A DNA stretch of 64,000 bases from an uncultured virus (IMG/VR IMGVR_UViG_3300028283_000004) (Duplodnaviria; Heunggongvirae; Uroviricota; Caudoviricetes): IMG/VR virus record IMGVR_UViG_3300028283_000004; one strand, written 5' to 3'. The translations under genes were made by a program, and so were the position numbers. Shown here piece after piece: positions 1 through 64,000 of the stretch; positions within the stretch are counted from its first letter, which is position 1, and every line of letters starts with the position of its first letter. The notes under the pieces are model-generated. The model ran no database searches. It had not been told where the DNA came from and saw only the letters and a list, made by a program, of their open reading frames with translations.

Positions 1-84
1 ATATAAATTGTAATATAATACGCCAGCAATTGCGTGACTAAATTTTGCTGTGGTGTTCTTTACTGCTTCTGTAATTGTTATCAT
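1..84 (-). CDS. hypothetical protein, N-terminal fragment (runs off window edge)
   Basis: ATG at 84, open frame MITITEAVKNTTAKFSHAIAGVLYYNLY to position 1, AT-rich upstream. Confidence 0.55.
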   Translation of the reverse strand, partial: MITITEAVKNTTAKFSHAIAGVLYYNLY

Positions 85-177
85 AATTATAAATTTAAAT
101 TTTTATTAAAGTAGCTAACTGGTTAGCTAGTATATGCTCCGTGAAGCTAAACCAGCTAACATTTCAACCACTATTTG

Positions 178-248
178 TAGAAGATAACAGAATCGAACTG
201 TTTCCATGTCTTTGTAATAGACAGACGCTACCATTACATCAATCTTCT
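178..248 (-). tRNA. tRNA-Val(TAC)
   Basis: Cloverleaf: acceptor AGAAGAT/ATCTTCT, anticodon arm TGTCT-ATTACAA-AGACA, T arm AACAG-TTCGATT-CTGTT; no encoded CCA. Confidence 0.85.
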
Positions 249-294
249 ATTTTGTTGAGTACTATCAACAGAATTATGGTTCTGATGATAATAA

Positions 295-942
295 TCAACA
301 TTTTTTTAATATTCGACCTTTACACCAACCCTCATTAATGAATATAGGCAAGTCATCATTTTTTATTTTTTTATTAATACCATTTTTTATTATCCAACAT
401 GTACTAAATTGCGAATTTTTATTTCCAATACCATGATTAATTTTTATTTCTTTCATTAATTCAATAGTTTTATCGCTATGATGTCTTCCAGTAAAATTAT
501 CATATTTCATTTTACCAAGTTTATGATTTTTAATCATATTTTTTTTTGAACTATTAGATATTTTATGTCGATATTCATCATTTTTCCATTGATTTAATAA
601 ATATTTTGATGCACCATGTCTCATTTTTATTAGATGTTCTTCTGATATTAAACCACCTTGACCACCAACCATTATGTTCATACAATCATCTTTTGCTATT
701 TCATTTAAATTAACTATTTCTTTTTCACGTTCAACTAATGATTTTCTATCTGAAAGAAATTCAATTATTTCAACTTTATGGTTTTCTTTTCCATATTTAA
801 TAATTGATCTTCTTAATCTTTTTCCAGAACCCATATAACCATCTGTTAAATTATTGGTTGAATGCATACCATAATAATATTTATTAGTAAGAATATTAGT
901 TGTTTTATAGATAAAATGAAATTCTTTTTCTTTTCTTGCCAT
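295..942 (-). CDS. free-standing GIY-YIG homing endonuclease (Seg-like) with NUMOD3-like motif
   Basis: FIYKTTN...YYYGMH...YMGSG catalytic motif; GRHHSDKT NUMOD3-like motif; lies between tRNA genes as T4 segB does. Confidence 0.85.
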   Translation of the reverse strand: MARKEKEFHFIYKTTNILTNKYYYGMHSTNNLTDGYMGSGKRLRRSIIKYGKENHKVEIIEFLSDRKSLVEREKEIVNLNEIAKDDCMNIMVGGQGGLISEEHLIKMRHGASKYLLNQWKNDEYRHKISNSSKKNMIKNHKLGKMKYDNFTGRHHSDKTIELMKEIKINHGIGNKNSQFSTCWIIKNGINKKIKNDDLPIFINEGWCKGRILKKC

Positions 943-990
943 AATATTTATTTCAATATAAATACTATGAAGTACAAAAAAGACCTAGGG

Positions 991-1076
991 TAACGCATGG
1001 GGGATTCGAACCCCTCGAAATCACAGAGGATGCCACCTTGAAAGAGTGGATGCTTTGACCGCTTGCATAATGCGCT
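991..1076 (-). tRNA. tRNA-Glu(TTC) with expanded variable region
   Basis: Acceptor AGCGCAT/ATGCGTT, anticodon arm CCACT-CTTTCAA-GGTGG, T loop TTCGAAT, about 17 nt variable region. Confidence 0.75.
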
Positions 1077-1111
1077 ATTTATATCTCATATCATTTATGA
1101 GTGACTAAGAG

Positions 1112-1186
1112 CACCACCGATGGGATTCGAACCCACGATCTCAAGCGTGACAGGCTTGCAGGGACGACCAACTCCCCTACGGTAGT
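1112..1186 (-). tRNA. tRNA-Asp(GTC)
   Basis: Acceptor ACTACCG/CGGTGGT, G73, anticodon arm CAAGC-CTGTCAC-GCTTG, T loop TTCGAAT. Confidence 0.92.
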
Positions 1187-1196
1187 ATTATATTAG

Positions 1197-1269
1197 CAGT
1201 GCGTGAGGGTGCTGACCCCTGACCTTCGATGTGACAGACCGATGTACAAACCGCTATACTACACACACT
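1197..1269 (-). tRNA. atypical tRNA-Asp(GTC), apparent 8/4 cloverleaf
   Basis: Acceptor AGTGTGTG/CACGCACT (8 bp), D stem GTAT/GTAC, anticodon arm TCGGT-CTGTCAC-ATCGA, T arm AGGG-GTCAGCA-CCCT, G discriminator. Confidence 0.7.
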
Positions 1270-1286
1270 ATGTTTATTATCCAATA

Positions 1287-1297
1287 TGTCAAAGAAC
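1287..1297 (-). promoter_or_regulatory. boxA-like antitermination element
   Basis: GTTCTTTGACA just 5' of the first tRNA; resembles the rrn boxA consensus TGCTCTTTAACA. Confidence 0.55.
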
Positions 1298-1307
1298 CTC
1301 TCCTAAC

Positions 1308-1342
1308 AAAAAAAAGACCCAACTGTTATTGTCGGGTCTTTT
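1308..1342 (-). terminator. intrinsic terminator (attenuator) of the Asp/Glu/Val tRNA operon
   Basis: GACCCGAC-AATAACA-GTTGGGTC followed by T8, between the leader ORF and the tRNAs. Confidence 0.85.
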
Positions 1343-1371
1343 CTATTTGAAAGGAGATTGTAATATTTTTA

Positions 1372-1458
1372 TTACCCGACAGTATATAGCTTATCCTCTT
1401 CATCCCATAATAGGACTACCGCTAATGCTACCATCAATATGTCGAGTACGTTTTTCAT
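1372..1458 (-). CDS. putative attenuator leader peptide MKNVLDILMVALAVVLLWDEEDKLYTVG (28 aa)
   Basis: ATG 1458 to TAA 1372; five Val codons and a DEED run; last codons TGTCGGGT complementary to terminator 5' arm ACCCGACA. Confidence 0.8.
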   Translation of the reverse strand: MKNVLDILMVALAVVLLWDEEDKLYTVG

Positions 1459-1491
1459 TATTTCTATTTCTTATTTGTTATAAATATTCTG

Positions 1492-1522
1492 CAAATATAC
1501 GCATTAAAATCATAAATACAAA
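1492..1522 (-). promoter_or_regulatory. Bacteroidota-type sigma-A promoter with embedded GTATTTAT phage motif
   Basis: TTTG-N19-TATATTTG; near-identical copy at 5232-5263. Confidence 0.8.
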
Positions 1523-1588
1523 TGTTTTTAAAAAAAATTGTTTATTTATAATAATTCTTAATAATTCATCATTAATACGACCCTTTTT

Positions 1589-1993
1589 TCATTCGGGTTC
1601 TATCTCTTCTTTCAATCCAACCATTTTCTTTAGTTCGGCTTTAATTCTTTTAGCGTTTTCACCCCGATAAGAACTTGCATTTGAGAGAAAATACAATACA
1701 ATGCTTTTTGCATCATCATAACCATATTTATCGTTTACACTATTTAAACTTGACATTGCATCCAAATAAGGTTTTGCAGCATAATTAACGTTTCCCCAAT
1801 CCCTACGAATTTCACGTGCAATTTGTGATAATGTTCTAGGTTCACCGCTAGGAATACCATTATTACTAGGCTGTTTGTTTGGCATATCGAATGGGTCACC
1901 ATCGTACATTTCATTTAGTCTAGGTTTAAATGTCGGGTCTAATTTACTCATAACTTCCATTAGATATTCTCTTGTGTTTTCTTTCTTTTTCAT
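1589..1993 (-). CDS. hypothetical protein with shared N-terminal leader (putative head-packaged protein)
   Basis: 134 aa ORF; N-terminus YLMEVMSKLDPTFKPRLNE; GTATTTAT motif upstream. Confidence 0.75.
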   Translation of the reverse strand: MKKKENTREYLMEVMSKLDPTFKPRLNEMYDGDPFDMPNKQPSNNGIPSGEPRTLSQIAREIRRDWGNVNYAAKPYLDAMSSLNSVNDKYGYDDAKSIVLYFLSNASSYRGENAKRIKAELKKMVGLKEEIEPE

Positions 1994-2019
1994 GTTAAAA
2001 TTTTTATTATAAATACTAA

Positions 2020-2514
2020 TTATTTTTCCGTTGTTTTTCCGTCAAATTTTTCTTTACTTTCTGATGCTTCTTCTTTGGTTTTAAATACAATACCATCTTT
2101 ATGATTTGGTGGAGTGTAAATGGTGTACATTTTTAATGGTTTGTTCCCAGTATTAATAATATTATGTTCTGAACCAGAAGGAATAATTATTGCATCACCA
2201 TCAGTTACCGAATATTCGTTACCATTAATAATGCATTTACCATTTCCAGATTCAAATCTGAAGAACTGATCAATTGTTGGGTGAGTTTCCATACCAATTT
2301 CTTCTTTGGGTTTAAGAGTCATTAAGACTAGCTGCATGTGTTCACCAGTATATAATACTTTTCTAAAGTCAGTATTATCTAAAGTATCTTTTTCAATATT
2401 GGAATGAAAACCTTTTTTATTAGATTTTTTAGTTTCGTTTAATGTTGGCTTGAATGATTTATCCAATTTGCCCACCATTTCAAAAAGTAATTCTTTGGTG
2501 TTACGATTTTTCAT
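2020..2514 (-). CDS. cupin-domain protein with shared N-terminal leader
   Basis: Cupin motifs EIGMETHPTIDQFFRFESG and GDAIIIPSGSEHNIIN. Confidence 0.85.
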   Translation of the reverse strand: MKNRNTKELLFEMVGKLDKSFKPTLNETKKSNKKGFHSNIEKDTLDNTDFRKVLYTGEHMQLVLMTLKPKEEIGMETHPTIDQFFRFESGNGKCIINGNEYSVTDGDAIIIPSGSEHNIINTGNKPLKMYTIYTPPNHKDGIVFKTKEEASESKEKFDGKTTEK

Positions 2515-2557
2515 TTAAAAAGTTTTATATAAATACTTAACTTACAACGAAAAATAA

Positions 2558-2932
2558 TTACAATTTAAGCGATTTATAATAACTATCAAACAACGATTTA
2601 ATATTAAGACTTCCCACAGGATTCATTGAGTGAATTAAAATTGTTTCAGGAAGGTCTAATTGATTATCAATACAATAATTAATTAACCATTTTGCACAAT
2701 CATAACCAGTTTTTTCGGTATCTTCATCGTATGGAGGTGGTTTAACATAATGTAAATCAGCCAAATCATGATCGAAGGAAATCATTTGTGGCATTCCCTT
2801 TTCTGTTACCGTTTTCACAAACTCGTCATAATTTTTCACAACAGTCCATCCAAGTAAGTAGACTTGATTATAGGTGTAGTCAAAACAAACTTCTGGATTG
2901 CGGAAGTCGTCTAAGAAAAGATTATATATCAT
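2558..2932 (-). CDS. cyclic-phosphate-processing receiver-domain-like protein
   Basis: LFLDDFR, ISFDHDL, TGYDCAKWL and IHSMNPVG motifs typical of this phage-common family. Confidence 0.75.
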   Translation of the reverse strand: MIYNLFLDDFRNPEVCFDYTYNQVYLLGWTVVKNYDEFVKTVTEKGMPQMISFDHDLADLHYVKPPPYDEDTEKTGYDCAKWLINYCIDNQLDLPETILIHSMNPVGSLNIKSLFDSYYKSLKL

Positions 2933-3141
2933 ATTGATGGTTTTACTATTTTCTCTACAGTTATTTTAAATATTGGTCGATAACAATGTGGTTCACCAGT
3001 GCTTTCACAAATTACAAAAGATGAATTTGTTTCTAAATGCGTATGGTCATATAAAACTGCTGATGTTATATGCGTAATATCATGATACAATTCTTTAACA
3101 ACATGCTCTTTAATTGATTTTAAAATATCTTCTGCTTCCAT
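2929..3141 (-). CDS. hypothetical protein (tandem paralog 1)
   Basis: Starts MEAEDILKSIKEHV, identical to neighbour. Confidence 0.65.
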   Translation of the reverse strand: MEAEDILKSIKEHVVKELYHDITHITSAVLYDHTHLETNSSFVICESTGEPHCYRPIFKITVEKIVKPSI

Positions 3142-3143
3142 AT

Positions 3144-3353
3144 TTAACTAATGTTTCTTTTGGTATTGTCTTTTACATTAATAGTAAATTTTGGTATATA
3201 ACCATCTTTAACTTTCTCCAGTATAAAAAATGAAACATCATATTGCATTTCAGTGGGATCATACATGGTTGGTGATGTAATACATTTGTAATCTTCACTC
3301 AATTCTCTTTCGACATGCTCTTTAATTGATTTTAAAATATCTTCCGCTTCCAT
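3144..3353 (-). CDS. hypothetical protein (tandem paralog 2)
   Basis: Start reassigned to ATG 3353 from identity with paralog 1. Confidence 0.65.
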   Translation of the reverse strand: MEAEDILKSIKEHVERELSEDYKCITSPTMYDPTEMQYDVSFFILEKVKDGYIPKFTINVKDNTKRNIS

Positions 3354-3534
3354 AATTAAGATTTTTTGTAAAGATACAAAATTAAAATTAAATTTCAAAG
3401 CATATTTAAAATGTCCCAGAAATAGTTTTAATTAGGGACATGTTTTGTCGCATTTATTACACACATTTGTGACGAGTTTTGTCGCAAATATAGTAATAAT
3501 TTTCCCTCAAAATATTGGATAACAAGTTAATAAT

Positions 3535-3570
3535 AAGGGAGGTGCAAGATTTATTTTGCGCACCCCCCTT
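3535..3570 (-). terminator. probable terminator ending the Pro/His/Gln tRNA operon
   Basis: AAGGGGGGTGC...GCACCTCCCTT hairpin followed by an AT-rich tract, directly after tRNA-Gln. Confidence 0.6.
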
Positions 3571-3578
3571 GGCTAAAA

Positions 3579-3653
3579 TGGATGCCCCACGTGGACTTGA
3601 ACCACGACTCTGAGGTTCAAAACCTCATATGCTAACCATTACATAATAGGGCA
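3579..3653 (-). tRNA. tRNA-Gln(TTG)
   Basis: Acceptor TGCCCTA/TGGGGCA, anticodon arm TGAGG-TTTTGAA-CCTCA, T loop TTCAAGT, encoded CCA. Confidence 0.92.
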
Positions 3654-3656
3654 ATA

Positions 3657-3732
3657 TGGGGTGAAATGGGGGATTCGAACCCCTCACCAACACATTCACA
3701 GTGTGTTGTGCTACCGTTACACTAAAATCACC
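3657..3732 (-). tRNA. tRNA-His(GTG)
   Basis: G-1:C73, anticodon arm ACACA-CTGTGAA-TGTGT, T loop TTCGAAT, encoded CCA; two T-T mismatches in acceptor stem. Confidence 0.8.
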
Positions 3733-3740
3733 ATATTAAG

Positions 3741-3814
3741 GGTGAATGACGGAGTACGATTCCGCAACCTTCTGAACCACAATCAGACGCTCTACCAATT
3801 GAGCTACAATCACC
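3741..3814 (-). tRNA. tRNA-His(GTG) with non-canonical T loop
   Basis: G-1:C73, D arm GCTC-AATTGGTA-GAGC, anticodon arm TCTGA-TTGTGGT-TCAGA, T arm GCGGA-ATCGTAC-TCCGT. Confidence 0.85.
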
Positions 3815-3817
3815 ATA

Positions 3818-4822
3818 TCACGAGTTTTCATAAAACTCTAAAAATTTTTCAATTTCATTTTCAATATATTCTTTACCTTCTACGGATTTAATACTTTTCC
3901 ATATTATTCTATAAACTATATATCCATTCTTTTTTAATACTTCATCTCTTTTTTCATCATGCTCACCTCTATATTTATGTTGACTTCCATCAATTTCCAA
4001 ATCAATATTTTTATCTTTAAAATAAAAGTCCAAGAAATAATTACAAGAATCATTCAAACCCAAGTCTCTTTTATTTACTGGATGATTATGAATATAATTA
4101 ATATTGTTGTTATTCAATACGTTCATAAAAAATTGTTCAGGATAACTAATTATATTTCTAGTTGCCCAACCCTTTAATAAACCATCTTTCGCTAAATTTT
4201 TCATTATAATACTACTCTTATTACGTTCCTCTTGACTTAAGTATCTATAAGTTGTTGAACATTTATTTGAACAAAACATATTTTTACTTTCCTTTTGTAA
4301 CTTTGTTAACTTATCCCCACAATGTCGGCATGATTCAATCACAATACCATTTGGTTTAAATTTCCTGATAAGTATTAAACGACAATTATCTGAGCAACAT
4401 TTAGCTCTACTAATATTTCCACTTAATGTTTTTAGAGGATTAAATTCAATATCACAAACGACACAGTTTCGTAATTTTTTCTCTTGTAAAATTTTTTCTT
4501 TAATATGTTTTATGTTTACATATTTTTTATTTATACTATTCCTAATTTTATTTTTAGTTTCATCATTAAGTATTCTATTTTTATTATTATATGTGGCAGC
4601 GCAAGAACTATTACAAAATTTATTTCTATTGGGTATTATTTCACCACAATTTAAACAAGTATTTATTTTCTTGTTTAAGTGGGACAATTCAATATTATTT
4701 TCAATAATAAACTCATTTAGTTTATCATATGCAGATTTATTTGCATATCCGAAATATTTTAAAAGCATTTCGTTTTTTGATTTAGATGTTGCAATAATTT
4801 CAAACAATTTTTCTTTTTTCAT
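3818..4822 (-). CDS. free-standing endonuclease: zinc-ribbon repeats plus C-terminal DUF559/Vsr-like domain
   Basis: Three CxxC...CSxxC repeats; SYPEQ, YFLDFY, LEIDGSQH, DEKRDEVLKKNGYIVYRI motifs; start moved to ATG 4822, downstream of the GTATTTAT motif. Confidence 0.8.
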   Translation of the reverse strand: MKKEKLFEIIATSKSKNEMLLKYFGYANKSAYDKLNEFIIENNIELSHLNKKINTCLNCGEIIPNRNKFCNSSCAATYNNKNRILNDETKNKIRNSINKKYVNIKHIKEKILQEKKLRNCVVCDIEFNPLKTLSGNISRAKCCSDNCRLILIRKFKPNGIVIESCRHCGDKLTKLQKESKNMFCSNKCSTTYRYLSQEERNKSSIIMKNLAKDGLLKGWATRNIISYPEQFFMNVLNNNNINYIHNHPVNKRDLGLNDSCNYFLDFYFKDKNIDLEIDGSQHKYRGEHDEKRDEVLKKNGYIVYRIIWKSIKSVEGKEYIENEIEKFLEFYENS

Positions 4823-4883
4823 AACATTTAATTTATTATAAATACTATGAAAGTCGAAAAAATACAAGTCGAACTATTAAATA

Positions 4884-4894
4884 TTTCAAAGAAC
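4884..4894 (-). promoter_or_regulatory. boxA-like antitermination element
   Basis: GTTCTTTGAAA after the two Pro tRNAs; matches the element at 1287-1297. Confidence 0.5.
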
Positions 4895-4903
4895 TTTTTA
4901 TCG

Positions 4904-4977
4904 TCTAGGTGACAGGATTCGAACCTGCGGACCACTGTTTCCAGAACAGCGTAGTATACCAACTGCAATACACCTAG
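4904..4977 (-). tRNA. atypical tRNA-Pro(TGG)
   Basis: Acceptor CTAGGTG/CACCTAG with A73 (Pro-like C1:G72), arm GCTGT-TCTGGAA-ACAGT (C33, A37), canonical T arm, poorly paired D stem. Confidence 0.6.
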
Positions 4978-4986
4978 TTATTTTTG

Positions 4987-5061
4987 TAGCGTAGGTGAGA
5001 TTCGAACTCACGAGTTTTCCACATCCCAAATGTGGCTGGGTGACCGCTCCCAAACTACGCT
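4987..5061 (-). tRNA. tRNA-Pro(TGG)
   Basis: Acceptor AGCGTAG/CTACGCT, D stem TGGG/CCCA, arm CCACA-TTTGGGA-TGTGG, T loop TTCGAAT. Confidence 0.9.
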
Positions 5062-5071
5062 ATGTTAAACG

Positions 5072-5100
5072 AAAAAACCCCACTCTTGCGAATGGGGTTT
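5072..5100 (-). terminator. intrinsic terminator (attenuator) of the Pro/His/Gln tRNA operon
   Basis: AAACCCCATTC-GCAA-GAGTGGGG followed by T6, about 10 nt before the first tRNA. Confidence 0.88.
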
Positions 5101-5129
5101 ACTAATCCTTACTCTTTTCCTCGAAAAAT

Positions 5130-5204
5130 TTAGATATAGTTTCCCCATTCACCATCATGTGGATGTTGTTGGGGTTGGTGTACTATACTAACTAAATTTT
5201 TCAT
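5130..5204 (-). CDS. putative attenuator leader peptide MKNLVSIVHQPQQHPHDGEWGNYI (24 aa)
   Basis: ATG 5204 to TAA 5130; eight consecutive His/Gln/Pro codons; GTGAATGGGG complementary to terminator 5' arm CCCCATTCGC. Confidence 0.88.
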   Translation of the reverse strand: MKNLVSIVHQPQQHPHDGEWGNYI

Positions 5205-5231
5205 CGCTTCTAAATAAATTAAATCTCTATG

Positions 5232-5263
5232 CAAACATATGCATTTAAAATCATAAATACAAA
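5232..5263 (-). promoter_or_regulatory. Bacteroidota-type sigma-A promoter with embedded GTATTTAT phage motif
   Basis: TTTG-N20-TATGTTTG; paralogous to 1492-1522. Confidence 0.8.
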
Positions 5264-5293
5264 CGTTTTTGAAAAAAATTAAAAATATTTTTA

Positions 5294-5917
5294 TTATTGT
5301 GTTTGTCCGTAAGCAATATTATATGTTTGTGCGTATTTTTGTTTAATAAATTCTCTTAATTCATTAAAAAAATTAGGTACTGGATCAGTATCTGGCATTG
5401 AGTTTAGTTTATTTACTGCGAATTCTATGAATTCATCTTCAATTCTATCATCCAATAAAACAGAAACTTCTGAATCAATATTTAATAGTTGCATAAATCC
5501 TGTTGGTGTTTTGGGTGCTGCTTTTGTTTTCGGTCCAAGTAATTTCTTAAAAACCTTCCAAGTATCATGTCCAGTAGATGCAGCACCTGCACCGCCCATT
5601 GCAACACCACCAGCAACAGCAGCTAACGCTCCACCAGTTCCAATTGTTCCAGCAACAAAGCCAGCAACACCTATTAATCCAACGACACATTTTAAAACGT
5701 CCACACCTGAACTTTTTGCCTTAGCAAGTGCTTCTTCTTTACTTGCTGAATGTTCATAAATATTAATTGCTTCTCTCAATTCGCCAACACTTAATGTGTT
5801 ATCATCAATAAATGAAGGGTTTCTTCTGTTTGGTGTAGGTGCTGCCATCTCCTTAATAATAAAATCGGGGTTAACTCTATGCATTACTTCAAACAATCTT
5901 TCTTTATTGTTTTTCAT
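5294..5917 (-). CDS. hypothetical protein with shared N-terminal leader and Gly/Ala-rich hydrophobic hairpin
   Basis: KERLFEVMHRVNPDF...IKE leader; VVGLIGVAGFVAGTIGTGGALAAVAGGVAMGG segment. Confidence 0.75.
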   Translation of the reverse strand: MKNNKERLFEVMHRVNPDFIIKEMAAPTPNRRNPSFIDDNTLSVGELREAINIYEHSASKEEALAKAKSSGVDVLKCVVGLIGVAGFVAGTIGTGGALAAVAGGVAMGGAGAASTGHDTWKVFKKLLGPKTKAAPKTPTGFMQLLNIDSEVSVLLDDRIEDEFIEFAVNKLNSMPDTDPVPNFFNELREFIKQKYAQTYNIAYGQTQ

Positions 5918-5924
5918 GGTAATT

Positions 5925-6305
5925 TTATTTAAATCCCATTTTCATCATCATGTCACCAACGACTTGTTTAACCTTCATAATGCTTATTGCTGGGTTTTCT
6001 GGTTTATATCCCAAGCCAGAAAACCAAACTCTAAATGCTTCAGGAAATTCCGTTGCCGTATTAATTCGTTTACTTGCACTTTGAACAGTCGAAGCATTCT
6101 GTGTTGCCCTACCCAATGTTTTGACATCTGAAGGCTGATTTGGCATTGCTGGTTGTGTTGGTTGTACAGGTGCTGAACCAATAGGTGATTGTGCTGATGT
6201 TGCACCAATTTGTGATGCCTCATCGATTATGTTTGATTGGAATGTTGGGTCTATTTTAGATAACATTTCAAAAAGCATTTGTTTTGTGTTTTCTTTGTTT
6301 TTCAT
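5925..6305 (-). CDS. hypothetical protein with shared N-terminal leader
   Basis: KQMLFEMLSKIDPTF...IDE; GTATTTAT motif upstream. Confidence 0.75.
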   Translation of the reverse strand: MKNKENTKQMLFEMLSKIDPTFQSNIIDEASQIGATSAQSPIGSAPVQPTQPAMPNQPSDVKTLGRATQNASTVQSASKRINTATEFPEAFRVWFSGLGYKPENPAISIMKVKQVVGDMMMKMGFK

Positions 6306-6343
6306 TATGAAAATTTATAATAAATACTATATTTATAAACAAA

Positions 6344-6371
6344 AAATTGCACCACATAACATGGTGCAATT
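6344..6371 (-). terminator. intrinsic terminator-like hairpin
   Basis: AATTGCACCA-TGTTATG-TGGTGCAA followed by a T run on the minus strand. Confidence 0.55.
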
Positions 6372-6596
6372 ATAATCATTATTGTCAAGCATTAAAATTT
6401 TACGTAACCACTATCTGGCAATAAAATTTTAAAAATCATTCCCGATTTCCCAGACATAGCCTAATTTATCAATTAAGCAATGATTTTTCATATATAAATA
6501 CTGAGGTAGTATGAATTTTCGTAATTAGACCATCTTTTGATCACGTTTTTTTATTTTATTTGTATTTTATATAGTATTTATAAAAAAATGATAAAA

Positions 6597-7196
6597 ATGA
6601 TAAATAATGATATTATAAGAATAATAACCGAAGAAATTTCAGAATTTGATTTTCTTGGCAATGATAAATATCAAAAAGAAAACGAATCCATTGATTTGCT
6701 AAAAAACGAAGAATTTCAAAAACGATTTATTTGTGATGCACTTTTAAGTAAGAACAATATAGGCATTAATATTTATGATTCAAGAATTGGTGGTGATTGG
6801 GAGAATGATGCTGAGGATGCATCAAGGCTTACAATCGAATATATGACAAATATCACGTATCAATATGACAAAGAAAAAGAACCAGTTAAATTTAATTTAG
6901 ATTTTAGAAGTGATGGAATTCAAATAAGCAAAGGAGAGAGAGAGGATTTTGCCACATATGATACACCAGCATATGGTGAAGCATGGTTTAATTATTTTAA
7001 TTGGGGCGATATTGAGGTTAGCATGTACACCGATGATGGTGATGATGTTGATTTTATTGCATTTAGAAAAGCACCTGCAAAAATTCAGACATTATTTATT
7101 AGACATTTTACTCAAGAATATATAGGCGAATACACTGGATTGGAAATTCGTACATCTGAAATGAAAAATAATATTCAAAATACACCATATTGCTAA
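6597..7196 (+). CDS. hypothetical acidic protein
   Basis: ORF with GTATTTAT motif upstream; start probably ATG 6588 or 6597. Confidence 0.7.
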   Translation: MINNDIIRIITEEISEFDFLGNDKYQKENESIDLLKNEEFQKRFICDALLSKNNIGINIYDSRIGGDWENDAEDASRLTIEYMTNITYQYDKEKEPVKFNLDFRSDGIQISKGEREDFATYDTPAYGEAWFNYFNWGDIEVSMYTDDGDDVDFIAFRKAPAKIQTLFIRHFTQEYIGEYTGLEIRTSEMKNNIQNTPYC

Positions 7197-7202
7197 TTTG
7201 TC

Positions 7203-7619
7203 ATGAATGAGCAAAAAGAAAAAATATTAAAAAGAATTGATGAACTTATTGATAAAAGACGAGGAGAATTATTAAAATCGTTTACATTTATTCACGAACT
7301 TAATGATGGAATCGTTCTTCGTTCATTTAGTGAATGGGACAACTGTATTGATAATAAAAATGTTAAATATATAGTAATCCCCAATAGAAACGATAGTGAC
7401 GAAATTATTATTTTAAATTTTATTCCCAAAGGTACTGAATTGGGATATAAAATTTATCCATATATTCAAAGCGTAACCATGTTAAGCGGTAAGATGGAAT
7501 TAAATACTGGTGAGGGAACATCATTAATTGATAGTTATAGTAAAATAGTTTTAGAAAACAACGAGTTTGGGTGTATTGCTCTTGAAGATACGTATGCTAT
7601 GACATCTAACAAGAAATAA
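7203..7619 (+). CDS. hypothetical protein
   Basis: 138 aa ORF in operon with previous gene. Confidence 0.65.
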   Translation: MNEQKEKILKRIDELIDKRRGELLKSFTFIHELNDGIVLRSFSEWDNCIDNKNVKYIVIPNRNDSDEIIILNFIPKGTELGYKIYPYIQSVTMLSGKMELNTGEGTSLIDSYSKIVLENNEFGCIALEDTYAMTSNKK

Positions 7620-7832
7620 TCACCATAAATTTTCGGGGCATTTAGATTCAGGACTTCTTACTTTTGCTGGTGTATAACAACCACATTTTTCGCATATTTT
7701 ATGTTCAGATGCAAAATATTTACATTGGTTACTTACACATATTACAATTCTTTTTTTTGCCAATTCCTCAACTTCAGGATTTGGGAAAGCCAGATTTTTC
7801 CAGCCAGAATAAATTTCAGATAACATACTCAT
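7620..7832 (-). CDS. small Cys-rich (zinc-binding) protein
   Basis: RIVICVSNQC...CEKCGC...KCPENLW pattern common in phage structural regions. Confidence 0.7.
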   Translation of the reverse strand: MSMLSEIYSGWKNLAFPNPEVEELAKKRIVICVSNQCKYFASEHKICEKCGCYTPAKVRSPESKCPENLW

Positions 7833-7835
7833 AAC

Positions 7836-9845
7836 CTAACGATATATAATTCTACCCCCCTTACTTACCACAATATTAGGATTTTGTTTGGATTCTGCCA
7901 AAGCATTGTGTAATATTTCTGGAGAAGTTAATGCATTAGCATAAATTCTTAATTTTTGAATACCCCCAATAAAACCTGAATTGAAATTCTGTTCAATTAA
8001 TAAATTATTCTTTCTATCATCTTGCACTAAAATGTCTGATGCTGTATAAGTAAAATCTTTTATAAATAATGGTGTATTAATATTTAACTCATCACTTGTC
8101 TCGATTAACAACCCAAGCGATATAAAATGTTGACCCGTATTATTGGTAGTTCTGAACACACTTTTTAATTTGTTCCAAACATTTTGACCGCCCACAACAT
8201 TATTATGATTAGTATTGCCAGATAAATTAGTTAACGTTGAATAGTCATAATTAATTGGGTTTCCAGAACTATCCAAAACAGGTAGACCAGATACCCCATA
8301 GTACATAATTTTATTAGTATAAATGTATTCATATTCCTGTCCATCTGGAAATGGATGTAAACCAAGTGCTTGTAATTCTGCTATGGTTAAATTTGACATT
8401 GGGAATAAATATTCTGTATCATAAAGCACATTAACATCAATAGTATTGCTATATGGTAAAATCGAGATTTTATTGTTTACAGCATTACCGTTGCTATCAA
8501 GATTTTTAAAAAATCCATTATCAAAAATTGATAAATCCACAGTATAATCCCTGTTCGATAATACTGATATTGGGTGATTGAATTTGATATAATATGTATT
8601 TCCAGTATTTCCAGTACCGCCAGAATAATTAACACGCATAACAGTATAGTCAAAAGTATTACTATCGGCACTTAACACCAAGTCGGTAACAGGAACATTA
8701 TTTTCTTCAACAATAAAATTACTATTAATATAACTGTTGCTCTGACCACTATATATATTATATGTTTGGTAATCGTAATGCCACGAATGTTTAAGACCGA
8801 AAGAGCCACCACCCCAACTAATTGAGTATGGTACACCAACTTGTTTTTCTTTTTGATTATTGAATGGATGAAAATAAAACTCAGGAAAGTTATTTATTAT
8901 CCAAACAGCTCTGCCGTTGACATAAAAGATCATTTTACCTGTTCTTTGTTTTGCACAATTAATCAACGCTGGGTCTGTAATAATACTACTTGGCGTGAAT
9001 GCAATGTCGATTACAGTAAAGCCTGTTGCAGTAATGGTTGTTGGTGATGAATTGGTTATAATAAGTCCATCGTTATTAATATATTTGTATGCTATTTTTC
9101 TATCTGAAGTTATTTCAAATGAAATTACATTATTTTTTATATTATCAATTTCAGGTGCTTCAGAATATACAGTAATTTTATCGTCTTCAGGTAATCTAAA
9201 TGCTTTTTTGGTTTCTTCTTTTCCCATAAGAGCATTTAAATAATTATTTTCACTGGTCGTTACACCGCTCGTGGTTGTTAATCCAGTAATTGTTTCTCCA
9301 GAAAAATATGGATTATATTTATCTTCAGCACGTGCTCCCATCATATAAAATATGCCGTGTGATTCGGGATGTAGATATAATACAGTTTCAATTGTTATTC
9401 CATTATTATATCTTGCTGGAAATAATTCATAATTATATCCTTTTAACTTAAAAAATCCTTGTAGGTATCCACCATTCAAATTAAAATAATTTCCAGTTGT
9501 ACTTGTTATACCTGTTATTGGTAAATATTGTGTTGTTACGGTAACACCGCTTGTTTGACCTGTTGTTGGGTTTAAAACATTATTATACCCAACCCTATAC
9601 ATTGAGAATAAAGTGTCATTTGGTGTAAGTGTAATACCACTCCACATTATGTTTGTTCTGCCGTTATCAAATTCTGTTAATCCAAAATCAATTAAATTAA
9701 TATTATCTGAAATCGCCCCACCCCATTTAGTTAGACTGATTGTTGTCAAACCTGAATTATAATTAATCCATGATTTATCATTAGTTAAATCTATTTGGAT
9801 TGCCAATTCATCCGTAATTATATCGTTTAAGCATTCTAAATTCAT
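7836..9845 (-). CDS. virion structural protein with LamG/concanavalin-like fold
   Basis: IFYVNG and FIGGIQKLRIYANALTSPEILHN motifs; Thr/Asn/Gly-rich. Confidence 0.65.
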   Translation of the reverse strand: MNLECLNDIITDELAIQIDLTNDKSWINYNSGLTTISLTKWGGAISDNINLIDFGLTEFDNGRTNIMWSGITLTPNDTLFSMYRVGYNNVLNPTTGQTSGVTVTTQYLPITGITSTTGNYFNLNGGYLQGFFKLKGYNYELFPARYNNGITIETVLYLHPESHGIFYMMGARAEDKYNPYFSGETITGLTTTSGVTTSENNYLNALMGKEETKKAFRLPEDDKITVYSEAPEIDNIKNNVISFEITSDRKIAYKYINNDGLIITNSSPTTITATGFTVIDIAFTPSSIITDPALINCAKQRTGKMIFYVNGRAVWIINNFPEFYFHPFNNQKEKQVGVPYSISWGGGSFGLKHSWHYDYQTYNIYSGQSNSYINSNFIVEENNVPVTDLVLSADSNTFDYTVMRVNYSGGTGNTGNTYYIKFNHPISVLSNRDYTVDLSIFDNGFFKNLDSNGNAVNNKISILPYSNTIDVNVLYDTEYLFPMSNLTIAELQALGLHPFPDGQEYEYIYTNKIMYYGVSGLPVLDSSGNPINYDYSTLTNLSGNTNHNNVVGGQNVWNKLKSVFRTTNNTGQHFISLGLLIETSDELNINTPLFIKDFTYTASDILVQDDRKNNLLIEQNFNSGFIGGIQKLRIYANALTSPEILHNALAESKQNPNIVVSKGGRIIYR

Positions 9846-9933
9846 TTTATACAAGAATTTATCATAAATACTACAGTACTTTAATTAATAATCTCGTATT
9901 TATATAAAATGATAAAATTAAACGTTTTGTATT

Positions 9934-11265
9934 ATGATTAAAGATAGTAAACAAAGATTGTTTGAGATGATGAACAGAGTGGCAAAGATGCCATTAATAA
10001 GCGAATCCGAAATGCTATATGAAATAAATCTAGAAACACTATTTAATGATTTAGAAAATAAATTGACTTGTATTAACCCAGAGGAATTTGGGGAATATCT
10101 TAACTTTTTAGCAAAAAGACAGAAAATGTCTCCCAGTAAAAGAGAGGAATTACCGATAGACCAACCTCGAATTCATGCGTCAACAATACATAAAGCAGGA
10201 GAACCAAGATTGGTAAAGGTTAGGGGTGTAAATAAGGGTGAGGGAATTTTTAAAGATTTAAAATTCCGTGATGTCGGTTCGCTAAATCTTAGTGGCGAAG
10301 AGTATGACCAAATAGTACGAGCACTTGGTGACTTTGACGTTGAGAGATTTATTAAAGAGATTTCTCAAGAGCCAATTACCATCGTTGATGCAAACGATAA
10401 AATGGAAAGGTCTTTCACAGAAAATTCTGTTACGTATAACACTGGAATACCTGCATTTAAGGGATTGATTTACGACAAAAACAAAAATAAGTTTATGTAT
10501 GTCACCACCTGTCCCGGTGCAGGTAGTTGTATCAATCCTTGTTATGCAAGACATGGTAATTACATCAAATATCCCAATCCATATTTACGTGCTACTCAAA
10601 TATTAAATTATTTATTAAACGAACCAGAACTATATGAAGCAAAAATATATAGAGAACTTGAATCACTATGTAAAAAACACGGCAATAATACAACAGTATA
10701 TATGAGGTGGAATGATTCTGGTGATTTTTTCACACAAGTATATTTTGACATTGCAATGAGAGTTACTGATAAATTAGTGGAAAATGGATATAATGCTAAA
10801 TCATATGCATACACAAAAATGGCAAATGTGTTTCTCACTCAAACACCTAATTTTATGGTAACATTCTCAAGTAATGCAAGCCCACAACAAATAGACTTAA
10901 TAAAAAAAGCGGGTGCATGGGAAACCGCCAAAACTTCCAACTTTCTTCCAAAAAAATATTTTCACGATTTATTAAAAAAGAAAATGGTAAAAGGAAAGGT
11001 TGGTGAAGAATATGATGTTGACGAAAACGGAAAAGTTCAATTTATTGACGGAATTAATGGTATTAATGAATTAAAAAGAAGAATCGCACTAGAGGCTTAT
11101 CCCAAATATAATATAAAACCTGAATCAATATTAACATATGACCAAATGATGGATATTGAGCCGAAAGAAGGTGTATTCTGGAACGTTGTTGTAATGCCAA
11201 CTGGTGATGGAGATATTGAAGCCCGTAGACCAGATGTAAGAAAAATATTTTTATCTCAACATTAA
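9934..11265 (+). CDS. Gp88-like Cys-cluster protein with shared N-terminal leader
   Basis: TCPGAGSCINPCYA, RWNDSGDFF and YAYTK motifs. Confidence 0.7.
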   Translation: MIKDSKQRLFEMMNRVAKMPLISESEMLYEINLETLFNDLENKLTCINPEEFGEYLNFLAKRQKMSPSKREELPIDQPRIHASTIHKAGEPRLVKVRGVNKGEGIFKDLKFRDVGSLNLSGEEYDQIVRALGDFDVERFIKEISQEPITIVDANDKMERSFTENSVTYNTGIPAFKGLIYDKNKNKFMYVTTCPGAGSCINPCYARHGNYIKYPNPYLRATQILNYLLNEPELYEAKIYRELESLCKKHGNNTTVYMRWNDSGDFFTQVYFDIAMRVTDKLVENGYNAKSYAYTKMANVFLTQTPNFMVTFSSNASPQQIDLIKKAGAWETAKTSNFLPKKYFHDLLKKKMVKGKVGEEYDVDENGKVQFIDGINGINELKRRIALEAYPKYNIKPESILTYDQMMDIEPKEGVFWNVVVMPTGDGDIEARRPDVRKIFLSQH

Positions 11266-11305
11266 CAAGTATTTATATAAAAATTTAAAATAAAAACAAT
11301 TAATT

Positions 11306-11779
11306 ATGAAAAAAGATAGTAGAAGTAGGTTATTCGAAGTCATGGGTAGACTCGATAAAACATTCAAACCTAGATTGAATGAAGAATTTGAACAAGCTAA
11401 TCCAGTTGCATTTGCCCAACCAATGGGTGGAGAAGAAGTTCCTGAAAAAGAGGAATTAACTGTTGAGGAGAAATATGAAGAATTGAAAAGCAAGGTTGAG
11501 GAATTGTATGCTATGATTCATGGTGAAGAGTCTGAAGAAGAACCAGAGGGTGAAGAATCTGTGGAAGAACCAGAAGAAGAACTTACCGAAAGAAAAAAAT
11601 GGAATTTCGAAAAGAAAAAAGGTGAAAAGGATGATGATTCTGAAGAACATGAAGAAAATGAAACACCTGACGAAGAAAAAAAGGAACATGAAAAAGGTGG
11701 TTACGAATTTGGTAAAAAAGAACAAAACGAATCAAAACCAAAAATCCCAGTAAACAATATTGCAAAAGTAGGCAAATAA
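11306..11779 (+). CDS. acidic low-complexity protein with shared N-terminal leader
   Basis: RSRLFEVMGRLDKTFKPRLNEE; Glu-rich. Confidence 0.75.
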   Translation: MKKDSRSRLFEVMGRLDKTFKPRLNEEFEQANPVAFAQPMGGEEVPEKEELTVEEKYEELKSKVEELYAMIHGEESEEEPEGEESVEEPEEELTERKKWNFEKKKGEKDDDSEEHEENETPDEEKKEHEKGGYEFGKKEQNESKPKIPVNNIAKVGK

Positions 11780-11784
11780 TAATT

Positions 11785-12609
11785 GTGATGGTTGAGAGTA
11801 AAAAGTTCCCACGTTCGTGGTCAAGTAGATATTGGTCAAGGAACAACATTTCCGATGCATTAAAGGAAGCTGTTGAGCCTAATAGTGTTGATGTGTCATC
11901 AATACAAATGCACGATAATTTAAATCCTCTTATTTGGGACGATAATGAAAATTTAAAACCAGAAATTAGAAAAGCTTTATTATTAAACGCAAAAAGATTT
12001 ATTGAGTTTTCGGATGTTGAGAATCTTAAATTTAATGATATAATACTTACTGGAAGTCTTGCCAATTTTAATTATAACGAGAATTCAGATTTGGATATAC
12101 ACATTATACTTGATTTTAATCAAATTTCAGAAAATAAAGAATTTGTAGGTGATTTTTTTAAATTAAAAAAGCAGTTGTGGTCAGAAAACCTTTCAATTCA
12201 AATAAAAGGACATGATGTGGAAATGTATTTTCAAGATAGTGGAGAACCTCATCACTCAACAGGTGTTTATTCTTTAATGAAAGATGAATGGGTTAGAAGA
12301 CCAACTAAAAAGATTATAAATGTTGATAGTGCAGACGTACAACTAAAATCATCAGATTTTATGAACGCAATTGATGATTTAGAATCAAATAAGAGTCAAA
12401 AGAATTTTTTAACACAATACGAAAAAATCAAAAATAAAATCAAAAAATATAGACAGAGTGGACTTGATGAAAAGGGCGAATTTTCTATTGAGAATTTAGT
12501 TTTCAAAATATTAAGAAATACTGGCTATTTAGAGAAAATGGTTAAATTAAAAAATAATTATTTAACTCAGGAATTGAGTGTTGATGAGATTTTAAATCCA
12601 GAATTATGA
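11785..12609 (+). CDS. Pol-beta-superfamily nucleotidyltransferase
   Basis: LTGSLANFNY...SDLDIH and downstream DVE: GS + DxD + acidic residue signature. Confidence 0.8.
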   Translation: MMVESKKFPRSWSSRYWSRNNISDALKEAVEPNSVDVSSIQMHDNLNPLIWDDNENLKPEIRKALLLNAKRFIEFSDVENLKFNDIILTGSLANFNYNENSDLDIHIILDFNQISENKEFVGDFFKLKKQLWSENLSIQIKGHDVEMYFQDSGEPHHSTGVYSLMKDEWVRRPTKKIINVDSADVQLKSSDFMNAIDDLESNKSQKNFLTQYEKIKNKIKKYRQSGLDEKGEFSIENLVFKILRNTGYLEKMVKLKNNYLTQELSVDEILNPEL

Positions 12610-12854
12610 AAAGATTTATAGTTAAAAAACAACAATTAATTGAATATGTCGAAAAGAAAAAATCCGATAAGGTTTTTTATGATATATTGGAGCATCTTAA
12701 TAGGAACGTGAGTTTGTTAACTGAAAATGTTTCTCATAAAAAAGCCAATCAATCTGTTATTGACGATTATGTGAGAAGGAATGTGATAACACAGAAAGTT
12801 GCCGAAATGCTTATAAAATATAAAATTACGGATGAAACAGGACAAATAATATAA
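12606..12854 (+). CDS. hypothetical protein
   Basis: 82 aa ORF with ATGA overlap to previous gene. Confidence 0.65.
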   Translation: MKRFIVKKQQLIEYVEKKKSDKVFYDILEHLNRNVSLLTENVSHKKANQSVIDDYVRRNVITQKVAEMLIKYKITDETGQII

Positions 12855-12932
12855 TATCAATATTTTTTTGTAACTAATTAAGTATTTATAAAAAAATGTA
12901 AAGTAAATAATAATATATTTAAAAAGATAAAG

Positions 12933-15437
12933 ATGAAAAATCACACTTCGAAAGATGCGTTTTATGAGAGAATGCTGAATTTAGCCGATGTTAATAAAGC
13001 CTCAACAAAAGAATCAACAAATCGTTCATTAGGTACACTAATTGATTATAAGAGAGCTGCAGATGGTGTTGCTTATGCAATTATCAAAGAAAATCACCAA
13101 TACTATGTTAAAAAAGGTGGTATTAAAAGTGATCCAAATGTGGCAGATTTTGCGTATATTGGGGGATTGGGAAATATAACAAATTTCCAATATAAATCAT
13201 TGGCAGAGGCAGATAAACAAAGAAACATGCTATTTCACACAATCACCGAAGCTGTTTCGTTGAGACCAAGCAATACTGGTAGCAAAAAAAGATTAAACGA
13301 AGACAGGGCTGGTGAAGAAATTGGCAACGCTGAAGAAAAGTTGGGTGATTTAGATGCAGCAACTGCAGCAGCAGACAGTGCTGGTGTTCCACTTGCTCCA
13401 GATGGTGGTGATGAAGAAATGGCTGCTGGATTACAGGCAGAACCCACAGGTGAAGAAATGCCTGATATGGGTGGCGAAGAAGTTCCTGATATGGGTGGCG
13501 AAGAAGTCCCAGATATGGGTGGTGAAGAAGATGGTATGGGTGGTGAAGAAGTTCCCGAAGTTCCAGCTGATGATGTTAACAAAGAACTTGAAAAAGGAAT
13601 TGGTAAAATAACAAATACAATTAGAAAAACTGAATTAGAACCAGCACAAATTAAATCATATCTTAAATCATTTATTCAGGCGTTCAAAGATAAACTTCCT
13701 GAACTTGAGATTGAAGAAAGAAAAGATATTGCAAATTTAATTATCAAAATTGTTCCACCTGAAGACATTGAGGATTTGGGGACAAGTGTTGAAGATACTG
13801 ACGTAGAAGAGGTTGAGGAAGGAAAATGTTCAGAATGTGGCAGATTTACAGAATATGCCAAATCAAGAGGATATAATACAGCAGAATCACTTATGGAATG
13901 TGGTGAAGAAGAAGTAACTAATTTAGTTAGTGGTTATGCTAATGCCCACAATGATGGCATGAATGATGGGGATATTGATGGTGTTGCATTGGTAATTAAA
14001 ATTGTTAATCCAGAAATATTAAATAAATTAAAAGGTGATTATGGTCACGATGAATATGCACAAAAATTAGAACCACAAGTTAATGCAATGTCTGAAGCAA
14101 CCGAAGAAGAAAGTGTTGCTGAACTTAATGAATTATTTGGTGGATTTGGTGCTGGTATATCTAGAGCAGCTGGTGGTTTGGCTAAAGGAGTTGGCGACAT
14201 TGGAAGAGCTGCAATGGATAAAGCAAAAGAAGTTGGTGGCAATATTAAACAAGACTATTATAAGGGAGTTCAGAACACTAAAGTTGACCAAGTAACTAAA
14301 TTAGCCAATGAATTAAAGACAAAAATCGAAATGATGAATGCTGCAACATCCAAAGCGGGTGGTCAACCAATAGCACCTGAGCAAGCAGCACAAATTGTTG
14401 GGAATATAATAAAAGGAGCACCTGCTAGCATATCAAATAACGTTGGTGCACAAAAAGCATGGGGTATTGGTGGTAAAAACGCATTTACAGGACAAAAACT
14501 TGAGGAAACTGATCCAGCATATACCGAAACACAGCCACTATATGAAGATGGTGATGATTTAGAAGGTGTTGATGATGATGTTGAAGTTGATAATGTTGAC
14601 GGTGAAGATAATAACTTTTTCGCTAAAGATTCTCAATCATTAGGTGCTGCTGTTGCTAAACCAGATGGTGCTCCAACAACAATAAGTGTTATCTCTCAAA
14701 ACGGAACTAAAGTTGATGTTGGTTTAAATGAAGTATTTAAACAACTAAGAAAAGCAATGAACGAAGCCAAAGCAAAGAAACCTTCAGCTGGCTTATCAAA
14801 AGAAAAGAAATCTGATGTTGTTAAGGCAGCAAAAAAAGGTGAGGATATTGGTAAAAAGGGTAAGGATTTTGAAAAAGTAGCAGATAAAGCAGCTAAAGAA
14901 TATGGTAGTAAAGAAGCTGGTAAAAAAGTAGCTGCTGCAGCAATGTGGAAAAATGTTAAAAGAGAAAATGTTAAAGAAAATTTTAATCCCAATAATAGTC
15001 TTTCTCTAGAAAAATTGAGAACCGAACTTTCTGAATTACAACACGGGTTAAAATTATTAAACGGTTCATTTTCAAACGCATCAAAAGACACTGCATTTAA
15101 TTTAAGAAATGCAGATGAAAATCAGACAGCTTTTTATGATTTTATCGAAGACACTAATTACGACCCAAATTATTTTCACGGTAAGGAAATATATAAAGAT
15201 ATTGCCGAACTTAAACGTAAATTAGGTATGACCGAAAACGCTAAAAAATCAGCGAAACCAATTAGCGAAAGCGAAGCTAAATTAAGAAAATATATTCGCA
15301 ATCGTCTTATGGAAAACGCTGGAATGAAAAAAGCAACATTGAATGAGAATGAAAAATCTGTAACATTAAAAAAACTTGATGAAGCGATTGACAAACAATT
15401 CCAATTGTATGGTAATACTGTAAAAAAAAAGATTTAA
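12933..15437 (+). CDS. large acidic protein, probable prohead core/internal head protein
   Basis: 834 aa; many (L/I)xE sites; PDMGGEEV repeats; upstream of terminase/portal. Confidence 0.65.
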   Translation: MKNHTSKDAFYERMLNLADVNKASTKESTNRSLGTLIDYKRAADGVAYAIIKENHQYYVKKGGIKSDPNVADFAYIGGLGNITNFQYKSLAEADKQRNMLFHTITEAVSLRPSNTGSKKRLNEDRAGEEIGNAEEKLGDLDAATAAADSAGVPLAPDGGDEEMAAGLQAEPTGEEMPDMGGEEVPDMGGEEVPDMGGEEDGMGGEEVPEVPADDVNKELEKGIGKITNTIRKTELEPAQIKSYLKSFIQAFKDKLPELEIEERKDIANLIIKIVPPEDIEDLGTSVEDTDVEEVEEGKCSECGRFTEYAKSRGYNTAESLMECGEEEVTNLVSGYANAHNDGMNDGDIDGVALVIKIVNPEILNKLKGDYGHDEYAQKLEPQVNAMSEATEEESVAELNELFGGFGAGISRAAGGLAKGVGDIGRAAMDKAKEVGGNIKQDYYKGVQNTKVDQVTKLANELKTKIEMMNAATSKAGGQPIAPEQAAQIVGNIIKGAPASISNNVGAQKAWGIGGKNAFTGQKLEETDPAYTETQPLYEDGDDLEGVDDDVEVDNVDGEDNNFFAKDSQSLGAAVAKPDGAPTTISVISQNGTKVDVGLNEVFKQLRKAMNEAKAKKPSAGLSKEKKSDVVKAAKKGEDIGKKGKDFEKVADKAAKEYGSKEAGKKVAAAAMWKNVKRENVKENFNPNNSLSLEKLRTELSELQHGLKLLNGSFSNASKDTAFNLRNADENQTAFYDFIEDTNYDPNYFHGKEIYKDIAELKRKLGMTENAKKSAKPISESEAKLRKYIRNRLMENAGMKKATLNENEKSVTLKKLDEAIDKQFQLYGNTVKKKI
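13453..13560 (+). repeat. 24-bp coding tandem repeat (PDMGGEEV)
   Basis: cctgatatgggtggcgaagaagtt repeated three times plus a degenerate copy. Confidence 0.8.
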
Positions 15438-15460
15438 CTGAGGGATTTAGTCAGATTGAA

Positions 15461-15838
15461 ATGGGTGAAGGTGCTGAATTTGTTAATTATCAAAGGGTTT
15501 TAGGTAAATCAATTGAGAAAACAAATCAGATGATTCAACAAGCAAAATCAGACGGCATTGAAGCAATTGAACCTGATGGTACTTGGGAATCCGTTTATGA
15601 GTTTGATAAAGTAGTTCTTATGAATACCAGACTTAAAGTATATTATAAAGAATATAACGGAAGAGGATGGGAAAATAAGGTTGATGAAACCAATCTAACT
15701 CAAGATAGACTAAATGATTTTCAAGATACTAAATACGTTTTATCTTGGATTAGAAGAAGTATTAAAAAAGGATATACACGAGATCGTCAAAACGATGTAA
15801 AACAACGAAAGATTGATGCTAGAGATGCACAAATGTAA
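15461..15838 (+). CDS. hypothetical protein
   Basis: 125 aa ORF followed by a terminator. Confidence 0.6.
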   Translation: MGEGAEFVNYQRVLGKSIEKTNQMIQQAKSDGIEAIEPDGTWESVYEFDKVVLMNTRLKVYYKEYNGRGWENKVDETNLTQDRLNDFQDTKYVLSWIRRSIKKGYTRDRQNDVKQRKIDARDAQM

Positions 15839-15842
15839 AAAT

Positions 15843-15870
15843 AAAAAAGCCACTAAATAGTGGCTTTTTT
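15843..15870 (+). terminator. intrinsic terminator
   Basis: aaaaaagccact-aaat-agtggctttttt. Confidence 0.8.
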
Positions 15871-15901
15871 ATTTTCTCTGTATTTATGGAAAAATCTCAA
15901 T

Positions 15902-16387
15902 ATGAACTACGAAGATAATAAACTAAAGCTAATTTTCATATTAAAAATTGGGTATAATTCGAAAGAAGAAGGACTTTATGAATTTATATTTTCATTGGAT
16001 GAAACTAATATAGATATGGAAGGGTGGTGTTGGGATATTTCACCCGCTTGTGATAATGCTATGCCACCAACCGAAGAATATATTAACGCTGTTTTTAATT
16101 TAAAAACAAGTTCTTTTGATTTATTCTGTTTACATGAAGCTGTTGATAGAGAGTATATGCATGGATATCATACAATTCATGCATTAGCATTTGAGGTTGA
16201 GAGAATTAATGATGAAAATTCTGGATTTAGTGATTACGAAAAAATGTTTGAAGGAAATAATGATGATTTGCCACTATTGGTTTTTCATTATGGTATGACT
16301 TTAACAAAAGTTAAAGACATGTTGAGTGCCAGAAAGATTATTTTAAAGAATAATGAATTTATTGAGACCTCTTCAATAAAATTTTAG
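15902..16387 (+). CDS. hypothetical protein upstream of terminase
   Basis: Start moved to ATG 15902, after the GTATTTAT motif at 15880. Confidence 0.7.
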   Translation: MNYEDNKLKLIFILKIGYNSKEEGLYEFIFSLDETNIDMEGWCWDISPACDNAMPPTEEYINAVFNLKTSSFDLFCLHEAVDREYMHGYHTIHALAFEVERINDENSGFSDYEKMFEGNNDDLPLLVFHYGMTLTKVKDMLSARKIILKNNEFIETSSIKF

Positions 16388-16497
16388 TAATTATATTTGC
16401 ACACTCCAATTAAGGAAGTTGCGTGGCATGGTGTATCAATAATATATCATGCCTCGCTGTTTTATATACCAATAGTATTTATTATAAAATTTTATAA

Positions 16498-18570
16498 ATG
16501 AGACGATATTTATCTGATGAAGAAAAAGAAGCCGAAAAAATAAAAGAATTCGAAGACTTAGTACCCGAACATACCCCCGCAATACCTCTCGACCTTCAAA
16601 GAGAAAAGGAAAAAGAAACAGCCAGAAAAAAAGCAGATGAACTAAGAAAGAAAACGGGAAAGGTTGAAGCATACGTTTATACGAAAAACGGTGTAACTAA
16701 AAAAGCAAGTGACTTAACAATACCAGAACAAGAATTTGAATATATCCATTGTGCAACAGACCCAATATATTTTATTGAAACATATCTAACCGTTTTTGAC
16801 CAAACACATGGCACGGCAGGTCAAATTGTTCCATTTAGATTATTTGACTTTCAGAAAGACTTGATTAATACGTATTTGGAAAATAGATTTATTATAGCAA
16901 ATAAATATAGACAGGCGGGAGTCTCAACAACAACTTGTGCATATATCGCATGGTATATAATGTTTAACGCAAATAGACAAGTCGCAATCATTGCAGATAA
17001 ATTAGAAACAGCACGTGATGAAATTATGAGCGATGTGGTTTTATTTATTGATTGCTGTCCAGCGTGGTTGAGACCTAAAACTGGTAGAGAAAGTAACGAA
17101 AAATTCAAAGACACCCAAAAATTAAAAATTTATGATAACAATTCAAGATTAGGTGCATTTTCCGCAAAAGGTGGTCTTCGTGGTATGACACCGACTTTGA
17201 TTTTTTGGGATGAAACTGCGTGGACAGAAAAGGGAGATAAATTTTGGACTGCCGCTAAACCAACGTTGGGTACTGGTGGTGGTGCTATTATGGTTTCAAC
17301 ACCATCTGGTCTCGATGCAGTTTTTTATAAGCATTTTGACGGTGCACGCAAAAAAGAAAATAGTTTTGTTGCCGTTGAGTTATGGTGGTATAATGACCCC
17401 AGATATAACAAAGACTTGTGTTGGATAAAGAATAAGAGTAAACAAAATGAAATAAGATTTCAAGACGAAAATTGGGATAAAGAGAGAAGGATTCAATTAA
17501 TGGATGATGGTTGGGAAGCAAGTTCACCTTGGTTTGAAGAACAAGTAAGAGATTCAAATGGGGATATGCGTAAGATAGCTCAAGAGTTATTATGCAGTTT
17601 TTTGGGGTCAGGTGATAATTTCATTGCTGAAGAATATTTAAAAAGGGTTCAAGAAGAAGAAATTAAAACACCAATTCGTCAAGAATACATGGATAATAAT
17701 ATGTGGATTTGGGAAGACCCATTAGCTGGTGAAGACTATATCATGGCAATTGATGCGTCTTCAGGACATGGTGAAGATAACTCAACAATTAACATATTAA
17801 AAACAATTGAGATTATTGAAGAAAGAGTAATTAAAAAGGGTGACAAAATAAAAAAGGTTAAAATCAAAAGACATAAAGTTGAACAAGTTGCCGAATATTA
17901 CGGAAAAGTAACACCACAAATGCTTTCTGAAATTGCATATCAATATGGAAAAAGATATAATGATGCATATTGTGTTGTTGATATCACAGGTGGACTTGGT
18001 ATACAAACTATTGAGAAATTACTTGAAACTGGATACGAAAGTGTTCATTATGCAGAAGTAACCCACAAACCATCAAGAGATAGGCTTCAGGGATATGTAA
18101 AAAAAGGTCATAAAACAATGGGTGATGGTGCTACAATGATCGTGGATTTGATACCCGGTTTCTTTATCGGTAACAATCGTGCTTCCGTCCTTCTTGAATT
18201 GCAAAGAGCTGTTCACTTGGGAGATGTAATTATTAGATCGATTAGGCTATTGAATGAGCTAAAAACGTTCGTTACAATTGCTGGAAATCGAGTGGCTGAC
18301 CATAAAAGATCATTCCACGATGATTCAATTATGGGTCTCTCAATTGGCTTGTATGTTCTTAATTTTGATATGGCTAGGTTTAAGCAAAGCAAAGGCATTT
18401 CAGAAAAATTAATTAATGCACTTTTAACAAATAATGACATAAAAGAAATGGAAAGAAATGGTGCACCCAAAAATAAACCGATGATGTCACCAAGCAACTC
18501 ATCTAATTTAAACCCATATATTGTAAATGCATGGTTATTTAATGGTTTGGGAAAGAAAAATGGAATTTAG
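16498..18570 (+). CDS. terL: terminase large subunit (T4 gp17-like)
   Basis: KYRQAGVST Walker A variant, IFWDETAW Walker B, MVSTPSG, MAIDASSG and HDDSIM nuclease motifs. Confidence 0.95.
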   Translation: MRRYLSDEEKEAEKIKEFEDLVPEHTPAIPLDLQREKEKETARKKADELRKKTGKVEAYVYTKNGVTKKASDLTIPEQEFEYIHCATDPIYFIETYLTVFDQTHGTAGQIVPFRLFDFQKDLINTYLENRFIIANKYRQAGVSTTTCAYIAWYIMFNANRQVAIIADKLETARDEIMSDVVLFIDCCPAWLRPKTGRESNEKFKDTQKLKIYDNNSRLGAFSAKGGLRGMTPTLIFWDETAWTEKGDKFWTAAKPTLGTGGGAIMVSTPSGLDAVFYKHFDGARKKENSFVAVELWWYNDPRYNKDLCWIKNKSKQNEIRFQDENWDKERRIQLMDDGWEASSPWFEEQVRDSNGDMRKIAQELLCSFLGSGDNFIAEEYLKRVQEEEIKTPIRQEYMDNNMWIWEDPLAGEDYIMAIDASSGHGEDNSTINILKTIEIIEERVIKKGDKIKKVKIKRHKVEQVAEYYGKVTPQMLSEIAYQYGKRYNDAYCVVDITGGLGIQTIEKLLETGYESVHYAEVTHKPSRDRLQGYVKKGHKTMGDGATMIVDLIPGFFIGNNRASVLLELQRAVHLGDVIIRSIRLLNELKTFVTIAGNRVADHKRSFHDDSIMGLSIGLYVLNFDMARFKQSKGISEKLINALLTNNDIKEMERNGAPKNKPMMSPSNSSNLNPYIVNAWLFNGLGKKNGI

Positions 18571-18642
18571 AATGTATTTATATTTAAAACATACTTTTCA
18601 AAAAAATTTCAGTATTTATAATAAATTATAATATTTTATAAA

Positions 18643-20664
18643 ATGGCAGAGCAAGGAAAAAAGGGAACAATATACCAAGAATTAAACGCAATTTTAAATC
18701 TTGATGGATTTGGCTTTCAAGATCAAACACAAGCAGTTAATTCAACCATACCAACCAAAGAAACTAAGGTTATTATTAAAGGTAATAGTCCAGAGGAAAT
18801 CCAAAGAAAGGGGTTAGAATTACAGCAAAAGAAAGAACTTCAAAGTAAATTCTTTAGAACTACTGACAGAGGATTTCAAAAAGCATTACAGTATGAGGCA
18901 GCAAGACTACCTGCATATATAGATTATGAAGGAATGGAATATTATCCAATCATTTCAAGTGCGTTGGATTTATATATGGAGGAAGCTACTACTATTGGTG
19001 TTGACGGTAAAATGTTGAATATTTATTCCAATAAGGAAAGAATAAAATTATTATTGGAAGAATTTTTTTATGATATTATTAATGTGAATGTCAATCTTCC
19101 TTTTTGGGTAAGAAACCTAGTGAAATATGGGGATAATTTTATACTTTTATATGGTGAGAACAAGAAAGGCATTTCACACGTAAAGCAAATGGTTAATTAT
19201 GAGATAGAAAGATTTGAAAGAATTCAAAACGGAAAACCAAGCGTTAGATTTAAAGAAAGAATGACGGGTGACGAATTCAATACTTTTGAAATTGCGCATT
19301 TTAGATTATTGGGAGATGATAAATATTTGCCATATGGCTCATCAATTTTAAATAAAGTTAGAAGAGTATTTCGTCAATTAGTTATGGCAGAAGATGCGAT
19401 GTTAACATATCGTATTATTCGTGCTGGAGAAAAGAAAGTGTTTAAAATTGATGTCGGAAACATTGACGAGGATGATATTGAAGATTATATTTATAAAGTA
19501 GCAACCAAATTTAAAAAAGTTGCACAAGTTTCTCCAAATGACGGTCAAATAGATTATCGTTTCAATATATTGGGGAATGACGAAGATTATTTCCTACCAA
19601 TGAGGAATTCGAACTCACAAACAGGTATTGATACATTAGAAGGTGCTAGCAATCTAGATGCCATAGCCGATATAGAATACTTGAGAGATAATTTATTCAT
19701 CGGGCTTGGTGTCCCAAAACCATTTCTTTCATTTCAAGATGCAGCTGGTGCAGGTAAGAATATGGCACAATACGACATACGTTTTGCAAAGAAAGTAAAT
19801 CGTATTCAACAATCAATCATTCAGGAACTTAATAAAATGGCAATGATCCATTTATATTTATTGGGTTACACTGGTGAAGATTTAAATAATTTTCAACTAA
19901 CATTAACAAATCCATCAGTACAACAAGAATTATTAAAATCCGAATTGTTGCGTGATAAAGCACAAACATATACAGAATTAACTCGTGGAGAAGCGGGTAT
20001 AGCAGCAATGTCACATACAAATGCAAAACGTTTAATTTTCAATATGAGTGACAGACAAATTGTCGAAGACTTGAAACAACAGAAAATGGAAAAAGTTATC
20101 ATGCAAGAACTTGTTGATGCACCCGTACAAATTAAGAAAACTGGTTTATTCGCAGATATTGATAAGAGATTTGCTGAACCAGAAGGTGGAATTATTGGTG
20201 CACCTTCAGGTGGAACAGAAGCTGGTGGTTTACCACCAATGGGTGGTGGAGGATTACCACCAGCGGGCGGTGAAATGGGTGGTTTACCACCAGCAGGTGG
20301 AGGAGGACTACCACCAGCACCAGCGGGTGGCGAAATGGGTGGTTTACCACCAGCGGGCGGTGAAATGGGTGGATTACCACCTGTTGCCGAAGGTAAGTTG
20401 AGTGAAATAGAGTTTACAAAGCATATTGAGAGAACTGTTTTTGGAAATAGTATTGAGCCAGAACATAAGAAATCGATTAAAAATAAAAAAATCATAAATG
20501 AGAATAATGAAACTAATAACAAGTTAAATAACAATGCCCAAAAAATGATTAATGAAATTGATATTTTATTAAAAAATTCCACAAGTATTAATACAAAACA
20601 AAAACAAAGTATTGCAGAAGATATTAATTTTGAGGATATTGAAGATATTGATTTAACCGAATAA
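18643..20664 (+). CDS. portal protein (T4 gp20-like) with Gly/Pro-rich C-terminal extension
   Basis: MAEDAMLTYRIIRAGEKKVFKIDVGN, EDYFLP, IDTLEGASNL, DIRFAK motifs. Confidence 0.95.
   Translation: MAEQGKKGTIYQELNAILNLDGFGFQDQTQAVNSTIPTKETKVIIKGNSPEEIQRKGLELQQKKELQSKFFRTTDRGFQKALQYEAARLPAYIDYEGMEYYPIISSALDLYMEEATTIGVDGKMLNIYSNKERIKLLLEEFFYDIINVNVNLPFWVRNLVKYGDNFILLYGENKKGISHVKQMVNYEIERFERIQNGKPSVRFKERMTGDEFNTFEIAHFRLLGDDKYLPYGSSILNKVRRVFRQLVMAEDAMLTYRIIRAGEKKVFKIDVGNIDEDDIEDYIYKVATKFKKVAQVSPNDGQIDYRFNILGNDEDYFLPMRNSNSQTGIDTLEGASNLDAIADIEYLRDNLFIGLGVPKPFLSFQDAAGAGKNMAQYDIRFAKKVNRIQQSIIQELNKMAMIHLYLLGYTGEDLNNFQLTLTNPSVQQELLKSELLRDKAQTYTELTRGEAGIAAMSHTNAKRLIFNMSDRQIVEDLKQQKMEKVIMQELVDAPVQIKKTGLFADIDKRFAEPEGGIIGAPSGGTEAGGLPPMGGGGLPPAGGEMGGLPPAGGGGLPPAPAGGEMGGLPPAGGEMGGLPPVAEGKLSEIEFTKHIERTVFGNSIEPEHKKSIKNKKIINENNETNNKLNNNAQKMINEIDILLKNSTSINTKQKQSIAEDINFEDIEDIDLTE
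20224..20382 (+). repeat. coding repeats GGLPP(AGGEM) in portal tail
   Basis: ggtggtttaccacca unit and variants, six copies. Confidence 0.8.
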
Positions 20665-20745
20665 TTTAAGTATTTCACTAATATATAAAATATAATAAAC
20701 ATTTACAATTAAATATAGTATTTATAATAAATCAAATTAAGTCAT

Positions 20746-21525
20746 ATGAAAAATATCAACTTAGGAATTGTTAATTTCATGATTTCAAATAAATTGAAAG
20801 ATTCTTATTTTAACAACAGCTTGATTGAGGAGTCAAGAAAACTAACTTCCAATTTTATTGATGTTATTAAAAATTCTCCAATATTGCAATTGGAATTCAG
20901 GGTGTTTAACAATATTGAAAACAAGCATATTGAAAACGATGTGACTGCAACTCGTTATATCGATCAAAACATTAAGTTATTTGAGATATATACGATTCAA
21001 GAAATTAATGAAGAGCGTAAAAAACTAAACCCATTTATTTTTGAGGTGAATATCTCAAATGATGATAGTAAAATATTGTTATACAATGCTATAGATAATT
21101 TGATTAAAGAATCTCTTAAAGATTATGTTGATGTAGATGTTGATTGTATTCATGAATCATTCACAACTGTTTTGAATCATATTAAAGAGCCAAAAAAGAT
21201 ATTGGTTGAAAATGTTGAGGTTCAGGAAATAAATGAAAACATTATTGAAATTGCTGTAAATAAATTCAATCAAAAATATGAGTCATTAAATGAAGACGAT
21301 AGAAATCTATTTCAAAAATTAATTACTTATAACGATAAAGAAAAAGAAGAACTTTTGGAATACTATAAAGATGAAAATCTATTAATTTTAGAAAAAGTAA
21401 ATAAAGACAGTGTTAAAGATAATATCTTAAAAGCAATTCAAAAAATAAAGGAAACTAAATATAATAAGTCTAGCGTGAATGATGATATAATAGGTTTATA
21501 TGAGTTAAAAAAAGAGCTACTTTAA
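20746..21525 (+). CDS. hypothetical protein downstream of portal
   Basis: 259 aa ORF with GTATTTAT motif upstream. Confidence 0.75.
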   Translation: MKNINLGIVNFMISNKLKDSYFNNSLIEESRKLTSNFIDVIKNSPILQLEFRVFNNIENKHIENDVTATRYIDQNIKLFEIYTIQEINEERKKLNPFIFEVNISNDDSKILLYNAIDNLIKESLKDYVDVDVDCIHESFTTVLNHIKEPKKILVENVEVQEINENIIEIAVNKFNQKYESLNEDDRNLFQKLITYNDKEKEELLEYYKDENLLILEKVNKDSVKDNILKAIQKIKETKYNKSSVNDDIIGLYELKKELL

Positions 21526-21539
21526 GTAGCTCTTTTTTT
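21507..21539. terminator. bidirectional intrinsic terminator
   Basis: aaaaaaagagctac-ttta-agtagctctttttt between convergent genes. Confidence 0.85.
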
Positions 21540-22398
21540 AACCATCCCCCCTATTTTTTGTTTCTTTAATATCAGCTTCGAAGTTGTTAAATGGTTTATC
21601 CATTCCCAAATCATATCCAAAATAATAACCCTTTAAATTTGAATTATTTTTATTTCCCAGCATATTAAATATTTTGTAAACATAATCGACACCCTCACTC
21701 TCATAGCCAACAATATCACCCTTTTCCCCTCTAAATAAACTAGCAGCAGTAATAGAGTCGGTATATGCAGGTCTAATGAACCCCGGTCCTCGACTATACC
21801 CGAATAATGCATTACTTGTTAATGAACTGTGCTTATTTGCAATACTTTTCATATATACAAATTGTGCTTTAATCATAATTTCGGGATTGTCTATAATATT
21901 TTGGTGCATTGTTGCTCTATTTAACTTTCCCTCTGGGAATGCTACTTTGTAAGCATTAATACTATTTAGATTGCCAGTAAGCCCCTTAGTAATAGCTGCC
22001 TTTTCTTCGGAAGTAAACGAAGAACTACCATTTAATATAATATCAAATACTGTAGTACTTAAAAATTGACTAATACCCGATGCTGTACTTGTTTTGGCAT
22101 AATTCCATATAATATATGCCGATTCTTGATATGCTTGTGCTGCAAGAACATTTGCATCCATTTGGTAAGTTTGACCGAATTTATCATACCAACCAATCAG
22201 AGCTTCGGCTAATTCCCCATTTGTGGTGATTAATTTACCATTATATTTTGAATTTGACACCCATTCTTTGTCAGGTAAAGTTTTTGGTTCACAATAGGGT
22301 AATACATAACTATTCTTACCCCTAATTTTCGAAGTACTACTGTCACAAGCTTTTTTAATAAAATTTTTACCATCAACAGTTAATTTTACATATCCCAT
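21538..22398 (-). CDS. lytic transglycosylase (SLT-like), probably tail-associated
   Basis: LAAQAYQES catalytic Glu, ASGISQF, ALFGYSRG; true start ATG 22398 (MGYVKL), 1 nt after the upstream stop. Confidence 0.8.
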   Translation of the reverse strand: MGYVKLTVDGKNFIKKACDSSTSKIRGKNSYVLPYCEPKTLPDKEWVSNSKYNGKLITTNGELAEALIGWYDKFGQTYQMDANVLAAQAYQESAYIIWNYAKTSTASGISQFLSTTVFDIILNGSSSFTSEEKAAITKGLTGNLNSINAYKVAFPEGKLNRATMHQNIIDNPEIMIKAQFVYMKSIANKHSSLTSNALFGYSRGPGFIRPAYTDSITAASLFRGEKGDIVGYESEGVDYVYKIFNMLGNKNNSNLKGYYFGYDLGMDKPFNNFEADIKETKNRGDG

Positions 22399-22399
22399 A

Positions 22400-25300
22400 T
22401 TATTGAATTTTAAATGTATACATTGAATTATATTTAGCCTTATTAGCATTACTAACAGTGCCTTTGCCAGCAGTAACACCACCACTAAGTTGACCAGCAG
22501 ATGCACCACCAATTGTTGAGGTGTCGTTTGAGTCCCCACCATCATACCCAATGATTGCAGAAGGACTTAATACTCTAGGTACAGGAAACTTAAGAATTTT
22601 TGTTCCAGAAAATGATGTCATCATTTTATTTGGCTCAATTGTATGTTCAACAGATAATATTAAATATGCCCCGTTAAACATTGGTATATTATCCAATTGA
22701 AAATATTGTGTTGGTTGAATCATAACGTTTCCAAAACCAGTTATTGTTGCCTTATATGCTCTATTTTCATATACATTATATAAGTTTTGCCCTTTTGGTA
22801 TTGGCGCATTTAACTTATTATCACCAGCCAATTTCGAAAGAATTTTTAGTGATTCATTGGTTTCTGGAAACTCTTTACTATCTATCTTTATGTCAGTAAA
22901 CATTGATTGATTTTGTTCACCAAATCTTACTCTAAATGCTCGAACTTGTCTATAAAAATTGAATCCACTGCCTTCAACCTGATTATCATCACTTGCTACT
23001 GGCATTTCTGGTTTTGTGTTGAAGTCTGAAACATCCGTAGTTCCAATATTTTCAATACCATCTTCTTTAAACCCATTATTAATGTTGCTAGGATAACTTG
23101 ATGTACCACCAACGTACATGCATATATATGCTGGTGTTTGTTCAATACCACCATTTGGGTCTATTCTAAAGCAATCTTCCCACGATTTCAAGTCATCTGT
23201 TCTCATAAAATTTTGAATAGGAAAAAACACAAACCCATTTTCGGATATTATTCTAGATAATACAGTGAAAATTGAGATTGTAGTATCTTCAGCCAATTCA
23301 ATCAGTGATTCAGCATTTATTATTGTATCACCAATAGGATTCATTGCTCTATCAACAAATGCAAATAAATCAATCAGATTTTTACCGTTTTTTGCAAATG
23401 GGTAGCCTTTACTAGATTTTGAATCTGGGTTACATAGCCACTTATCATTAATATTTTTAAACGAATAATACGTCTGATTTATAATATCCTCATCCCCAGT
23501 TAATTTTTTATTTTCTTCTTCAGCTTCTTTAGTTTCTTTTTGTTTTGCACCTATTAATTCAACAACCTTGGGGAAAAATATTTTAAAATATTTGTCATTT
23601 ATGGTTTTAATATTTTCATTATTACCAGTTTTTTTGGCTGCCAAATCATTTATTGTTTTTAGTGACACATATGCTAAGGGTGTTGTTATATTTTTAAAAG
23701 TATTTTGACTATAACAAAGAATATTTGTTTCACTAATCAATGGTTGTAGTACTGGCTGGAAAAATGTCCCACCCTTATCTTCTTTTGATGTTGGGTTTAA
23801 TAATATTTTATATGAATCGATCTTAGTTTTTCCAGCTGTAACCATTATTTTAACCTCTTCATATAATTTAATTAGTTGCGGATGGACATCATTTTTGTAT
23901 ATATTATCAAAAAATGAATCATATGCATTTTTAAACACTTCTTTATCTTTAATTGAGAGATAATTATTAACATCGTGAATATCGGCAAAAACAAATAAAC
24001 CTGCACTATCTAAACCCTTTCCAGAGCCTGTAAGATAAAAATCTTTTAACTGATTTATAAAATCATCGCTTGCATCGACAAGTGCACCAATATATGCAGG
24101 GAGATATTTGGGAACACCAATTGCTGCTGGGTTTTGAAAAATAACTTCGTTTAAATTTTTTGGGACAATATTAAATGGACTTAATGTAAATCCAAAATTA
24201 GATAAAAATAATAGTGCACCTAATTTTGATGTTGATGCATCAATAGGATAACCAGATATTAATGAATCATTAAATAACGCATCATCATTATTATTTTTCG
24301 ATAATTGGTCTGCCCATACATCACATACATTATTAAAAAAGTCCAAACTATTTGCAAACGAATAAATATTTCCCCCAATTTTGGAAATGTCCGAATTACC
24401 ATTATTAAGTAATAAATTAATTGATTCTTTTGTAGAATGATAACCACCGCTTTGAATAACTATTTTATCGGGAGGACCTTGTGCTCTTTTAATTAATAAT
24501 GTGGGTGCAATATATCTTGTATCAAGATTAACATTATTATATTTAACAACTTTGTCATTAACCACTTTATTGTCATTAACACAATCATCTATAATATATA
24601 ATACATTTTCATTTGAAAATACGTATGATGCTTCTGGTAAAGTGCTTTTAAATATTCTACTAAACCAAGAACCCTTTACACCACTAGCAAACTTATCAAT
24701 GGGTTTTGTACCATCATCCGTTGGTATTTGTTTTTGAATATCGGCATTATAAATCATTGAGCCAGAATAATTTGGATGGTTTTTGTCAACATACGCATTG
24801 TTAATTACAAATTTACTATCATTTGGGAAGCCATATACATCGCTAAATTCAGCAGTATCCAAATCAGCATAAAATTGATCAACGGATTTGTTGGCATATT
24901 TTGACATAAATTCTTTCACAACGGAAGCATAATTTGTTTGGGTTATTGACGTAGCTAGGTTAGTGGCTTCGGCATTTGCATATAATTCTACATATGTTTG
25001 ACTTGCATCACTATTACCATAAAATTTCTCAGGAAGTGAACTTTGTGTAAGCACATAGAATCTATCTAAAATAATTTTAAGAATTTGTGTTATTCTCTTA
25101 TCAGGATTAAGATTAATTGATTGTTGTCCACCGCCAGTACTAGTATCAATACCAGCATATGGACTCGAAACATTACTACTTGATAACTTAGAATCTAATG
25201 GTGATATTGGAAACCATTTATTTGTACCGTCAGCATCTTGCTCAGATTTCATGTTAGCAAGTGCATTTACGTTTCTTTGAGTTGTGAAAGTTTCAATAAA

Positions 25301-27022
25301 TTTATTAACCAAAATACTTTCGGGAAATGGTGTGGGTAATAATTGATTCAATCTGGTGGGTGCTACTCTTTCTTCTCGAAGACCACCAGTTATTTGTTTT
25401 TTGTCAATTATCAATGGAAAAGAATATATTCTCTCATCAGGTTTATTACCAGAATCATTCATTTGGCTTCCAGCAATTATTCCCCTATTGGCACTATCAT
25501 TATGATGCCCCTCTGCATCAAATGATGTTGATCTTAATTTATTGAAAACAGTATCAACATCATTCAATAGAATTTTAAATATATTATAGATTGTTGGTCT
25601 CATACCAAGCTCACTTAAAAACATACTATTAATTTTAGTGTTAATTGTTGAGCTAAGTTCAGTTTTATTTTTATTTAATTCAATTTGTTGCCTATATAGT
25701 TTCAAATAAAAAACTGTGACATCAATTGCAATATATTTTGAAGTTACTTCAGTATCACTACGATTGTCTTTAATATTATAGTTGTTATTAAAAACAATTG
25801 GTTGTGAAACATCGGTATCAACAAATTGAATTGTCCCAGCAGCATCTTTTGCCCTTTTTAACAATAACGCTCTGTATGTTTTTAATATCTTATTTATTTC
25901 CGTTGAATCATTGGATACAAGTGGTGCTCTATTCACACCAATCATAAATCCAATATATAGCCTATCATTAATTTTTGAAGGCACGGTATTTGTTGAGAGT
26001 AATTCTATTCGAGAATCATAATCAGATAATTTTGTCAACTGAGTTATAACCGATTGTGCGTTTATTTCGGTTGGTGGATAATTTAAAACATTTGATATAA
26101 TTAGAGTGGATGTTTGGTTTGCACTATATGCGTTTTCAGATAGAGACACATCATTAACAAAAATGTATGGAGTACCCTTTGTACCTAAATCACTTTTAAA
26201 ATTACCCAAAATTCCCAATATAGAAGCATTTTGACCAATTTTAGCTAGGGTACTGTCATATTGTTTGGTAATATCATCTGTTTTTAATTTATTATTTATT
26301 GCTGAATATAAGTTTTTAAACTTTAATATTAATTCATTGGTATTTCTTGGTGGTAAATTAGGGTCTGGTGTTAATGTAGTACCAGCATCTATCAATGGGA
26401 AGTTAATTGAGTACCTGAATAATATATCGCTCAATGGTGCATATGTTATTGCAACAAATTGGGCATCGATTATAAAATTACCATTATCTGCTTTAAATTC
26501 TGTTGTATATTTAACCAAATGTAATTCATAATTCAAAGTCTTTCCATAAAATCCCTTAATTTTTAAATTAAAAATTGGTGGTGGAAAATCAAACAATACT
26601 CTATATGGTGAATTTTTTTGATTAAAAAACGATAGTCCCCTAATGTCAACAAATTGTATATTAACTTGGGGAATAAATGATGTGTTGAGTGATGTTTTAA
26701 TACTAGTAATACCAAATCCCTCGTATTGTGTTTCATTTCCAGTACTACCATCATAATAATTCGTAGTAAAATTTAAAAAATTTGGGCTATCTGTATTTTG
26801 ATTTATACCCAAAAAATTAACATTTAGAGTATTCTCCAATCCAGTTTTTTCTGTTGTAAAATTATTACCCTCAGTAGAAACTATTACACTTCTTCCCTTT
26901 CTTTTTGCAGTTAATTCTGCGAATATATGCATATCCTGATATTGAGGTATTGCATTGATTAGGTTATTATTTATGTTAACACTATTAGGGTCTTCGATGT
27001 ACACAACATTATTGGTAGCCAT
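22400..27022 (-). CDS. large baseplate hub/tail protein
   Basis: 1540 aa; C-terminal YKATITGFGNVMIQPTQYFQL...GAYLILSVEHTI resembles gp27/late-control-D folds; precedes a transglycosylase. Confidence 0.65.
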   Translation of the reverse strand: MATNNVVYIEDPNSVNINNNLINAIPQYQDMHIFAELTAKRKGRSVIVSTEGNNFTTEKTGLENTLNVNFLGINQNTDSPNFLNFTTNYYDGSTGNETQYEGFGITSIKTSLNTSFIPQVNIQFVDIRGLSFFNQKNSPYRVLFDFPPPIFNLKIKGFYGKTLNYELHLVKYTTEFKADNGNFIIDAQFVAITYAPLSDILFRYSINFPLIDAGTTLTPDPNLPPRNTNELILKFKNLYSAINNKLKTDDITKQYDSTLAKIGQNASILGILGNFKSDLGTKGTPYIFVNDVSLSENAYSANQTSTLIISNVLNYPPTEINAQSVITQLTKLSDYDSRIELLSTNTVPSKINDRLYIGFMIGVNRAPLVSNDSTEINKILKTYRALLLKRAKDAAGTIQFVDTDVSQPIVFNNNYNIKDNRSDTEVTSKYIAIDVTVFYLKLYRQQIELNKNKTELSSTINTKINSMFLSELGMRPTIYNIFKILLNDVDTVFNKLRSTSFDAEGHHNDSANRGIIAGSQMNDSGNKPDERIYSFPLIIDKKQITGGLREERVAPTRLNQLLPTPFPESILVNKFIETFTTQRNVNALANMKSEQDADGTNKWFPISPLDSKLSSSNVSSPYAGIDTSTGGGQQSINLNPDKRITQILKIILDRFYVLTQSSLPEKFYGNSDASQTYVELYANAEATNLATSITQTNYASVVKEFMSKYANKSVDQFYADLDTAEFSDVYGFPNDSKFVINNAYVDKNHPNYSGSMIYNADIQKQIPTDDGTKPIDKFASGVKGSWFSRIFKSTLPEASYVFSNENVLYIIDDCVNDNKVVNDKVVKYNNVNLDTRYIAPTLLIKRAQGPPDKIVIQSGGYHSTKESINLLLNNGNSDISKIGGNIYSFANSLDFFNNVCDVWADQLSKNNNDDALFNDSLISGYPIDASTSKLGALLFLSNFGFTLSPFNIVPKNLNEVIFQNPAAIGVPKYLPAYIGALVDASDDFINQLKDFYLTGSGKGLDSAGLFVFADIHDVNNYLSIKDKEVFKNAYDSFFDNIYKNDVHPQLIKLYEEVKIMVTAGKTKIDSYKILLNPTSKEDKGGTFFQPVLQPLISETNILCYSQNTFKNITTPLAYVSLKTINDLAAKKTGNNENIKTINDKYFKIFFPKVVELIGAKQKETKEAEEENKKLTGDEDIINQTYYSFKNINDKWLCNPDSKSSKGYPFAKNGKNLIDLFAFVDRAMNPIGDTIINAESLIELAEDTTISIFTVLSRIISENGFVFFPIQNFMRTDDLKSWEDCFRIDPNGGIEQTPAYICMYVGGTSSYPSNINNGFKEDGIENIGTTDVSDFNTKPEMPVASDDNQVEGSGFNFYRQVRAFRVRFGEQNQSMFTDIKIDSKEFPETNESLKILSKLAGDNKLNAPIPKGQNLYNVYENRAYKATITGFGNVMIQPTQYFQLDNIPMFNGAYLILSVEHTIEPNKMMTSFSGTKILKFPVPRVLSPSAIIGYDGGDSNDTSTIGGASAGQLSGGVTAGKGTVSNANKAKYNSMYTFKIQ

Positions 27023-27153
27023 TTTATTGATTTTTTAATATAAATACAATATAACAGAAAATATGAAATTTGCAAGGATATTTGAGAAAATCAGACTATT
27101 TATTAAAAAAGAAAATAACAACATTTTTAGAACTATTCCCCTTTAAAAATATA

Positions 27154-27576
27154 ATGACACTATTACAAATCGCTAATCAGAATTATCAAACATCACAAAT
27201 GAATTATCATACAGTGCTTTTATATTTTATTTTTGGCTTATTAATTTCGAGTATAATCTTGTTGTTATGGCAAGTAAATAAAAAAATAATAGAAAATAAA
27301 TTATTAGGGCTTAAGCATGTTGCCGAAATAAGTATTATACGAAAAGATCACAGTGAAGCACTTGAGAAAATAAGAATAGAGATGCTTAAACGTGAAGAAG
27401 ATAAAAGTCGTCAATGGATTGAATCTGAAAAGGAAACGTTACATATATTGGGTGGTGTTTCTACGTTATTAGACTTAAGTGATAAATTTGGTAGAATTGA
27501 GTCAGAAAAAATTATGATGATGCTTGAGCAAATTCAAGATAAGATCGAAAAAATAATTAAAGCCGAAGAAACTTAA
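27154..27576 (+). CDS. membrane-anchored coiled-coil protein (holin-like?)
   Basis: One TM segment VLLYFIFGLLISSIILLLW followed by a coiled coil; start uncertain. Confidence 0.5.
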   Translation: MTLLQIANQNYQTSQMNYHTVLLYFIFGLLISSIILLLWQVNKKIIENKLLGLKHVAEISIIRKDHSEALEKIRIEMLKREEDKSRQWIESEKETLHILGGVSTLLDLSDKFGRIESEKIMMMLEQIQDKIEKIIKAEET

Positions 27577-27580
27577 AACC

Positions 27581-27727
27581 ATGTCAAAAAAATTAGAAAA
27601 ACTCAAGGAAATAAATATATTAATTAGTAATATTTTATGTGATTTGGAGATCAAACTATTCATTGAAGGCGATAACACTAAAAATAAAAAAATAAAAAAA
27701 GATCGTGTTAATCCGTTGTGTGGATAA
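27581..27727 (+). CDS. small hypothetical protein (48 aa)
   Basis: MSKKLEKLKEINILISNILCDLE...; fills the gap between genes. Confidence 0.45.
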   Translation: MSKKLEKLKEINILISNILCDLEIKLFIEGDNTKNKKIKKDRVNPLCG

Positions 27728-27766
27728 AATGATAAACAATACTATTTATATAGAAAGAAATTTAAT

Positions 27767-28468
27767 ATGAGCAACATATTACAAGCAGGTCAATTGGGAT
27801 TTGGAATTCTTATTGAATCAGATTCTGGGTATATAAGTAGTGACCTAAACCCATCAATAATTACCGAAGGTTTTGTATTAAAACCAAATGAACCAGTTTT
27901 AATTAATTGTATTTTACAAAAATGGGGTGTAAAAAATAAAAATGGTCGTATCTATCCTAAAGATGTTTTAATTCCACAAGCCAACGAATATCAGAAATTA
28001 ATCGATACCAACAGTGCGGTAAGCGAAGCCGATCACCCCGAATCCTCTATCATTTCACTACAAAACATCTCTCACATGGTCACAAAAATGTGGTGGGGTA
28101 AGGGCGAACAGGAAAATGTTTTATATGGACAATTAAAAATAATTGTATCTCCCGGTTTTATCAAATATGGTGTTTGTTCAGTTATTGGCGATAAAATCGT
28201 TCTTTACTTACAAAATAAAATACGTCTGGGGATTTCATCACGTGGTGTTGGAACACTTAAAGAAGTTAATGGTGAAAACTTGGTTCAAGCAGATTTTGAG
28301 TTAATTGGCTTTGATTTAGTTTCATCACCAAGTACCTTGGGTGCATTTTTATTTCCCGAACAAAGTGGGGAAAGTAAATTTGGAGAGGGATATACCGTGA
28401 AAAACGGTTTGTATTTGAAAGAAGATGAATTAAAAATAATAAATGCAACGAACAAATTTTTATTATAA
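27767..28468 (+). CDS. prohead core protease (T4 gp21-like)
   Basis: KNKNGRIYP, EADHP, ISHMV, LGISSRGVG, DLVSSPS motifs. Confidence 0.95.
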   Translation: MSNILQAGQLGFGILIESDSGYISSDLNPSIITEGFVLKPNEPVLINCILQKWGVKNKNGRIYPKDVLIPQANEYQKLIDTNSAVSEADHPESSIISLQNISHMVTKMWWGKGEQENVLYGQLKIIVSPGFIKYGVCSVIGDKIVLYLQNKIRLGISSRGVGTLKEVNGENLVQADFELIGFDLVSSPSTLGAFLFPEQSGESKFGEGYTVKNGLYLKEDELKIINATNKFLL

Positions 28469-28589
28469 AAATTTGCATAATATAAACATAATTCTTTAAA
28501 TAAACAAGAATTTTATAAAAAAAAATACTTTTTCACAAAGATTACGTATTTATATTAAAATTATAGTATTAGCACGATAATATGATAAC

Positions 28590-30137
28590 ATGAAAGACGA
28601 GAAAAAAACATCAATAATTAAAGAAGCCATAATTGATTATGATGCAATTAGGGAAGCTGCAAAAATCGATGCTAAAAACAAATTAGCAAACGAATTTCCA
28701 GAAAGTTTCAATAAATTATTAAAAGAAGAATTAAATAAAAATAAAGCTAAAGAGTCTTATAAAAAAGTAGACGAAGCACAAGAATCTGAGAAATCAGATG
28801 TATCAAATAAAGAAGAGTCTGATATGAAAAACGAAGCAAAAGAGACTGTAAAGGTCGTAAAAAATGAGGATGTGAAAGTAACATCAAAAGGCGTTCAAAT
28901 CACTAATACCGTTGGTAAAGGCTTACCTTTCGGGGCAAAACCAAAAAATGTGGAAGAAGATGTAAAAATCACTGACACTGTGGGTAAAGGTGATCCTTTC
29001 AAAAGCAAGGCAAAAATCGAAGAAGATAAGGAAAATGATTTTATGGGTGATGTGGAGACTAAAACTCCCAATCAAGCTAAAGGTGCAACAGCAAAAGGTG
29101 TTGCATTTCAAGAAAAACCAAAAAAATCTAAAAGCATAACCGAAGACTTTGATATTACCGAACTTAACATAGAGGAAGCATTGGATGGCGCATATGACGA
29201 TGATGTAATCACCGTAGATGACATCGAAAATGAAATATCAGAAATGGAAGGTTTGGGTGAAGAACTTCAAGACATGAGTGGATTACCTAGACAAAAAGGT
29301 GGTTCTGCTCTTGGTAGAGGTGGAGATGCTTACACTAAACTCATTAACATGAGAAATGAAATTGATGAAATGATTAATGGCATGAAACCTGAAGAAGAAG
29401 AAACATATACTCCTGAAGAAGAAGTTTATGCACCCGAAGAAGAGGAAACATATCTTCGTGAAGACGATGTAATTACGGATGAAGATATTGATGCTGTTTT
29501 AGGTGGTGTTAGAGAAGAAGAAGGTGTTGATGAAGCATTGGGAATTTCTCACGCAGCAAATAAAATTGAATCAAGTGCACATCTCCCGGGCAACAATTAC
29601 GTTAGTCCACAACAATTAAGCAGAAGACGTGAAGGATTACAAGAAAGCAAGAAAGTTAGTGATTTGATTGAGGAAAACAAGAAATTGACCAAGAAATTAA
29701 ACGAAACTAAAAAACAAAGCCAAAATGTAAGTACTCTGGTTGAAAATTACAAATCTGCATTAGAGAAGTATCGTAATCAGTTAAAAGAAATGGCTGTATT
29801 CAATACCAATTTAGCACATGTAAATAATCTTCTCGTCAATGAAAGCTTGGCATTAACTCAAGACGATAAAATTAAAATTATCAATGAATTCAAAAAAATT
29901 GATAACATCACCGATTCACAGAGCAAGTATAAATCTTTCTTATCAGAAATGAAAGAAGGTAAAAAAACTTTAACTGAAAACATGGAGAAAAAAGTATCAG
30001 CTTCTATACAACCTTCTTCAAAACAAATGATTGATGAAGTGGTGGAAAAAACTGCCTACGCAAACGATAAACATATTCAAAAAATGAGAAATCTAATCGA
30101 ATACGTAGAAAACAGAGGCAAAAAAATAATTAAATAA
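28590..30137 (+). CDS. prohead scaffold protein (gp22-like)
   Basis: Acidic coiled coil between protease and capsid genes. Confidence 0.8.
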   Translation: MKDEKKTSIIKEAIIDYDAIREAAKIDAKNKLANEFPESFNKLLKEELNKNKAKESYKKVDEAQESEKSDVSNKEESDMKNEAKETVKVVKNEDVKVTSKGVQITNTVGKGLPFGAKPKNVEEDVKITDTVGKGDPFKSKAKIEEDKENDFMGDVETKTPNQAKGATAKGVAFQEKPKKSKSITEDFDITELNIEEALDGAYDDDVITVDDIENEISEMEGLGEELQDMSGLPRQKGGSALGRGGDAYTKLINMRNEIDEMINGMKPEEEETYTPEEEVYAPEEEETYLREDDVITDEDIDAVLGGVREEEGVDEALGISHAANKIESSAHLPGNNYVSPQQLSRRREGLQESKKVSDLIEENKKLTKKLNETKKQSQNVSTLVENYKSALEKYRNQLKEMAVFNTNLAHVNNLLVNESLALTQDDKIKIINEFKKIDNITDSQSKYKSFLSEMKEGKKTLTENMEKKVSASIQPSSKQMIDEVVEKTAYANDKHIQKMRNLIEYVENRGKKIIK

Positions 30138-30156
30138 AAACCTAAAATTTAATAAA

Positions 30157-31836
30157 ATGGGATTTTTAACAGAAAGCGCAGAAGTTGGTAATATTGGATT
30201 AAAACAACTTCGTGAACAAAGAGAAATTACAACAAACCGTTGGGAAAAGATTGGTTTGTTAGAAGGATTAGACGGTAACGTAAAAGAGAATTGCGCACAG
30301 CTTTTCGAAAATCAGTTATCTTATATGATTAACGAATCTTCAGATTCAGCTAACTCAGGTCAGTTCGAAACTGTTGCATTCCCTGTAATTCGTAGAGTAT
30401 TTGCTAAATTGTTAGCAAACGATATCGTATCGGTACAGGCACTTAATTTACCTATCGGTAAATTGTACTACATCAATCCTAAAGCAAGTGTTAGAGTTCA
30501 AGACGGAACTCATACAACTACTGCAGGTTATCAACAAACATCACCTAACGGTGCTTATGGAAACGCAGCTAGTTTGCCAAATACATCAAGAACACAATTC
30601 GAAACTCGTTCATTATATGATGCATTCTATGCAACAGAATATGCAAACGAAGGAACTTCATTATTTGATCGTTCAAAAGGCGATATGTCTGTTCACACTG
30701 GAGCAACAACTGGTACTTCTTGGGTTGCTGGGGATAAATTCCTTTCAGTTGTTATTCATGGCTTCTTAGTAGCTGACTCAGGTAAATTGGTAGGTCCTGC
30801 AGGTGTTCAAATGGACACTGAATCTTTCCTTGCTAGTTTGAAAATTACTTCTGGTTCTGATTTCGTAGCTCCAGCTGGTTTCACCGAGCAAAATCTTCCC
30901 GCTGGTACTTCCATTCCTTTCAACGTAAAAGTTCAAAAATACGGACAAGCAATCGTTGACAAAGCTGGAAATATCGTACTTGTACTTGATTTACAATATG
31001 CTGGAACTAATGGTTACCAAGCAATGAGTGCAACTACTACACCTGCTTTTGCATATGAATACAGAAGTTATTCTGACCTTGAAGAAGATTCAAGAATGGC
31101 TGAAGTTACTTTCCAACTTGACCAAGTTACTGTTTCTGTTGAAACACGTAAAATGCGTGCAATGTGGACTCCTGAATTAGCACAAGACGTTTCTGCATTC
31201 CATAACATTGATGCTGAAGCTGAATTAACAGCATTGCTTTCTGAGCAAATGGCTGCTGAAATTGACCGTGAAATCTTACGTGACTTACGTAGAGGTGCTG
31301 CTTGGACTGCTCGTTGGGACTATAATGGTCTTCGTAGACAATCTAATACATATTACGGAACTCAAAAAGACTGGAATCAAACATTGATCACAAAGATCAA
31401 CCAAATTTCAGCTCAAATCCACAAAGCAACTCTTCGTGGTGGCGCATCTTGGGTAGTAGTATCTCCTGAAGTTTCTGCAGTATTCGATGACTTGGAATAT
31501 TTCCACGTATCAAACGCAGGACCTGAGCAAGATAAATATAACATGGGTATCGAGAAAATCGGAACTCTTAGTGGTCGTTATATCGTTTATCGTGACCCAT
31601 ATTCTCCAGCTAATACAGTATTGGTTGGTCATAAAGGAACAAGTATCCTTGAAACCGGTTACATTTACGCTCCATACGTTCCAATGCAGTTAACTCCTGT
31701 AATGTATAACCCATTCGATTTCACACCAATACGTGGTATCATGACTCGTTATGCAAAGAAAATGGTTCTTAACCGTTATTATGGTAGAATCTTCTGCGAT
31801 GGTCTTCAGACTTTCGGAATCGGTGACTTACAATAA
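30157..31836 (+). CDS. major capsid protein (T4 gp23-like)
   Basis: PVIRRVF, VSVQAL, TRKMRAMWTPELAQD, EIDREI, YAPYVP, FTPIRGIMTRY motifs. Confidence 0.97.
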   Translation: MGFLTESAEVGNIGLKQLREQREITTNRWEKIGLLEGLDGNVKENCAQLFENQLSYMINESSDSANSGQFETVAFPVIRRVFAKLLANDIVSVQALNLPIGKLYYINPKASVRVQDGTHTTTAGYQQTSPNGAYGNAASLPNTSRTQFETRSLYDAFYATEYANEGTSLFDRSKGDMSVHTGATTGTSWVAGDKFLSVVIHGFLVADSGKLVGPAGVQMDTESFLASLKITSGSDFVAPAGFTEQNLPAGTSIPFNVKVQKYGQAIVDKAGNIVLVLDLQYAGTNGYQAMSATTTPAFAYEYRSYSDLEEDSRMAEVTFQLDQVTVSVETRKMRAMWTPELAQDVSAFHNIDAEAELTALLSEQMAAEIDREILRDLRRGAAWTARWDYNGLRRQSNTYYGTQKDWNQTLITKINQISAQIHKATLRGGASWVVVSPEVSAVFDDLEYFHVSNAGPEQDKYNMGIEKIGTLSGRYIVYRDPYSPANTVLVGHKGTSILETGYIYAPYVPMQLTPVMYNPFDFTPIRGIMTRYAKKMVLNRYYGRIFCDGLQTFGIGDLQ

Positions 31837-31854
31837 GCCATTAAATAAATAATT

Positions 31855-31887
31855 AAAAAAAGGTTGCATTTTATGTAACCTTTTTTT
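31855..31887 (+). terminator. intrinsic terminator after capsid gene
   Basis: aaaaaaaggttgcat-ttt-atgtaacctttttttt; overlaps a TATCTTTG -7 box. Confidence 0.85.
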
Positions 31888-31926
31888 ATCTTTGTACGTG
31901 TTTATGCATAAACATATAATAACCAT

Positions 31927-33432
31927 ATGAAAAAAATAGAAACATCTGATTCAATTTTTCTGTTTCTTCAAGAAGAAGCAGATATTAATATTCTCTCTGA
32001 TAGAGAATCCGTTAAAAATTTACAGAATAACGACAAAAAAACATTTGTTTATTATTCTACGGAATTATCAAAAAAAGAAATTATAAGAAAATCAATCAAA
32101 TATCATAAAAACGAAATTCTTGAGAAAATTTTTGCCAGAAAATGCATTATATCTGAAATAGATAATATTAATAAAAATCGATTTTTAAACCAAAATCACA
32201 TACAAGGAACAGACAAATCAAACATATGTTACGGAGCGTTTCACGAAAATAAATTAATTGCAGTATTGGCGTTTGATGATAAAAGAACATTTAGCGGTGG
32301 AAAAACAGAAAACGAATATGAATTATCAAGATTTGCCACAGATAATAAATATATTGTTATGGGTATTTTCCCTAAAATGTTAAGTGCTTTTATAGATCAG
32401 TATAAACCAACTAAAATCACAACATTTGCCAATAAGAGATGGACATTAAGTAAGGATAATATATATTCAAAAAATGGTTTTAAATTAGTAAAAACATTAC
32501 CCCAAGATTATCTTTATTATAAAAACAATAAAATATTTCACAAATTTAATTTAGGCAAATCGCAAATCAAATTAAAATTTCCAAATGTTTTTGATGAAAA
32601 GAAAACAGAATCTGAAATGGCTGAAGAGCTTGGGTATTCTAAAATTTGGGACTGTGGCAAATATAAATATCAACTATTTCTAGATTCAACACAACACGTT
32701 ATATTTGGTTTTATTTATAAAATTACTAATACAATTAACAATAAAATATATATTGGTCAAACGACAAGAGAATTAAGCAAAAGAATCGGTGAATATAGAA
32801 AATCTATGTTATATGATAATGTTAATTGTAATCAACATCTATATAATTCATTTAAAAAATATGAATTTAATAACTTCAAATTTGAGGTTATTGATACAGC
32901 CAAAGATTTAAATGAATTAAATGAAAAGGAAATAAAATACATCAAACAATTTAATTCAAACAATAAGGAGTTTGGGTACAACATTGAATTGGGAGGTAAA
33001 AATGCAATTCCCGATACCGACACGCTTGAGAAAATGTCTAGATCACATTTAGGAATTGTTCAAAGTGAACAATGGGTTGACAGAAGAATTGCTAAGGCAG
33101 GTAGTGAAGATGCTAAAAAATATGGTAAATTAAAAACTGAAGAAGAAAGAGAATATTTATCAGTAAATTCCCCTATGTTTTGGAAAGGTAAAACACGTGA
33201 CGAAGAAACTAAAAATAAAATCAGTAAAACAAAACTTGAAAACGGGTTATCTGAAAAACAAAAATCTGTTATTTGTAAAAAAGTTTATAAAATAAACAAA
33301 AACACCAATGAAATTATTAATGTTTTTGAATCCACATCACATGCATCAAAAATTGAGAACGTTAATCAATCGACAATTTCAAGATGGTGTGCAAATAATA
33401 AAGTTGTTAAAGGTATGCAATGGAGATATTAA
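31927..33432 (+). CDS. composite homing-type endonuclease: Hef-associated N-terminal domain + GIY-YIG + NUMOD-like repeats
   Basis: ARKC...FLNQNHIQG...ELSRF...IWDCG, then GFIYKITNTINNKIYIGQT...GYN, FWKGK, and a C-terminal NUMOD1/HTH-like segment. Confidence 0.8.
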   Translation: MKKIETSDSIFLFLQEEADINILSDRESVKNLQNNDKKTFVYYSTELSKKEIIRKSIKYHKNEILEKIFARKCIISEIDNINKNRFLNQNHIQGTDKSNICYGAFHENKLIAVLAFDDKRTFSGGKTENEYELSRFATDNKYIVMGIFPKMLSAFIDQYKPTKITTFANKRWTLSKDNIYSKNGFKLVKTLPQDYLYYKNNKIFHKFNLGKSQIKLKFPNVFDEKKTESEMAEELGYSKIWDCGKYKYQLFLDSTQHVIFGFIYKITNTINNKIYIGQTTRELSKRIGEYRKSMLYDNVNCNQHLYNSFKKYEFNNFKFEVIDTAKDLNELNEKEIKYIKQFNSNNKEFGYNIELGGKNAIPDTDTLEKMSRSHLGIVQSEQWVDRRIAKAGSEDAKKYGKLKTEEEREYLSVNSPMFWKGKTRDEETKNKISKTKLENGLSEKQKSVICKKVYKINKNTNEIINVFESTSHASKIENVNQSTISRWCANNKVVKGMQWRY

Positions 33433-33434
33433 TA

Positions 33435-33731
33435 TCATTCCTCATCGATTGTAATACCTTTAATAATTCCAAATCCTTCTGCAATGTTCTCATATGCATC
33501 AAGTCTGGTTTTCATAGATGCATAAGTCTTACCTAATAATTTTTGAATTTCGGCTAGATTAATATTCATTGAATATTTTTCTTCGCTAAACATAACCCAT
33601 TCTTTGTTATGGGGCTTAAATTGACCCATAAAAATAATTTGTTCATTTAGTGGATCAAAAGTCACCATAATTTTTTGATTATCCAACAATAAACCCGTTT
33701 CCTTATCTTCGATATTAACTTTCCATCTCAT
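33435..33731 (-). CDS. hypothetical protein
   Basis: 98 aa ORF ending a minus-strand operon. Confidence 0.65.
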   Translation of the reverse strand: MRWKVNIEDKETGLLLDNQKIMVTFDPLNEQIIFMGQFKPHNKEWVMFSEEKYSMNINLAEIQKLLGKTYASMKTRLDAYENIAEGFGIIKGITIDEE

Positions 33732-33882
33732 GTTTTAATGTTTTAATTTTTTCTTCTAATAATTCTTCGTCTTTAACCATATTACCTGCACAGAGTTCAC
33801 TACCATAATCTTCCCACATTAACTTATGTGCAATTTTCATTAATATCAATTCTGCTTCGAGTTGTTTAATTTTTTCTTTCAT
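33715..33882 (-). CDS. small hypothetical protein (55 aa)
   Basis: MKEKIKQLEAELILMKIAHKLMWEDYG...; ATGA overlap with upstream gene. Confidence 0.55.
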   Translation of the reverse strand: MKEKIKQLEAELILMKIAHKLMWEDYGSELCAGNMVKDEELLEEKIKTLKHEMES

Positions 33883-34145
33883 ATGTCATTCAATTTTTTT
33901 ATTTCATATTCTAATTGAGCATTATAATCAAAGTTTTCAAAATTCTTCAAATCTTCAATCATTTGTTTTGAATAAATTAGAAGAAAGGTTGTATATTGAT
34001 CTGGATTAAATAAATCTTGACTAACAAAAGAATTATCAGTCAAAACAACATCATCACTTTTTTCAATTTCTTTATACGCCTTTTTACGTCTTTCTTCTAG
34101 AAATAACTTTGCTTCTTCAATTGTACTAAAACTATTCTTTCTCAT
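33879..34145 (-). CDS. hypothetical protein
   Basis: ORF in operon; likely start MRKNS. Confidence 0.6.
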   Translation of the reverse strand: MRKNSFSTIEEAKLFLEERRKKAYKEIEKSDDVVLTDNSFVSQDLFNPDQYTTFLLIYSKQMIEDLKNFENFDYNAQLEYEIKKLNDI

Positions 34146-35619
34146 CTGACCAATCTTTATCAATTATTAATTCTAATTTAGCTCTTGTAATCGCAACATA
34201 TTTTAAGTTCATTTCTTGTAAATACTGCCAACTTCTCACATTTGGTAATGGTAATAAGTCAGGTCTTATAATAAAGACACGATTTGCTTCCAATCCTTTA
34301 ATCTTATGGACTGTACTCAACACAATGCCCTGTATTTCATCTGTAAATATTACTTTAATCTTCGCCTTCAGATCGGGAATACTAGTGCTTAAACGGGCTA
34401 AAAACAGCAATGTTATGACTTTATCTTCAAGTGCAGTATAACCACTATGTTCATTTGGATTTATAACGCCATCAGACTTTAAATCTTTTCTAAAAGATAA
34501 TAGTTCATGCTCCCAAAATGTTTTCAGTTTATCGATATTATTTATTTTCCCAATTAACTCAATTAAATGTACACCAATATCACTTCCCTTAATTATTGCT
34601 TTTTTATGTTGAGTTAGAAATTCAAAGAATAGTTTAACCAATGGCATTGTTGTTCTACAAATAATAAAATCACCGCCCTCTGCTTCATTCAATGCGCTAC
34701 CCTCTCTAACTAAACCCTCTGGTGCATCATCCAATGCTTTAATATCAGGAACAATTTCTTGTGCTTTTAAGATTACGTTTTTTGAGCATCTAAACGAAAC
34801 TGTTAACGGTAGTATTTTAGTATTTGGAAATTTTTCAAACCATTCAAACGATTTATCATCTGCAGCATTGAAACCATAAATACCTTGAAAGTTATCACCA
34901 AAAGCAAATAGTCTTCCAGTAATCTTTCCACTTAATTTATCCTTCTTTAATATCTTCTCCAATATTTTTATTTGACAACGATTGAAATCCTGTGCTTCGT
35001 CCACTATCACATAATCTTGAGGAAACATCCAAATGCTATTATCAATTGCGGGTAGATAAATCATATCGGTATAGTCATATAATTTTCTATCATTAGTGGC
35101 ATCATCTAATACTTTAAGTACTCTCTTTATGTCACTAGCCTTCTTGATGTTAATATCATATCTCTCTGCAACATATGGTACAAATTCGGGTTTAACTGTT
35201 AGTGTTAATCTGCAAAGATTAACCAACTTTTTTATATTGTTCAAATAGATTGATATTTCTTCCTCATCATCAAATTCTTCCGTTAATTTCCAAGACTTTG
35301 ACTTTGCTTGAAGTATTTTATCAATTTTAAACTCATCAAACTGAATCTTATCACCATATTTTCTCTTTACAGCAGCATTGCCTAGTCCATATGTGGTGTA
35401 ACAACGGATGTGTTCTGGAAGTTTTGTCTTTAATTCCTCTTGAATGTGCTTATTAAAAGCAAGAAAGAGTATTGATTTATCTTTGGGTAATAACTTAGAA
35501 CATTCAATTGCCGTGTAAGTTTTACCACTACCTGCACGAGCCTTAATTAATAAATTTTCATGTCTCTTTTTAGTGAACATGTAAATTCTTTCCTGTTCAG
35601 ATGTTGGTTTATAACTCAT
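34132..35619 (-). CDS. UvrD/Rep-family SF1 helicase
   Basis: ARAGSGKT, VDEAQD, GDNFQGIYGF, SFRC, TVHKIKGLEA, YVAITRAK motifs. Confidence 0.93.
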   Translation of the reverse strand: MSYKPTSEQERIYMFTKKRHENLLIKARAGSGKTYTAIECSKLLPKDKSILFLAFNKHIQEELKTKLPEHIRCYTTYGLGNAAVKRKYGDKIQFDEFKIDKILQAKSKSWKLTEEFDDEEEISIYLNNIKKLVNLCRLTLTVKPEFVPYVAERYDINIKKASDIKRVLKVLDDATNDRKLYDYTDMIYLPAIDNSIWMFPQDYVIVDEAQDFNRCQIKILEKILKKDKLSGKITGRLFAFGDNFQGIYGFNAADDKSFEWFEKFPNTKILPLTVSFRCSKNVILKAQEIVPDIKALDDAPEGLVREGSALNEAEGGDFIICRTTMPLVKLFFEFLTQHKKAIIKGSDIGVHLIELIGKINNIDKLKTFWEHELLSFRKDLKSDGVINPNEHSGYTALEDKVITLLFLARLSTSIPDLKAKIKVIFTDEIQGIVLSTVHKIKGLEANRVFIIRPDLLPLPNVRSWQYLQEMNLKYVAITRAKLELIIDKDWSDEKE

Positions 35620-35926
35620 AATATGGTTGATTTGTATATCTTTTATCTAAATAAATTTCTGAATCATCATGTAATATTCTAGGTGATTGAACACCAAATA
35701 TTATTGTATATTTAATTTTCATTTCATCCAAATCCTTTAAAATAGTTGCCTTAGTATTTTCAATGCTCCAAATTGTATTAGCATCTTGAATACCCCTCAT
35801 TGTAATTAAAATGATATTATCTCCACAAGCATTTAATTTAAACAGTGTATCTAAAGCACCATTTAACCATTCGCTAGTATGATAATCTACAAGCGTCCCA
35901 TCTATATCGAAAATATGTGCTGCCAT
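35609..35926 (-). CDS. small HAD-family phosphatase-like protein
   Basis: FDIDGTL motif I, ITMR motif II, HDD. Confidence 0.7.
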   Translation of the reverse strand: MAAHIFDIDGTLVDYHTSEWLNGALDTLFKLNACGDNIILITMRGIQDANTIWSIENTKATILKDLDEMKIKYTIIFGVQSPRILHDDSEIYLDKRYTNQPYYEL

Positions 35927-36202
35927 TTATTTGATTAATTTTCTACATGTTACATAAAGAATATAAAAATCTCTTAAGGGTAATCCTTTCACAGTGGTTT
36001 CGGTCCATTTAATATTAGGATTACCATGTAAATCAGAAGCATATGTTCCAATCACAATATCATCACCAATGGTTAAATCTTTTTCATCGGGTGTATAATA
36101 ATTGGGGTTATACACTAGCCTTTGAAGATGATGTGGATTAATGTGTGCTTCCTCTGGTTTTATCTGTGGAGCATTTAATTTCCAACTATCATCCGTTATC
36201 AT
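35927..36202 (-). CDS. hypothetical protein
   Basis: ORF in tightly packed operon. Confidence 0.55.
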   Translation of the reverse strand: MITDDSWKLNAPQIKPEEAHINPHHLQRLVYNPNYYTPDEKDLTIGDDIVIGTYASDLHGNPNIKWTETTVKGLPLRDFYILYVTCRKLIK

Positions 36203-36428
36203 TTATCGTTTCCTCCAATTCCTTTTTAACGTCTTGCCAATATATACGCATATTACGATATTTATCATAGTTTTCTGTATTACTAATAAAATCATCAAAT
36301 ATGTCACTAAATGAAGTAATAAGTTGATTTACTGTTTTAATGGCACATTCAATTGAATCGGTTTGATTTAATCCGACTTCTTCAAACACTTCTCTCCATA
36401 ATTCTTCTGCTTTCTCTTTTGGTGTCAT
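36189..36428 (-). CDS. hypothetical protein (MTPKEKAEEL...YWQDVKKE)
   Basis: ATGA overlap with upstream gene. Confidence 0.6.
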   Translation of the reverse strand: MTPKEKAEELWREVFEEVGLNQTDSIECAIKTVNQLITSFSDIFDDFISNTENYDKYRNMRIYWQDVKKELEETINDNG

Positions 36429-36877
36429 TTTAACTCCTCCCAAACATCATTTTTATATTCATAAATTTTTTGTTCATCGGTAACAAATATTTTTAATCCA
36501 TCTGATTTATAAAATATCTTACCATCTTGGACAATTGGTTTATCTTCAATTAAATCTCTTTCTTCAAGAGTTTTAACGATAATATTATATTTTTTATCAA
36601 GCATCATATCTAACTCACCCATTGCTTTCATATTATTAAACAATATTTGAGCCATTTCGTCACCAATTTGACCCAATAAGCGTACTGCGACATCAATCAT
36701 TTCTGCGGTATGATTGTCAAATTGCTGACTTTTACGTGCATACACACTTTGGAGAAAATACCTCGATAGTTCTAACGCAAAGAACTTATCTTCTGGCTTA
36801 TCCACATAATCTTCTGATAATTCAACACATGGTCTACCATTATCATTTAATTTAATTTCGTAATCAATTTTGAGCAT
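36425..36877 (-). CDS. hypothetical protein
   Basis: 150 aa; TATATTTG -7 box at 36904-36911 upstream. Confidence 0.7.
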   Translation of the reverse strand: MLKIDYEIKLNDNGRPCVELSEDYVDKPEDKFFALELSRYFLQSVYARKSQQFDNHTAEMIDVAVRLLGQIGDEMAQILFNNMKAMGELDMMLDKKYNIIVKTLEERDLIEDKPIVQDGKIFYKSDGLKIFVTDEQKIYEYKNDVWEELK

Positions 36878-36918
36878 GATGAAGTATTTATATAATATAA
36901 TTGCAAATATAACATATT

Positions 36919-38037
36919 ATGGCACTAATAACAACAGTTGATAAAAATAAATTATACCTACATGTTAAACATGAATTAGGTTATCCATTGAGACCGTTTG
37001 AGTTAAAGGATGAGATGATGGACTCGTATCTTGAAATGGTTGTAGAAGACTATTCTTCATTAGTTAATAACTGGCTAATTCAACAACAGTGGATTGGTCT
37101 AGAAGGAATGAACAAAGAAACGGGCGACTTTCTGTCTGCATTCACCAATAAGTCGAACCACTATATGGAATCATTCACATATGCATATTCAAAACAAGTT
37201 GGTTTAGGCACAAACGCACCAGCTGCTGCTGGATGGGAATTAAAGCGTGATTTTATTGTTACAGAAGAAAACACACAACACTATACCATACCTGCAAATA
37301 GAGAAGTCAATGAAGTGTTATGGGAAACACCACCATCAATTGACGGTGGATTAGTTGACCCATTTGCCATGAATGCTTGGTCAAGCGGTATTATGGGAAT
37401 GTCATATTTGGGAAGACCCTCTATGTACGTTCAACCAACATATTCTACTCTTTTGGCAGCACAAGATAGAAGAATGAAGCAAAGAATATTACAATCTATA
37501 TTAACTTATAGAATAACTGGAACTGCAAATGGTGAAAAAATATTACATTTGTACCCCGTGCCCGGGGATCGCCATGAAATTGGCAATACTTGGGGCAAAC
37601 ATTATGCTGGTAGAAAGGTTTGGTATTGGTATTATGACACAAATGTAGATAATAGGGATAAATGTCTTGAAGAAAATTCTGATATTGTAAGATTACCATC
37701 TGACCCACCAACAAAAACTTTGGAGTGGGGCAAAATGAATGATGTTGCGCATCAACAAATTCGTAATTTACTTATAGGTAAGGTAAAAATGGTAATTGGT
37801 GGAATAAGGGGGTTCTATACGGGCGAACTTGGGGTTGCTGAAAAGCAATTGACAATGGATTATCGTCATTTACTTGACGAAGGAACAAAATTAAAAGAAG
37901 ATACAGAAAAATTGATATTAGAACAATTAACAAATTTGAGTCAGGTGGTATTGACAGAAAATCGTTCTAAGATTGCAGAAAACGTTAATAAACATTTGGG
38001 TTATCAGCCTCCAAAATTTCCAATTATAGCAATATAA
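36919..38037 (+). CDS. neck/head-tail adaptor protein (gp13-like)
   Basis: LGYPLRPFEL N-terminus, LTMDYRHLLDEG, PPKFPI C-terminus; gp14-like gene nearby. Confidence 0.75.
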   Translation: MALITTVDKNKLYLHVKHELGYPLRPFELKDEMMDSYLEMVVEDYSSLVNNWLIQQQWIGLEGMNKETGDFLSAFTNKSNHYMESFTYAYSKQVGLGTNAPAAAGWELKRDFIVTEENTQHYTIPANREVNEVLWETPPSIDGGLVDPFAMNAWSSGIMGMSYLGRPSMYVQPTYSTLLAAQDRRMKQRILQSILTYRITGTANGEKILHLYPVPGDRHEIGNTWGKHYAGRKVWYWYYDTNVDNRDKCLEENSDIVRLPSDPPTKTLEWGKMNDVAHQQIRNLLIGKVKMVIGGIRGFYTGELGVAEKQLTMDYRHLLDEGTKLKEDTEKLILEQLTNLSQVVLTENRSKIAENVNKHLGYQPPKFPIIAI

Positions 38038-38039
38038 CA

Positions 38040-38572
38040 ATGAACAATAAACAACGATTATTTGAGGTTATGGGCAAAGTAAACTCAGATTTTAATACGA
38101 GTAAACCAAAATTCATCATTCCTGTTGGTATTTCAGGAAGTGGTAAATCTACGTGGATAAATACACTAGAGGGACAGGGTTACGCAGTAGTTTCTCCAGA
38201 CGATATTAGAAGAGAAGTATTGGGAACTGTTAATGATCAATCAAGAGGTGGTGAAATATTTCAAATTGCATATCAAAGAGTTGCGGATGCATTAAATATT
38301 GGCAAAAATGTGATTTTTGATGCAACAAATGTCGGTTCTTCGGATAGAAGAGAAATGTTAAAATATCTTAAGAATAATGTTAATGTTGATTTTGATGCTT
38401 ATGCAAAAATATTTGATGCAAATCCTGAAGTAAGTAAAGAAAGAATTAAAAAGATATTGAGGCTGGTGTTGATAGGTCAAACGTACCTCCAGAAGCAATC
38501 GATAGACAATATCAAAAATTTACAGGCGGATTGGGTAATTTGGAAACTGATGGTTATAAAATAATGACATAA
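38040..38572 (+). CDS. polynucleotide-kinase-like P-loop kinase (AAA_33) with shared N-terminal leader; -1 frameshift near 38450
   Basis: GISGSGKST, SPDDIR, VIFDATN; conserved-looking tail RSNVPPEAIDRQ is in the -1 frame and ends in a TAATG overlap. Confidence 0.8.
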
Positions 38573-39123
38573 TGAAAACTAAAAAACAAATAATCGACCT
38601 TGAGGGTCAAAGATATGGTTTATTTATGACAGACAATTCTTTTGATTTGGATGTTATGTATGGAAGAAATTTCTTACAGACAGATAATGGACAAGAAGTT
38701 ATTATTCATAGAATAAACATAATTGAGACCAAATCGCATGCATTATATGGTCAAGCAAAGGCTAGAGATAAAAAATATATGTCACCTGTTAGAATAAGTG
38801 TGATGGTTAACATTGATGAAGCTAAACAAAGTTATTATGGCGAAGGTAAGGGTGGAATTACTCGTGATGATACTGGCAACATTTCATTTGGTGTTTATAT
38901 AAAAGAACTTGAGGAAAAGAAACTTGAAATTAACAGGGGTGATATTATTGAATATAACATGAGTGGTGAAAAGAATAGATATTATGAAGTTGAAAATGCC
39001 AATCTTATTGCTGACGAAACCAAGAAAACTATTGGTGGGTTCAAAAATTATTGGCGTAGGGTAACTGGAGTGCCTGTAAAAGAAGATGTTACCCCATTTT
39101 TAAGTGAAACAAAGGGAAATTAA
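38572..39123 (+). CDS. neck/head-completion protein (gp14-like)
   Basis: HALYGQ, INRGDII, YYEVEN motifs; follows the gp13-like gene. Confidence 0.65.
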   Translation: MKTKKQIIDLEGQRYGLFMTDNSFDLDVMYGRNFLQTDNGQEVIIHRINIIETKSHALYGQAKARDKKYMSPVRISVMVNIDEAKQSYYGEGKGGITRDDTGNISFGVYIKELEEKKLEINRGDIIEYNMSGEKNRYYEVENANLIADETKKTIGGFKNYWRRVTGVPVKEDVTPFLSETKGN

Positions 39124-39124
39124 T

Positions 39125-39155
39125 AAAAAAGAGGATTAATATAATCCTCTTTTTT
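39125..39155. terminator. bidirectional intrinsic terminator
   Basis: aaaaaagaggatta-ata-taatcctctttttt. Confidence 0.8.
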
Positions 39156-39474
39156 ATTCTTCATACATTTCAAAGATTTCATCATCGACCCAAACAGGTG
39201 TTTTTTTGCCCACATATCCACCATCAACATTAAATTCGAAATGTTCTATTGCTTGTTCCAATATTTCATCGTCAGTTAAAATTTCGTTTGATGTTTTAAT
39301 ATACTCTTTTATATCATTTACAATTATCTCAATACCTTTTGTTCTAGAATAACAAACAACAGTTGTACTGGTTTTTTTATTGTAAGACACACCAATTATT
39401 GCATCATCAAATCCATCTGCACACAACAATTCCTCATCAGGATAATTTTCGGCTAAAATTTCACGTTTATTCAT
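39154..39474 (-). CDS. conserved phage hypothetical protein
   Basis: ADGFDDAIIG...EHFEFNVDGGYVGKKTP. Confidence 0.7.
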   Translation of the reverse strand: MNKREILAENYPDEELLCADGFDDAIIGVSYNKKTSTTVVCYSRTKGIEIIVNDIKEYIKTSNEILTDDEILEQAIEHFEFNVDGGYVGKKTPVWVDDEIFEMYEE

Positions 39475-39717
39475 TTATTTTATTTTTAAATGTTTATTTT
39501 TAATCTTCTCTAGTTCTTCAATAAGTTTTTTATGTTGTTCTTTTGATTGAATACCCAAATCATCACCATATTCTTTAAATATATCGATAACAAAGATAAT
39601 AAATTCTTTTTCTTTATCCGAAATATATGTTCCATTTTTTAAAAAGAAATATATTGCAAATGAAAGAAATAGAATTATTAATGTTAGTAATAATATTAAT
39701 ATATAGAGAATTATCAT
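39475..39717 (-). CDS. small membrane protein
   Basis: N-terminal hydrophobic helix. Confidence 0.65.
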   Translation of the reverse strand: MIILYILILLLTLIILFLSFAIYFFLKNGTYISDKEKEFIIFVIDIFKEYGDDLGIQSKEQHKKLIEELEKIKNKHLKIK

Positions 39718-39736
39718 TCAATGTGGTTATAATTAA

Positions 39737-39910
39737 CTAATAATACATTTCAATTAATTCATCGATAATTGCATTTATTTCATCGTCATCATAATCCCAA
39801 CCAATATTTCGACATTTCAATACAATTTCATGCACTGGTGTGCCTTCTAAATATTCTGTGAAAATAAAACGCCACGAATCTTCAATAATAAATTCAATTG
39901 AGGTTATCAT
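39737..39910 (-). CDS. small hypothetical protein (57 aa)
   Basis: MITSIEFIIEDSWRFIF...; starts 2 nt after thyA stop. Confidence 0.55.
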   Translation of the reverse strand: MITSIEFIIEDSWRFIFTEYLEGTPVHEIVLKCRNIGWDYDDDEINAIIDELIEMYY

Positions 39911-39912
39911 AT

Positions 39913-41091
39913 TTATTTTTTTAAACCAGTAAATAACTCCGCTTTAAGTGTTGGATGTGATTGATAATTTAACAATTCAAAATCATTAATGGTTAATGAT
40001 AGAATATCATCTAAATTATTTAATTCTTTATTAATTTTCATTGTCGGTAATGCATATGGTTCTCTGGAGTGCCTAGGTATGTGATAAATATCAAATTCAC
40101 GATGCCAATCACCTGCGAATGGATATAAGTCAACAATACGTCCCCTTTCTTGAAGAATTTCACTTCTTTCATTCAAAGTTAATTTCCTTCCAATTTGCTC
40201 TTTAGCTGTTTCAACATGACTTACATATAAATGAGTATCGCCACCAATCCAATTTGCAACACCTGCAATCATGTTAGATGCTTTTGCAAATATTAGTAAC
40301 ATTAACGACATTGAAGCAATGTTGAAGGGAACACCCAAAAATGAATCGCAACTTCTTTGGTACATATTTAAATCTAAATAGAATTTAGGAATGTTGTATT
40401 CATCAAGTTGTTTGGTTTGCCAAAACATTAAAATATTAGGATGTTTTATATCAGCAATATTTATTCTTTCTTCCAAACTCAATGGTCTAACAATAAACTG
40501 ATAAAGCAAATGGCATGGTGGCAACGCCATTTCGGGGAAGTCGGCTTTATTCCACCCATCAATTACATGATATCGTGAATATGGATTTGTTTTCAATCCA
40601 TCTAACACATCTTTAACCTGATCGACACCATTTTGATTTCTCCATTGATAACCATAGACCTTTCCTAAGTCACCAAGTTTATATGTAGAATCACCGCCTA
40701 AATATCCTATGTTAATATTATGAATAAATTCTTCCATTGTGAATGGTCTGATTTTATTTTCAATAATATCTTCTTGAAGATAATCATATTCTGGTTCAAC
40801 CAAAGTGCTTATGTATTTTAAATACCATCTGTAAGCATCTCCATTCCAGATATTTACGTTATTATCGACAAGATATTTAATATTTGTCTCGCCACGTAAG
40901 AACCACAGAAGCTCATGTACAATACCCTTCCAATACATTTTTTTAGTTGTAAGTAACGGAAAACCATCTTTCATATTCATGCTAATATCGGCTTTTGAAA
41001 TACCAATAGTATTTGGCATATTTTCCCTTCCACTTTCCTTTTCAACACCATTATCAATGATGTTTTGTAATAAATCTAAGTACTGTTTCAC
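39913..41091 (-). CDS. thyA: thymidylate synthase
   Basis: FPLLTTKK, ELLWFLRG, VYGYQWR, MALPPCH, YQRSCDSFLGVPFNIAS, DTHLY; likely GTG start at 41091. Confidence 0.95.
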   Translation of the reverse strand: MKQYLDLLQNIIDNGVEKESGRENMPNTIGISKADISMNMKDGFPLLTTKKMYWKGIVHELLWFLRGETNIKYLVDNNVNIWNGDAYRWYLKYISTLVEPEYDYLQEDIIENKIRPFTMEEFIHNINIGYLGGDSTYKLGDLGKVYGYQWRNQNGVDQVKDVLDGLKTNPYSRYHVIDGWNKADFPEMALPPCHLLYQFIVRPLSLEERINIADIKHPNILMFWQTKQLDEYNIPKFYLDLNMYQRSCDSFLGVPFNIASMSLMLLIFAKASNMIAGVANWIGGDTHLYVSHVETAKEQIGRKLTLNERSEILQERGRIVDLYPFAGDWHREFDIYHIPRHSREPYALPTMKINKELNNLDDILSLTINDFELLNYQSHPTLKAELFTGLKK

Positions 41092-41092
41092 A

Positions 41093-41287
41093 TTAACTAA
41101 CTTTTTTCTTTGTTTCAATTCTCTCAATCTCACGATTAATACGTGTGATGTCTGAAGGAGTTAAAACGATCATGTTTTCTGTTGTTTTGCCATTAACCTT
41201 TTCTGGTTTAGTCCCTCTTTTAAGTTGTGCTTCAAATTGTTTTCTAGCACTCTCTCTTCTGATTCTAATTCCTGTTGTACCTTTCAT
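41093..41287 (-). CDS. small basic hypothetical protein
   Basis: 64 aa ORF in operon. Confidence 0.6.
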   Translation of the reverse strand: MKGTTGIRIRRESARKQFEAQLKRGTKPEKVNGKTTENMIVLTPSDITRINREIERIETKKKVS

Positions 41288-41298
41288 AATTATTTAAT

Positions 41299-41856
41299 TT
41301 AAATATTAATTAAAATTTCTTTCGGATTAAAAATACCTCTAATCATAACACTTCGTGTTCCATCATACATATAATCTTTAGGATTATCTAAAATATCATC
41401 CAATGTTTCATGTAGCAATATTCTAAGTCCATCTTCAAGAATATGGTTATTTGTCATAGTTGTTAAGTCTTGAGCCATCGCAGGACTCCAAGATAACATA
41501 ATTCGCCTATTTGGTGAAAAATCTGTTTCGTCATAAATAACAGGACTAATACTTGCACCATTTTTTACTGGTGTTGTAAACGATTTTACGTCCCACGTTA
41601 GTGGTGATAGATAAATTTCATATAAATAAACCTTTCCAGTTAATTTAGTATCTTCTTTTACCGATATGGTTACAGAATCATAAATATTTTCATCCACATC
41701 TTTCATTGAAGGGGTGTCAATTATTATAAGTTCTTTTACATCGTTAAATTCTTCTGTGTGATAGAGAAGAATGTCTTTTATTCTTTCCAAACCCTTCGAT
41801 TTGATATTACCGTCCGAAATTTCGGATAAATCTGAAATAAATTCTTTTATTTTCAT
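41299..41856 (-). CDS. hypothetical protein
   Basis: 185 aa ORF in operon. Confidence 0.7.
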   Translation of the reverse strand: MKIKEFISDLSEISDGNIKSKGLERIKDILLYHTEEFNDVKELIIIDTPSMKDVDENIYDSVTISVKEDTKLTGKVYLYEIYLSPLTWDVKSFTTPVKNGASISPVIYDETDFSPNRRIMLSWSPAMAQDLTTMTNNHILEDGLRILLHETLDDILDNPKDYMYDGTRSVMIRGIFNPKEILINI

Positions 41857-42393
41857 TTATTTAATTTTTAACAGTTTACATATATAATGAAATTCATTAA
41901 TGGATTTGCATTCACCATGATATTTTTCTTGATCGTTTATTGCTATCCAAATTAATGGTGGTTCTCCAACACATTGAAGATAGCCAACTTTATTTTCTTT
42001 CTTTCCAAAAACCCCATGTGAAACAGTTTCTATCCATCCTTCGGCTTCTATTTGCTCTTTGGTGAGATAGGGAGTTCTAAGTAAACCTTCTCCTATATAA
42101 AACTCAAGTCCTTCAAAATCAAGATATGTAACAATTTTAGTGGGATACCAATCATCTCCTGAAGAGGCATAGTTTTTTTCAAATTCATATCCAAATCTAA
42201 AATCAGAAATTTCTGGAATAAAATAGCTATTCACGTCACAATTATTTTCTTTATATACTTCACAAACTAGTTTGCCTTGATATTGCCCCGCTATGTTACC
42301 ATCAACAACACCTTCCAATAATCCTAGTTTACGCCATCTTTCTGTAGTTTCTTCTTTTAATTTCCTGAGTTGTTCTAAACCAATATTTTTCAT
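41857..42393 (-). CDS. hypothetical protein with N-terminus homologous to the major capsid protein N-terminus
   Basis: NIGLEQLRKLKEETTERWRKLGLLEGVVDGN versus capsid NIGLKQLREQREITTNRWEKIGLLEGLDGN. Confidence 0.75.
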   Translation of the reverse strand: MKNIGLEQLRKLKEETTERWRKLGLLEGVVDGNIAGQYQGKLVCEVYKENNCDVNSYFIPEISDFRFGYEFEKNYASSGDDWYPTKIVTYLDFEGLEFYIGEGLLRTPYLTKEQIEAEGWIETVSHGVFGKKENKVGYLQCVGEPPLIWIAINDQEKYHGECKSINEFHYICKLLKIK

Positions 42394-42662
42394 TTTAAGT
42401 GCTTTAAGGCGTTTAATATTTCATCCTCGTTCATCGTATCCAGATTATCAACAATGCCCGTCATTTCGGCTATTTTGTTATTTAAATCGTCTTCAAGACT
42501 TGTGTTTGAGTTTAACAACTCTTCAATTTTAGAAAGAGCAAAAGCTGCTTGGAATCCTTTGTCTATTTCCATTTTATGTTTATCGAATTCTGCATAAAAC
42601 TTTAATATTGGCTCAATTAGCAACATTAGATTTTGGTACTGTTCAATGCTATTCATCATCAT
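42390..42662 (-). CDS. hypothetical protein
   Basis: ORF in operon. Confidence 0.6.
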   Translation of the reverse strand: MMMNSIEQYQNLMLLIEPILKFYAEFDKHKMEIDKGFQAAFALSKIEELLNSNTSLEDDLNNKIAEMTGIVDNLDTMNEDEILNALKHLK

Positions 42663-42993
42663 CGGTTTCTTTATTTAAACGTTCTTTGATTATTTCTCTT
42701 AAATCTTTAACCTCTTCTGGATAAAGTGTGAATTCTTTACGGGCGGGATATGAAGTCTTATTATTTATTTTTTTATGAAAAAAACTACCGTGAGATTCGG
42801 CTTCTTCAAATTCTTCATATAATTCTGGATTAACATTTCCATAAGAATATGTATGTCCTCTACTAAATGCAATATATAATCTTTGCATTTTAGGGAAATA
42901 TGTTGTTTTTAATATATTATCTGATTGAAATACAGATTCAACATATCCAACTTCGCCATTCTCTTCCTTATGTTCTTTCCTCTCAACTAACAT
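42649..42993 (-). CDS. KTSC-domain protein
   Basis: SDNI...LYIAFSRGHTYSYGNV...AESHGSFFHKKI; TATATTTG -7 box at 43013-43020. Confidence 0.8.
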   Translation of the reverse strand: MLVERKEHKEENGEVGYVESVFQSDNILKTTYFPKMQRLYIAFSRGHTYSYGNVNPELYEEFEEAESHGSFFHKKINNKTSYPARKEFTLYPEEVKDLREIIKERLNKETDDDE

Positions 42994-43069
42994 AGCAATT
43001 GTTTTAAGTAGGCAAATATAAGCAATTAAATATTAAAAACAAAGAGTATTTATATAAAAATATAATTAA

Positions 43070-43834
43070 ATGGGATTTCCTAAAAAAATAAAATATTTCC
43101 TCGATGTCAATCCACCTAAGATTGGTACTGAATATCTTAAATATGGTTTTGATAGAATTGAGGAACTTATGCGTGAAACCGACACTAAAACCAAGTATCT
43201 TCCAAGAACAATTTTGCTTGAGGATTTAGATCAAGCACTTTTTGACTATGTTAATCGTGACGGTATGAAGGCTGTTATTGATGGCAATGCAGTGCCTGTT
43301 TTTTATTTGGATAATGATAGGTGGGGAGAATTTTCTAAAACGTGGAAGTTTACGGATAACGATAAAAACGTACCAACTCCATATGTTACAGTAAGACGCA
43401 CTGAAAAACAAGCTGGTACTAGACTTGGTACTAAATATCGTATTCCACAGCCACGTAAGTTCAGATATATGGATGTGCCCATTCTTGATAATGGTGAAGT
43501 AATATATCTAAGATTTAAAATGCCTGAACCAACAAATGTTGATTTAATATATGAAGTAGTGTTATTTACAAAATATAGAGTTGATGTTAATATGTATGAC
43601 GAACAAGTGCTTAAGAATTTTGCTTCCCGCCAAGAATACCTAGCAATTAAAGGCAATCCAGTTCCTTTATTGTTTGATGGATTTGCAGAAGCAAATTCCA
43701 TTGAGAATATCGATGGTGACAGATTTTTTGTCTCAAAATATACCTTAAAATTACTTGGTTTTATTCAAGACGAAAAAGATTTTGAAATCGTTAAAACAAC
43801 AAGAAGACCAAAATTTGGTTACGTTGTTAAATAA
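43070..43834 (+). CDS. tail terminator/completion protein (gp15-like)
   Basis: PYVTVRR and PEPTNVDLIYEV motifs; late-type motif upstream. Confidence 0.6.
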   Translation: MGFPKKIKYFLDVNPPKIGTEYLKYGFDRIEELMRETDTKTKYLPRTILLEDLDQALFDYVNRDGMKAVIDGNAVPVFYLDNDRWGEFSKTWKFTDNDKNVPTPYVTVRRTEKQAGTRLGTKYRIPQPRKFRYMDVPILDNGEVIYLRFKMPEPTNVDLIYEVVLFTKYRVDVNMYDEQVLKNFASRQEYLAIKGNPVPLLFDGFAEANSIENIDGDRFFVSKYTLKLLGFIQDEKDFEIVKTTRRPKFGYVVK

Positions 43835-45137
43835 CTGTATAAGAATTTTCGCTATATTGGTATGTATTTCCTGTGGGATAATTTTGGTTAACGTTATTAA
43901 TATTAGTAATAGTATTATCAATTCTATTATTATATTGAGTACTATTTATTAATTGTTCTGCGTTTATATTTGGGGCTGATGTGCCGACAATTTCCCACGT
44001 TTTATTCACTAAGTCTAACTTGATTTTAAAATACATTTTTTCGGGTGTACTAATTCCAATGTTGTCCTGATTATAGAACAACACAGCATTTCCATATTTG
44101 GCATTATAAAATGTAAATTTAGCATAACCATTTGTAGTTGTACCTGTTTGTAACTCAATATATGATACGGGAACATACAAATTATATAACTGATTAATGG
44201 TGCTTGAATTAATAGTATATTGAGATTTATTACCAATTTTAGTTAAATAAGTTGTAAATATTTTCGTTTGAGTATTAACATCATATGTATTATAAAAGTC
44301 TAGAATAAAGAAACTATTAAGCATTGTTAAGCTATTACCATCAATTTCGGCTTGACTAAAACCAGCATTAATAAATGATGTGTTATACGTTGGAACACTT
44401 GGGATTACTGATATTCCAGTACAACTTTGGTTTTCACCTGAACAATTATAAGAATATGTGTTATTACAAACTATTTTTACTAATCCCAAATTAGATGTTG
44501 CCGAATCAATTGTAACAGTAACCCCGCCACCCTTTCCATTAAGTCCCATATCACAATCAATACCACCACCCACAACTATTTGTGTAACATCACTAACACC
44601 AGTAATTGTATATGTTCCCGTTTTTGTTTGTGAATCTGATTGTGAGTTTGGATAATTACCGCCAGATACTGAAGCAAATATGCTATCAACTGTAATAAAA
44701 CTAATACCACCATTGATTGATATATTAAAATTGCTTGTAGCTTGTGCTGGGTCTTGACCACTAGTTCCAACATTATCGCAGTTTGCATCAATAGTGTATT
44801 TAAATGTGATTGAAAATATTTGTCCACTACCGTAATTTACAGCTAAATTTGTGATTGATAGAGGATTAAAATAAATTTCTGTTGGCGTGGAATTATTAAT
44901 AATAACACCGTTTGAATTATAAAAATAAAAACTAAATATTGATGTATCTACAACTGGATTTAATTTAAATTTTCTCTCTTCAACATCAACAATAGGATTT
45001 ACCAAATCAATAGCAGTATATTCTGTTAAGTTATCAATTTCTTGCTGACTTCCAAGAAAATCATCATTTGAATCAAAACTAATTTTTAAATTTAAGTTTT
45101 GTCCAATACTTCTTAATTTTTCACGAATTATTGGCAT
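43827..45137 (-). CDS. probable virion structural protein
   Basis: Asn/Thr/Ser-rich; Cys/Gly-rich insertion; structural cluster. Confidence 0.55.
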   Translation of the reverse strand: MPIIREKLRSIGQNLNLKISFDSNDDFLGSQQEIDNLTEYTAIDLVNPIVDVEERKFKLNPVVDTSIFSFYFYNSNGVIINNSTPTEIYFNPLSITNLAVNYGSGQIFSITFKYTIDANCDNVGTSGQDPAQATSNFNISINGGISFITVDSIFASVSGGNYPNSQSDSQTKTGTYTITGVSDVTQIVVGGGIDCDMGLNGKGGGVTVTIDSATSNLGLVKIVCNNTYSYNCSGENQSCTGISVIPSVPTYNTSFINAGFSQAEIDGNSLTMLNSFFILDFYNTYDVNTQTKIFTTYLTKIGNKSQYTINSSTINQLYNLYVPVSYIELQTGTTTNGYAKFTFYNAKYGNAVLFYNQDNIGISTPEKMYFKIKLDLVNKTWEIVGTSAPNINAEQLINSTQYNNRIDNTITNINNVNQNYPTGNTYQYSENSYTVI

Positions 45138-46312
45138 GGCATTCCGATATTATTTATATCACCAATTGGTGTGTAATTAATTATATTTGCATTTCTGCTA
45201 AACCATACCTCATTAAAACTTGCAAGTGTGTTTCCATCTGTTAAATCTGGTGTAACATCAAAAACTATATTTGTAAATAAATATCTTTTTTTATTTACAA
45301 ACGGATAATCGACACCAATACCACTCAATGGGTCAAAATATCCTTGCGGTAATATATCTCTCCACACATAATTTCCATCACCAAGTGATGTTGCATATAA
45401 AGGAATTGATGTTGCTTGATCATATGAAGTGCTCCCAGTATTTGCAGTATAAATATCATCGCTTAAATATCTTAGTCTTAATGGGATAAATGGGTTATAT
45501 TTCCAAACAAGAGATTTACTATCATACGGGGTTTTAATGTAAACAGTTTGTCCAAATAATTGTGTTTGAAGAAATTCAGATTTGGTATATTCAATTAAAT
45601 CACATATTTTATTGTTATTTAACGTTTTAACAAAGTCTCCAATATTTAATTGTGTTGGTAGGTACGATATTTTTGTATACGTGCCACTTATTGCCCAGTC
45701 AGTGAAATTCATTGTTTCAATTGGATTGGGCAATGTTGAGGGTTTATATTGTGCATATAAATATAATTCGGTTGCTGGAAATATTAATTGATCGTAATAA
45801 TTTGAAACATCAATATCGACATTAAAATTATAAGTATATGCTTGTTCACCATATACATTATTTGAAAATCCAACTGGAAATATTTCAAATTGAGTGGGTG
45901 TTGCAATAACTTCAAAACACCTTACTATTTTAGTGATACCATCAACAGTTGCACCACTAATATATCCAGTATGTGATGGTCTAACCAAATAAAAATCAAA
46001 TGAATTTAAAATATTTTTTGAATTAGTTGTTTGTGGTAAAAAGAAATCTTGAAATTGACTATAGTTGAGCTTTAATCCATTTAAAAGTGACATGTACTCA
46101 ATTTTACCATATATTCTATATACGGGGTTAGCTTCTCTCTCAGCATCAAATATATCTGTCGCACTAAGTACGTTTCTAATGTCATATTCAGTGATTTCGG
46201 CAGTCTTATTAAATAATTCTATCTTATCATATGAATCAACATTAACAGATGCAATATTTTTATAACTATTGAGTAATATTTCCACTTTTTTATTTTTAAC
46301 TATAAATACCAA
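45128..46312 (-). CDS. probable virion structural (baseplate-associated) protein
   Basis: WRDILPQGYFD...VDYPFVN motif; true start may be GTG 46285. Confidence 0.55.
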   Translation of the reverse strand: MVFIVKNKKVEILLNSYKNIASVNVDSYDKIELFNKTAEITEYDIRNVLSATDIFDAEREANPVYRIYGKIEYMSLLNGLKLNYSQFQDFFLPQTTNSKNILNSFDFYLVRPSHTGYISGATVDGITKIVRCFEVIATPTQFEIFPVGFSNNVYGEQAYTYNFNVDIDVSNYYDQLIFPATELYLYAQYKPSTLPNPIETMNFTDWAISGTYTKISYLPTQLNIGDFVKTLNNNKICDLIEYTKSEFLQTQLFGQTVYIKTPYDSKSLVWKYNPFIPLRLRYLSDDIYTANTGSTSYDQATSIPLYATSLGDGNYVWRDILPQGYFDPLSGIGVDYPFVNKKRYLFTNIVFDVTPDLTDGNTLASFNEVWFSRNANIINYTPIGDINNIGMPCQ

Positions 46313-46321
46313 TAAAAAATT

Positions 46322-48454
46322 TTATATGAGACCAAGTTCATATAGATATTGTATACAATCAATATCACCAAAACCCTTATAAAAATAAGTATGTTGGTCT
46401 TTATTGTTATTTGGAATTCCATTAATTTTACCACCATTAAATGGACAGGGTGATATCCATTCAGCAGGATTTGGATTATATATTCCGTTACGATATTTAC
46501 CTGTCAGTGCCGTTTCAGTCCCCGTATTATATTTAATTCCCCTGTTTGCGGTCTTCAAATATGTGATATCCGTTGGTGGAATTTCAATTATGTCAGTCCA
46601 ATGTAAATCAGAACGTGCAAACCATTTGGTATTTATATCACCGCCAGCAATTTTTTCTGTGTTATCATCCAAAAAATAGGCATTAAGATTTCCACCCAAA
46701 TATTTTTGATATGTGAAATTATCTGCAATACGTATGTCTTTAACGAAAGAATATCCATTAACAAGATAACCACCTTGTGGTAGGTAGATACTTAAATTCA
46801 TCCAGTTTGCACCAAAGCTATTAACGTTTGTATCATTAACCCCATTTGAAGGATAGTTATATTTTGAATTAGTCACAACAATATCGCTACCGTCAATAAT
46901 ATCGCCAGTTACAATAATACCAACATTTCTATGTGGACTTTGTGTGATATTATTTAACTCAGTGTTTTCTAAAAATTGATTATTTTCGTTTCTTTGATCA
47001 GTATCGGGAGTATTGCTATTAAATGTAGTACCGTGAAATTTACTTAATCCATAAAATTTACCATACTGAAATTTATAACTTTGGTTTCTCCAGTTATTAG
47101 TATATGACGAATTTTCGATAGTATTAAAACTTCCGTTTGGGTTGGCGTGCTGAGGAAATTTGAATTTATATCTCATTGGGTCAACGGTTGTATCAGCACC
47201 AATTGCACTTGTTACATATATTGGTTTATCATCAATTTTCATTTCAATAGTTACAAACCCCCTAAATTCTGTGAATATTCCCTCGATTGAATTAGGAGAA
47301 ACATCCAATTTTTCGCCCAATTCATTGATTATAACTTTTTTTCTATTACATGAAATAACATATACAAAATTTCCGTCTTTTTGATAAACCGAATAATATG
47401 TTGGGTCTAATAATACCATATCGCTACCATCTGATTCGACAATACCAGTATCAATTTGATGATCGGTGATGTTGGGTGGATAATAATATATTTTTTCGGT
47501 AATTTTTCCTGTTCTTTTTGTGACCATTCCAACATTACCGTTTTTAACGGTGTTATCATCGCCAATAATCATATAGAGTTCTGAAATACGCCTTGAACTC
47601 ATAGTATTGTCGCCCCATATAGATTCACCGCCATCAGTAAACGCATTACCAAATATTGTAAATGATACGTTTAATGTCGATCTAACTCTAAAGTCTTGGC
47701 GTGTAATCCCAATTTCAAAATTAGTAGTATCCCCCCAAAAAGGAATTATATCCACAGCTACTTCTCGTGTCTCAATGTTTGGTAGATCATCCAAATCACT
47801 ACTTGGTTTTATTTTACTGTTATTATCCGTAAATAAATTTTGGGAATATCCTAGATTTGTAACCATTGATGCGGGATTCATACTAAATTCACCAATATCT
47901 GTAATATCTACGCTCATATGTACTGTTTGTGTTCCAATTGGTACACCAAATATCATATAATCACCAGCATAATTAGTTAATGCGGTATATTTATAATATT
48001 TCTTATATACATTTAAATATGGTGGGTTTGTTACAATTTCTTCCTTGATGGGAAATGAACCAAATGGTTGCTTAGGTAAAATTTGTTTTGTGACTGGGTT
48101 TTTTTTACTTACCCTTGGTAATAGGTTATATCTCTTACCATCACCGTTTTTATCTGTTGGTGATTTATATGGATAAATGCTTGTTATTTCTCCATCATTA
48201 GCATCTGTATCAGTCAAAGGAATAAATATACTTATTTTGGCATTTGGTAAACCAACACCACCATTGGCAATAACCCTTCCAATTAGTACACCATAATCAG
48301 AATTAAAATTTTGATATACCTCATCAACATCTAATTTCATTGTTAGAAATTCAAGAGTATTAACATCTTGTTCGAGCTTTATATTAATGTGCATATCTAA
48401 ACCAACATTGCTCGTATTTCCAGTTCCCAAATAAATTCTTTGCGATTTATTCAT
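46322..48454 (-). CDS. probable virion structural (baseplate/fibre) protein
   Basis: GRVIANGGVGLPNAKISIF prealbumin-like N-terminal fold; start ATG 48454. Confidence 0.55.
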   Translation of the reverse strand: MNKSQRIYLGTGNTSNVGLDMHINIKLEQDVNTLEFLTMKLDVDEVYQNFNSDYGVLIGRVIANGGVGLPNAKISIFIPLTDTDANDGEITSIYPYKSPTDKNGDGKRYNLLPRVSKKNPVTKQILPKQPFGSFPIKEEIVTNPPYLNVYKKYYKYTALTNYAGDYMIFGVPIGTQTVHMSVDITDIGEFSMNPASMVTNLGYSQNLFTDNNSKIKPSSDLDDLPNIETREVAVDIIPFWGDTTNFEIGITRQDFRVRSTLNVSFTIFGNAFTDGGESIWGDNTMSSRRISELYMIIGDDNTVKNGNVGMVTKRTGKITEKIYYYPPNITDHQIDTGIVESDGSDMVLLDPTYYSVYQKDGNFVYVISCNRKKVIINELGEKLDVSPNSIEGIFTEFRGFVTIEMKIDDKPIYVTSAIGADTTVDPMRYKFKFPQHANPNGSFNTIENSSYTNNWRNQSYKFQYGKFYGLSKFHGTTFNSNTPDTDQRNENNQFLENTELNNITQSPHRNVGIIVTGDIIDGSDIVVTNSKYNYPSNGVNDTNVNSFGANWMNLSIYLPQGGYLVNGYSFVKDIRIADNFTYQKYLGGNLNAYFLDDNTEKIAGGDINTKWFARSDLHWTDIIEIPPTDITYLKTANRGIKYNTGTETALTGKYRNGIYNPNPAEWISPCPFNGGKINGIPNNNKDQHTYFYKGFGDIDCIQYLYELGLI

Positions 48455-48756
48455 GTGATAAATATTTTTTATAAATACTAAAACAAAGGAAATCTTACCA
48501 ATAGAAATTATTTTCAATTATTTTTAAAAATAATTTTAGTAAAATTTTGAGGAATTTAGACGGCAAAAAGTAAAATTTCTAAAAATTTAAGATAAAAAAG
48601 TAAAAAAACATTAAAATATGAATTTATAAGCAAGAATAACAGGACTATAAAAATATATAATGTTCACCTTTTGAAATATTTTTTAGTATTTATTGAAAAA
48701 GCAATTAAAAGGCTGATGATGGAAAATAATAATAAAAATATTAATAATTAATAAAC

Positions 48757-51585
48757 ATGGCAGAATTCGTATTTACCTCTCCGGGTATAAAATTTAGAGA
48801 ACGTGACTTAACATTCGTTACGAGAAATGTGGGTATAACGACACTTGGTGGTGTTGGTGAAACACTTAAAGGACCCGCCTTTGAACCTATTTACATTCAA
48901 GACAAAACCCAATTTTCAAACAGATTTGGTGCTCAGAGTGTAGCTAAATTATCAAATGGAAATCCCCAATATCAATTACCATATGTAGCTAATGCATATT
49001 TAGAAGAATCTAACCAAATGTGGATAACAAGAGTATTAGGTTTAAGTGGATATAATGCTGGCATGGCATGGGCAATTACGTTAGAAGCGGGTGTTGACCC
49101 GATAACAGTATCGGCAACAACAGCAACAATTTTTGAAAATGTGCCGTTTACTAATTACGCTTTTTTAGGCGTTGGAATACAGGCAATCGGTAACACTGGT
49201 ACAACATTTTTAGGTTTTGATAAAATAAGCGGAACTAATTTTACTGGTAGGTCATATAATTTTATTGTCACATCATATACGGCAGCTACAGGTGCTGGTG
49301 TGGTAAGTGGTGTTACTAGAGTATTTGTTGGAACTGAATATACGGCATATAAAAATATGGTGTTGGCAAAAGTTAGAAGTAGAGGTACTACTTATGACCA
49401 TGTAAATTTACCAACATCTGTTAGTTGGGGTACAACTGGTCTTACACTACCACTTTCTGCCAATACAACAACTTTAGGTACTGGTAATTTGTTTGGTACA
49501 TTTAAATTGATCGCAACAAGCGGCTCAACAGCACAAACATATATTGCATCATTAAATCCTGATGCTAGTAGTTTCTTACCAAATGTAATTGGTTTAACAC
49601 CAAAAGACAAAACAACTAAAATTTGGACTGAAGCAGTATATCCCGACTTAATTAAAAAACTTGATGGTGGTGGCGATACATATCCAACAGGATTAACTGC
49701 ATTTGGAATATCTGGTGTTGCACCATATGCTTTTGGCGTTAGCAGTTCTTTAATTAAATGTGAATCTAGTTTTTTCCGTAATTATAAAACACAGTTTAAA
49801 ACACCTGAAACACCTTGGGTTGTATCACAAGTAAAAGGTAACAAAGTAAGCCAATTAATGAAATTCATAAGTATTTCTGATGGTGATGCAGCAAACCAAG
49901 AAATTAAAATTAGTATTGCTAATATTAATCCATTAACCTTAGAGTTTGATGTACTTGTTCGTAGTTTTTATGACACAGATGATAATGTAAACATTTTAGA
50001 ATCATTCACAAGGTGTTCAATGATTATTGGTCAAACCAATTATATTGGACAACGTATAGGTACTTCTGATGGTGAATATGACTTACAAAGTCAATATATT
50101 ATGGTTGAGGTCGGTACTGACATTACTGTTGGTGATTTCCCAGCTGGCTTTGAGGGATATTTATTTAATAACTACGCTGTTTCGGCTACCACAACTGGAA
50201 GTACTTCTGGAATTATTGCTGGTATTACACCAAAGATTTTCTATAAAACACAATATAATAGTGATGAGAGAGTTAAAAAAGTATATTTAGGTGTTTCTGA
50301 AAATGGATATGATGCTACGGGTGTTATCGGTACTGGAATTAATCAAAATTACTTCAACTTTAATGGTCAAGATAGCACTGGTAGCCATGTTAAAACAAAA
50401 GGATTCCACATGGATAAGTATGCATCTGGTGTTACAGAAAATGGTTATACTTTTGATTGCGGTGCTGGTAAATTTCAAACCGCAGATGACGTTACCGATC
50501 CAACGTTAACATACTATGACATTAACACCAGAAAATTCACATTAGCACCTGCTGGTGGTTTTGATGGCTGGGATGTAAACAGAGGTACTGATGGTGTTGG
50601 CTATTCTCGTTCATATGGTGATAACTACAGTCTCAATAAAATTTGGGATGGCGTTAATGCTAATGGAAACCCAACAAATGACTTTCAAGCATGGCAAACA
50701 GCAATTAACACATATTCAAATCCTGAAGAAGTGACGATTAATGTATTTACGACACCGGGTATTAACTGGTCAGATCAAAACATTTTAGTTCAAGACACAA
50801 TCGAAATGATTGAACAGCAAAGAACCGATACACTTTATGTAATTGATACGCCAGATGTAAATATTCCAACAACAGTTGGTGATGGTGGTAAGAGTGATGT
50901 TATTGTGGCACAAGATATTACCGATTTACTAGATAATGCTGGTATTGATTCAAGTTATTCTTGCACATATTTTCCTTGGATTCAAATAAGAGATACTCAG
51001 AATAATGTTAATATTTATATTCCACCTACAGGTGAGGTTGTAAAAGCAATGGCATTTACTGATAATACTTCATTCCCTTGGTTTGCACCAGCTGGTTTAA
51101 ATCGTGGTGTAACTGGAGCAAGAAAATCCAAATATAAATTGTCTCTTGAAGCTCGTGATACACTTTATGCTGGTAGAATTAACCCAATGGCTGACTTTGC
51201 AGACTCTGGAACAGCAATTTTTGGACAAAAGACACTTCAAGTTAAAGCAAGTGCACTTGACAGAATTAATGTTCGTAGATTATTACTTCAAATTAAAGTA
51301 CTTATTGCAAACATTGCAATCAGACTTGTATTCGAACAAAATGACCAAGCAACCATTGACCAATTCTTAGCAAAAGCAACTCCTGTTCTCGATACAATCA
51401 AGAGAGAAAGAGGTTTAACCGACTTTAGAATTAAAATGGATAATAGCAATAACACTCCTGAAACAATGGACAGAAACGAACTTTATGGTGAAATATTCTT
51501 AAAACCAACACGTGCTGTTGAATTCATTGGAATCACGTTTACAATCACACCATCAGGTGCATCATTTTCAGATGTTGGTGCATAA
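48757..51585 (+). CDS. tail sheath protein (gp18-like)
   Basis: FTSPGIKFRERD, GETLKGPAFEP, PWFAPAGLNRG, FGQKTLQ, LDRINVRRLLL. Confidence 0.96.
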   Translation: MAEFVFTSPGIKFRERDLTFVTRNVGITTLGGVGETLKGPAFEPIYIQDKTQFSNRFGAQSVAKLSNGNPQYQLPYVANAYLEESNQMWITRVLGLSGYNAGMAWAITLEAGVDPITVSATTATIFENVPFTNYAFLGVGIQAIGNTGTTFLGFDKISGTNFTGRSYNFIVTSYTAATGAGVVSGVTRVFVGTEYTAYKNMVLAKVRSRGTTYDHVNLPTSVSWGTTGLTLPLSANTTTLGTGNLFGTFKLIATSGSTAQTYIASLNPDASSFLPNVIGLTPKDKTTKIWTEAVYPDLIKKLDGGGDTYPTGLTAFGISGVAPYAFGVSSSLIKCESSFFRNYKTQFKTPETPWVVSQVKGNKVSQLMKFISISDGDAANQEIKISIANINPLTLEFDVLVRSFYDTDDNVNILESFTRCSMIIGQTNYIGQRIGTSDGEYDLQSQYIMVEVGTDITVGDFPAGFEGYLFNNYAVSATTTGSTSGIIAGITPKIFYKTQYNSDERVKKVYLGVSENGYDATGVIGTGINQNYFNFNGQDSTGSHVKTKGFHMDKYASGVTENGYTFDCGAGKFQTADDVTDPTLTYYDINTRKFTLAPAGGFDGWDVNRGTDGVGYSRSYGDNYSLNKIWDGVNANGNPTNDFQAWQTAINTYSNPEEVTINVFTTPGINWSDQNILVQDTIEMIEQQRTDTLYVIDTPDVNIPTTVGDGGKSDVIVAQDITDLLDNAGIDSSYSCTYFPWIQIRDTQNNVNIYIPPTGEVVKAMAFTDNTSFPWFAPAGLNRGVTGARKSKYKLSLEARDTLYAGRINPMADFADSGTAIFGQKTLQVKASALDRINVRRLLLQIKVLIANIAIRLVFEQNDQATIDQFLAKATPVLDTIKRERGLTDFRIKMDNSNNTPETMDRNELYGEIFLKPTRAVEFIGITFTITPSGASFSDVGA

Positions 51586-51588
51586 ATA

Positions 51589-51629
51589 AAATTTTGGGTG
51601 AGTTAATAATTTTAATTCACCCAAAATTT
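51589..51629 (+). terminator. hairpin between sheath and tube genes
   Basis: aaattttgggtgagtt...aattcacccaaaattt inverted repeat. Confidence 0.55.
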
Positions 51630-51713
51630 AAAACATAAATAATTTATATTTGATTTTCAACATGTAAGTATTTATGATAAAAATAAGATTAAAATTATTA
51701 AATAATAAATAAA

Positions 51714-52205
51714 ATGGCAGGAGAAATGATAAGGGGTATTCCATTTGAATACGAACCAAAAAGGGTTAATAGATTCTTTGCGGAATTCTCAAATGAATTA
51801 GGTATAGAGGTCTGGAAAGTACAAAAGTTCAAAAGACCCACAATGAAAATCAATTCAGTACAAATTGATTATATGAATGAAAGAAATTATGTTGCTGGTA
51901 GATATAACTGGGAATCAATGAGTGTTACATTCATCGATCCAATCGGTCCGTCCACCTCACAACAACTTATGGAATGGGTTCGTTTACACGCAGAATCACT
52001 TACAGGTCGTATGGGTTATGCTGCGGGATATAAGAAAAATATTCTTCTAAAAGCATTAGACCCAATTGGGGTCGAAGTTGAAAAATGGTTCTTGGAGCAG
52101 TGCATGATTACCTCAATTGACTTTGGTGATAATGATTATGGAAGTGATGAATTAACAAACATAACTTTGGAACTCCAACCTTGGAGATGTATTCTTAACA
52201 TGTAA
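51714..52205 (+). CDS. tail tube protein (gp19-like)
   Basis: EPKRVNRF, YVAGRYNW, MEWV, GYAAGYKK, VEKW; follows sheath. Confidence 0.92.
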   Translation: MAGEMIRGIPFEYEPKRVNRFFAEFSNELGIEVWKVQKFKRPTMKINSVQIDYMNERNYVAGRYNWESMSVTFIDPIGPSTSQQLMEWVRLHAESLTGRMGYAAGYKKNILLKALDPIGVEVEKWFLEQCMITSIDFGDNDYGSDELTNITLELQPWRCILNM

Positions 52206-52223
52206 TCAGATTGTTAGATGTTT

Positions 52224-52256
52224 AAAAAAGCCACAACTTAATATTGTGGCTTTTTT
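52224..52256. terminator. bidirectional intrinsic terminator
   Basis: aaaaaagccacaa-cttaata-ttgtggctttttt. Confidence 0.85.
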
Positions 52257-52274
52257 ATTTCAACATAAATGAAA

Positions 52275-53069
52275 TTATGCTGCAATTTCTTCCATTCTTT
52301 TATTTAAAATTTGGCTGACATAAAATTGTCTATTTTTAGTTTCGATAATTTTATAATTATCATTATTATGTGAAAACCAAACTAGGTAAGATTTTCCTAA
52401 TTTTATAGGTACGTTCTTTTCAATAATTTGTTTATATAATTCCAACTGTAAAGAATATATTTCCAAGTCAGATTCTTCAAGCATATATAATTCGTCTTTT
52501 AAATGTCTAGATTTACACTCAGAAGTAAATTCTTTATTAGTTTTCCAATCCCATATTTGAAATTCATTAGTTTTCACATTATAAAATAAAATATCCAACA
52601 TTCCACCGATTTGTGTTTCTTCATCATAAAGAACAAATTCGGTTTTAATTGGGATTAATTTATCTTGAACATCGTTATAAAAATTATCAACGTGTTTTTT
52701 TGTAATTTTATATTCTTCTTTAACTGGGTCAAAACCAAATTCATTTAATATTAATTGTTTAGGATATTCAAATTTTTTGTTTTGAAAAAGATTTTCGGCA
52801 TAATCGTGAATTGCAGAACCTTTGATTGTTCCTTTCTTATTAATAAAGTTCCATGCTCTTAATATTTCGGAAGGTTTAAGATTAAATTGATTTCCCTTGT
52901 ATTCAGACCAATATTCCCCATTAAATTCTTCTTGATATTTATGAATCAGAGTAGTAACTGAAATTAGTTCTTTATTATTAACGTAATATTTATGAGGTTC
53001 GTCATAAAATTTTACATTATTAAATGCGGTAAATAATTCGCTGGGTATATCTATGGGAATTTTCATCAT
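52275..53069 (-). CDS. PD-(D/E)XK nuclease (RecB/Cas4-like fold)
   Basis: SVTT, GSAIH, GMLD, IWDWKT, YSLQLELY motifs. Confidence 0.85.
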   Translation of the reverse strand: MMKIPIDIPSELFTAFNNVKFYDEPHKYYVNNKELISVTTLIHKYQEEFNGEYWSEYKGNQFNLKPSEILRAWNFINKKGTIKGSAIHDYAENLFQNKKFEYPKQLILNEFGFDPVKEEYKITKKHVDNFYNDVQDKLIPIKTEFVLYDEETQIGGMLDILFYNVKTNEFQIWDWKTNKEFTSECKSRHLKDELYMLEESDLEIYSLQLELYKQIIEKNVPIKLGKSYLVWFSHNNDNYKIIETKNRQFYVSQILNKRMEEIAA

Positions 53070-53086
53070 GCAAACTTACAAATTAA

Positions 53087-53986
53087 TTAATTAATCACAA
53101 TGTTTTTTTGTAATAATGAATCAAAATTAATTTGTTCCAAATTATTAATGATTGCAGTCTTATCTGCAGGTAAATTAGAATATCCATGAACATGGCTAAT
53201 TAAAGCATTACGCATGATATTTAACGCTTCCACCAAAACATCCCCTCTTACCATTGGGTGTCCTTCAGAAAAAATTCTTTCTCTGTCTTTCTGTACTAAA
53301 CGTGCTGGTTTAAATTGTGGATTACCTTCATGTGAAATTAATGCAATTTTATCGCTCATTACAATTGTGCTACTCTGATATGCAGAAACTGTAGCATTAG
53401 TAGTACCAGTTTTGGCTTCATAAACAAGACTTATTTCCGCTGGATTTTTTGTGTTAAGTTTTAATATATTATCATTTTCATGTTTACCAGCTCTAATATG
53501 TACCTCATTTATGCGCAATATAACATCAGTATTTATTTTACCAACGATTGCCACATCGGTTTTAAGAGGAAATACGCCAACTGCATCTGGATATGTAGAT
53601 ACTGCTGGTTCTGGTATTGTAAGTGCCACATTGGTCGTTGAAAAGGCTGTATATATTGAATCAAACCCAATTCTTTGTGGTTGTGATATAACGCTTCCAA
53701 GCCAAAATCTGCTTCTTTCAGGATATTTCATGTCTTCAATAAAAACCCTAACCATTTCGCCAACTTGTGGATAAACATGAAAAAACTTTGGAAGTAATGG
53801 ATAACAATAAGGTAAATCAGCATTAGATGTTTTATTATCTAACCCCAATATTTTAACCTGAATTCTTCCACCATCAGTTGAATCCTCAATAGATATTACT
53901 TCACCATAATATATTGTTCTGGTGACTTGAATATTATCCTCTCTTTTAAAAGGATTACTAGTTTGTATTATTGGTTTGTCAAACAT
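53087..53986 (-). CDS. baseplate spike/hub protein with gp5-like OB fold
   Basis: GEVISIED..GRIQV, PQVGEMVRV, FWLG; C-terminal HVH. Confidence 0.75.
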   Translation of the reverse strand: MFDKPIIQTSNPFKREDNIQVTRTIYYGEVISIEDSTDGGRIQVKILGLDNKTSNADLPYCYPLLPKFFHVYPQVGEMVRVFIEDMKYPERSRFWLGSVISQPQRIGFDSIYTAFSTTNVALTIPEPAVSTYPDAVGVFPLKTDVAIVGKINTDVILRINEVHIRAGKHENDNILKLNTKNPAEISLVYEAKTGTTNATVSAYQSSTIVMSDKIALISHEGNPQFKPARLVQKDRERIFSEGHPMVRGDVLVEALNIMRNALISHVHGYSNLPADKTAIINNLEQINFDSLLQKNIVIN

Positions 53987-54192
53987 TATCTATTTGTCAT
54001 TTCTTCTATTAATGCAATATAATTTTTTTCTATTTTATCCAATACCTCAATTTTATCATTAATTATTCCATCTAGATCATCAATTTCACGTGTGTGATTA
54101 ATAATCTCCTGTTTTAATGCATCGTGTTTTGCCTTAGCGTCATTAATCATTTTATTCAATTCGATTAATGTATATATACTTAAATCTTCCAT
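53986..54192 (-). CDS. small coiled-coil protein
   Basis: 68 aa ORF in operon. Confidence 0.6.
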   Translation of the reverse strand: MEDLSIYTLIELNKMINDAKAKHDALKQEIINHTREIDDLDGIINDKIEVLDKIEKNYIALIEEMTNR

Positions 54193-54199
54193 AATAATA

Positions 54200-54604
54200 T
54201 TATTGTATTACCCCAAAACCTTTAATATATCCAACTGTTGAGCCAACCACCGAAACAGGTCCTGCAGGTGAAATACCTGCCGCTGTCAAAGCTATCCCGG
54301 GCGGTACAGCCACGCTAATGATAGCATCCTGTTGAAAAGCATTTACAATTTCCTCAATCACAATTCTCCACATCAATTCTTCTGGATTATCAGCTCCTGA
54401 CGGTAATGTCCCAAATGGTATACCCGCTTCAGGCTTTCTAGCAATTATATTATTAGCTATTGTTATTGGTGATAACCCATTACGCTTAGGCACACCAATT
54501 AAAATAATCGCTGTTGGGATCGGTGGTGGTGGACCGGTCGGTAATTGTAGTATTTTACTAATACCGCCAACAACAGCTTCGGGATTATTAAAATCAATTG
54601 CCAT
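54200..54604 (-). CDS. probable baseplate-associated protein
   Basis: Pro/Gly-rich; adjacent to the gp5-like gene. Confidence 0.55.
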   Translation of the reverse strand: MAIDFNNPEAVVGGISKILQLPTGPPPPIPTAIILIGVPKRNGLSPITIANNIIARKPEAGIPFGTLPSGADNPEELMWRIVIEEIVNAFQQDAIISVAVPPGIALTAAGISPAGPVSVVGSTVGYIKGFGVIQ

Positions 54605-54605
54605 T

Positions 54606-54779
54606 TTAGTTTGCTTTTAACTCTTTAATATTTATCCATTTCCAACCTAAAAACAGTTTTGTTGCAAATCTTCTAAACCAATTTGGTTTAGTTGTTGTTG
54701 CAAGTTGTGTTCCACTAATATTTCCATCAATAAGATATACACCTAGGAATTTCTTATTTATTTTTTGATCTACTATCAT
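54606..54779 (-). CDS. small hypothetical protein (57 aa)
   Basis: MIVDQKINKK...KPNWFRRFATKLFLGWKW. Confidence 0.55.
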   Translation of the reverse strand: MIVDQKINKKFLGVYLIDGNISGTQLATTTKPNWFRRFATKLFLGWKWINIKELKAN

Positions 54780-54818
54780 AATATATAACTTTAAATTAAG
54801 ATTATTAATTTTTATTGC

Positions 54819-56138
54819 TTATCCAGTACTAACTTTTGGGATTTTTATTGGTAGCAAACTTTTTAATGTTTTTTTATATTGATTAATTTTTTCTTTTAAT
54901 ATTTTTTTAATTATTGGTACAAGTAATAACATTAAAACTTTTTTTACTAAATTAAATATATATTCAGTAACCATTGCAACAATTTGGTTTACATTACATT
55001 TAATAAAAGTTTTAAATTTCTTTAAATCATCTTTTGCACTACCAACTATAACTTGACCATTATTTTGTAGTGCACTAGTAATACCTAAAAGTGTGCGTAC
55101 TTGTGGCGAAGTTGTTAATGATTTTGCTAACGTTTGTGTAACATATTGAATTATTCTTTGAAAAAATCCATCTTTAATTGATTCTTTATTTTCATCAGCC
55201 ACAGCTTGATCAGAAATGCTTTTGTTGATACTGTCATTAATTTGATTACCAACATAAAACGAGTCAGTCGATCCAGATACGTTTGATATTATTGTGCTTA
55301 AATCATCTAAAGATAATTTTGCACCATATACACCACATCCCATATCGTAATTAACAACCCCGTTAACCATTTCATTTGCTTTTGCCAATAATTCTTCATA
55401 ATCGTTTGGTAAAAGTTCAAAAGTATCGTTATCATCAGTAATTAATTGTTGAATTAGTTTATCAACAATTAGTTCTTGATAAACTTCATCAACAGTTTTA
55501 TTTTGATTACTAGTGATACTTCCATAAATTCTATCCATCACATTACTAGTAAACTCTTTTTTATTAATAATCGTTAACCCATCAATATAATTATTTGTCC
55601 AAGTCCCAATTGTTGTTGTGGGGTCTCCTTTAAATGTTATATTATCAGTAAGTGAAGTATATGTCATATTTAAACCACCAATACTTGTTGTGCTTTCATT
55701 TTTAATCGCATTATACAACAAATTATCAAAATTGGGCTTTATTTTATCATAAAGTAAATTTCCACTTTTTGAATCTGGGTTTGTTTTTAATTTACCATAA
55801 ACATCGATGTTTTTTACTGGTATATTATATCCAGTTGTAGTAAACGCTGTAGGTAGTTCATCACCAGAATTATATTGTGTCGCTTGTTTTTTTAAAGCAT
55901 CCTTCATTTTTGGTTCAACCTTATCAATAAATTTTGTAAGTAATTCACCAGTTAATTCTTGAAGTGCAGCTGTGCCGACAATTACTTTCAAAGTATCTAG
56001 TAAAAAAGGAACAATATCTTTTTTATTATTGATTGACGGGAAAATGTTTGTACTTTTCGTTTTATCAATAGTTTGCATCATTGATGTATATGAAGCAATT
56101 TTAGTAAAAATTTGTTTTTTGTCGTCACTTAAACTCAT
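54819..56138 (-). CDS. hypothetical protein, probably structural
   Basis: 439 aa; amphipathic C-terminus; in baseplate operon. Confidence 0.6.
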   Translation of the reverse strand: MSLSDDKKQIFTKIASYTSMMQTIDKTKSTNIFPSINNKKDIVPFLLDTLKVIVGTAALQELTGELLTKFIDKVEPKMKDALKKQATQYNSGDELPTAFTTTGYNIPVKNIDVYGKLKTNPDSKSGNLLYDKIKPNFDNLLYNAIKNESTTSIGGLNMTYTSLTDNITFKGDPTTTIGTWTNNYIDGLTIINKKEFTSNVMDRIYGSITSNQNKTVDEVYQELIVDKLIQQLITDDNDTFELLPNDYEELLAKANEMVNGVVNYDMGCGVYGAKLSLDDLSTIISNVSGSTDSFYVGNQINDSINKSISDQAVADENKESIKDGFFQRIIQYVTQTLAKSLTTSPQVRTLLGITSALQNNGQVIVGSAKDDLKKFKTFIKCNVNQIVAMVTEYIFNLVKKVLMLLLVPIIKKILKEKINQYKKTLKSLLPIKIPKVSTG

Positions 56139-56141
56139 TGC

Positions 56142-56525
56142 TTATTGTCTTTGATTTTTCTTTCTATCAACCTCTGTTTGAACAAAATTTAATAATTCAT
56201 TTCTTCTATCCATTGTTAATGTTCCAGTTTCTTCAGATTTTGATGTTTCGTTATTGTTATTAGATTTATTATCAAAAACCACTTCTTTCAAATATTTTAA
56301 CAACATTATTTTTTGGTCTTGATTTTTTGCTTCGGCAGCAATAAGTTTAACAATCTGATCACCAATTGCAGCAACTTCACCACTTTCTTTTACTTTAGTT
56401 TCCCATTTACTGAAAAGTCTAGTAATTTTGGCTTTGATGTTATGACTTTCGTCATAGATTTCCTGAAGTAGTTTGTTTACACTCTCTTCGTTGAATTCTA
56501 GACGTTTACGGGTTGGTCTTGGCAT
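56142..56525 (-). CDS. hypothetical helical protein
   Basis: 127 aa; GTATTTAT motif upstream. Confidence 0.7.
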   Translation of the reverse strand: MPRPTRKRLEFNEESVNKLLQEIYDESHNIKAKITRLFSKWETKVKESGEVAAIGDQIVKLIAAEAKNQDQKIMLLKYLKEVVFDNKSNNNNETSKSEETGTLTMDRRNELLNFVQTEVDRKKNQRQ

Positions 56526-56572
56526 TTTATATATGTTTTAGTACTTATAAATACTAATTAAATTAATTTATA

Positions 56573-57442
56573 TTAGTCATCTAAATAATCAATTTTCTCA
56601 ATAAAATAAATATCTTTAAATGGTTTAATTGCAATTCGTATTTCCTTGGTTGATAAACTTGTTTGTTCTTTTAGAAAGAACAATATTTTATTTTTTGCAA
56701 ATTTGTTTGTTATTCTTTTATTATATCTACCATCGGGACTATCTTCCATAAATAATACTTGCCAATTTTTTAAAACATTAACAATTGCATCACCAACAAT
56801 GATTTCATTTTTTTTCATTATAGTATCAGTATCTATCTTAATTTCAATTTTACTGATAACACAGTTAATTAATTTCTCAAGCTGGTGTTGGTTTTCCAAT
56901 TCAATTTCATAAGAATATTCATGATTCTCATTAATTTCATCAGCATAGTCATCAAAAGATAAATTAATCTTCTTTTCGGTATAGCTTTTTTTGCTATGGT
57001 CTTTATAGTAGTTTCTGATTATCGTTTGACAATAACTAAACGCTTTTGAATAAAATAGTCTATAATTATTCATATCATCCTCCAATACCAAAGAATTTAA
57101 TTTCTCATTAGCTTCTTTGATAAACCAAAATCTATTATTTATATCTAATTTAGTCCATTTAATTGTACCACATTTATTAATTTCAATAATAAATGGTCTG
57201 TATTTAATCATGTGCTCAATCAAATGTGTAAGTGCATTAGACTCTACCTCATTCATATCATAATTACCAATATGTATGGGGTAGCGTCTTAATATTGACT
57301 GAATCATTTTCCGAAATGGTTCTATAAGAATTTCATTATATATCCTATTTTTTTCTTCGAGTGAATTTGATTTGATATATTCTAAAACTGCTCTTTCTTC
57401 CTTTTCAGCAAAATATGGTGCATTATTTTCATTTTCCTTCAT
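56573..57442 (-). CDS. phage sigma factor (gp55-like late sigma)
   Basis: PYF N-terminus and KAFSYCQTIIRNY, resembling the region-2 motif of gp55-like sigmas. Confidence 0.6.
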   Translation of the reverse strand: MKENENNAPYFAEKEERAVLEYIKSNSLEEKNRIYNEILIEPFRKMIQSILRRYPIHIGNYDMNEVESNALTHLIEHMIKYRPFIIEINKCGTIKWTKLDINNRFWFIKEANEKLNSLVLEDDMNNYRLFYSKAFSYCQTIIRNYYKDHSKKSYTEKKINLSFDDYADEINENHEYSYEIELENQHQLEKLINCVISKIEIKIDTDTIMKKNEIIVGDAIVNVLKNWQVLFMEDSPDGRYNKRITNKFAKNKILFFLKEQTSLSTKEIRIAIKPFKDIYFIEKIDYLDD

Positions 57443-57468
57443 TTAAATAAGTTAAACAAATAATATTA

Positions 57469-58290
57469 TTAATTCACAATTTGTTTGTGAAGTCTTGACA
57501 TATCAATATTTCTATCCGTCAAAATATTTGCTTCAGTTGTTGCCGTATCAAACCAGAATTTTCTTTCATTTGCTGACATGGTTTTTAAGTAATTATCAAA
57601 AAGACTATTTTCTCTTGTTGCAAGGTGTTTATATCCAATTTTTGGTATTGAAAATACTTTACATGCGTTATTTAATGCCCTAAGTAAAAATTCATACATG
57701 AAGCTTAATTTAATGTTTGATTTATATCCCCCAAGATTTTCAAATTCGGATTTCTTAATAATTGCACCAGATATTTTGAAGTCAGTATATTGTTTCAATG
57801 CGTTTTGATTTAAATAACCCATTTCACCATTTTCGCCAACAAATTGTTGTGCCCATACAGTTTCATTGGTTAATTTAATACCCTCATTTTTTTCATTAAC
57901 CTCAATCATCATAGTTAAAAAGATATCAATATTAGGAAACGACTCAACATATTTTGAACCGTTTTTAAAATATGTTGTACTGTATTCATCATCGAATTCA
58001 AGTACCGAGAAATATTCGGTTGTTACAGATTTTACAGCAAGATTTACTTGAGATTGATAATCTGTTTTACCTTCATTTTTGAGATATGTAATCTTTAAAT
58101 TAAAATACGTGTGAGACTTGACCTGTTCTTCTATCTCAGGAGCATATACAATTACCAAATTAGGTAAATTAAGACTACCGTCTTCATTAATGATATTTTC
58201 TTGTTTAAGAATTGATTCAATTGCTTTATCCAAATAGGTCTTAACCTGTTCGTTATATTCGTGAATTGGGATTATTACTGTAATATTCAT
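57469..58290 (-). CDS. glycosyltransferase family 2 (GT-A)
   Basis: ITVIIPIHE, VNLAV, YFSVLEFDDE, ENLGGY motifs. Confidence 0.85.
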   Translation of the reverse strand: MNITVIIPIHEYNEQVKTYLDKAIESILKQENIINEDGSLNLPNLVIVYAPEIEEQVKSHTYFNLKITYLKNEGKTDYQSQVNLAVKSVTTEYFSVLEFDDEYSTTYFKNGSKYVESFPNIDIFLTMMIEVNEKNEGIKLTNETVWAQQFVGENGEMGYLNQNALKQYTDFKISGAIIKKSEFENLGGYKSNIKLSFMYEFLLRALNNACKVFSIPKIGYKHLATRENSLFDNYLKTMSANERKFWFDTATTEANILTDRNIDMSRLHKQIVN

Positions 58291-58322
58291 TTTTACGTTA
58301 TTTATGTCTTTAAATTTTATTT

Positions 58323-59465
58323 TTATACTTCTTTAGCTGGTTCAACTGCTTTTTGCATTAAAATTATCCTATCATTAAGAAATCCTTGATAAACTTCAGT
58401 TAATTGATTTTCGGCAGCTTCTTGAGTGTATTTTGCAACCACAACATCCATTGATTCATATAGTTTAGCATCAACATTATCATCTAAGAATTTAATTAAA
58501 ACCTCACCAACTAATATTGGCAAATCATAATAATTATCTGTCCAAACACCCGCACCCTCAACGACATTGCTAACAATTCCATTTTCGTCTCTCACAACCA
58601 TAAATTCTGGCATAATATCTGGTCTTAAACAAATTGGTACTACGCCTGATTTCATACACTCTAAAGGAAACGTACCAAAAGATGCAATTCTATCAATCCA
58701 AACTGCAGCAAAATTGCCTTGTAACCTTTTTGCAAAGTCAACTCTGCGCATTGCTTGTGGTGGTTTGCTTTTTGTGAGCATTGGGTCAAACGTTACCCAA
58801 CTATATTGTGGATATCTGCTAAAGAATAGTTTAACAAGTTTAGAAATTTCGTTTGCATTTCTACCAATAACCGAAACAACTGGTTTTTGTGGCATTTTTG
58901 ATTTTTCAAAATATTCTGGTATACCAATATTGTATGTTTTAATGTTAAATTTATTAATACCATAAAATGTTTCAACCCACTCTTTAAGTGTTTGTGAGGT
59001 TGTAATAATATCATTAATACCAAAAGATTTCCAATCAGTGCCCGGTATTAAACTATTCACCATATAATCAACAGATTGCAATAATCCAATTCTTATACAT
59101 GGCAAATTTTTGGTTTGTTCCATAACGTTTGAATACACTTCAGGAATGATCATCACGTCTTCAGGTCCGACCATCAGTTTAGGGTCTGACATTGACATGT
59201 GTTTAAAACCCGTTAATTCTTTCTCAATCCAAGCGGGAACAACATAGTCACCCTTTTCAACCAACATAATTACTTCATATCCCATATTTTTTACAACTGT
59301 TGCATGGAAATAAATTTCATACACACTTGCCACAGGACTTTGTGCTTCGGGTACAACAAATAAAAATTTTGATTTTTTTTCTGCCATTTTACCAAGTGAT
59401 TCTTTAATTTTCTCAATTTTTTCTAATTCAGCCTTTTGAACTTCATTATTTAATACTTCGCTCAT
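58323..59465 (-). CDS. glycosyltransferase, GT-B fold (GT4-like)
   Basis: IIPEVY and SFGTFPLECMKSGVVPI motifs. Confidence 0.75.
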   Translation of the reverse strand: MSEVLNNEVQKAELEKIEKIKESLGKMAEKKSKFLFVVPEAQSPVASVYEIYFHATVVKNMGYEVIMLVEKGDYVVPAWIEKELTGFKHMSMSDPKLMVGPEDVMIIPEVYSNVMEQTKNLPCIRIGLLQSVDYMVNSLIPGTDWKSFGINDIITTSQTLKEWVETFYGINKFNIKTYNIGIPEYFEKSKMPQKPVVSVIGRNANEISKLVKLFFSRYPQYSWVTFDPMLTKSKPPQAMRRVDFAKRLQGNFAAVWIDRIASFGTFPLECMKSGVVPICLRPDIMPEFMVVRDENGIVSNVVEGAGVWTDNYYDLPILVGEVLIKFLDDNVDAKLYESMDVVVAKYTQEAAENQLTEVYQGFLNDRIILMQKAVEPAKEV

Positions 59466-59469
59466 TTTT

Positions 59470-60207
59470 TTAATTTTTAAATTTAATTATTTTTTCAAAT
59501 TCTGGATTTTCGTATAATTCAGCAATTTGTAATATTTCTAAAGAACCAGATTTAATGTTTTCATTATATGGTCTTTTTACTTTAATTAATTTTTTTCCCC
59601 AAGGAGCACCTAATTGTAATATCTCAGGGTCTGTTGTAATTAATACATCAATATCTTCCCACATTTCAGTTGCTTTATCAACAAAACGAATATTTTTAAA
59701 TCTAGATGTCATCTTACTTAAAAAGAAAAGTGTTGATGGAATACTAAATCTATTTTCAACTGAAAATAATGTAAAATCTACACTATCACCATATTTCAAA
59801 ATAAAATTATTTACATGTAAATCCATTTGCTTATACATAATCGGTGCTGACGCATGAATTTCAAAAACAAAATCTTCATACATAAACCTATTATATACTT
59901 CTCTTGCAGTTAATTTAATCTCTTTAGGTGCTTTAAACAAAAAAGCATCTGCTGGTGCTTCACCAAGTTTTTCATCGTGTTGATAATCCAAAGGATTAAT
60001 GTCTTCGGGAAGATCACCCGGTTCTTTCAATTCTTTAATCACCTCAACAGTATCTTTCCAAGGATAATTTTTAAAAAAATCAAAAACATATGGCTGATCA
60101 GGAACACCCTCATCGGTGAATTCTTGACAGAAGAATCTGTCAAATTGTAACCATTTTGCCCTGAAAACCTCATTAATATCAATACCCACTCTTATTTTCT
60201 TACTCAT
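59470..60207 (-). CDS. HAD-like 5'(3')-nucleotidase-related protein, possibly degenerate
   Basis: VGIDINEVF, DVLIT, RPYN; second Asp of DxD replaced by Asn. Confidence 0.55.
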   Translation of the reverse strand: MSKKIRVGIDINEVFRAKWLQFDRFFCQEFTDEGVPDQPYVFDFFKNYPWKDTVEVIKELKEPGDLPEDINPLDYQHDEKLGEAPADAFLFKAPKEIKLTAREVYNRFMYEDFVFEIHASAPIMYKQMDLHVNNFILKYGDSVDFTLFSVENRFSIPSTLFFLSKMTSRFKNIRFVDKATEMWEDIDVLITTDPEILQLGAPWGKKLIKVKRPYNENIKSGSLEILQIAELYENPEFEKIIKFKN

Positions 60208-60478
60208 TTTTTAATTTTAATTGTTCCAATTGATATTGGAGTGATTCTTGTAATTTTTTCATTTTTTCTGTATGTTCAAAAATTAATTCACTATCTGTAA
60301 TATATTTTGGGTTTATACATTCTATTTTTATATTGGAGGCTTGTACTGGAATTGATATAATTTCACCCTCAAACGTGCTGGGAATAATTTTTTTTGTTAC
60401 GTTTGTAACAAAACTAGGTATGTCTTCACTACGCACTCCAGCAACCCCAACATATATTACAAATATTTTAGTTTCCAT
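60200..60478 (-). CDS. hypothetical protein
   Basis: Likely start METKIFVIYVGV. Confidence 0.6.
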   Translation of the reverse strand: METKIFVIYVGVAGVRSEDIPSFVTNVTKKIIPSTFEGEIISIPVQASNIKIECINPKYITDSELIFEHTEKMKKLQESLQYQLEQLKLKNE

Positions 60479-61277
60479 TTTTTGATTCATTTAACAGGTG
60501 CTTATTTACTTTTACATTTTTATTAAAATATTCAAGATATTTGGTTTCAATAATATCAATAAGTGGATTTCTAACATTTTTATCTGCATTACTCATTTCG
60601 ACAATACCAAAATTTTCGGTATCACTAAACATTTTAATTAAATGTTTTAATGAACTATCTGTCTTATTAGTAATATCAATTTGATTTGTATCACCCAACA
60701 TAATTAATTTACAGTTTTCACCAATACGTGTCATTAAGGTGTGTGAATTATCCATTGAAATGTTTTGAACTTCATCACATATAATTAAACAGTCATCAAG
60801 AGTAACACCTCTCATGTATGTAAGTGGCATTGGTTTAACAATCTCTTTTTCAATTAAAGATTTTAAAGCAATACTTCCAATAACTTTTTCCATATTAACG
60901 TAAAAACTCATTAAAAACGGAAGAAGTTTATCGTCTAATGTGCCTTTAAGATAACCCAAATCTTCTGATTTTAATGTGGTTACCGATTTTACTAAATATA
61001 TTTTCTTATATTTATTTTCCTTTTTTCTTATAAGGCTTAAGGCATATGCAACAGCAAGAAAAGTTTTACCTGTACCCGCTCTACCACCACATATTGTAAT
61101 TTCATTATTTTTAATAGAATTTATTAAATTTTTTTGACTGTCATTTTTTGCAGTTAATTTTATTTCAGCTTTTATTATTTTACTAATATCTTCTTTAACT
61201 CTTGAAGAATTAATTTCACTATCAGATGATACTAGTTCCTGAAAATCCTTTTCTTCCTTAACTCTATCCCTACCCAT
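60468..61277 (-). CDS. phoH: PhoH-family ATPase
   Basis: GRAGTGKT, LGYLKG, YMRGVTL, DEVQN, TRIGE, GDTNQID, VRNPLI. Confidence 0.93.
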   Translation of the reverse strand: MGRDRVKEEKDFQELVSSDSEINSSRVKEDISKIIKAEIKLTAKNDSQKNLINSIKNNEITICGGRAGTGKTFLAVAYALSLIRKKENKYKKIYLVKSVTTLKSEDLGYLKGTLDDKLLPFLMSFYVNMEKVIGSIALKSLIEKEIVKPMPLTYMRGVTLDDCLIICDEVQNISMDNSHTLMTRIGENCKLIMLGDTNQIDITNKTDSSLKHLIKMFSDTENFGIVEMSNADKNVRNPLIDIIETKYLEYFNKNVKVNKHLLNESKNGN

Positions 61278-61416
61278 ATTTAATGTATTACTTTAATTGA
61301 TTTTTATAAAATATTATTAATTATAACCATTAATACGTAATTTAATTAAAAATCTTGAATTATGTTACAAAATTTTTTTTATAGTATTTATTGAAAAACT
61401 ATAAAATTTTATAATT

Positions 61417-62346
61417 ATGGAAAATAATAAATTACCTCAAAGAGAAAGTGTTTCAGATGCATTAAAAAAATATAAAGAAGCGAATGATAAAGTATCTGAT
61501 GAATCACAATATGTAAATTCAGTTTCAAATGTCTCAAATGTTTCAATTCCAAAACCAACATCATTCAATCAACAGGATTTTGAAAAAACAATGTCTAAAG
61601 AAACTGATCCAGATTTAATGATTTCTTATGAAGTTGTTAAATTGCCATCAAAAGGTATGTTTTATTCACATGGTATTTCTGAAGTCAATGTCGAATATAT
61701 GACTTCAAAAGACGAAGATTTATTAACTACACCATCATTAATTGAAAATGGAACTGTTTTAGATAAACTTTTAAAAAGAAAAATTAAAACTCAAGGAATT
61801 AATATTGATGAATTATTAACGGGCGATAGAAATGCAATCATTTTATTTCTTCGTACTTCGAGTTATGGCTCAGATTATACCGTACAAGTAACTGACCCAA
61901 GATCAGGTATACCGTTTACAACTACAGTTAATTTATTAAAATTACATTATAAAGAACCTAAAGAATTTCCTGATGAATTTGGATATTTTTCTGTAGAACT
62001 TCCTATGCGTAAAAAAACTGTTAAATTTAAATTATTAAGTTCAGGTGATGAAAATTTAATCTTTAAAAAAGCAGAATCAATTAAAGAAGTGTATAATGAA
62101 GAATTTAGCCAGTATAACACAATGAAATTAAAATCACACATTGTTGCGATTAATGAAAAGGCTGATAGGTCATATATTGACAGATTTATTGATGCAATGC
62201 CTGCTTTAGATGCATATACCATTCGTAAAAAATTGATGGAAGTATCTCCAGATGTTGATATGAATTATGAATTTATGACCAATGATGGCTATAAATTTTA
62301 CACAAGTTTAAGTGTTGGTGTAGATTTTTTTTTCCCTCAAATTTAG
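61417..62346 (+). CDS. baseplate hub assembly protein/tail chaperone (gp26-like)
   Basis: LPSKGMFY, MTSKDEDLL, GDRNAIILFLR..SYG, ends DFFFP. Confidence 0.8.
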   Translation: MENNKLPQRESVSDALKKYKEANDKVSDESQYVNSVSNVSNVSIPKPTSFNQQDFEKTMSKETDPDLMISYEVVKLPSKGMFYSHGISEVNVEYMTSKDEDLLTTPSLIENGTVLDKLLKRKIKTQGINIDELLTGDRNAIILFLRTSSYGSDYTVQVTDPRSGIPFTTTVNLLKLHYKEPKEFPDEFGYFSVELPMRKKTVKFKLLSSGDENLIFKKAESIKEVYNEEFSQYNTMKLKSHIVAINEKADRSYIDRFIDAMPALDAYTIRKKLMEVSPDVDMNYEFMTNDGYKFYTSLSVGVDFFFPQI

Positions 62347-62537
62347 CGGGTGAGTATAAAAAGATGGTTGATGAAGAAATATTCATATTAACCAAACACG
62401 CTAAATTTCAGGCAGATTATATAGAAAAACTCCCAATATATCGTAGACGACATTTTTTATATTTACTTCAAAGAGAAAACGAAGAAGTTGAAAAAATGCA
62501 AGACAAAGCAAGAAGCAAGAATAGTAGACCAAGGTAA
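62325..62537 (+). CDS. gp51-like chaperone extension in the -1 frame (alternative own ATG at 62364)
   Basis: FPSNLAGEYKKMVDEEIFILTKHAKFQADYIEKLPIYRRRHFLYLL..., open from the T9 run. Confidence 0.7.
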   Translation, partial: FFFPSNLAGEYKKMVDEEIFILTKHAKFQADYIEKLPIYRRRHFLYLLQRENEEVEKMQDKARSKNSRPR

Positions 62538-62582
62538 TAAAAAATCTTGGTCTTTGTATTTATATATAAATGTTAAATTATT

Positions 62583-64000
62583 ATGGCTAAAAATCCCACT
62601 TCTGTAAATGCAGGTAATCTCAATAAAATTAATGAAGCTTTAGAAAAACAAGCTGAATTATATTCTAAAATTGGTGCAAAAGAAGAGGCTATTTTTTTAA
62701 GACAAAAAATGGCTGAAAATAATAGAACTGCTATTAATAAATTACTTAAAGAACAATATGAATTAACCAGTTTAATCGGTCCTCTCTCTCTTGATGAAAT
62801 ACAGCGTTTAAAAGATATTAAAAAATCATTGATTGATATTTCAAAAGAACACTCTAAATTAATAAGTAGTTTAAAAGTTGAAAATGAATTATTAAAAACT
62901 GGTATTACGTGGAGACAAGCGGGTGTTAATTTAGCTAAAGAAATGGGTAATCAATTAAAAATTGGTTGGACATATTTACAAGCACAGGATAAAATAATAA
63001 AATCAACAATTCTTAACTTAGGAATGTCTGGTACTAAAGCAGCGGCAATGAGATTATCTTTTGAACAATCCGCACAATTTGCTGCAACTTTGGGTGCTAA
63101 TTTGGAAGATATTCAAAAAATAATGGAAGGTTTTGCTGATGAAACTGGTAGAGCACGTGCATTATCAGCTCAAATGGTTGAAGATGTTGTGACTATGGGT
63201 AAAGGCACTGGATTAGGTATTGAAAATGCAACTAAACTTGGTGCTCAGTTTGAATATATGGGTGTTGATGTTAAAAATACAATGAATTTTGTACAAGGTG
63301 TTGTAGACACATCTGAAAGAATGGGTGTTAATACAACTAAAGTATTAAAAACAGTTAATGATAATTTTAAAAAATTAAGTACTTTTACTTTTCAGGGTGG
63401 TGTAAAGGCAATGGGTCAAATGGCAATGAATGCCGAAAAAACTAGAGTAAGTTTAGCTACCGCACTTAATGTTGCCGAAGCAACTAGAGGATTAGACCAA
63501 GTTATTGAATTAGGTGCTAATTTACAGGTAATGGGTGGTGAGTTTGCTAAAATGGACCCATTCCAATGGTTATATATGGCTCGTAATGAACCAGATAAAA
63601 TGACTGAAAAAATTTCTGAAATGACAAAGGGTATTTATACACTTAAAAAAAATTCAGATGGTACTTTTGAAAAATTTATAAGTCCTGAAGATAGAGATAG
63701 ACTTGCAAATGTTGCAAAATCATTAGGAATATCACAAGAAGAAATATCACAAATTGCACAAAGAAGACTTGATTTAAGTCTTTTAGATAAACAAACTGCT
63801 GGAATGGGTTTAACTAAACGTGAAAAAGAATTAATTCAAGGTGCATCCACAATGAATAGTGCCACAGGTAAATATCAAGTATATTTAGCTGGAACTATGA
63901 CAGATATTAGTACCTTAACTAAAGAACAAGCAAATTCATTTGCTAGTGAACAAGTTTTACTTAAAGAAAGAGCAAAAGAAGCCTTAACTTTTGATGAAGC
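62583..64000 (+). CDS. tape measure protein, N-terminal part (runs off window edge)
   Basis: MAKNPTSVNAG...; open to window end; helical Ala/Gly/Lys-rich; follows tail chaperones. Confidence 0.8.
   Translation, partial: MAKNPTSVNAGNLNKINEALEKQAELYSKIGAKEEAIFLRQKMAENNRTAINKLLKEQYELTSLIGPLSLDEIQRLKDIKKSLIDISKEHSKLISSLKVENELLKTGITWRQAGVNLAKEMGNQLKIGWTYLQAQDKIIKSTILNLGMSGTKAAAMRLSFEQSAQFAATLGANLEDIQKIMEGFADETGRARALSAQMVEDVVTMGKGTGLGIENATKLGAQFEYMGVDVKNTMNFVQGVVDTSERMGVNTTKVLKTVNDNFKKLSTFTFQGGVKAMGQMAMNAEKTRVSLATALNVAEATRGLDQVIELGANLQVMGGEFAKMDPFQWLYMARNEPDKMTEKISEMTKGIYTLKKNSDGTFEKFISPEDRDRLANVAKSLGISQEEISQIAQRRLDLSLLDKQTAGMGLTKREKELIQGASTMNSATGKYQVYLAGTMTDISTLTKEQANSFASEQVLLKERAKEALTFDE

Follow-up and report, generated by a model that had tools for sequence, protein, structure and literature searches.

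What purpose is served by a short open reading frame and an intrinsic terminator placed ahead of phage tRNA genes? In the 64,000-nt stretch of viral DNA analysed here (hereafter the window), such an arrangement, called unit A, precedes a tRNA operon on the minus strand. Comparison with relatives strongly supports a regulatory reading of this locus, and we consider it likely that unit A is a ribosome-mediated (leader-peptide) transcription attenuator gating the operon, one of a family of four units. The carriers are T4-like large phages that probably infect freshwater Bacteroidota. No cultured relative was found by DNA, the sole match being a 62-nt tRNA-Asp to a Microbacterium phage. By capsid protein, the nearest cultured relative is the Flavobacterium phage immuto (33% identity), which has three tRNAs by Rfam (four annotated in its record) and in which no leader/terminator unit was found, so that it offers no ready model.

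Anatomy of unit A and its tRNA operon

The sequence-only reading had described a promoter, a leader, a terminator, a boxA-like element, a series of tRNA genes and a complementarity between the leader end and the terminator. All of these structural claims hold, on the minus strand and at unchanged positions. The predicted Bacteroidota-type promoter (1492..1522) is composed of TTTG (1522-1519), a 19-nt spacer and TATATTTG (1499-1492), and fits the TTTG-N18-21-TAnnTTTG consensus of Bacteroidetes promoters. It had been regarded as a paralog of the promoter of the Pro/His/Gln cluster, and its 19-nt core is indeed identical to 5263-5245 ahead of that cluster. These are the only two matches to the core in the window at up to three mismatches, and the same core heads the Pro/His/Gln unit in 23 of the 24 viral-contig matches carrying that unit. 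Between the terminator and the first tRNA of unit A, a motif scan revealed no second promoter motif.

The leader ORF (1372..1458) comprises 28 codons plus a stop and encodes the peptide MKNVLDILMVALAVVLLWDEEDKLYTVG, with five Val codons (three GTA and two GTC) and GAT GAA GAG GAT, as previously read. The peptide is hydrophobic with an acidic patch. Codons 4-22 (1393..1449; VLDILMVALAVVLLWDEED) form the putative sensor, in which 18 of 19 codons specify isotypes of the operon family. Near the start of the sensor lies segment 1 (1440..1448; TACTCGACA), which in the MFE fold of the untranslated RNA pairs with segment 2 (1374..1381; TGTCGGGT), the 5' strand of the antiterminator, overlapping the stop codon. 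Segment 2 (1381-1374) is also exactly complementary over 8 bp to segment 3 (ACCCGACA, 1337-1330) in the terminator 5' arm, as had been noted. Segment 1 (1448-1440) and its pairing in free RNA were absent from the earlier reading; if this pairing is included, the predicted architecture would be a full trp-type design with 1:2, 2:3 and 3:4 helices. A small hairpin GTAATA/TATTAC (1360..1375), located between segments 2 and 3, is predicted in the antiterminator fold of the nascent RNA; apparent covariation, GTAATA/TATTAC being replaced by TGTAAA/TTTACA, was noticed by eye in the alignment.

The intrinsic terminator (1308..1341) reads AAAGACCCGAC / aataaca / GTTGGGTCTTT with a run of 8 T, the 5' arm (1341-1331) holding segment 3 and being followed by the loop (1330-1324), the 3' arm (1323-1313) and the T8 (1315-1308). 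It is present in the MFE fold (z = -5.26; 0 of 200 shuffles) and in a separate terminator scan; a simple consensus scan listed the terminator of unit B and not that of unit A. In the MFE fold the terminator is enclosed (1299..1357) by a helix of TCTCCT (1357-1352) with AGGAGA (1304-1299), which can form in read-through RNA only. A 193-nt contig of one metatranscriptome library, which may contain DNA, equals positions 1282-1474 and spans the leader, terminator and boxA. The metatranscriptome is available as assembled contigs, from which ends, strand and transcription are not readable, and three pieces match the 5.3 kb queried.

The boxA-like element (1276..1297; GTTCTTTGACATATTGGATAAT) is conserved in 36 of 40 family members, where it immediately precedes the first tRNA. 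Its label proved apt, as the 9-mer GTTCTTTGA, which occurs in the window at 1297-1289 and 4894-4886, sits in exact form 78-137 nt upstream of the 16S gene in six of the seven Bacteroidota genomes sampled. The boxA of rrn leaders acts through Nus-factor antitermination. The phage element shares with it the identical GTTCTTTGA and the position ahead of long untranslated RNA genes, but is located in a tRNA operon directly behind a putatively conditional terminator, and binding of NusB/NusE to it is likewise putative.

The order of genes behind the element, namely Asp, Asp, Glu, an endonuclease and Val, was confirmed. The first gene (1198..1268) is a tRNA-Asp(GTC)-like gene with an atypical T loop, detected by Rfam only (40.3 bits) and missed by ARAGORN, and conserved in the closest relative, L114. 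It is followed by tRNA-Asp(GTC) (1111..1186; ARAGORN and Rfam), a 90-nt tRNA-Glu(TTC) (988..1077; ARAGORN, and Rfam at 36.2 bits), a homing endonuclease ORF (942-295; PHROG 314, E 7e-35, with no Pfam match at E 0.001) and tRNA-Val(TAC) (177..248; ARAGORN and Rfam). Asp, Glu and Val are the only tRNAs visible in the window behind unit A, and the operon probably continues beyond the left edge. In L114, which has the same leader peptide, a small ORF separates Val from the next tRNAs, Leu(TAA) and Leu(TAG); by analogy, Leu probably lies past the edge in the window's own operon. The prediction of a tRNA-Ala beyond this edge is borne out in part: Ala belongs to the operon of 18 of the 24 relatives with at least 3.5 kb downstream, but neither tRNA-Ala nor tRNA-Trp was found within 5 kb in L114.

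Conservation of the leaders and their match to the operons

A-type leaders were recognized in 16 of 17 viral-contig matches, 41 of 52 metagenome matches and one of eight genome-contig matches. The other seven genome-contig matches are chance occurrences; the sole genuine one is a 363-kb phage contig filed in a MAG, and the genome-contig scan yielded no host for the phage group. The total is 59 A copies, duplicates between collections being retained. A tRNA lies within 450 nt of the unit in all 47 copies with at least 500 nt downstream, with Asp first in 44. In the 24 copies with at least 3.5 kb downstream, the isotypes found are Asp (21), Glu (20), Val (20), Leu (22), Ala (18) and Trp (16), and no foreign isotype occurs within 2.5 kb. 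tRNA-Met is found within 3.5 kb in 0 of these 24 copies, though Met codons occur in the sensor. In G001, a tRNA-Met is located 3.4 kb after tRNA-Trp.

The unit A leader is kept as an ORF in 40 distinct DNAs encoding 37 distinct peptides. Only indels of three nucleotides or multiples thereof occur in the sensor part, and the start codon and the stop near segment 2 are conserved; the C-terminal part shifts frame and length between lineages with the RNA pairing retained. Within the sensor core of the 37 peptides, 672 of 732 residues (92%) belong to the set {D,E,V,L,A,W,M}. That set makes up 0.35 of the residues in the long ORFs of the window, 0.73 in the whole leader peptide and 0.22 and 0.18 in the other two frames of the A leader DNA. 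In a six-frame translation of the 64 kb, the longest Asp/Glu/Val/Leu/Ala/Trp/Met run (15 residues) is in the unit A leader and the longest Pro/His/Gln run (8 residues) in the unit B leader, and both runs exceed chance expectation. The match is imperfect: sensor codons lacking an operon tRNA include Ile (35) and Phe (11), both located in segment 1. GAG and CAG codons are present even where no CTC or CTG anticodon is seen in the operon behind the leader, so that the match is by isotype and not strictly by anticodon. Rare-codon enrichment and anticodon-level matching are confounded by the structural segments and are not counted as support.

The sister unit B (5062..5263, minus strand) comprises a promoter (5263-5232), a leader (5204-5130; MKNLVSIVHQPQQHPHDGEWGNYI) and a terminator (5100-5075), and is followed by two tRNA-Pro, an HNH endonuclease, two tRNA-His and a tRNA-Gln. 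Its T run ends only 10 nt before tRNA-Pro, thus expression of the tRNAs requires read-through. Further promoter-leader-terminator units ahead of other tRNA clusters, envisaged in the sequence-only reading, do exist: two complete relatives (327 and 363 kb) contain four units each. Unit B has a PQPQQHP-type leader and precedes Pro, His and Gln; unit A, with the family A leader, precedes Asp, Glu, Val, Leu, Ala and Trp; unit C has a YYYGKKSYKK-type leader ahead of Lys and Tyr; and unit D has a ISTSTSSRNGNGIFC-type leader ahead of Cys, Ile, Ser, Phe, Gly, Asn, Thr and Arg. The four leaders are enriched in disjoint isotype sets that jointly cover all 20 amino acids. In the two relatives, 70 of 116 and 73 of 124 residues match the operon that the leader precedes, a level reached in 0 of 100,000 shuffles, and the true pairing of leaders with operons is the best of the 24 possible. 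Over whole peptides, the own-set share is only 0.36 for unit B and 0.35 for unit C, and in C leaders the set-D residues, with a background of 0.44, outnumber those of set C (11-16 against 9-10). In the search with the C-unit pattern, 22 of 43 matches were discarded as chance occurrences of an AT-rich 17-mer.

One lineage may be seen as a natural experiment. The B operon of L151 and L158 contains a tRNA-Arg(ACG), and L159 has the same leader and the same tRNA list. The B leader of this lineage has two Arg codons inside the run, CGC and CGA in L158 and L153, or CGC and CGG in L151; the sequence of L153, from the same lineage, ends after the first tRNA-Pro. Where the operon lacks tRNA-Arg, Arg is absent from the stretch between codon 4 and the EW codons in all 19 distinct B leaders. 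The gain of the tRNA is matched by a gain of Arg codons in the leader. The unit order is also swapped in the L151/L158 lineage (A before B), each leader remaining with its own operon. Across B sensors, Pro columns use four and three codons and Gln columns two, with the residue unchanged, and the structural E-W codons are invariant. In the B helix of L151, GAATGGG/CCCATTC is replaced by GAACGGG/CCCGTTC, which converts the Trp codon to Arg; this compensatory change shows that structure rather than residue is kept there.

Could the unit be coupled to translation without being specific, reporting general translation capacity, with its codon composition a historical or structural by-product? The architecture alone would respond to any slowing of the ribosome, the match is by isotype and not strictly by anticodon, and Ile, Phe and Met sensor codons have no nearby tRNA. 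Such a sensor would not account for four leaders per genome whose disjoint isotype sets track their own operons, for substitutions that remain inside the set, for Arg codons gained where the operon gained tRNA-Arg, or for leaders that move with their operons when the unit order is swapped. We regard this explanation as improbable, and favor an attenuator specific to the tRNAs that it gates.

Pairing and folding of the leader RNA

The terminator and antiterminator helices covary on both sides together. Applied to 40 sequences, RNAalifold recovered nine terminator pairs, three of them with compensatory change, and no other helix. As indels blur the remainder of the alignment, the helices were scored sequence by sequence. 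The terminator (3:4) is 100% paired in 14 sequences, with compensatory change at two pairs, and the antiterminator (2:3) is 97% paired, one of its pairs being AU in six sequences and UA in six. Per-sequence scoring of 2:3 covered 38 of the 40 distinct DNAs, the terminator rule having found none in two. The Watson-Crick 2:3 helix has a median length of 9 bp, and in 30 of the 38 members its length is reached by at most 10 of 1,000 shuffles. Its extension beyond the invariant core covaries as well (T/A, CA/TG, ACA/TGT, AT/AT, ATT/AAT, GTA/TAC and GCA/TGC), and in the 38 members segment 2 begins 5-18 nt ahead of the stop codon. A 2:3 helix of 8 bp occupies the equivalent position in units B, C and D. 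The 1:2 helix, also with a median of 9 bp, is paired in 88% of cells (14 sequences), without compensatory change, and is not significant compared to shuffles (1 of 38 members at no more than 10 in 1,000). For the helix enclosing the terminator, at least 5 bp of Watson-Crick pairing are formed from quite different sequences in 34 of 38 members, with 19 of 38 at no more than 50 in 1,000 shuffles.

In simulations of the nascent RNA of units A and B, the 2:3 helix forms when the ribosome is placed in mid-sensor and does not form when it is placed at the stop. For most of the ribosome positions simulated, the MFE structure of the full-length unit A RNA still contains the terminator. At 8 bp, the antiterminator is weaker than the terminator (11-14 bp) and would need to win kinetically.

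This thermodynamic dominance could also point to a constitutive, leaky terminator that only fixes the amount of tRNA or stops transcription arriving from upstream; the ORF would then encode a functional small peptide (for unit A, a membrane peptide) with no relation to tRNA supply. The hydrophobic unit A peptide with its acidic patch agrees with such a function, and the switching itself is predicted from sequence and folding. However, a simple terminator has no need of a covarying antiterminator, and the A leader is never found away from tRNAs (47 of 47). Hydrophobicity is not a feature of the unit B, C and D peptides, which have only the design in common, the C-terminal frame and length of the A leader change while the RNA pairing is kept, and a Trp codon of unit B gave way to Arg by compensatory change. 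Taken together, these observations make a leaky terminator with a peptide gene very improbable. An RNA-only switch, in which the untranslated leader binds tRNAs or another ligand in a T-box-like or riboswitch-like manner, would suit the strongly structured RNA (z of -5.26 and -4.90) and has a parallel in T-box leaders, which likewise gate translation-apparatus genes by a terminator/antiterminator switch, but is extremely unlikely given that Rfam finds neither a T-box nor any other riboswitch family in positions 1-7000 (E up to 1), that the leader keeps its start codon, a stop close to segment 2 and the restriction of sensor indels to multiples of three, that retained residues vary synonymously, and that the other frames lose the isotype signal.

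Proposed mechanism and known attenuators

For the leader-peptide attenuator that we favor, we infer leader translation, ribosome stalling, conditional read-through and Nus loading, arranged as follows. Transcription would start at the promoter (1522-1492), and the A-rich 5' end would admit ribosomes to the leader while the polymerase proceeds. With fast decoding of the Val, Leu, Asp, Met, Ala, Trp and Glu codons, the ribosome would reach the stop and cover segment 2 (TGTCGGGT); in a leader without translation, segment 1 would pair with segment 2. In both situations segment 3 would be free for the 3:4 terminator, and transcription would end at the T8. When cognate charged tRNA is scarce in the combined host and phage pool, the ribosome would stall in the sensor and occupy segment 1, leaving segment 2 free to pair with segment 3 before segment 4 is made, so that no terminator forms and the polymerase reads on. 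It would then pass the host-type rrn boxA, where the presumed loading of Nus factors would make transcription of untranslated RNA processive and resistant to Rho, and transcribe tRNA-Asp, Asp, Glu and Val and, beyond the window, probably Leu. The new tRNAs would relieve the stall, which would make the loop a negative feedback supplying the tRNA set on demand. The phage thus probably makes these tRNAs only during slow ribosomal decoding of their codons.

Among enterobacterial attenuators, the ilvGMEDA leader responds to Ile/Leu/Val and the thr leader to Thr/Ile, and others are found in trp, his, leu and pheA. The phage units resemble them in several respects. A short ORF close to the promoter is rich in regulatory codons and is followed by an intrinsic terminator before the controlled genes, a single leader would sense several amino acids, the stop codon lies where a terminating ribosome would mask segment 2, and alternative pairings (1:2, 2:3 and 3:4) are predicted. 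The multivalent leader-peptide attenuators of the ilvGMEDA/thr type belong to enterobacterial amino-acid operons (compare PMC1183508). In contrast, the phage units would control tRNA genes, the very molecules sensed, so that the loop closes on tRNA abundance and not on amino-acid synthesis. A phage leader would sense three to eight isotypes, and the units are phage-encoded, with four copies partitioning the amino acids and a boxA behind. The Rfam Thr_leader family (RF00506) matches 1307-1380 with 22.4 bits against a gathering threshold of 55 (E 0.91), which reflects an architectural resemblance at most and no sequence relationship.

The pheST attenuator of E. coli, with its pheM leader, controls phenylalanyl-tRNA synthetase. 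It too exerts leader-peptide attenuation on a gene of the translation apparatus, with the decoding of cognate codons as signal; its product, however, is a charging enzyme and it senses one amino acid, whereas the phage operons yield tRNAs. In Gram-positive bacteria, the T-box leaders of aminoacyl-tRNA synthetase and amino-acid genes bind uncharged tRNA directly and are untranslated. They also sense tRNA status through a terminator/antiterminator switch upstream of translation-related genes, but the phage leader bears all the marks of a translated ORF and has no T-box match. A search of the literature outside the subscription journals revealed no leader-peptide or attenuator control of tRNA genes.

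A broader reading, which we advance tentatively and consider doubtful as a whole, is that the four multivalent sensors, covering 20 amino acids and co-evolving with their operons, constitute a modular sense-and-resupply circuit replacing exactly the missing host tRNAs. Each sensor would act on the tRNA operon behind it by way of a conditional terminator with a host-type boxA downstream, and the phage would register a loss of host tRNAs separately for each codon class. Possible causes of such a loss include anticodon nucleases and other tRNA-targeting defences, host shut-off, and the AT-rich codon demand of the phage itself.

The control of tRNA genes is usually placed at their promoters, through growth rate and the stringent response, and in processing. 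A translation-sensing attenuator, if true, would regulate tRNA supply by a new route, in which the product acts directly back on its own sensor. The units are compact (about 215 nt) and modular, and would be natural sensors of decoding speed for defined codon sets, with a possible use as reporters. Each leader predicts which tRNA depletion opens which operon. tRNA-rich phages would then meter their 40-55 tRNAs in sets rather than simply express them, which bears on why large phages carry tRNAs at all, be it for codon compensation, for host shut-off or for escape from tRNA-targeting defences.

Layout of the two leader units and their operons

The 5' end of the window carries two tRNA gene blocks within its first 5.3 kb, both on the minus strand, as are the features positioned below. 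The window covers part of a T4-like myovirus genome, with genes for a portal of Gp20 type, a capsid protein of Gp23 type, a large terminase of T4 type, a tail sheath, and a baseplate protein. The closest cultured relatives of the capsid protein belong to Flavobacterium phages (33% identity), followed by those of uncultured phages of 484 and 595 kb, and near-identical DNA is contained in lake and freshwater metagenomes, the two best-matching of which may be the source sample. Four adjacent ORFs (1589-1993, 2020-2514, 5294-5917, and 5925-6305), one of them a cupin, have an N-terminal module of some 25 residues in common (MKN.ENTKE.LFEM..K.DP.F), with an internal L-x-E motif; their C-terminal parts are unrelated. 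In a T4-like phage, we take this module to recall the capsid-targeting leaders of internal proteins, which are cut by the prohead protease.

In unit A, upstream of the Asp/Asp/Glu/Val operon, the predicted promoter (1522-1492; TTTG-N19-TATATTTG), a match to the Bacteroidetes promoter consensus and identical in its 19-nt core to the one before the other tRNA block, is followed by a 28-codon leader ORF (1458-1372), a terminator ending in T8 (1341-1308), and a boxA (GTTCTTTGA, 1297-1289). The terminator is absent from the output of a simple terminator scan and was seen in the fold and in a separate scan. The operon starts with a tRNA-Asp-like gene (1198-1268) found by Rfam only, at 40 bits, and missed by ARAGORN, whose atypical T loop is kept in the close relative L114; then come a tRNA-Asp, a 90-nt tRNA-Glu (988-1077), a homing endonuclease of PHROG 314 inserted within the operon (295-942), and a tRNA-Val.

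The end of leader A, TGTCGGGT, is perfectly complementary to ACCCGACA in the 5' arm of the terminator, as claimed in the sequence-only reading. In the fold of the free RNA (z = -5.26), the terminator is closed and TACTCGACA (codons 4-7) is paired with TGTCGGGTA. The leader-end complement and this fold give unit A the predicted layout of a classical attenuator, with a putative 1:2 pairing in untranslated RNA, a 2:3 antiterminator, and a 3:4 terminator. Unit B, upstream of the Pro/His/Gln operon, has the same layout, with a promoter from 5263, the leader MKNLVSIVHQPQQHPHDGEWGNYI, a terminator 10 nt 5' of tRNA-Pro, and an RNA fold z of -4.90. Its operon includes an HNH endonuclease of PHROG 1271 (3818-4867) and, between tRNA-Pro and this gene, a second exact boxA 9-mer (4886-4894). 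Just 3' of tRNA-Gln, a G+C-rich hairpin recognized by eye (3537-3568; GGGGGGTGC ... GCACCTCCC with a 14-nt loop, then TTATTATT) may mark the operon end. A tRNA-Pro(TGG) of 92-97 nt with a long extra arm, odd for tRNA-Pro, is a regular operon B member in many relatives (for example L002 3427-3521, L005 3280-3374, and L044 1944-2039) and is not present in the window.

Units in relatives and the match between leaders and operons

IMG/VR contains 24 exact copies of the 19-nt promoter core; 23 of them come with a B-type leader and terminator, and Pro/His/Gln tRNAs are visible in the available DNA of 21. A-type units, sought with a degenerate pattern built from leader A, were present in 16 of 17 viral, 41 of 52 metagenome, and 1 of 8 genome-contig pattern matches. 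Two A-type contigs rated complete (327,676 and 362,763 bp, with 42 and 55 tRNA matches) each contain four units of the same design. There, unit B precedes Pro, His, and Gln tRNAs; unit A precedes Asp, Glu, Val, four Leu, Ala, and Trp; unit C, with leaders such as MRTFGTYYYGKKSYKKQL..., precedes Lys and Tyr; and unit D, with leaders such as MKAISTISTSTFTTSSRNGNGIFCFGRN..., precedes Cys, Ile, Ser, Phe, Gly, Asn, Thr, and Arg. Of the 43 matches of a 17-mer, 21 carry C-type units and the other 22 are due to chance; for unit D, all 3 matches obtained are D-type units. A tRNA lies within 450 nt in each of the 47 A-type copies that have 500 nt or more of downstream DNA, among which repeats between collections are possible, and the 24 copies with at least 3.5 kb downstream show no foreign isotype within 2.5 kb. 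A tRNA with a CTA anticodon ('Pyl' in ARAGORN), a candidate amber suppressor, is found in the relatives L042 (G001), L046 (G002), and L153.

In a six-frame translation of the whole 64 kb, the longest Asp/Glu/Val/Leu/Ala/Trp/Met run (15 residues) lies in leader A, and the longest Pro/His/Gln run (8 residues) in leader B. Whole-peptide composition is less striking, as random protein segments reach the share of A in 94 and that of B in 658 of 200,000 draws, and similar shares are reached by some further short ORFs in the window. In the two complete genomes, 70/116 and 73/124 leader residues match an isotype from the set of the operon they precede, totals reached by none of 100,000 shuffles exchanging residues among the four leaders (maxima of 53 and 56), and the true leader-operon pairing is the best among the 24 possible. 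Own-set shares over all distinct leaders are 0.73, 0.36, 0.35, and 0.82 for A, B, C, and D, relative to backgrounds of 0.35, 0.08, 0.13, and 0.44, and the signal vanishes in the other two reading frames. Within the sensor core of unit A (codon 4 to four codons beyond Trp; 37 distinct peptides), 672 of 732 residues are in the own set, most exceptions being due to an Ile (35) and a Phe (11) that sit inside segment 1. Sensor indels are multiples of three, and in sensor B the Pro and Gln positions keep their residue with two to four synonymous codons, both of which we regard as signs of leader translation.

In one lineage, operon B includes tRNA-Arg(ACG) (L151 and L158; L159 has the same leader and tRNA list, and L153 belongs to the same lineage, its available DNA stopping after the first tRNA-Pro). 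Its B leader reads ...HQRPQ.QPR..., with codons CGC and CGA (CGC and CGG in L151), and Arg is absent from the run in all 19 distinct B leaders whose operons lack tRNA-Arg. The metagenome loci L151, L158, and L159 have unit A before unit B, opposite to the window, with the leaders still next to their own operons. Operon B of these loci also ends in tRNA-Leu(TAA), and its leader begins MKNLL with two TTA codons, most other B leaders having one, possibly a second case of leader/operon co-change. A sensor responding to translation non-specifically is unlikely, since the match between leaders and operons counts against it, as do the structural and comparative results.

Predicted switching structure of the leader RNA

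The terminator is 100% paired across 14 A units, with two compensatory pairs, and the antiterminator is 97% paired, with one pair being AU in six and UA in six. The 2:3 helix was scored per sequence on 38 of 40 distinct A-type DNAs, the scoring rule giving no terminator in two. Its Watson-Crick length has a median of 9 bp, it is matched by at most 10/1000 shuffles in 30 of the 38, and outside an invariant GTCGGG/CCCGAC core it covaries, with at least seven forms. Helices of 8 bp are found at the equivalent place in units B, C, and D, and the unit B helix of L151 shows a full compensatory change. The 1:2 helix is 88% kept, without covariation, and is not significant relative to shuffles. The C-terminal part of the leader shifts in frame and length between lineages, with the stop codon always within reach of segment 2, a further sign of translation.

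When nascent RNAs are folded with a cut before the 3' arm, 2:3 forms with the ribosome mid-sensor and not with the ribosome at the stop codon. The minimum free energy structure of full-length unit A RNA retains the terminator, so that any switch would have to work kinetically, like that of known attenuators. With the ribosome at codons 8-10, unit B is predicted to switch even thermodynamically. A constitutively leaky terminator beside an unrelated small peptide is very unlikely in view of the comparative results, which also make an untranslated RNA switch extremely unlikely.

BoxA and the proposed attenuation of tRNA operons

Of 40 A units, 36 keep the boxA as GTTCTTTGACATG.TGGAAATT, some 20 nt 5' of the first tRNA. 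In 6 of 7 sampled Bacteroidota genomes, the exact 9-mer is found 78-137 nt before a 16S gene, at the site of the rrn boxA. This upholds the initial label of a boxA-like element and, at the level of sequence, supports a Bacteroidota host for the phage. In unit A, a helix around the terminator (1357-1352, TCTCCT, with 1304-1299, AGGAGA) can form in read-through RNA only; such a helix of at least 5 bp is found in 34/38 units with very different sequences and could serve as a stem for processing or, beside boxA, as a hairpin resembling boxB.

Judging from sequence comparisons, the unit is probably a leader-peptide attenuator that would open its tRNA operon when ribosomes slow on the codons which that operon serves. 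This class of mechanism is textbook knowledge, including the multivalent ilv and thr leaders. In the parts of the literature reached by a full-text search, we found no description of attenuator control of this kind for tRNA genes. Compared to the ilv and thr leaders, the phage units would target tRNA genes, have broader sensors, reside in a phage, and are coupled to boxA.

Follow-up and report, generated by a model that had tools for sequence, protein, structure and literature searches.

Why phages carry tRNAs, and when they use them, has been argued for decades. A tRNA operon in an uncultured Caudoviricetes virus (IMG/VR IMGVR_UViG_3300028283_000004) raises the question of what switches such genes on. 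Phage tRNAs can counter host tRNA depletion, which gives a phage a reason to own them (eLife 2023, PMC10264068); its abstract focuses on the sequence of the anticodon loop and says nothing about tRNA genes being transcribed on demand. An earlier note on the 64,000-nucleotide stretch analyzed here (the window) had read the region ahead of the operon as a leader-peptide attenuator of the trp/his type. Comparison with relatives, by conservation, by the tracking of tRNAs by leader codons, and by covariation, supports this reading. We consider it likely (a probability of roughly 85%), from sequence comparison and modeling, that the window holds two trp/his-type ribosome-mediated leader-peptide attenuators, each gating a phage tRNA operon.

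The promoter, the 24-codon ORF, its control codons, the terminator, and the order of the tRNAs were all recovered on the minus strand where the earlier note had placed them (Table 1). Its remark that the eight-codon run HQPQQHPH specifies the amino acids of the Pro/His/Gln tRNAs that follow was borne out, as was the proposed interaction between codons 18-21 and the 5' arm of the terminator: GTGAATGGGG (5152-5143) pairs with CCCCATTCGC (5097-5088) over 10 bp, including one G-U pair. The terminator stem comprises 11 bp (5100-5075) closed by the GCAA loop, with a T-run to 5072, and only 10 nt separate this U-run from the first tRNA-Pro, a distance too short to accommodate another promoter. His, Gln, and Pro account for 8.2% of the residues in the long ORFs of the window, versus eight consecutive codons in leader 1 (whole-peptide binomial P = 3e-4), and the leader RNA fold has a z score of -4.4. 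The rarity of this run, the fold, and the conservation of the module in 23 of 24 contigs (see below) together exclude a chance origin. All three Gln codons of the leader are CAA, as had been pointed out in connection with the anticodon of the tRNA, but a codon-level match was unsupported across type-1 relatives, in which the association of CAG codons with tRNA-Gln (CUG) was not significant (p = 0.21).

Within operon 1, the ORF that had been called an endonuclease matches DUF559 above the cut-off and is probably a homing endonuclease. It is the only part of the locus with DNA similarity to megaphage records, and a DNA search against cultured or deposited phages matched only the endonuclease and tRNA-His, with no match to the leader. 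The terminator that had been proposed at the end of the operon is present as a GC-rich 12-bp hairpin with a U-tail, and likely marks the end of operon 1, but a terminator scan made no call there. One metatranscriptome run (6% of sampled words) yielded a tRNA-like fragment and a single contig of 151 nt, which lay within the endonuclease ORF; nothing mapped to the leader. A gene associated with cyclic-phosphate RNA repair is located between operons 1 and 2.

A second module of the same design was found at 1522-1308 on the minus strand. The 19-nt core of its promoter is identical to the first 19 nt of the module 1 promoter, and the 64-kb window has no copies of this 19-mer other than these two, each ahead of a tRNA leader. 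The 215-aa ORF inserted among its tRNAs, with a GIY-YIG match that falls below the cut-off, is a possible homing endonuclease. Operon 2 probably continues past the first base of the window; in relatives, Val is followed by tRNAs for Leu, Ala, and Trp. A GTTCTTTGA motif 3' of the type-2 terminator was considered as a promoter for the first tRNA and was rejected because it lies too near that tRNA.

Table 1. Positions of the features of the two modules and their tRNA operons in the window.
Feature	Position	Strand	Evidence or remark
Module 1 promoter-like element: TTTG (-33), 20 nt, TATGTTTG (-7)	5263-5232	minus	Bacteroidota-type
Leader ORF 1, 24 codons: MKNLVSIVHQPQQHPHDGEWGNYI, then stop (MKNLVSIV-HQPQQHPH-DGEWGNYI)	ATG 5204 to TAA 5130	minus	
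Control codons CAC CAA CCC CAA CAA CAT CCA CAT (H Q P Q Q H P H)	5180-5157	minus	
Module 1 region 1: CCCCAACAACAUCC	5174-5161	minus	within control codons; pairs with region 2 in free RNA
Module 1 region 2: GUGAAUGGGG (DNA GTGAATGGGG)	5152-5143	minus	antiterminator strand, codons 18-21
Module 1 intrinsic terminator (regions 3 and 4): AAACCCCAUUC-GCAA-GAGUGGGGUUU plus U-run	5100-5072	minus	
tRNA-Pro (UGG)	5061-4986	minus	ARAGORN and Rfam
tRNA-Pro (UGG)	4977-4903	minus	ARAGORN and Rfam
Inserted ORF, 349 aa, DUF559 endonuclease-like domain	4867-3818	minus	35.6 bits, cut-off 20.6
tRNA-His (GUG)	3813-3740	minus	ARAGORN and Rfam
tRNA-His (GUG)	3731-3657	minus	ARAGORN and Rfam
tRNA-Gln (UUG)	3653-3579	minus	ARAGORN and Rfam
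12-bp GC-rich hairpin with interrupted U tail UUAUUAUU	3570-3535	minus	-22.5 kcal/mol, z = -2.0
Module 2 promoter-like element: TTTG-N19-TATATTTG	1522-1492	minus	
Leader ORF 2, 28 codons: MKNVLDILMVALAVVLLWDEEDKLYTVG, then stop	1458-1372	minus	
Module 2 region 1: CUCGACAUAU	1446-1437	minus	
DEED codons of leader ORF 2	1404-1393	minus	
Module 2 region 2: CUGUCGGGU	1382-1374	minus	overlaps last codons and stop
Module 2 intrinsic terminator: AAAAGACCCGACA-AUAACAG-UUGGGUCUUUUUUUU	1342-1308	minus	
tRNA; loop CU-GUC-AC by eye, would be Asp	1268-1198	minus	Rfam only (40.3 bits); no ARAGORN call
tRNA-Asp (GUC)	1186-1111	minus	ARAGORN and Rfam
tRNA-Glu (UUC)	1077-988	minus	ARAGORN and Rfam
Inserted ORF, 215 aa, weak GIY-YIG match	942-295	minus	18.7 bits, below cut-off of 22.6
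tRNA-Val (UAC)	248-177	minus	ARAGORN and Rfam

Relatives were collected through the promoter 19-mer. Leader 1 was present in 23 of the 24 viral contigs sharing it, and 21 of these contigs carry Pro/His/Gln tRNAs downstream; of the other three, two are cut off by the end of the contig and the third is a chance match. The start, frame, and stop of the ORF were kept in 18 distinct relatives, and differences in length corresponded to whole codons. Two phage records of ~330-360 kb each contain four modules of promoter, ORF, and terminator, and the four leader types precede matching tRNA blocks: P/H/Q (type 1), D/E/V/L/A/W (type 2), K/Y (type 3), and C/I/S/F/G/N/T/R (type 4). Together the four leaders span all 20 amino acids in the relatives. 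Pattern scans for more members led us to accept 25 of 117, 21 of 43, and 12 of 16 matches. A divergent type-1 relative (L081) has an Arg codon in its leader along with an Arg tRNA in its cluster; a search for further contigs of this kind returned the same contig only. Among bacterial and archaeal genomes the 19-mer gave 100 matches, two of them with the leader; these two appear to be contigs of phage origin that were binned into MAGs and thus provide no clue to the host. Capsid protein comparison pointed to LR756508 and Flavobacterium phage immuto (33% identity) as the nearest phages, but the tRNA groups inspected in these two were not preceded by leaders of this kind, and no separate leader was found for the distant Met/Leu tRNAs of the relatives. 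In several relatives 180-530 nt lie between the terminator and the first tRNA, sometimes with another small ORF, and other promoters could be located there.

The earlier note had proposed testing whether leader codon content follows tRNA content, and it did so across the four leader and operon types, one of them represented by the second module of the window. Each leader type had its greatest enrichment for its own tRNA set. We defined a sensor window as the codons that, when occupying the A-site of a stalled ribosome, leave region 2 free. The cognate fractions in the sensor, the tail, and the background were 0.457, 0.168, and 0.082 for type 1; 0.808, 0.365, and 0.35 for type 2; 0.515, 0.133, and 0.131 for type 3; and 0.894, 0.563, and 0.438 for type 4, with pooled P values overstating independence because the sequences are related. 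In 58 of 62 leaders the boundary codon was the last cognate codon. The enrichment of cognate codons is limited to the positions where a stalled ribosome would free the antiterminator strand. Non-cognate residues also exist in the leaders (the N-terminal MKN, Ile, and Gly/Ser in type 3). In two of 19 type-1 loci the His codon was kept and no His tRNA was seen in the available sequence, and some type-4 clusters include tRNAs with CAU anticodons, their leader being devoid of internal Met codons.

Covariation, which the attenuator reading also predicts, was observed for types 2 and 4. In module 2, region 2 covaried with the 5' arm of the terminator in 20 sequences. For the type 2 pairing of region 2 with region 3 (2:3), 81.8% of cells were paired, compared to ≤43% when the strands were slid; four pairs had changed on both sides, and the covariation score of 0.154 (0.064 in shuffles) was reached by 0 of 500 shuffles. 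The type 2 terminator helix covaried as well. In types 2 and 4, cognate region-2/terminator duplexes outperformed non-cognate ones (p = 0.0054 and p = 0.0071, respectively). The 2:3 pairings of types 1 and 3 were invariant, with energies of -13.6 and -10.3 kcal/mol versus -4.3 and -3.8 kcal/mol, respectively, in shuffled controls. The 8-bp core of the type 1 helix was paired in 98.6% of cells (18 sequences), and this helix carries no covariation because it is invariant among these 18 close relatives. The sole compensatory case for type 1 came from the divergent relative L081, where GAAU/CAUUC is replaced by GAAC/CGUUC, a change from U-A to C-G. A candidate helix closing the start and stop of leader 1 was rejected (86% paired, no covariation), and RNAalifold returned only the terminator and a spacer hairpin for this leader.

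The geometry of the switch was assessed by folding only the RNA downstream of a ribosome footprint. We adopted this downstream-only model because full-length masked folds gave pairings that spanned the ribosome and mostly kept the terminator. In module 1, the 2:3 pairing formed with the A-site at codons ≤14 and the terminator formed at codons ≥17; in module 2, the switch occurred between codons 22 and 24. For both modules the switch coincides exactly with the point where the control codons end, which favors the attenuator reading. At equilibrium, module 2 adopts the terminator even with region 2 free, and its switching therefore requires the assumption of a kinetic trap.

The retention of the terminator in most equilibrium folds also suits an account in which the terminator is constitutively leaky, or is the 3' end of an sRNA transcribed from the leader promoter, with the tRNAs arising by unregulated readthrough and the ORF having no sensing role. 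The free RNA, a long hairpin plus a terminator, is like a stand-alone sRNA, and over its full length it bears a weak resemblance to the Bacteroides sRNA BTnc231 (RF04180), at 24.8 bits versus a gathering score of 80.4. We regard this account as improbable, since it leaves unexplained that each of four different leaders spells out the amino acids of the tRNA block it precedes, that the cognate codons of those 58 leaders end at the footprint boundary, and that a coding segment covaries with the 5' arm of the terminator.

More improbable still is the proposal that the small ORFs encode functional micropeptides whose likeness to the tRNA sets is due to chance or another reason. The ORFs always lie between a promoter and a terminator directly ahead of tRNAs, all four leader types peak on their own tRNA set, and region 2 of type 3 (GAAUCGGG) is kept as nucleotides even though two relatives translate it in different frames. 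These observations count against micropeptides despite the strict conservation of the motifs SRNGNGIFC, VLLW, KSYKK, and EWG and despite the third codon position being the most variable in all four leader types, with all frames staying open, as in any coding gene. The least credible alternative is direct sensing of tRNA in the manner of a T-box, without a ribosome and with the codon run acting as a set of specifiers for anticodons. In its favor are the terminator/antiterminator pair and the role of tRNAs as both output and presumed signal, but no Rfam T-box match was obtained in the region (matches to E = 1 and E = 10), the start, frame, and stop are conserved with whole-codon indels and third-position-biased variation, and each leader has up to ~25 different codons, unlike a single specifier loop.

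Ribosome-mediated attenuation, which we prefer, would operate as follows. Transcription would begin at the Bacteroidota-type promoter, and a ribosome would translate the short leader ORF. With fast decoding, the ribosome would reach the stop codon and cover region 2, the terminator (3:4) would form, and the polymerase would stop before the first tRNA. A stall on the control codons (His/Gln/Pro in module 1; Val/Leu/Ala/Trp/Asp/Glu in module 2) would cover region 1 and free region 2, which would then pair with the terminator 5' arm (2:3) and allow readthrough into the tRNAs for the same amino acids. Because the new tRNAs would relieve the stall, the circuit would be a negative-feedback controller of tRNA supply. 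In this scheme the leader ORF is predicted to be translated, the terminator to be functional, and readthrough to be regulated; the sensed quantity would be the supply of usable tRNA rather than the amino acid, and host anticodon nucleases may serve as a trigger.

The modules share much with the his operon leader (hisL; RF00514) and the trp, leu, and pheA leaders. In each case a promoter-proximal short ORF, here with a start and a stop and with cognate codons, contains a run of regulatory codons; an intrinsic terminator separates that ORF from the first regulated gene; and hairpins 1:2, 2:3, and 3:4 can form as alternatives, the antiterminator pairing of the 3' part of the ORF with the terminator 5' arm being mutually exclusive with termination. 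A stalled ribosome frees the antiterminator strand in the known systems and is predicted to do so here, where in the model region 2 is accessible during a stall at the control codons and is masked once the ribosome sits at the stop. The differences are a Bacteroidota-type promoter, a phage-borne location, and regulated genes that are tRNAs and inserted endonuclease-like ORFs rather than biosynthetic or synthetase genes; because of these tRNAs we do not assign the modules to a described operon class. The Rfam His_leader model (RF00514) scored 22.9 bits (E = 0.094 in a 301-nt search), below the gathering score of 49, and does not indicate membership in that family. Multivalent attenuators such as the thr leader (Thr/Ile) and the ilvGMEDA and ilvBN leaders (Ile/Val/Leu) respond to a shortage of any one amino acid with readthrough. 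They likewise combine codons for several amino acids in one leader, whereas here a leader covers up to ~8 amino acids and four leaders cover all 20 in the relatives. The pheST (pheM) attenuator, in which a leader peptide controls phenylalanyl-tRNA synthetase through one amino acid, places a component of the decoding machinery, not a biosynthetic pathway, under similar control; its output is the synthetase protein, whereas here it would be the tRNAs themselves. T-box riboswitches also report on tRNA status by way of a terminator/antiterminator switch, but they bind uncharged tRNA directly, without translation, and regulate synthetase, transport, and biosynthesis genes. Literature searches returned no described leader-peptide attenuator with phage tRNA genes as its output. 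Attenuation itself is already known; the apparent novelty, judged from these comparisons, is the use of trp/his-type logic with tRNA genes as the output.

If the proposed switch operates on demand, the phage would monitor decoding itself and resupply tRNAs by class, leader-peptide attenuation would extend from the supply of amino acids to that of tRNAs, and each module would be a compact sensor, provided by nature, of how fast particular codons are translated. Host tRNA depletion would be indicated as a selective pressure, for which the RNA-repair-associated gene between the operons may be cited. At about even odds, the system could constitute a clade-wide, four-channel "tRNA-stat," in which tRNAs for all 20 amino acids are divided among four operons and multivalent leaders gauge decoding by ribosome speed. 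If anticodon nucleases cut the host tRNAs, or if the A+T-rich codon demand of the phage outruns them, the matching block would be turned on and then turned off through its own products. Such a tRNA-stat, if true, would be both a translation-sensing counter-defence and a controller of supply whose direct output is tRNA genes.

The Pro/His/Gln tRNA module (module 1) proved to have the layout that the earlier note had read as a leader-peptide attenuator. On the minus strand, a promoter-like element, a 24-codon ORF (leader 1), and a terminator are followed after 10 nt by tRNA-Pro, tRNA-Pro, a 349-aa ORF with a DUF559 endonuclease-like domain (35.6 bits, cut-off 20.6), tRNA-His, tRNA-His, and tRNA-Gln(UUG). 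The final terminator of that proposal was recovered in part; its 12-bp hairpin folds well, but the U tail is interrupted and the hairpin is absent from the terminator scan's calls. A second module of the same design (module 2) lies further along this strand. Its promoter has a 19-nt core identical to that of module 1, and this 19-mer occurs only twice in the 64 kb, once per module. The tRNA block of module 2 comprises a tRNA matched by Rfam only (anticodon loop GUC, read by eye), tRNA-Asp, tRNA-Glu, a weak GIY-YIG ORF, and tRNA-Val, where the window ends; in relatives Val is followed by Leu, Ala, and Trp tRNAs. A shared motif, TTCATAGTATTTATA, precedes the endonuclease-like ORFs of both operons, and a further endonuclease gene adjoins the capsid gene.

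Features of the two tRNA modules and of neighboring elements in the window
Feature	Position	Strand	Basis or remark
Module 1 promoter-like element, TTTG-N20-TATGTTTG	5263-5232	-	sequence reading
Rfam match to Bacteroides sRNA BTnc231	5072-5221	-	weak, full-length
Leader ORF 1, 24 codons, MKNLVSIVHQPQQHPHDGEWGNYI	5204 (ATG) to 5130 (TAA)	-	ORF reading
Module 1 region 2, GUGAAUGGGG	5152-5143	-	pairs with 5' arm
Module 1 terminator 5' arm, CCCCAUUCGC	5097-5088	-	
Module 1 terminator, 11-bp hairpin, GCAA loop, U-run	5100-5072	-	terminator scan and sequence
GTTCTTTGA(A/C)AT motif	4885-4893; 1277-1285	-	
DUF559 ORF	3818-4867	-	
12-bp hairpin, end of module 1 block	3570-3535	-	
cREC_REC protein	2558-2932	-	between the operons
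Cupin-domain protein	2020-2514	-	between the operons
Module 2, leader part	1522-1308	-	
Leader ORF 2, 28 codons, MKNVLDILMVALAVVLLWDEEDKLYTVG	1458-1372	-	ORF reading
Module 2 region 2, CUGUCGGGU	1382-1374	-	pairs with 5' arm
CUCCUUUC box	1349-1356	-	
Module 2 terminator	1342-1308	-	
Module 2 terminator 5' arm, GACCCGACA	1338-1330	-	
GIY-YIG ORF	295-942	-	weak
Homing/HNH endonuclease PHROG	31927-33432	+	

The proposed pairing between a segment of leader ORF 1 (region 2) and the terminator 5' arm was found in the window, and module 2 has an equivalent pairing. Folding was restricted to the RNA that lies beyond the 3' edge of a modeled ribosome footprint. For module 1, the antiterminator (10 pairs) was predicted with the A site at codon 14 or earlier, codons 15-16 were intermediate, and from codon 17 to the stop it was lost and the terminator formed; the control codons are codons 9-16, in agreement with the claim that a stalled ribosome frees the antiterminator and one that reaches the stop masks it. 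For module 2, with control codons ending at codon 22, the antiterminator was predicted up to that codon, before the terminator 3' arm (region 4) emerges, with codon 23 intermediate (4 pairs) and loss from codon 24 onward. Even with region 2 uncovered, the module 2 terminator is predicted to be the preferred equilibrium structure, so its antiterminator would depend on a kinetic trap of the kind assumed for classical attenuators. In the folds of the leader RNAs without a ribosome, regions 1 and 2 pair with each other and the terminator is present (z = -4.4 for module 1 and -4.9 for module 2), which fits termination when the leader is untranslated.

An exact IMG/VR scan for the promoter 19-mer yielded 24 loci. 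Leader 1 is present in 23 (consensus MKNLVNIxPQPQQHPQDGEWGxYA) and Pro/His/Gln tRNAs lie downstream in 21; two loci reach a contig edge just past the terminator, and one is a chance match with neither leader nor tRNAs. Two large relatives among these contigs (327,676 and 362,763 bp) contain 42 and 55 tRNA matches, mostly in a ∼40-kb region, and both carry four modules of promoter, ORF, and terminator, 200-500 nt upstream of the first tRNA of the block. The four tRNA sets span all 20 amino acids if Met is assigned to block 2; the Met tRNA of these relatives lies several kb further on, and a search for its own leader found none. Pattern scans gave at least 25 true members among the 117 matches listed for type 2, 21 of 43 for type 3, and 12 of 16 for type 4. 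Four loci whose terminators did not fit a simple U-run rule (L015, L120, L133, and L147) were left out.

The four leader types, with cognate codon fractions (background, long ORFs of the window; the leaders of the window are counted in types 1 and 2; duplicates removed)
Type	Example leader	tRNAs	Distinct leaders	Sensor window	Rest of ORF	Background
1	..PQPQQHP..	Pro, His, Gln	18	0.457	0.168	0.082
2	MKNLFDILVAVLMVDVLLWAAEEDDLCVVG	Asp, Glu, Val, Leu, Ala, Trp	20	0.808	0.365	0.35
3	MRTFGTYYYGKKSYKKQ...	Lys, Tyr	13	0.515	0.133	0.131
4	...STSTSSRNGNGIFCS.FTGRN...	Thr, Cys, Asn, Ile, Ser, Phe, Gly, Arg	11	0.894	0.563	0.438

Several relatives have 180-530 nt, at times with a small ORF, between terminator and first tRNA, and other promoters could lie there; module 1 of the window leaves only 10 nt. 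Four type-1 loci (L002, L009, L016, and L018) have an extra ∼45-codon ORF (MAKEKSKEKKLKKLN...) inserted at this place. The GTTCTTTGA(A/C)AT motif recurs 3' of the type-2 terminator and also before inserted ORFs; in both large relatives it stands 22-26 nt upstream of the first tRNA-Asp, in the window 110 nt upstream of the first tRNA-Asp that ARAGORN calls, and at some sites it forms the -33 part of a complete TTTG...TAnnTTTG promoter. Between the leader 2 stop codon and the terminator, the window and type-2 relatives share a conserved CUCCUUUC box, which we take to resemble the 16S rRNA 3' tail; the predicted structure pairs this box with an AGGAG immediately 3' of the U-run, lengthening the terminator base. 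A CUA-anticodon tRNA (labeled Pyl by ARAGORN) closes the tRNA region in both large relatives (G001 and G002; loci L036-L040), at a place beyond the extent of the window, and this amber-suppressor type hints at TAG recoding in the clade.

Leader codon content tracks tRNA content, as had been anticipated. By pooled residue fractions, every leader type is most enriched for its own tRNA set, and the top enrichment of every tRNA set is in its own leader type. The cognate codons concentrate in the sensor window, defined as the codons whose A-site occupancy leaves region 2 uncovered (with the footprint taken to extend 13 nt beyond the first base of the A site), and in 58 of 62 leaders the last cognate codon coincides with the boundary codon. 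Because the leaders are related, the very low P values of this test do not stand for independent tests; the pattern is repeated in four unrelated leader sequences. The divergent locus L081 has an Arg tRNA within its Pro/His/Gln block and an Arg codon in its leader (HQRPQGQPP), a natural experiment that points in the same direction; a search for further contigs of this kind returned L081 alone. The exclusive use of CAA for Gln, matching the UUG anticodon, holds in the window, but among the relatives CAG codons and CUG tRNAs are not significantly associated (p = 0.21; both in 15 type-1 loci, CAG only in 3, CUG tRNA only in 0, and neither in 1). In two of the 19 type-1 loci a His codon is retained in the leader with no His tRNA seen in the available DNA.

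Covariation of the antiterminator, also suggested earlier, was found in some leader types and was absent from the type-1 core. In the type-2 alignment (20 sequences) the helix is 81.8% paired versus at most 43% with the partner slid, four pairs are changed on both sides, and the covariation score of 0.154 (0.064 when shuffled) was reached by 0 of 500 shuffles; the terminator helix likewise covaries. Cognate sensor/arm duplexes exceed non-cognate duplexes in stability, at -13.74 versus -13.19 kcal/mol for type 2 (p = 0.0054) and -11.35 versus -9.33 kcal/mol for type 4 (p = 0.0071). The helix is invariant in types 1 and 3, yet far stabler than with shuffled sensors. The 8-bp core of type 1 has 98.6% of cells paired and no covariation, and L081 shows a U-A to C-G change in the helix. 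Region 2 of type 3 keeps its nucleotides though the reading frames differ in two relatives.

The leader ORFs bear signs of probable translation: ATG, frame, and stop are conserved among relatives, leaders differ in length by whole codons, variation is greatest at third codon positions in all four types, and Pro and Gln codons vary synonymously. The sole RNA run with any of the stretch was uninformative.

The window, which is phage DNA, encodes a large terminase subunit, portal protein, T4-like major head protein, and tail sheath. The closest cultured capsid protein, from Flavobacterium phage immuto (33% identity), together with the TTTG/TAnnTTTG promoter type, which we take to be the Bacteroidota consensus, suggests a Bacteroidota host. 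Two leader-bearing contigs filed in MAGs of Candidatus Paceibacterota and Anaerolinea (one each; L258 and L233) look like phage contigs binned with bacteria; the Paceibacterota one equals G002 in length. The cyclic-phosphate processing receiver domain encoded between the two operons (cREC_REC, PF20274; E = 6.6e-22) belongs to a family presumably associated with RNA-repair systems, a link that would suit a phage exposed to damage of its tRNAs or those of its host.

The leader of the window falls outside all Rfam leader families: His_leader scored 22.9 bits (49 required) and BTnc231 24.8 bits (gathering score 80.4), so that it is a member of neither, and there was no T-box match. Its modules share the working design of the trp/his/ilv leader-peptide attenuators and differ in that the regulated genes are tRNAs, for which reason one customary feature of that class is lacking. 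Full-text searches of the openly available literature yielded no description of a leader-peptide attenuator of tRNA genes. Judged from the compared sequences, the feature is conserved and real. The shortage that the leaders would sense could be one of tRNA or one of amino acid. Most likely (probability about 0.85) the modules together are attenuators coupled to translation, through which blocks of phage tRNAs are made on demand.
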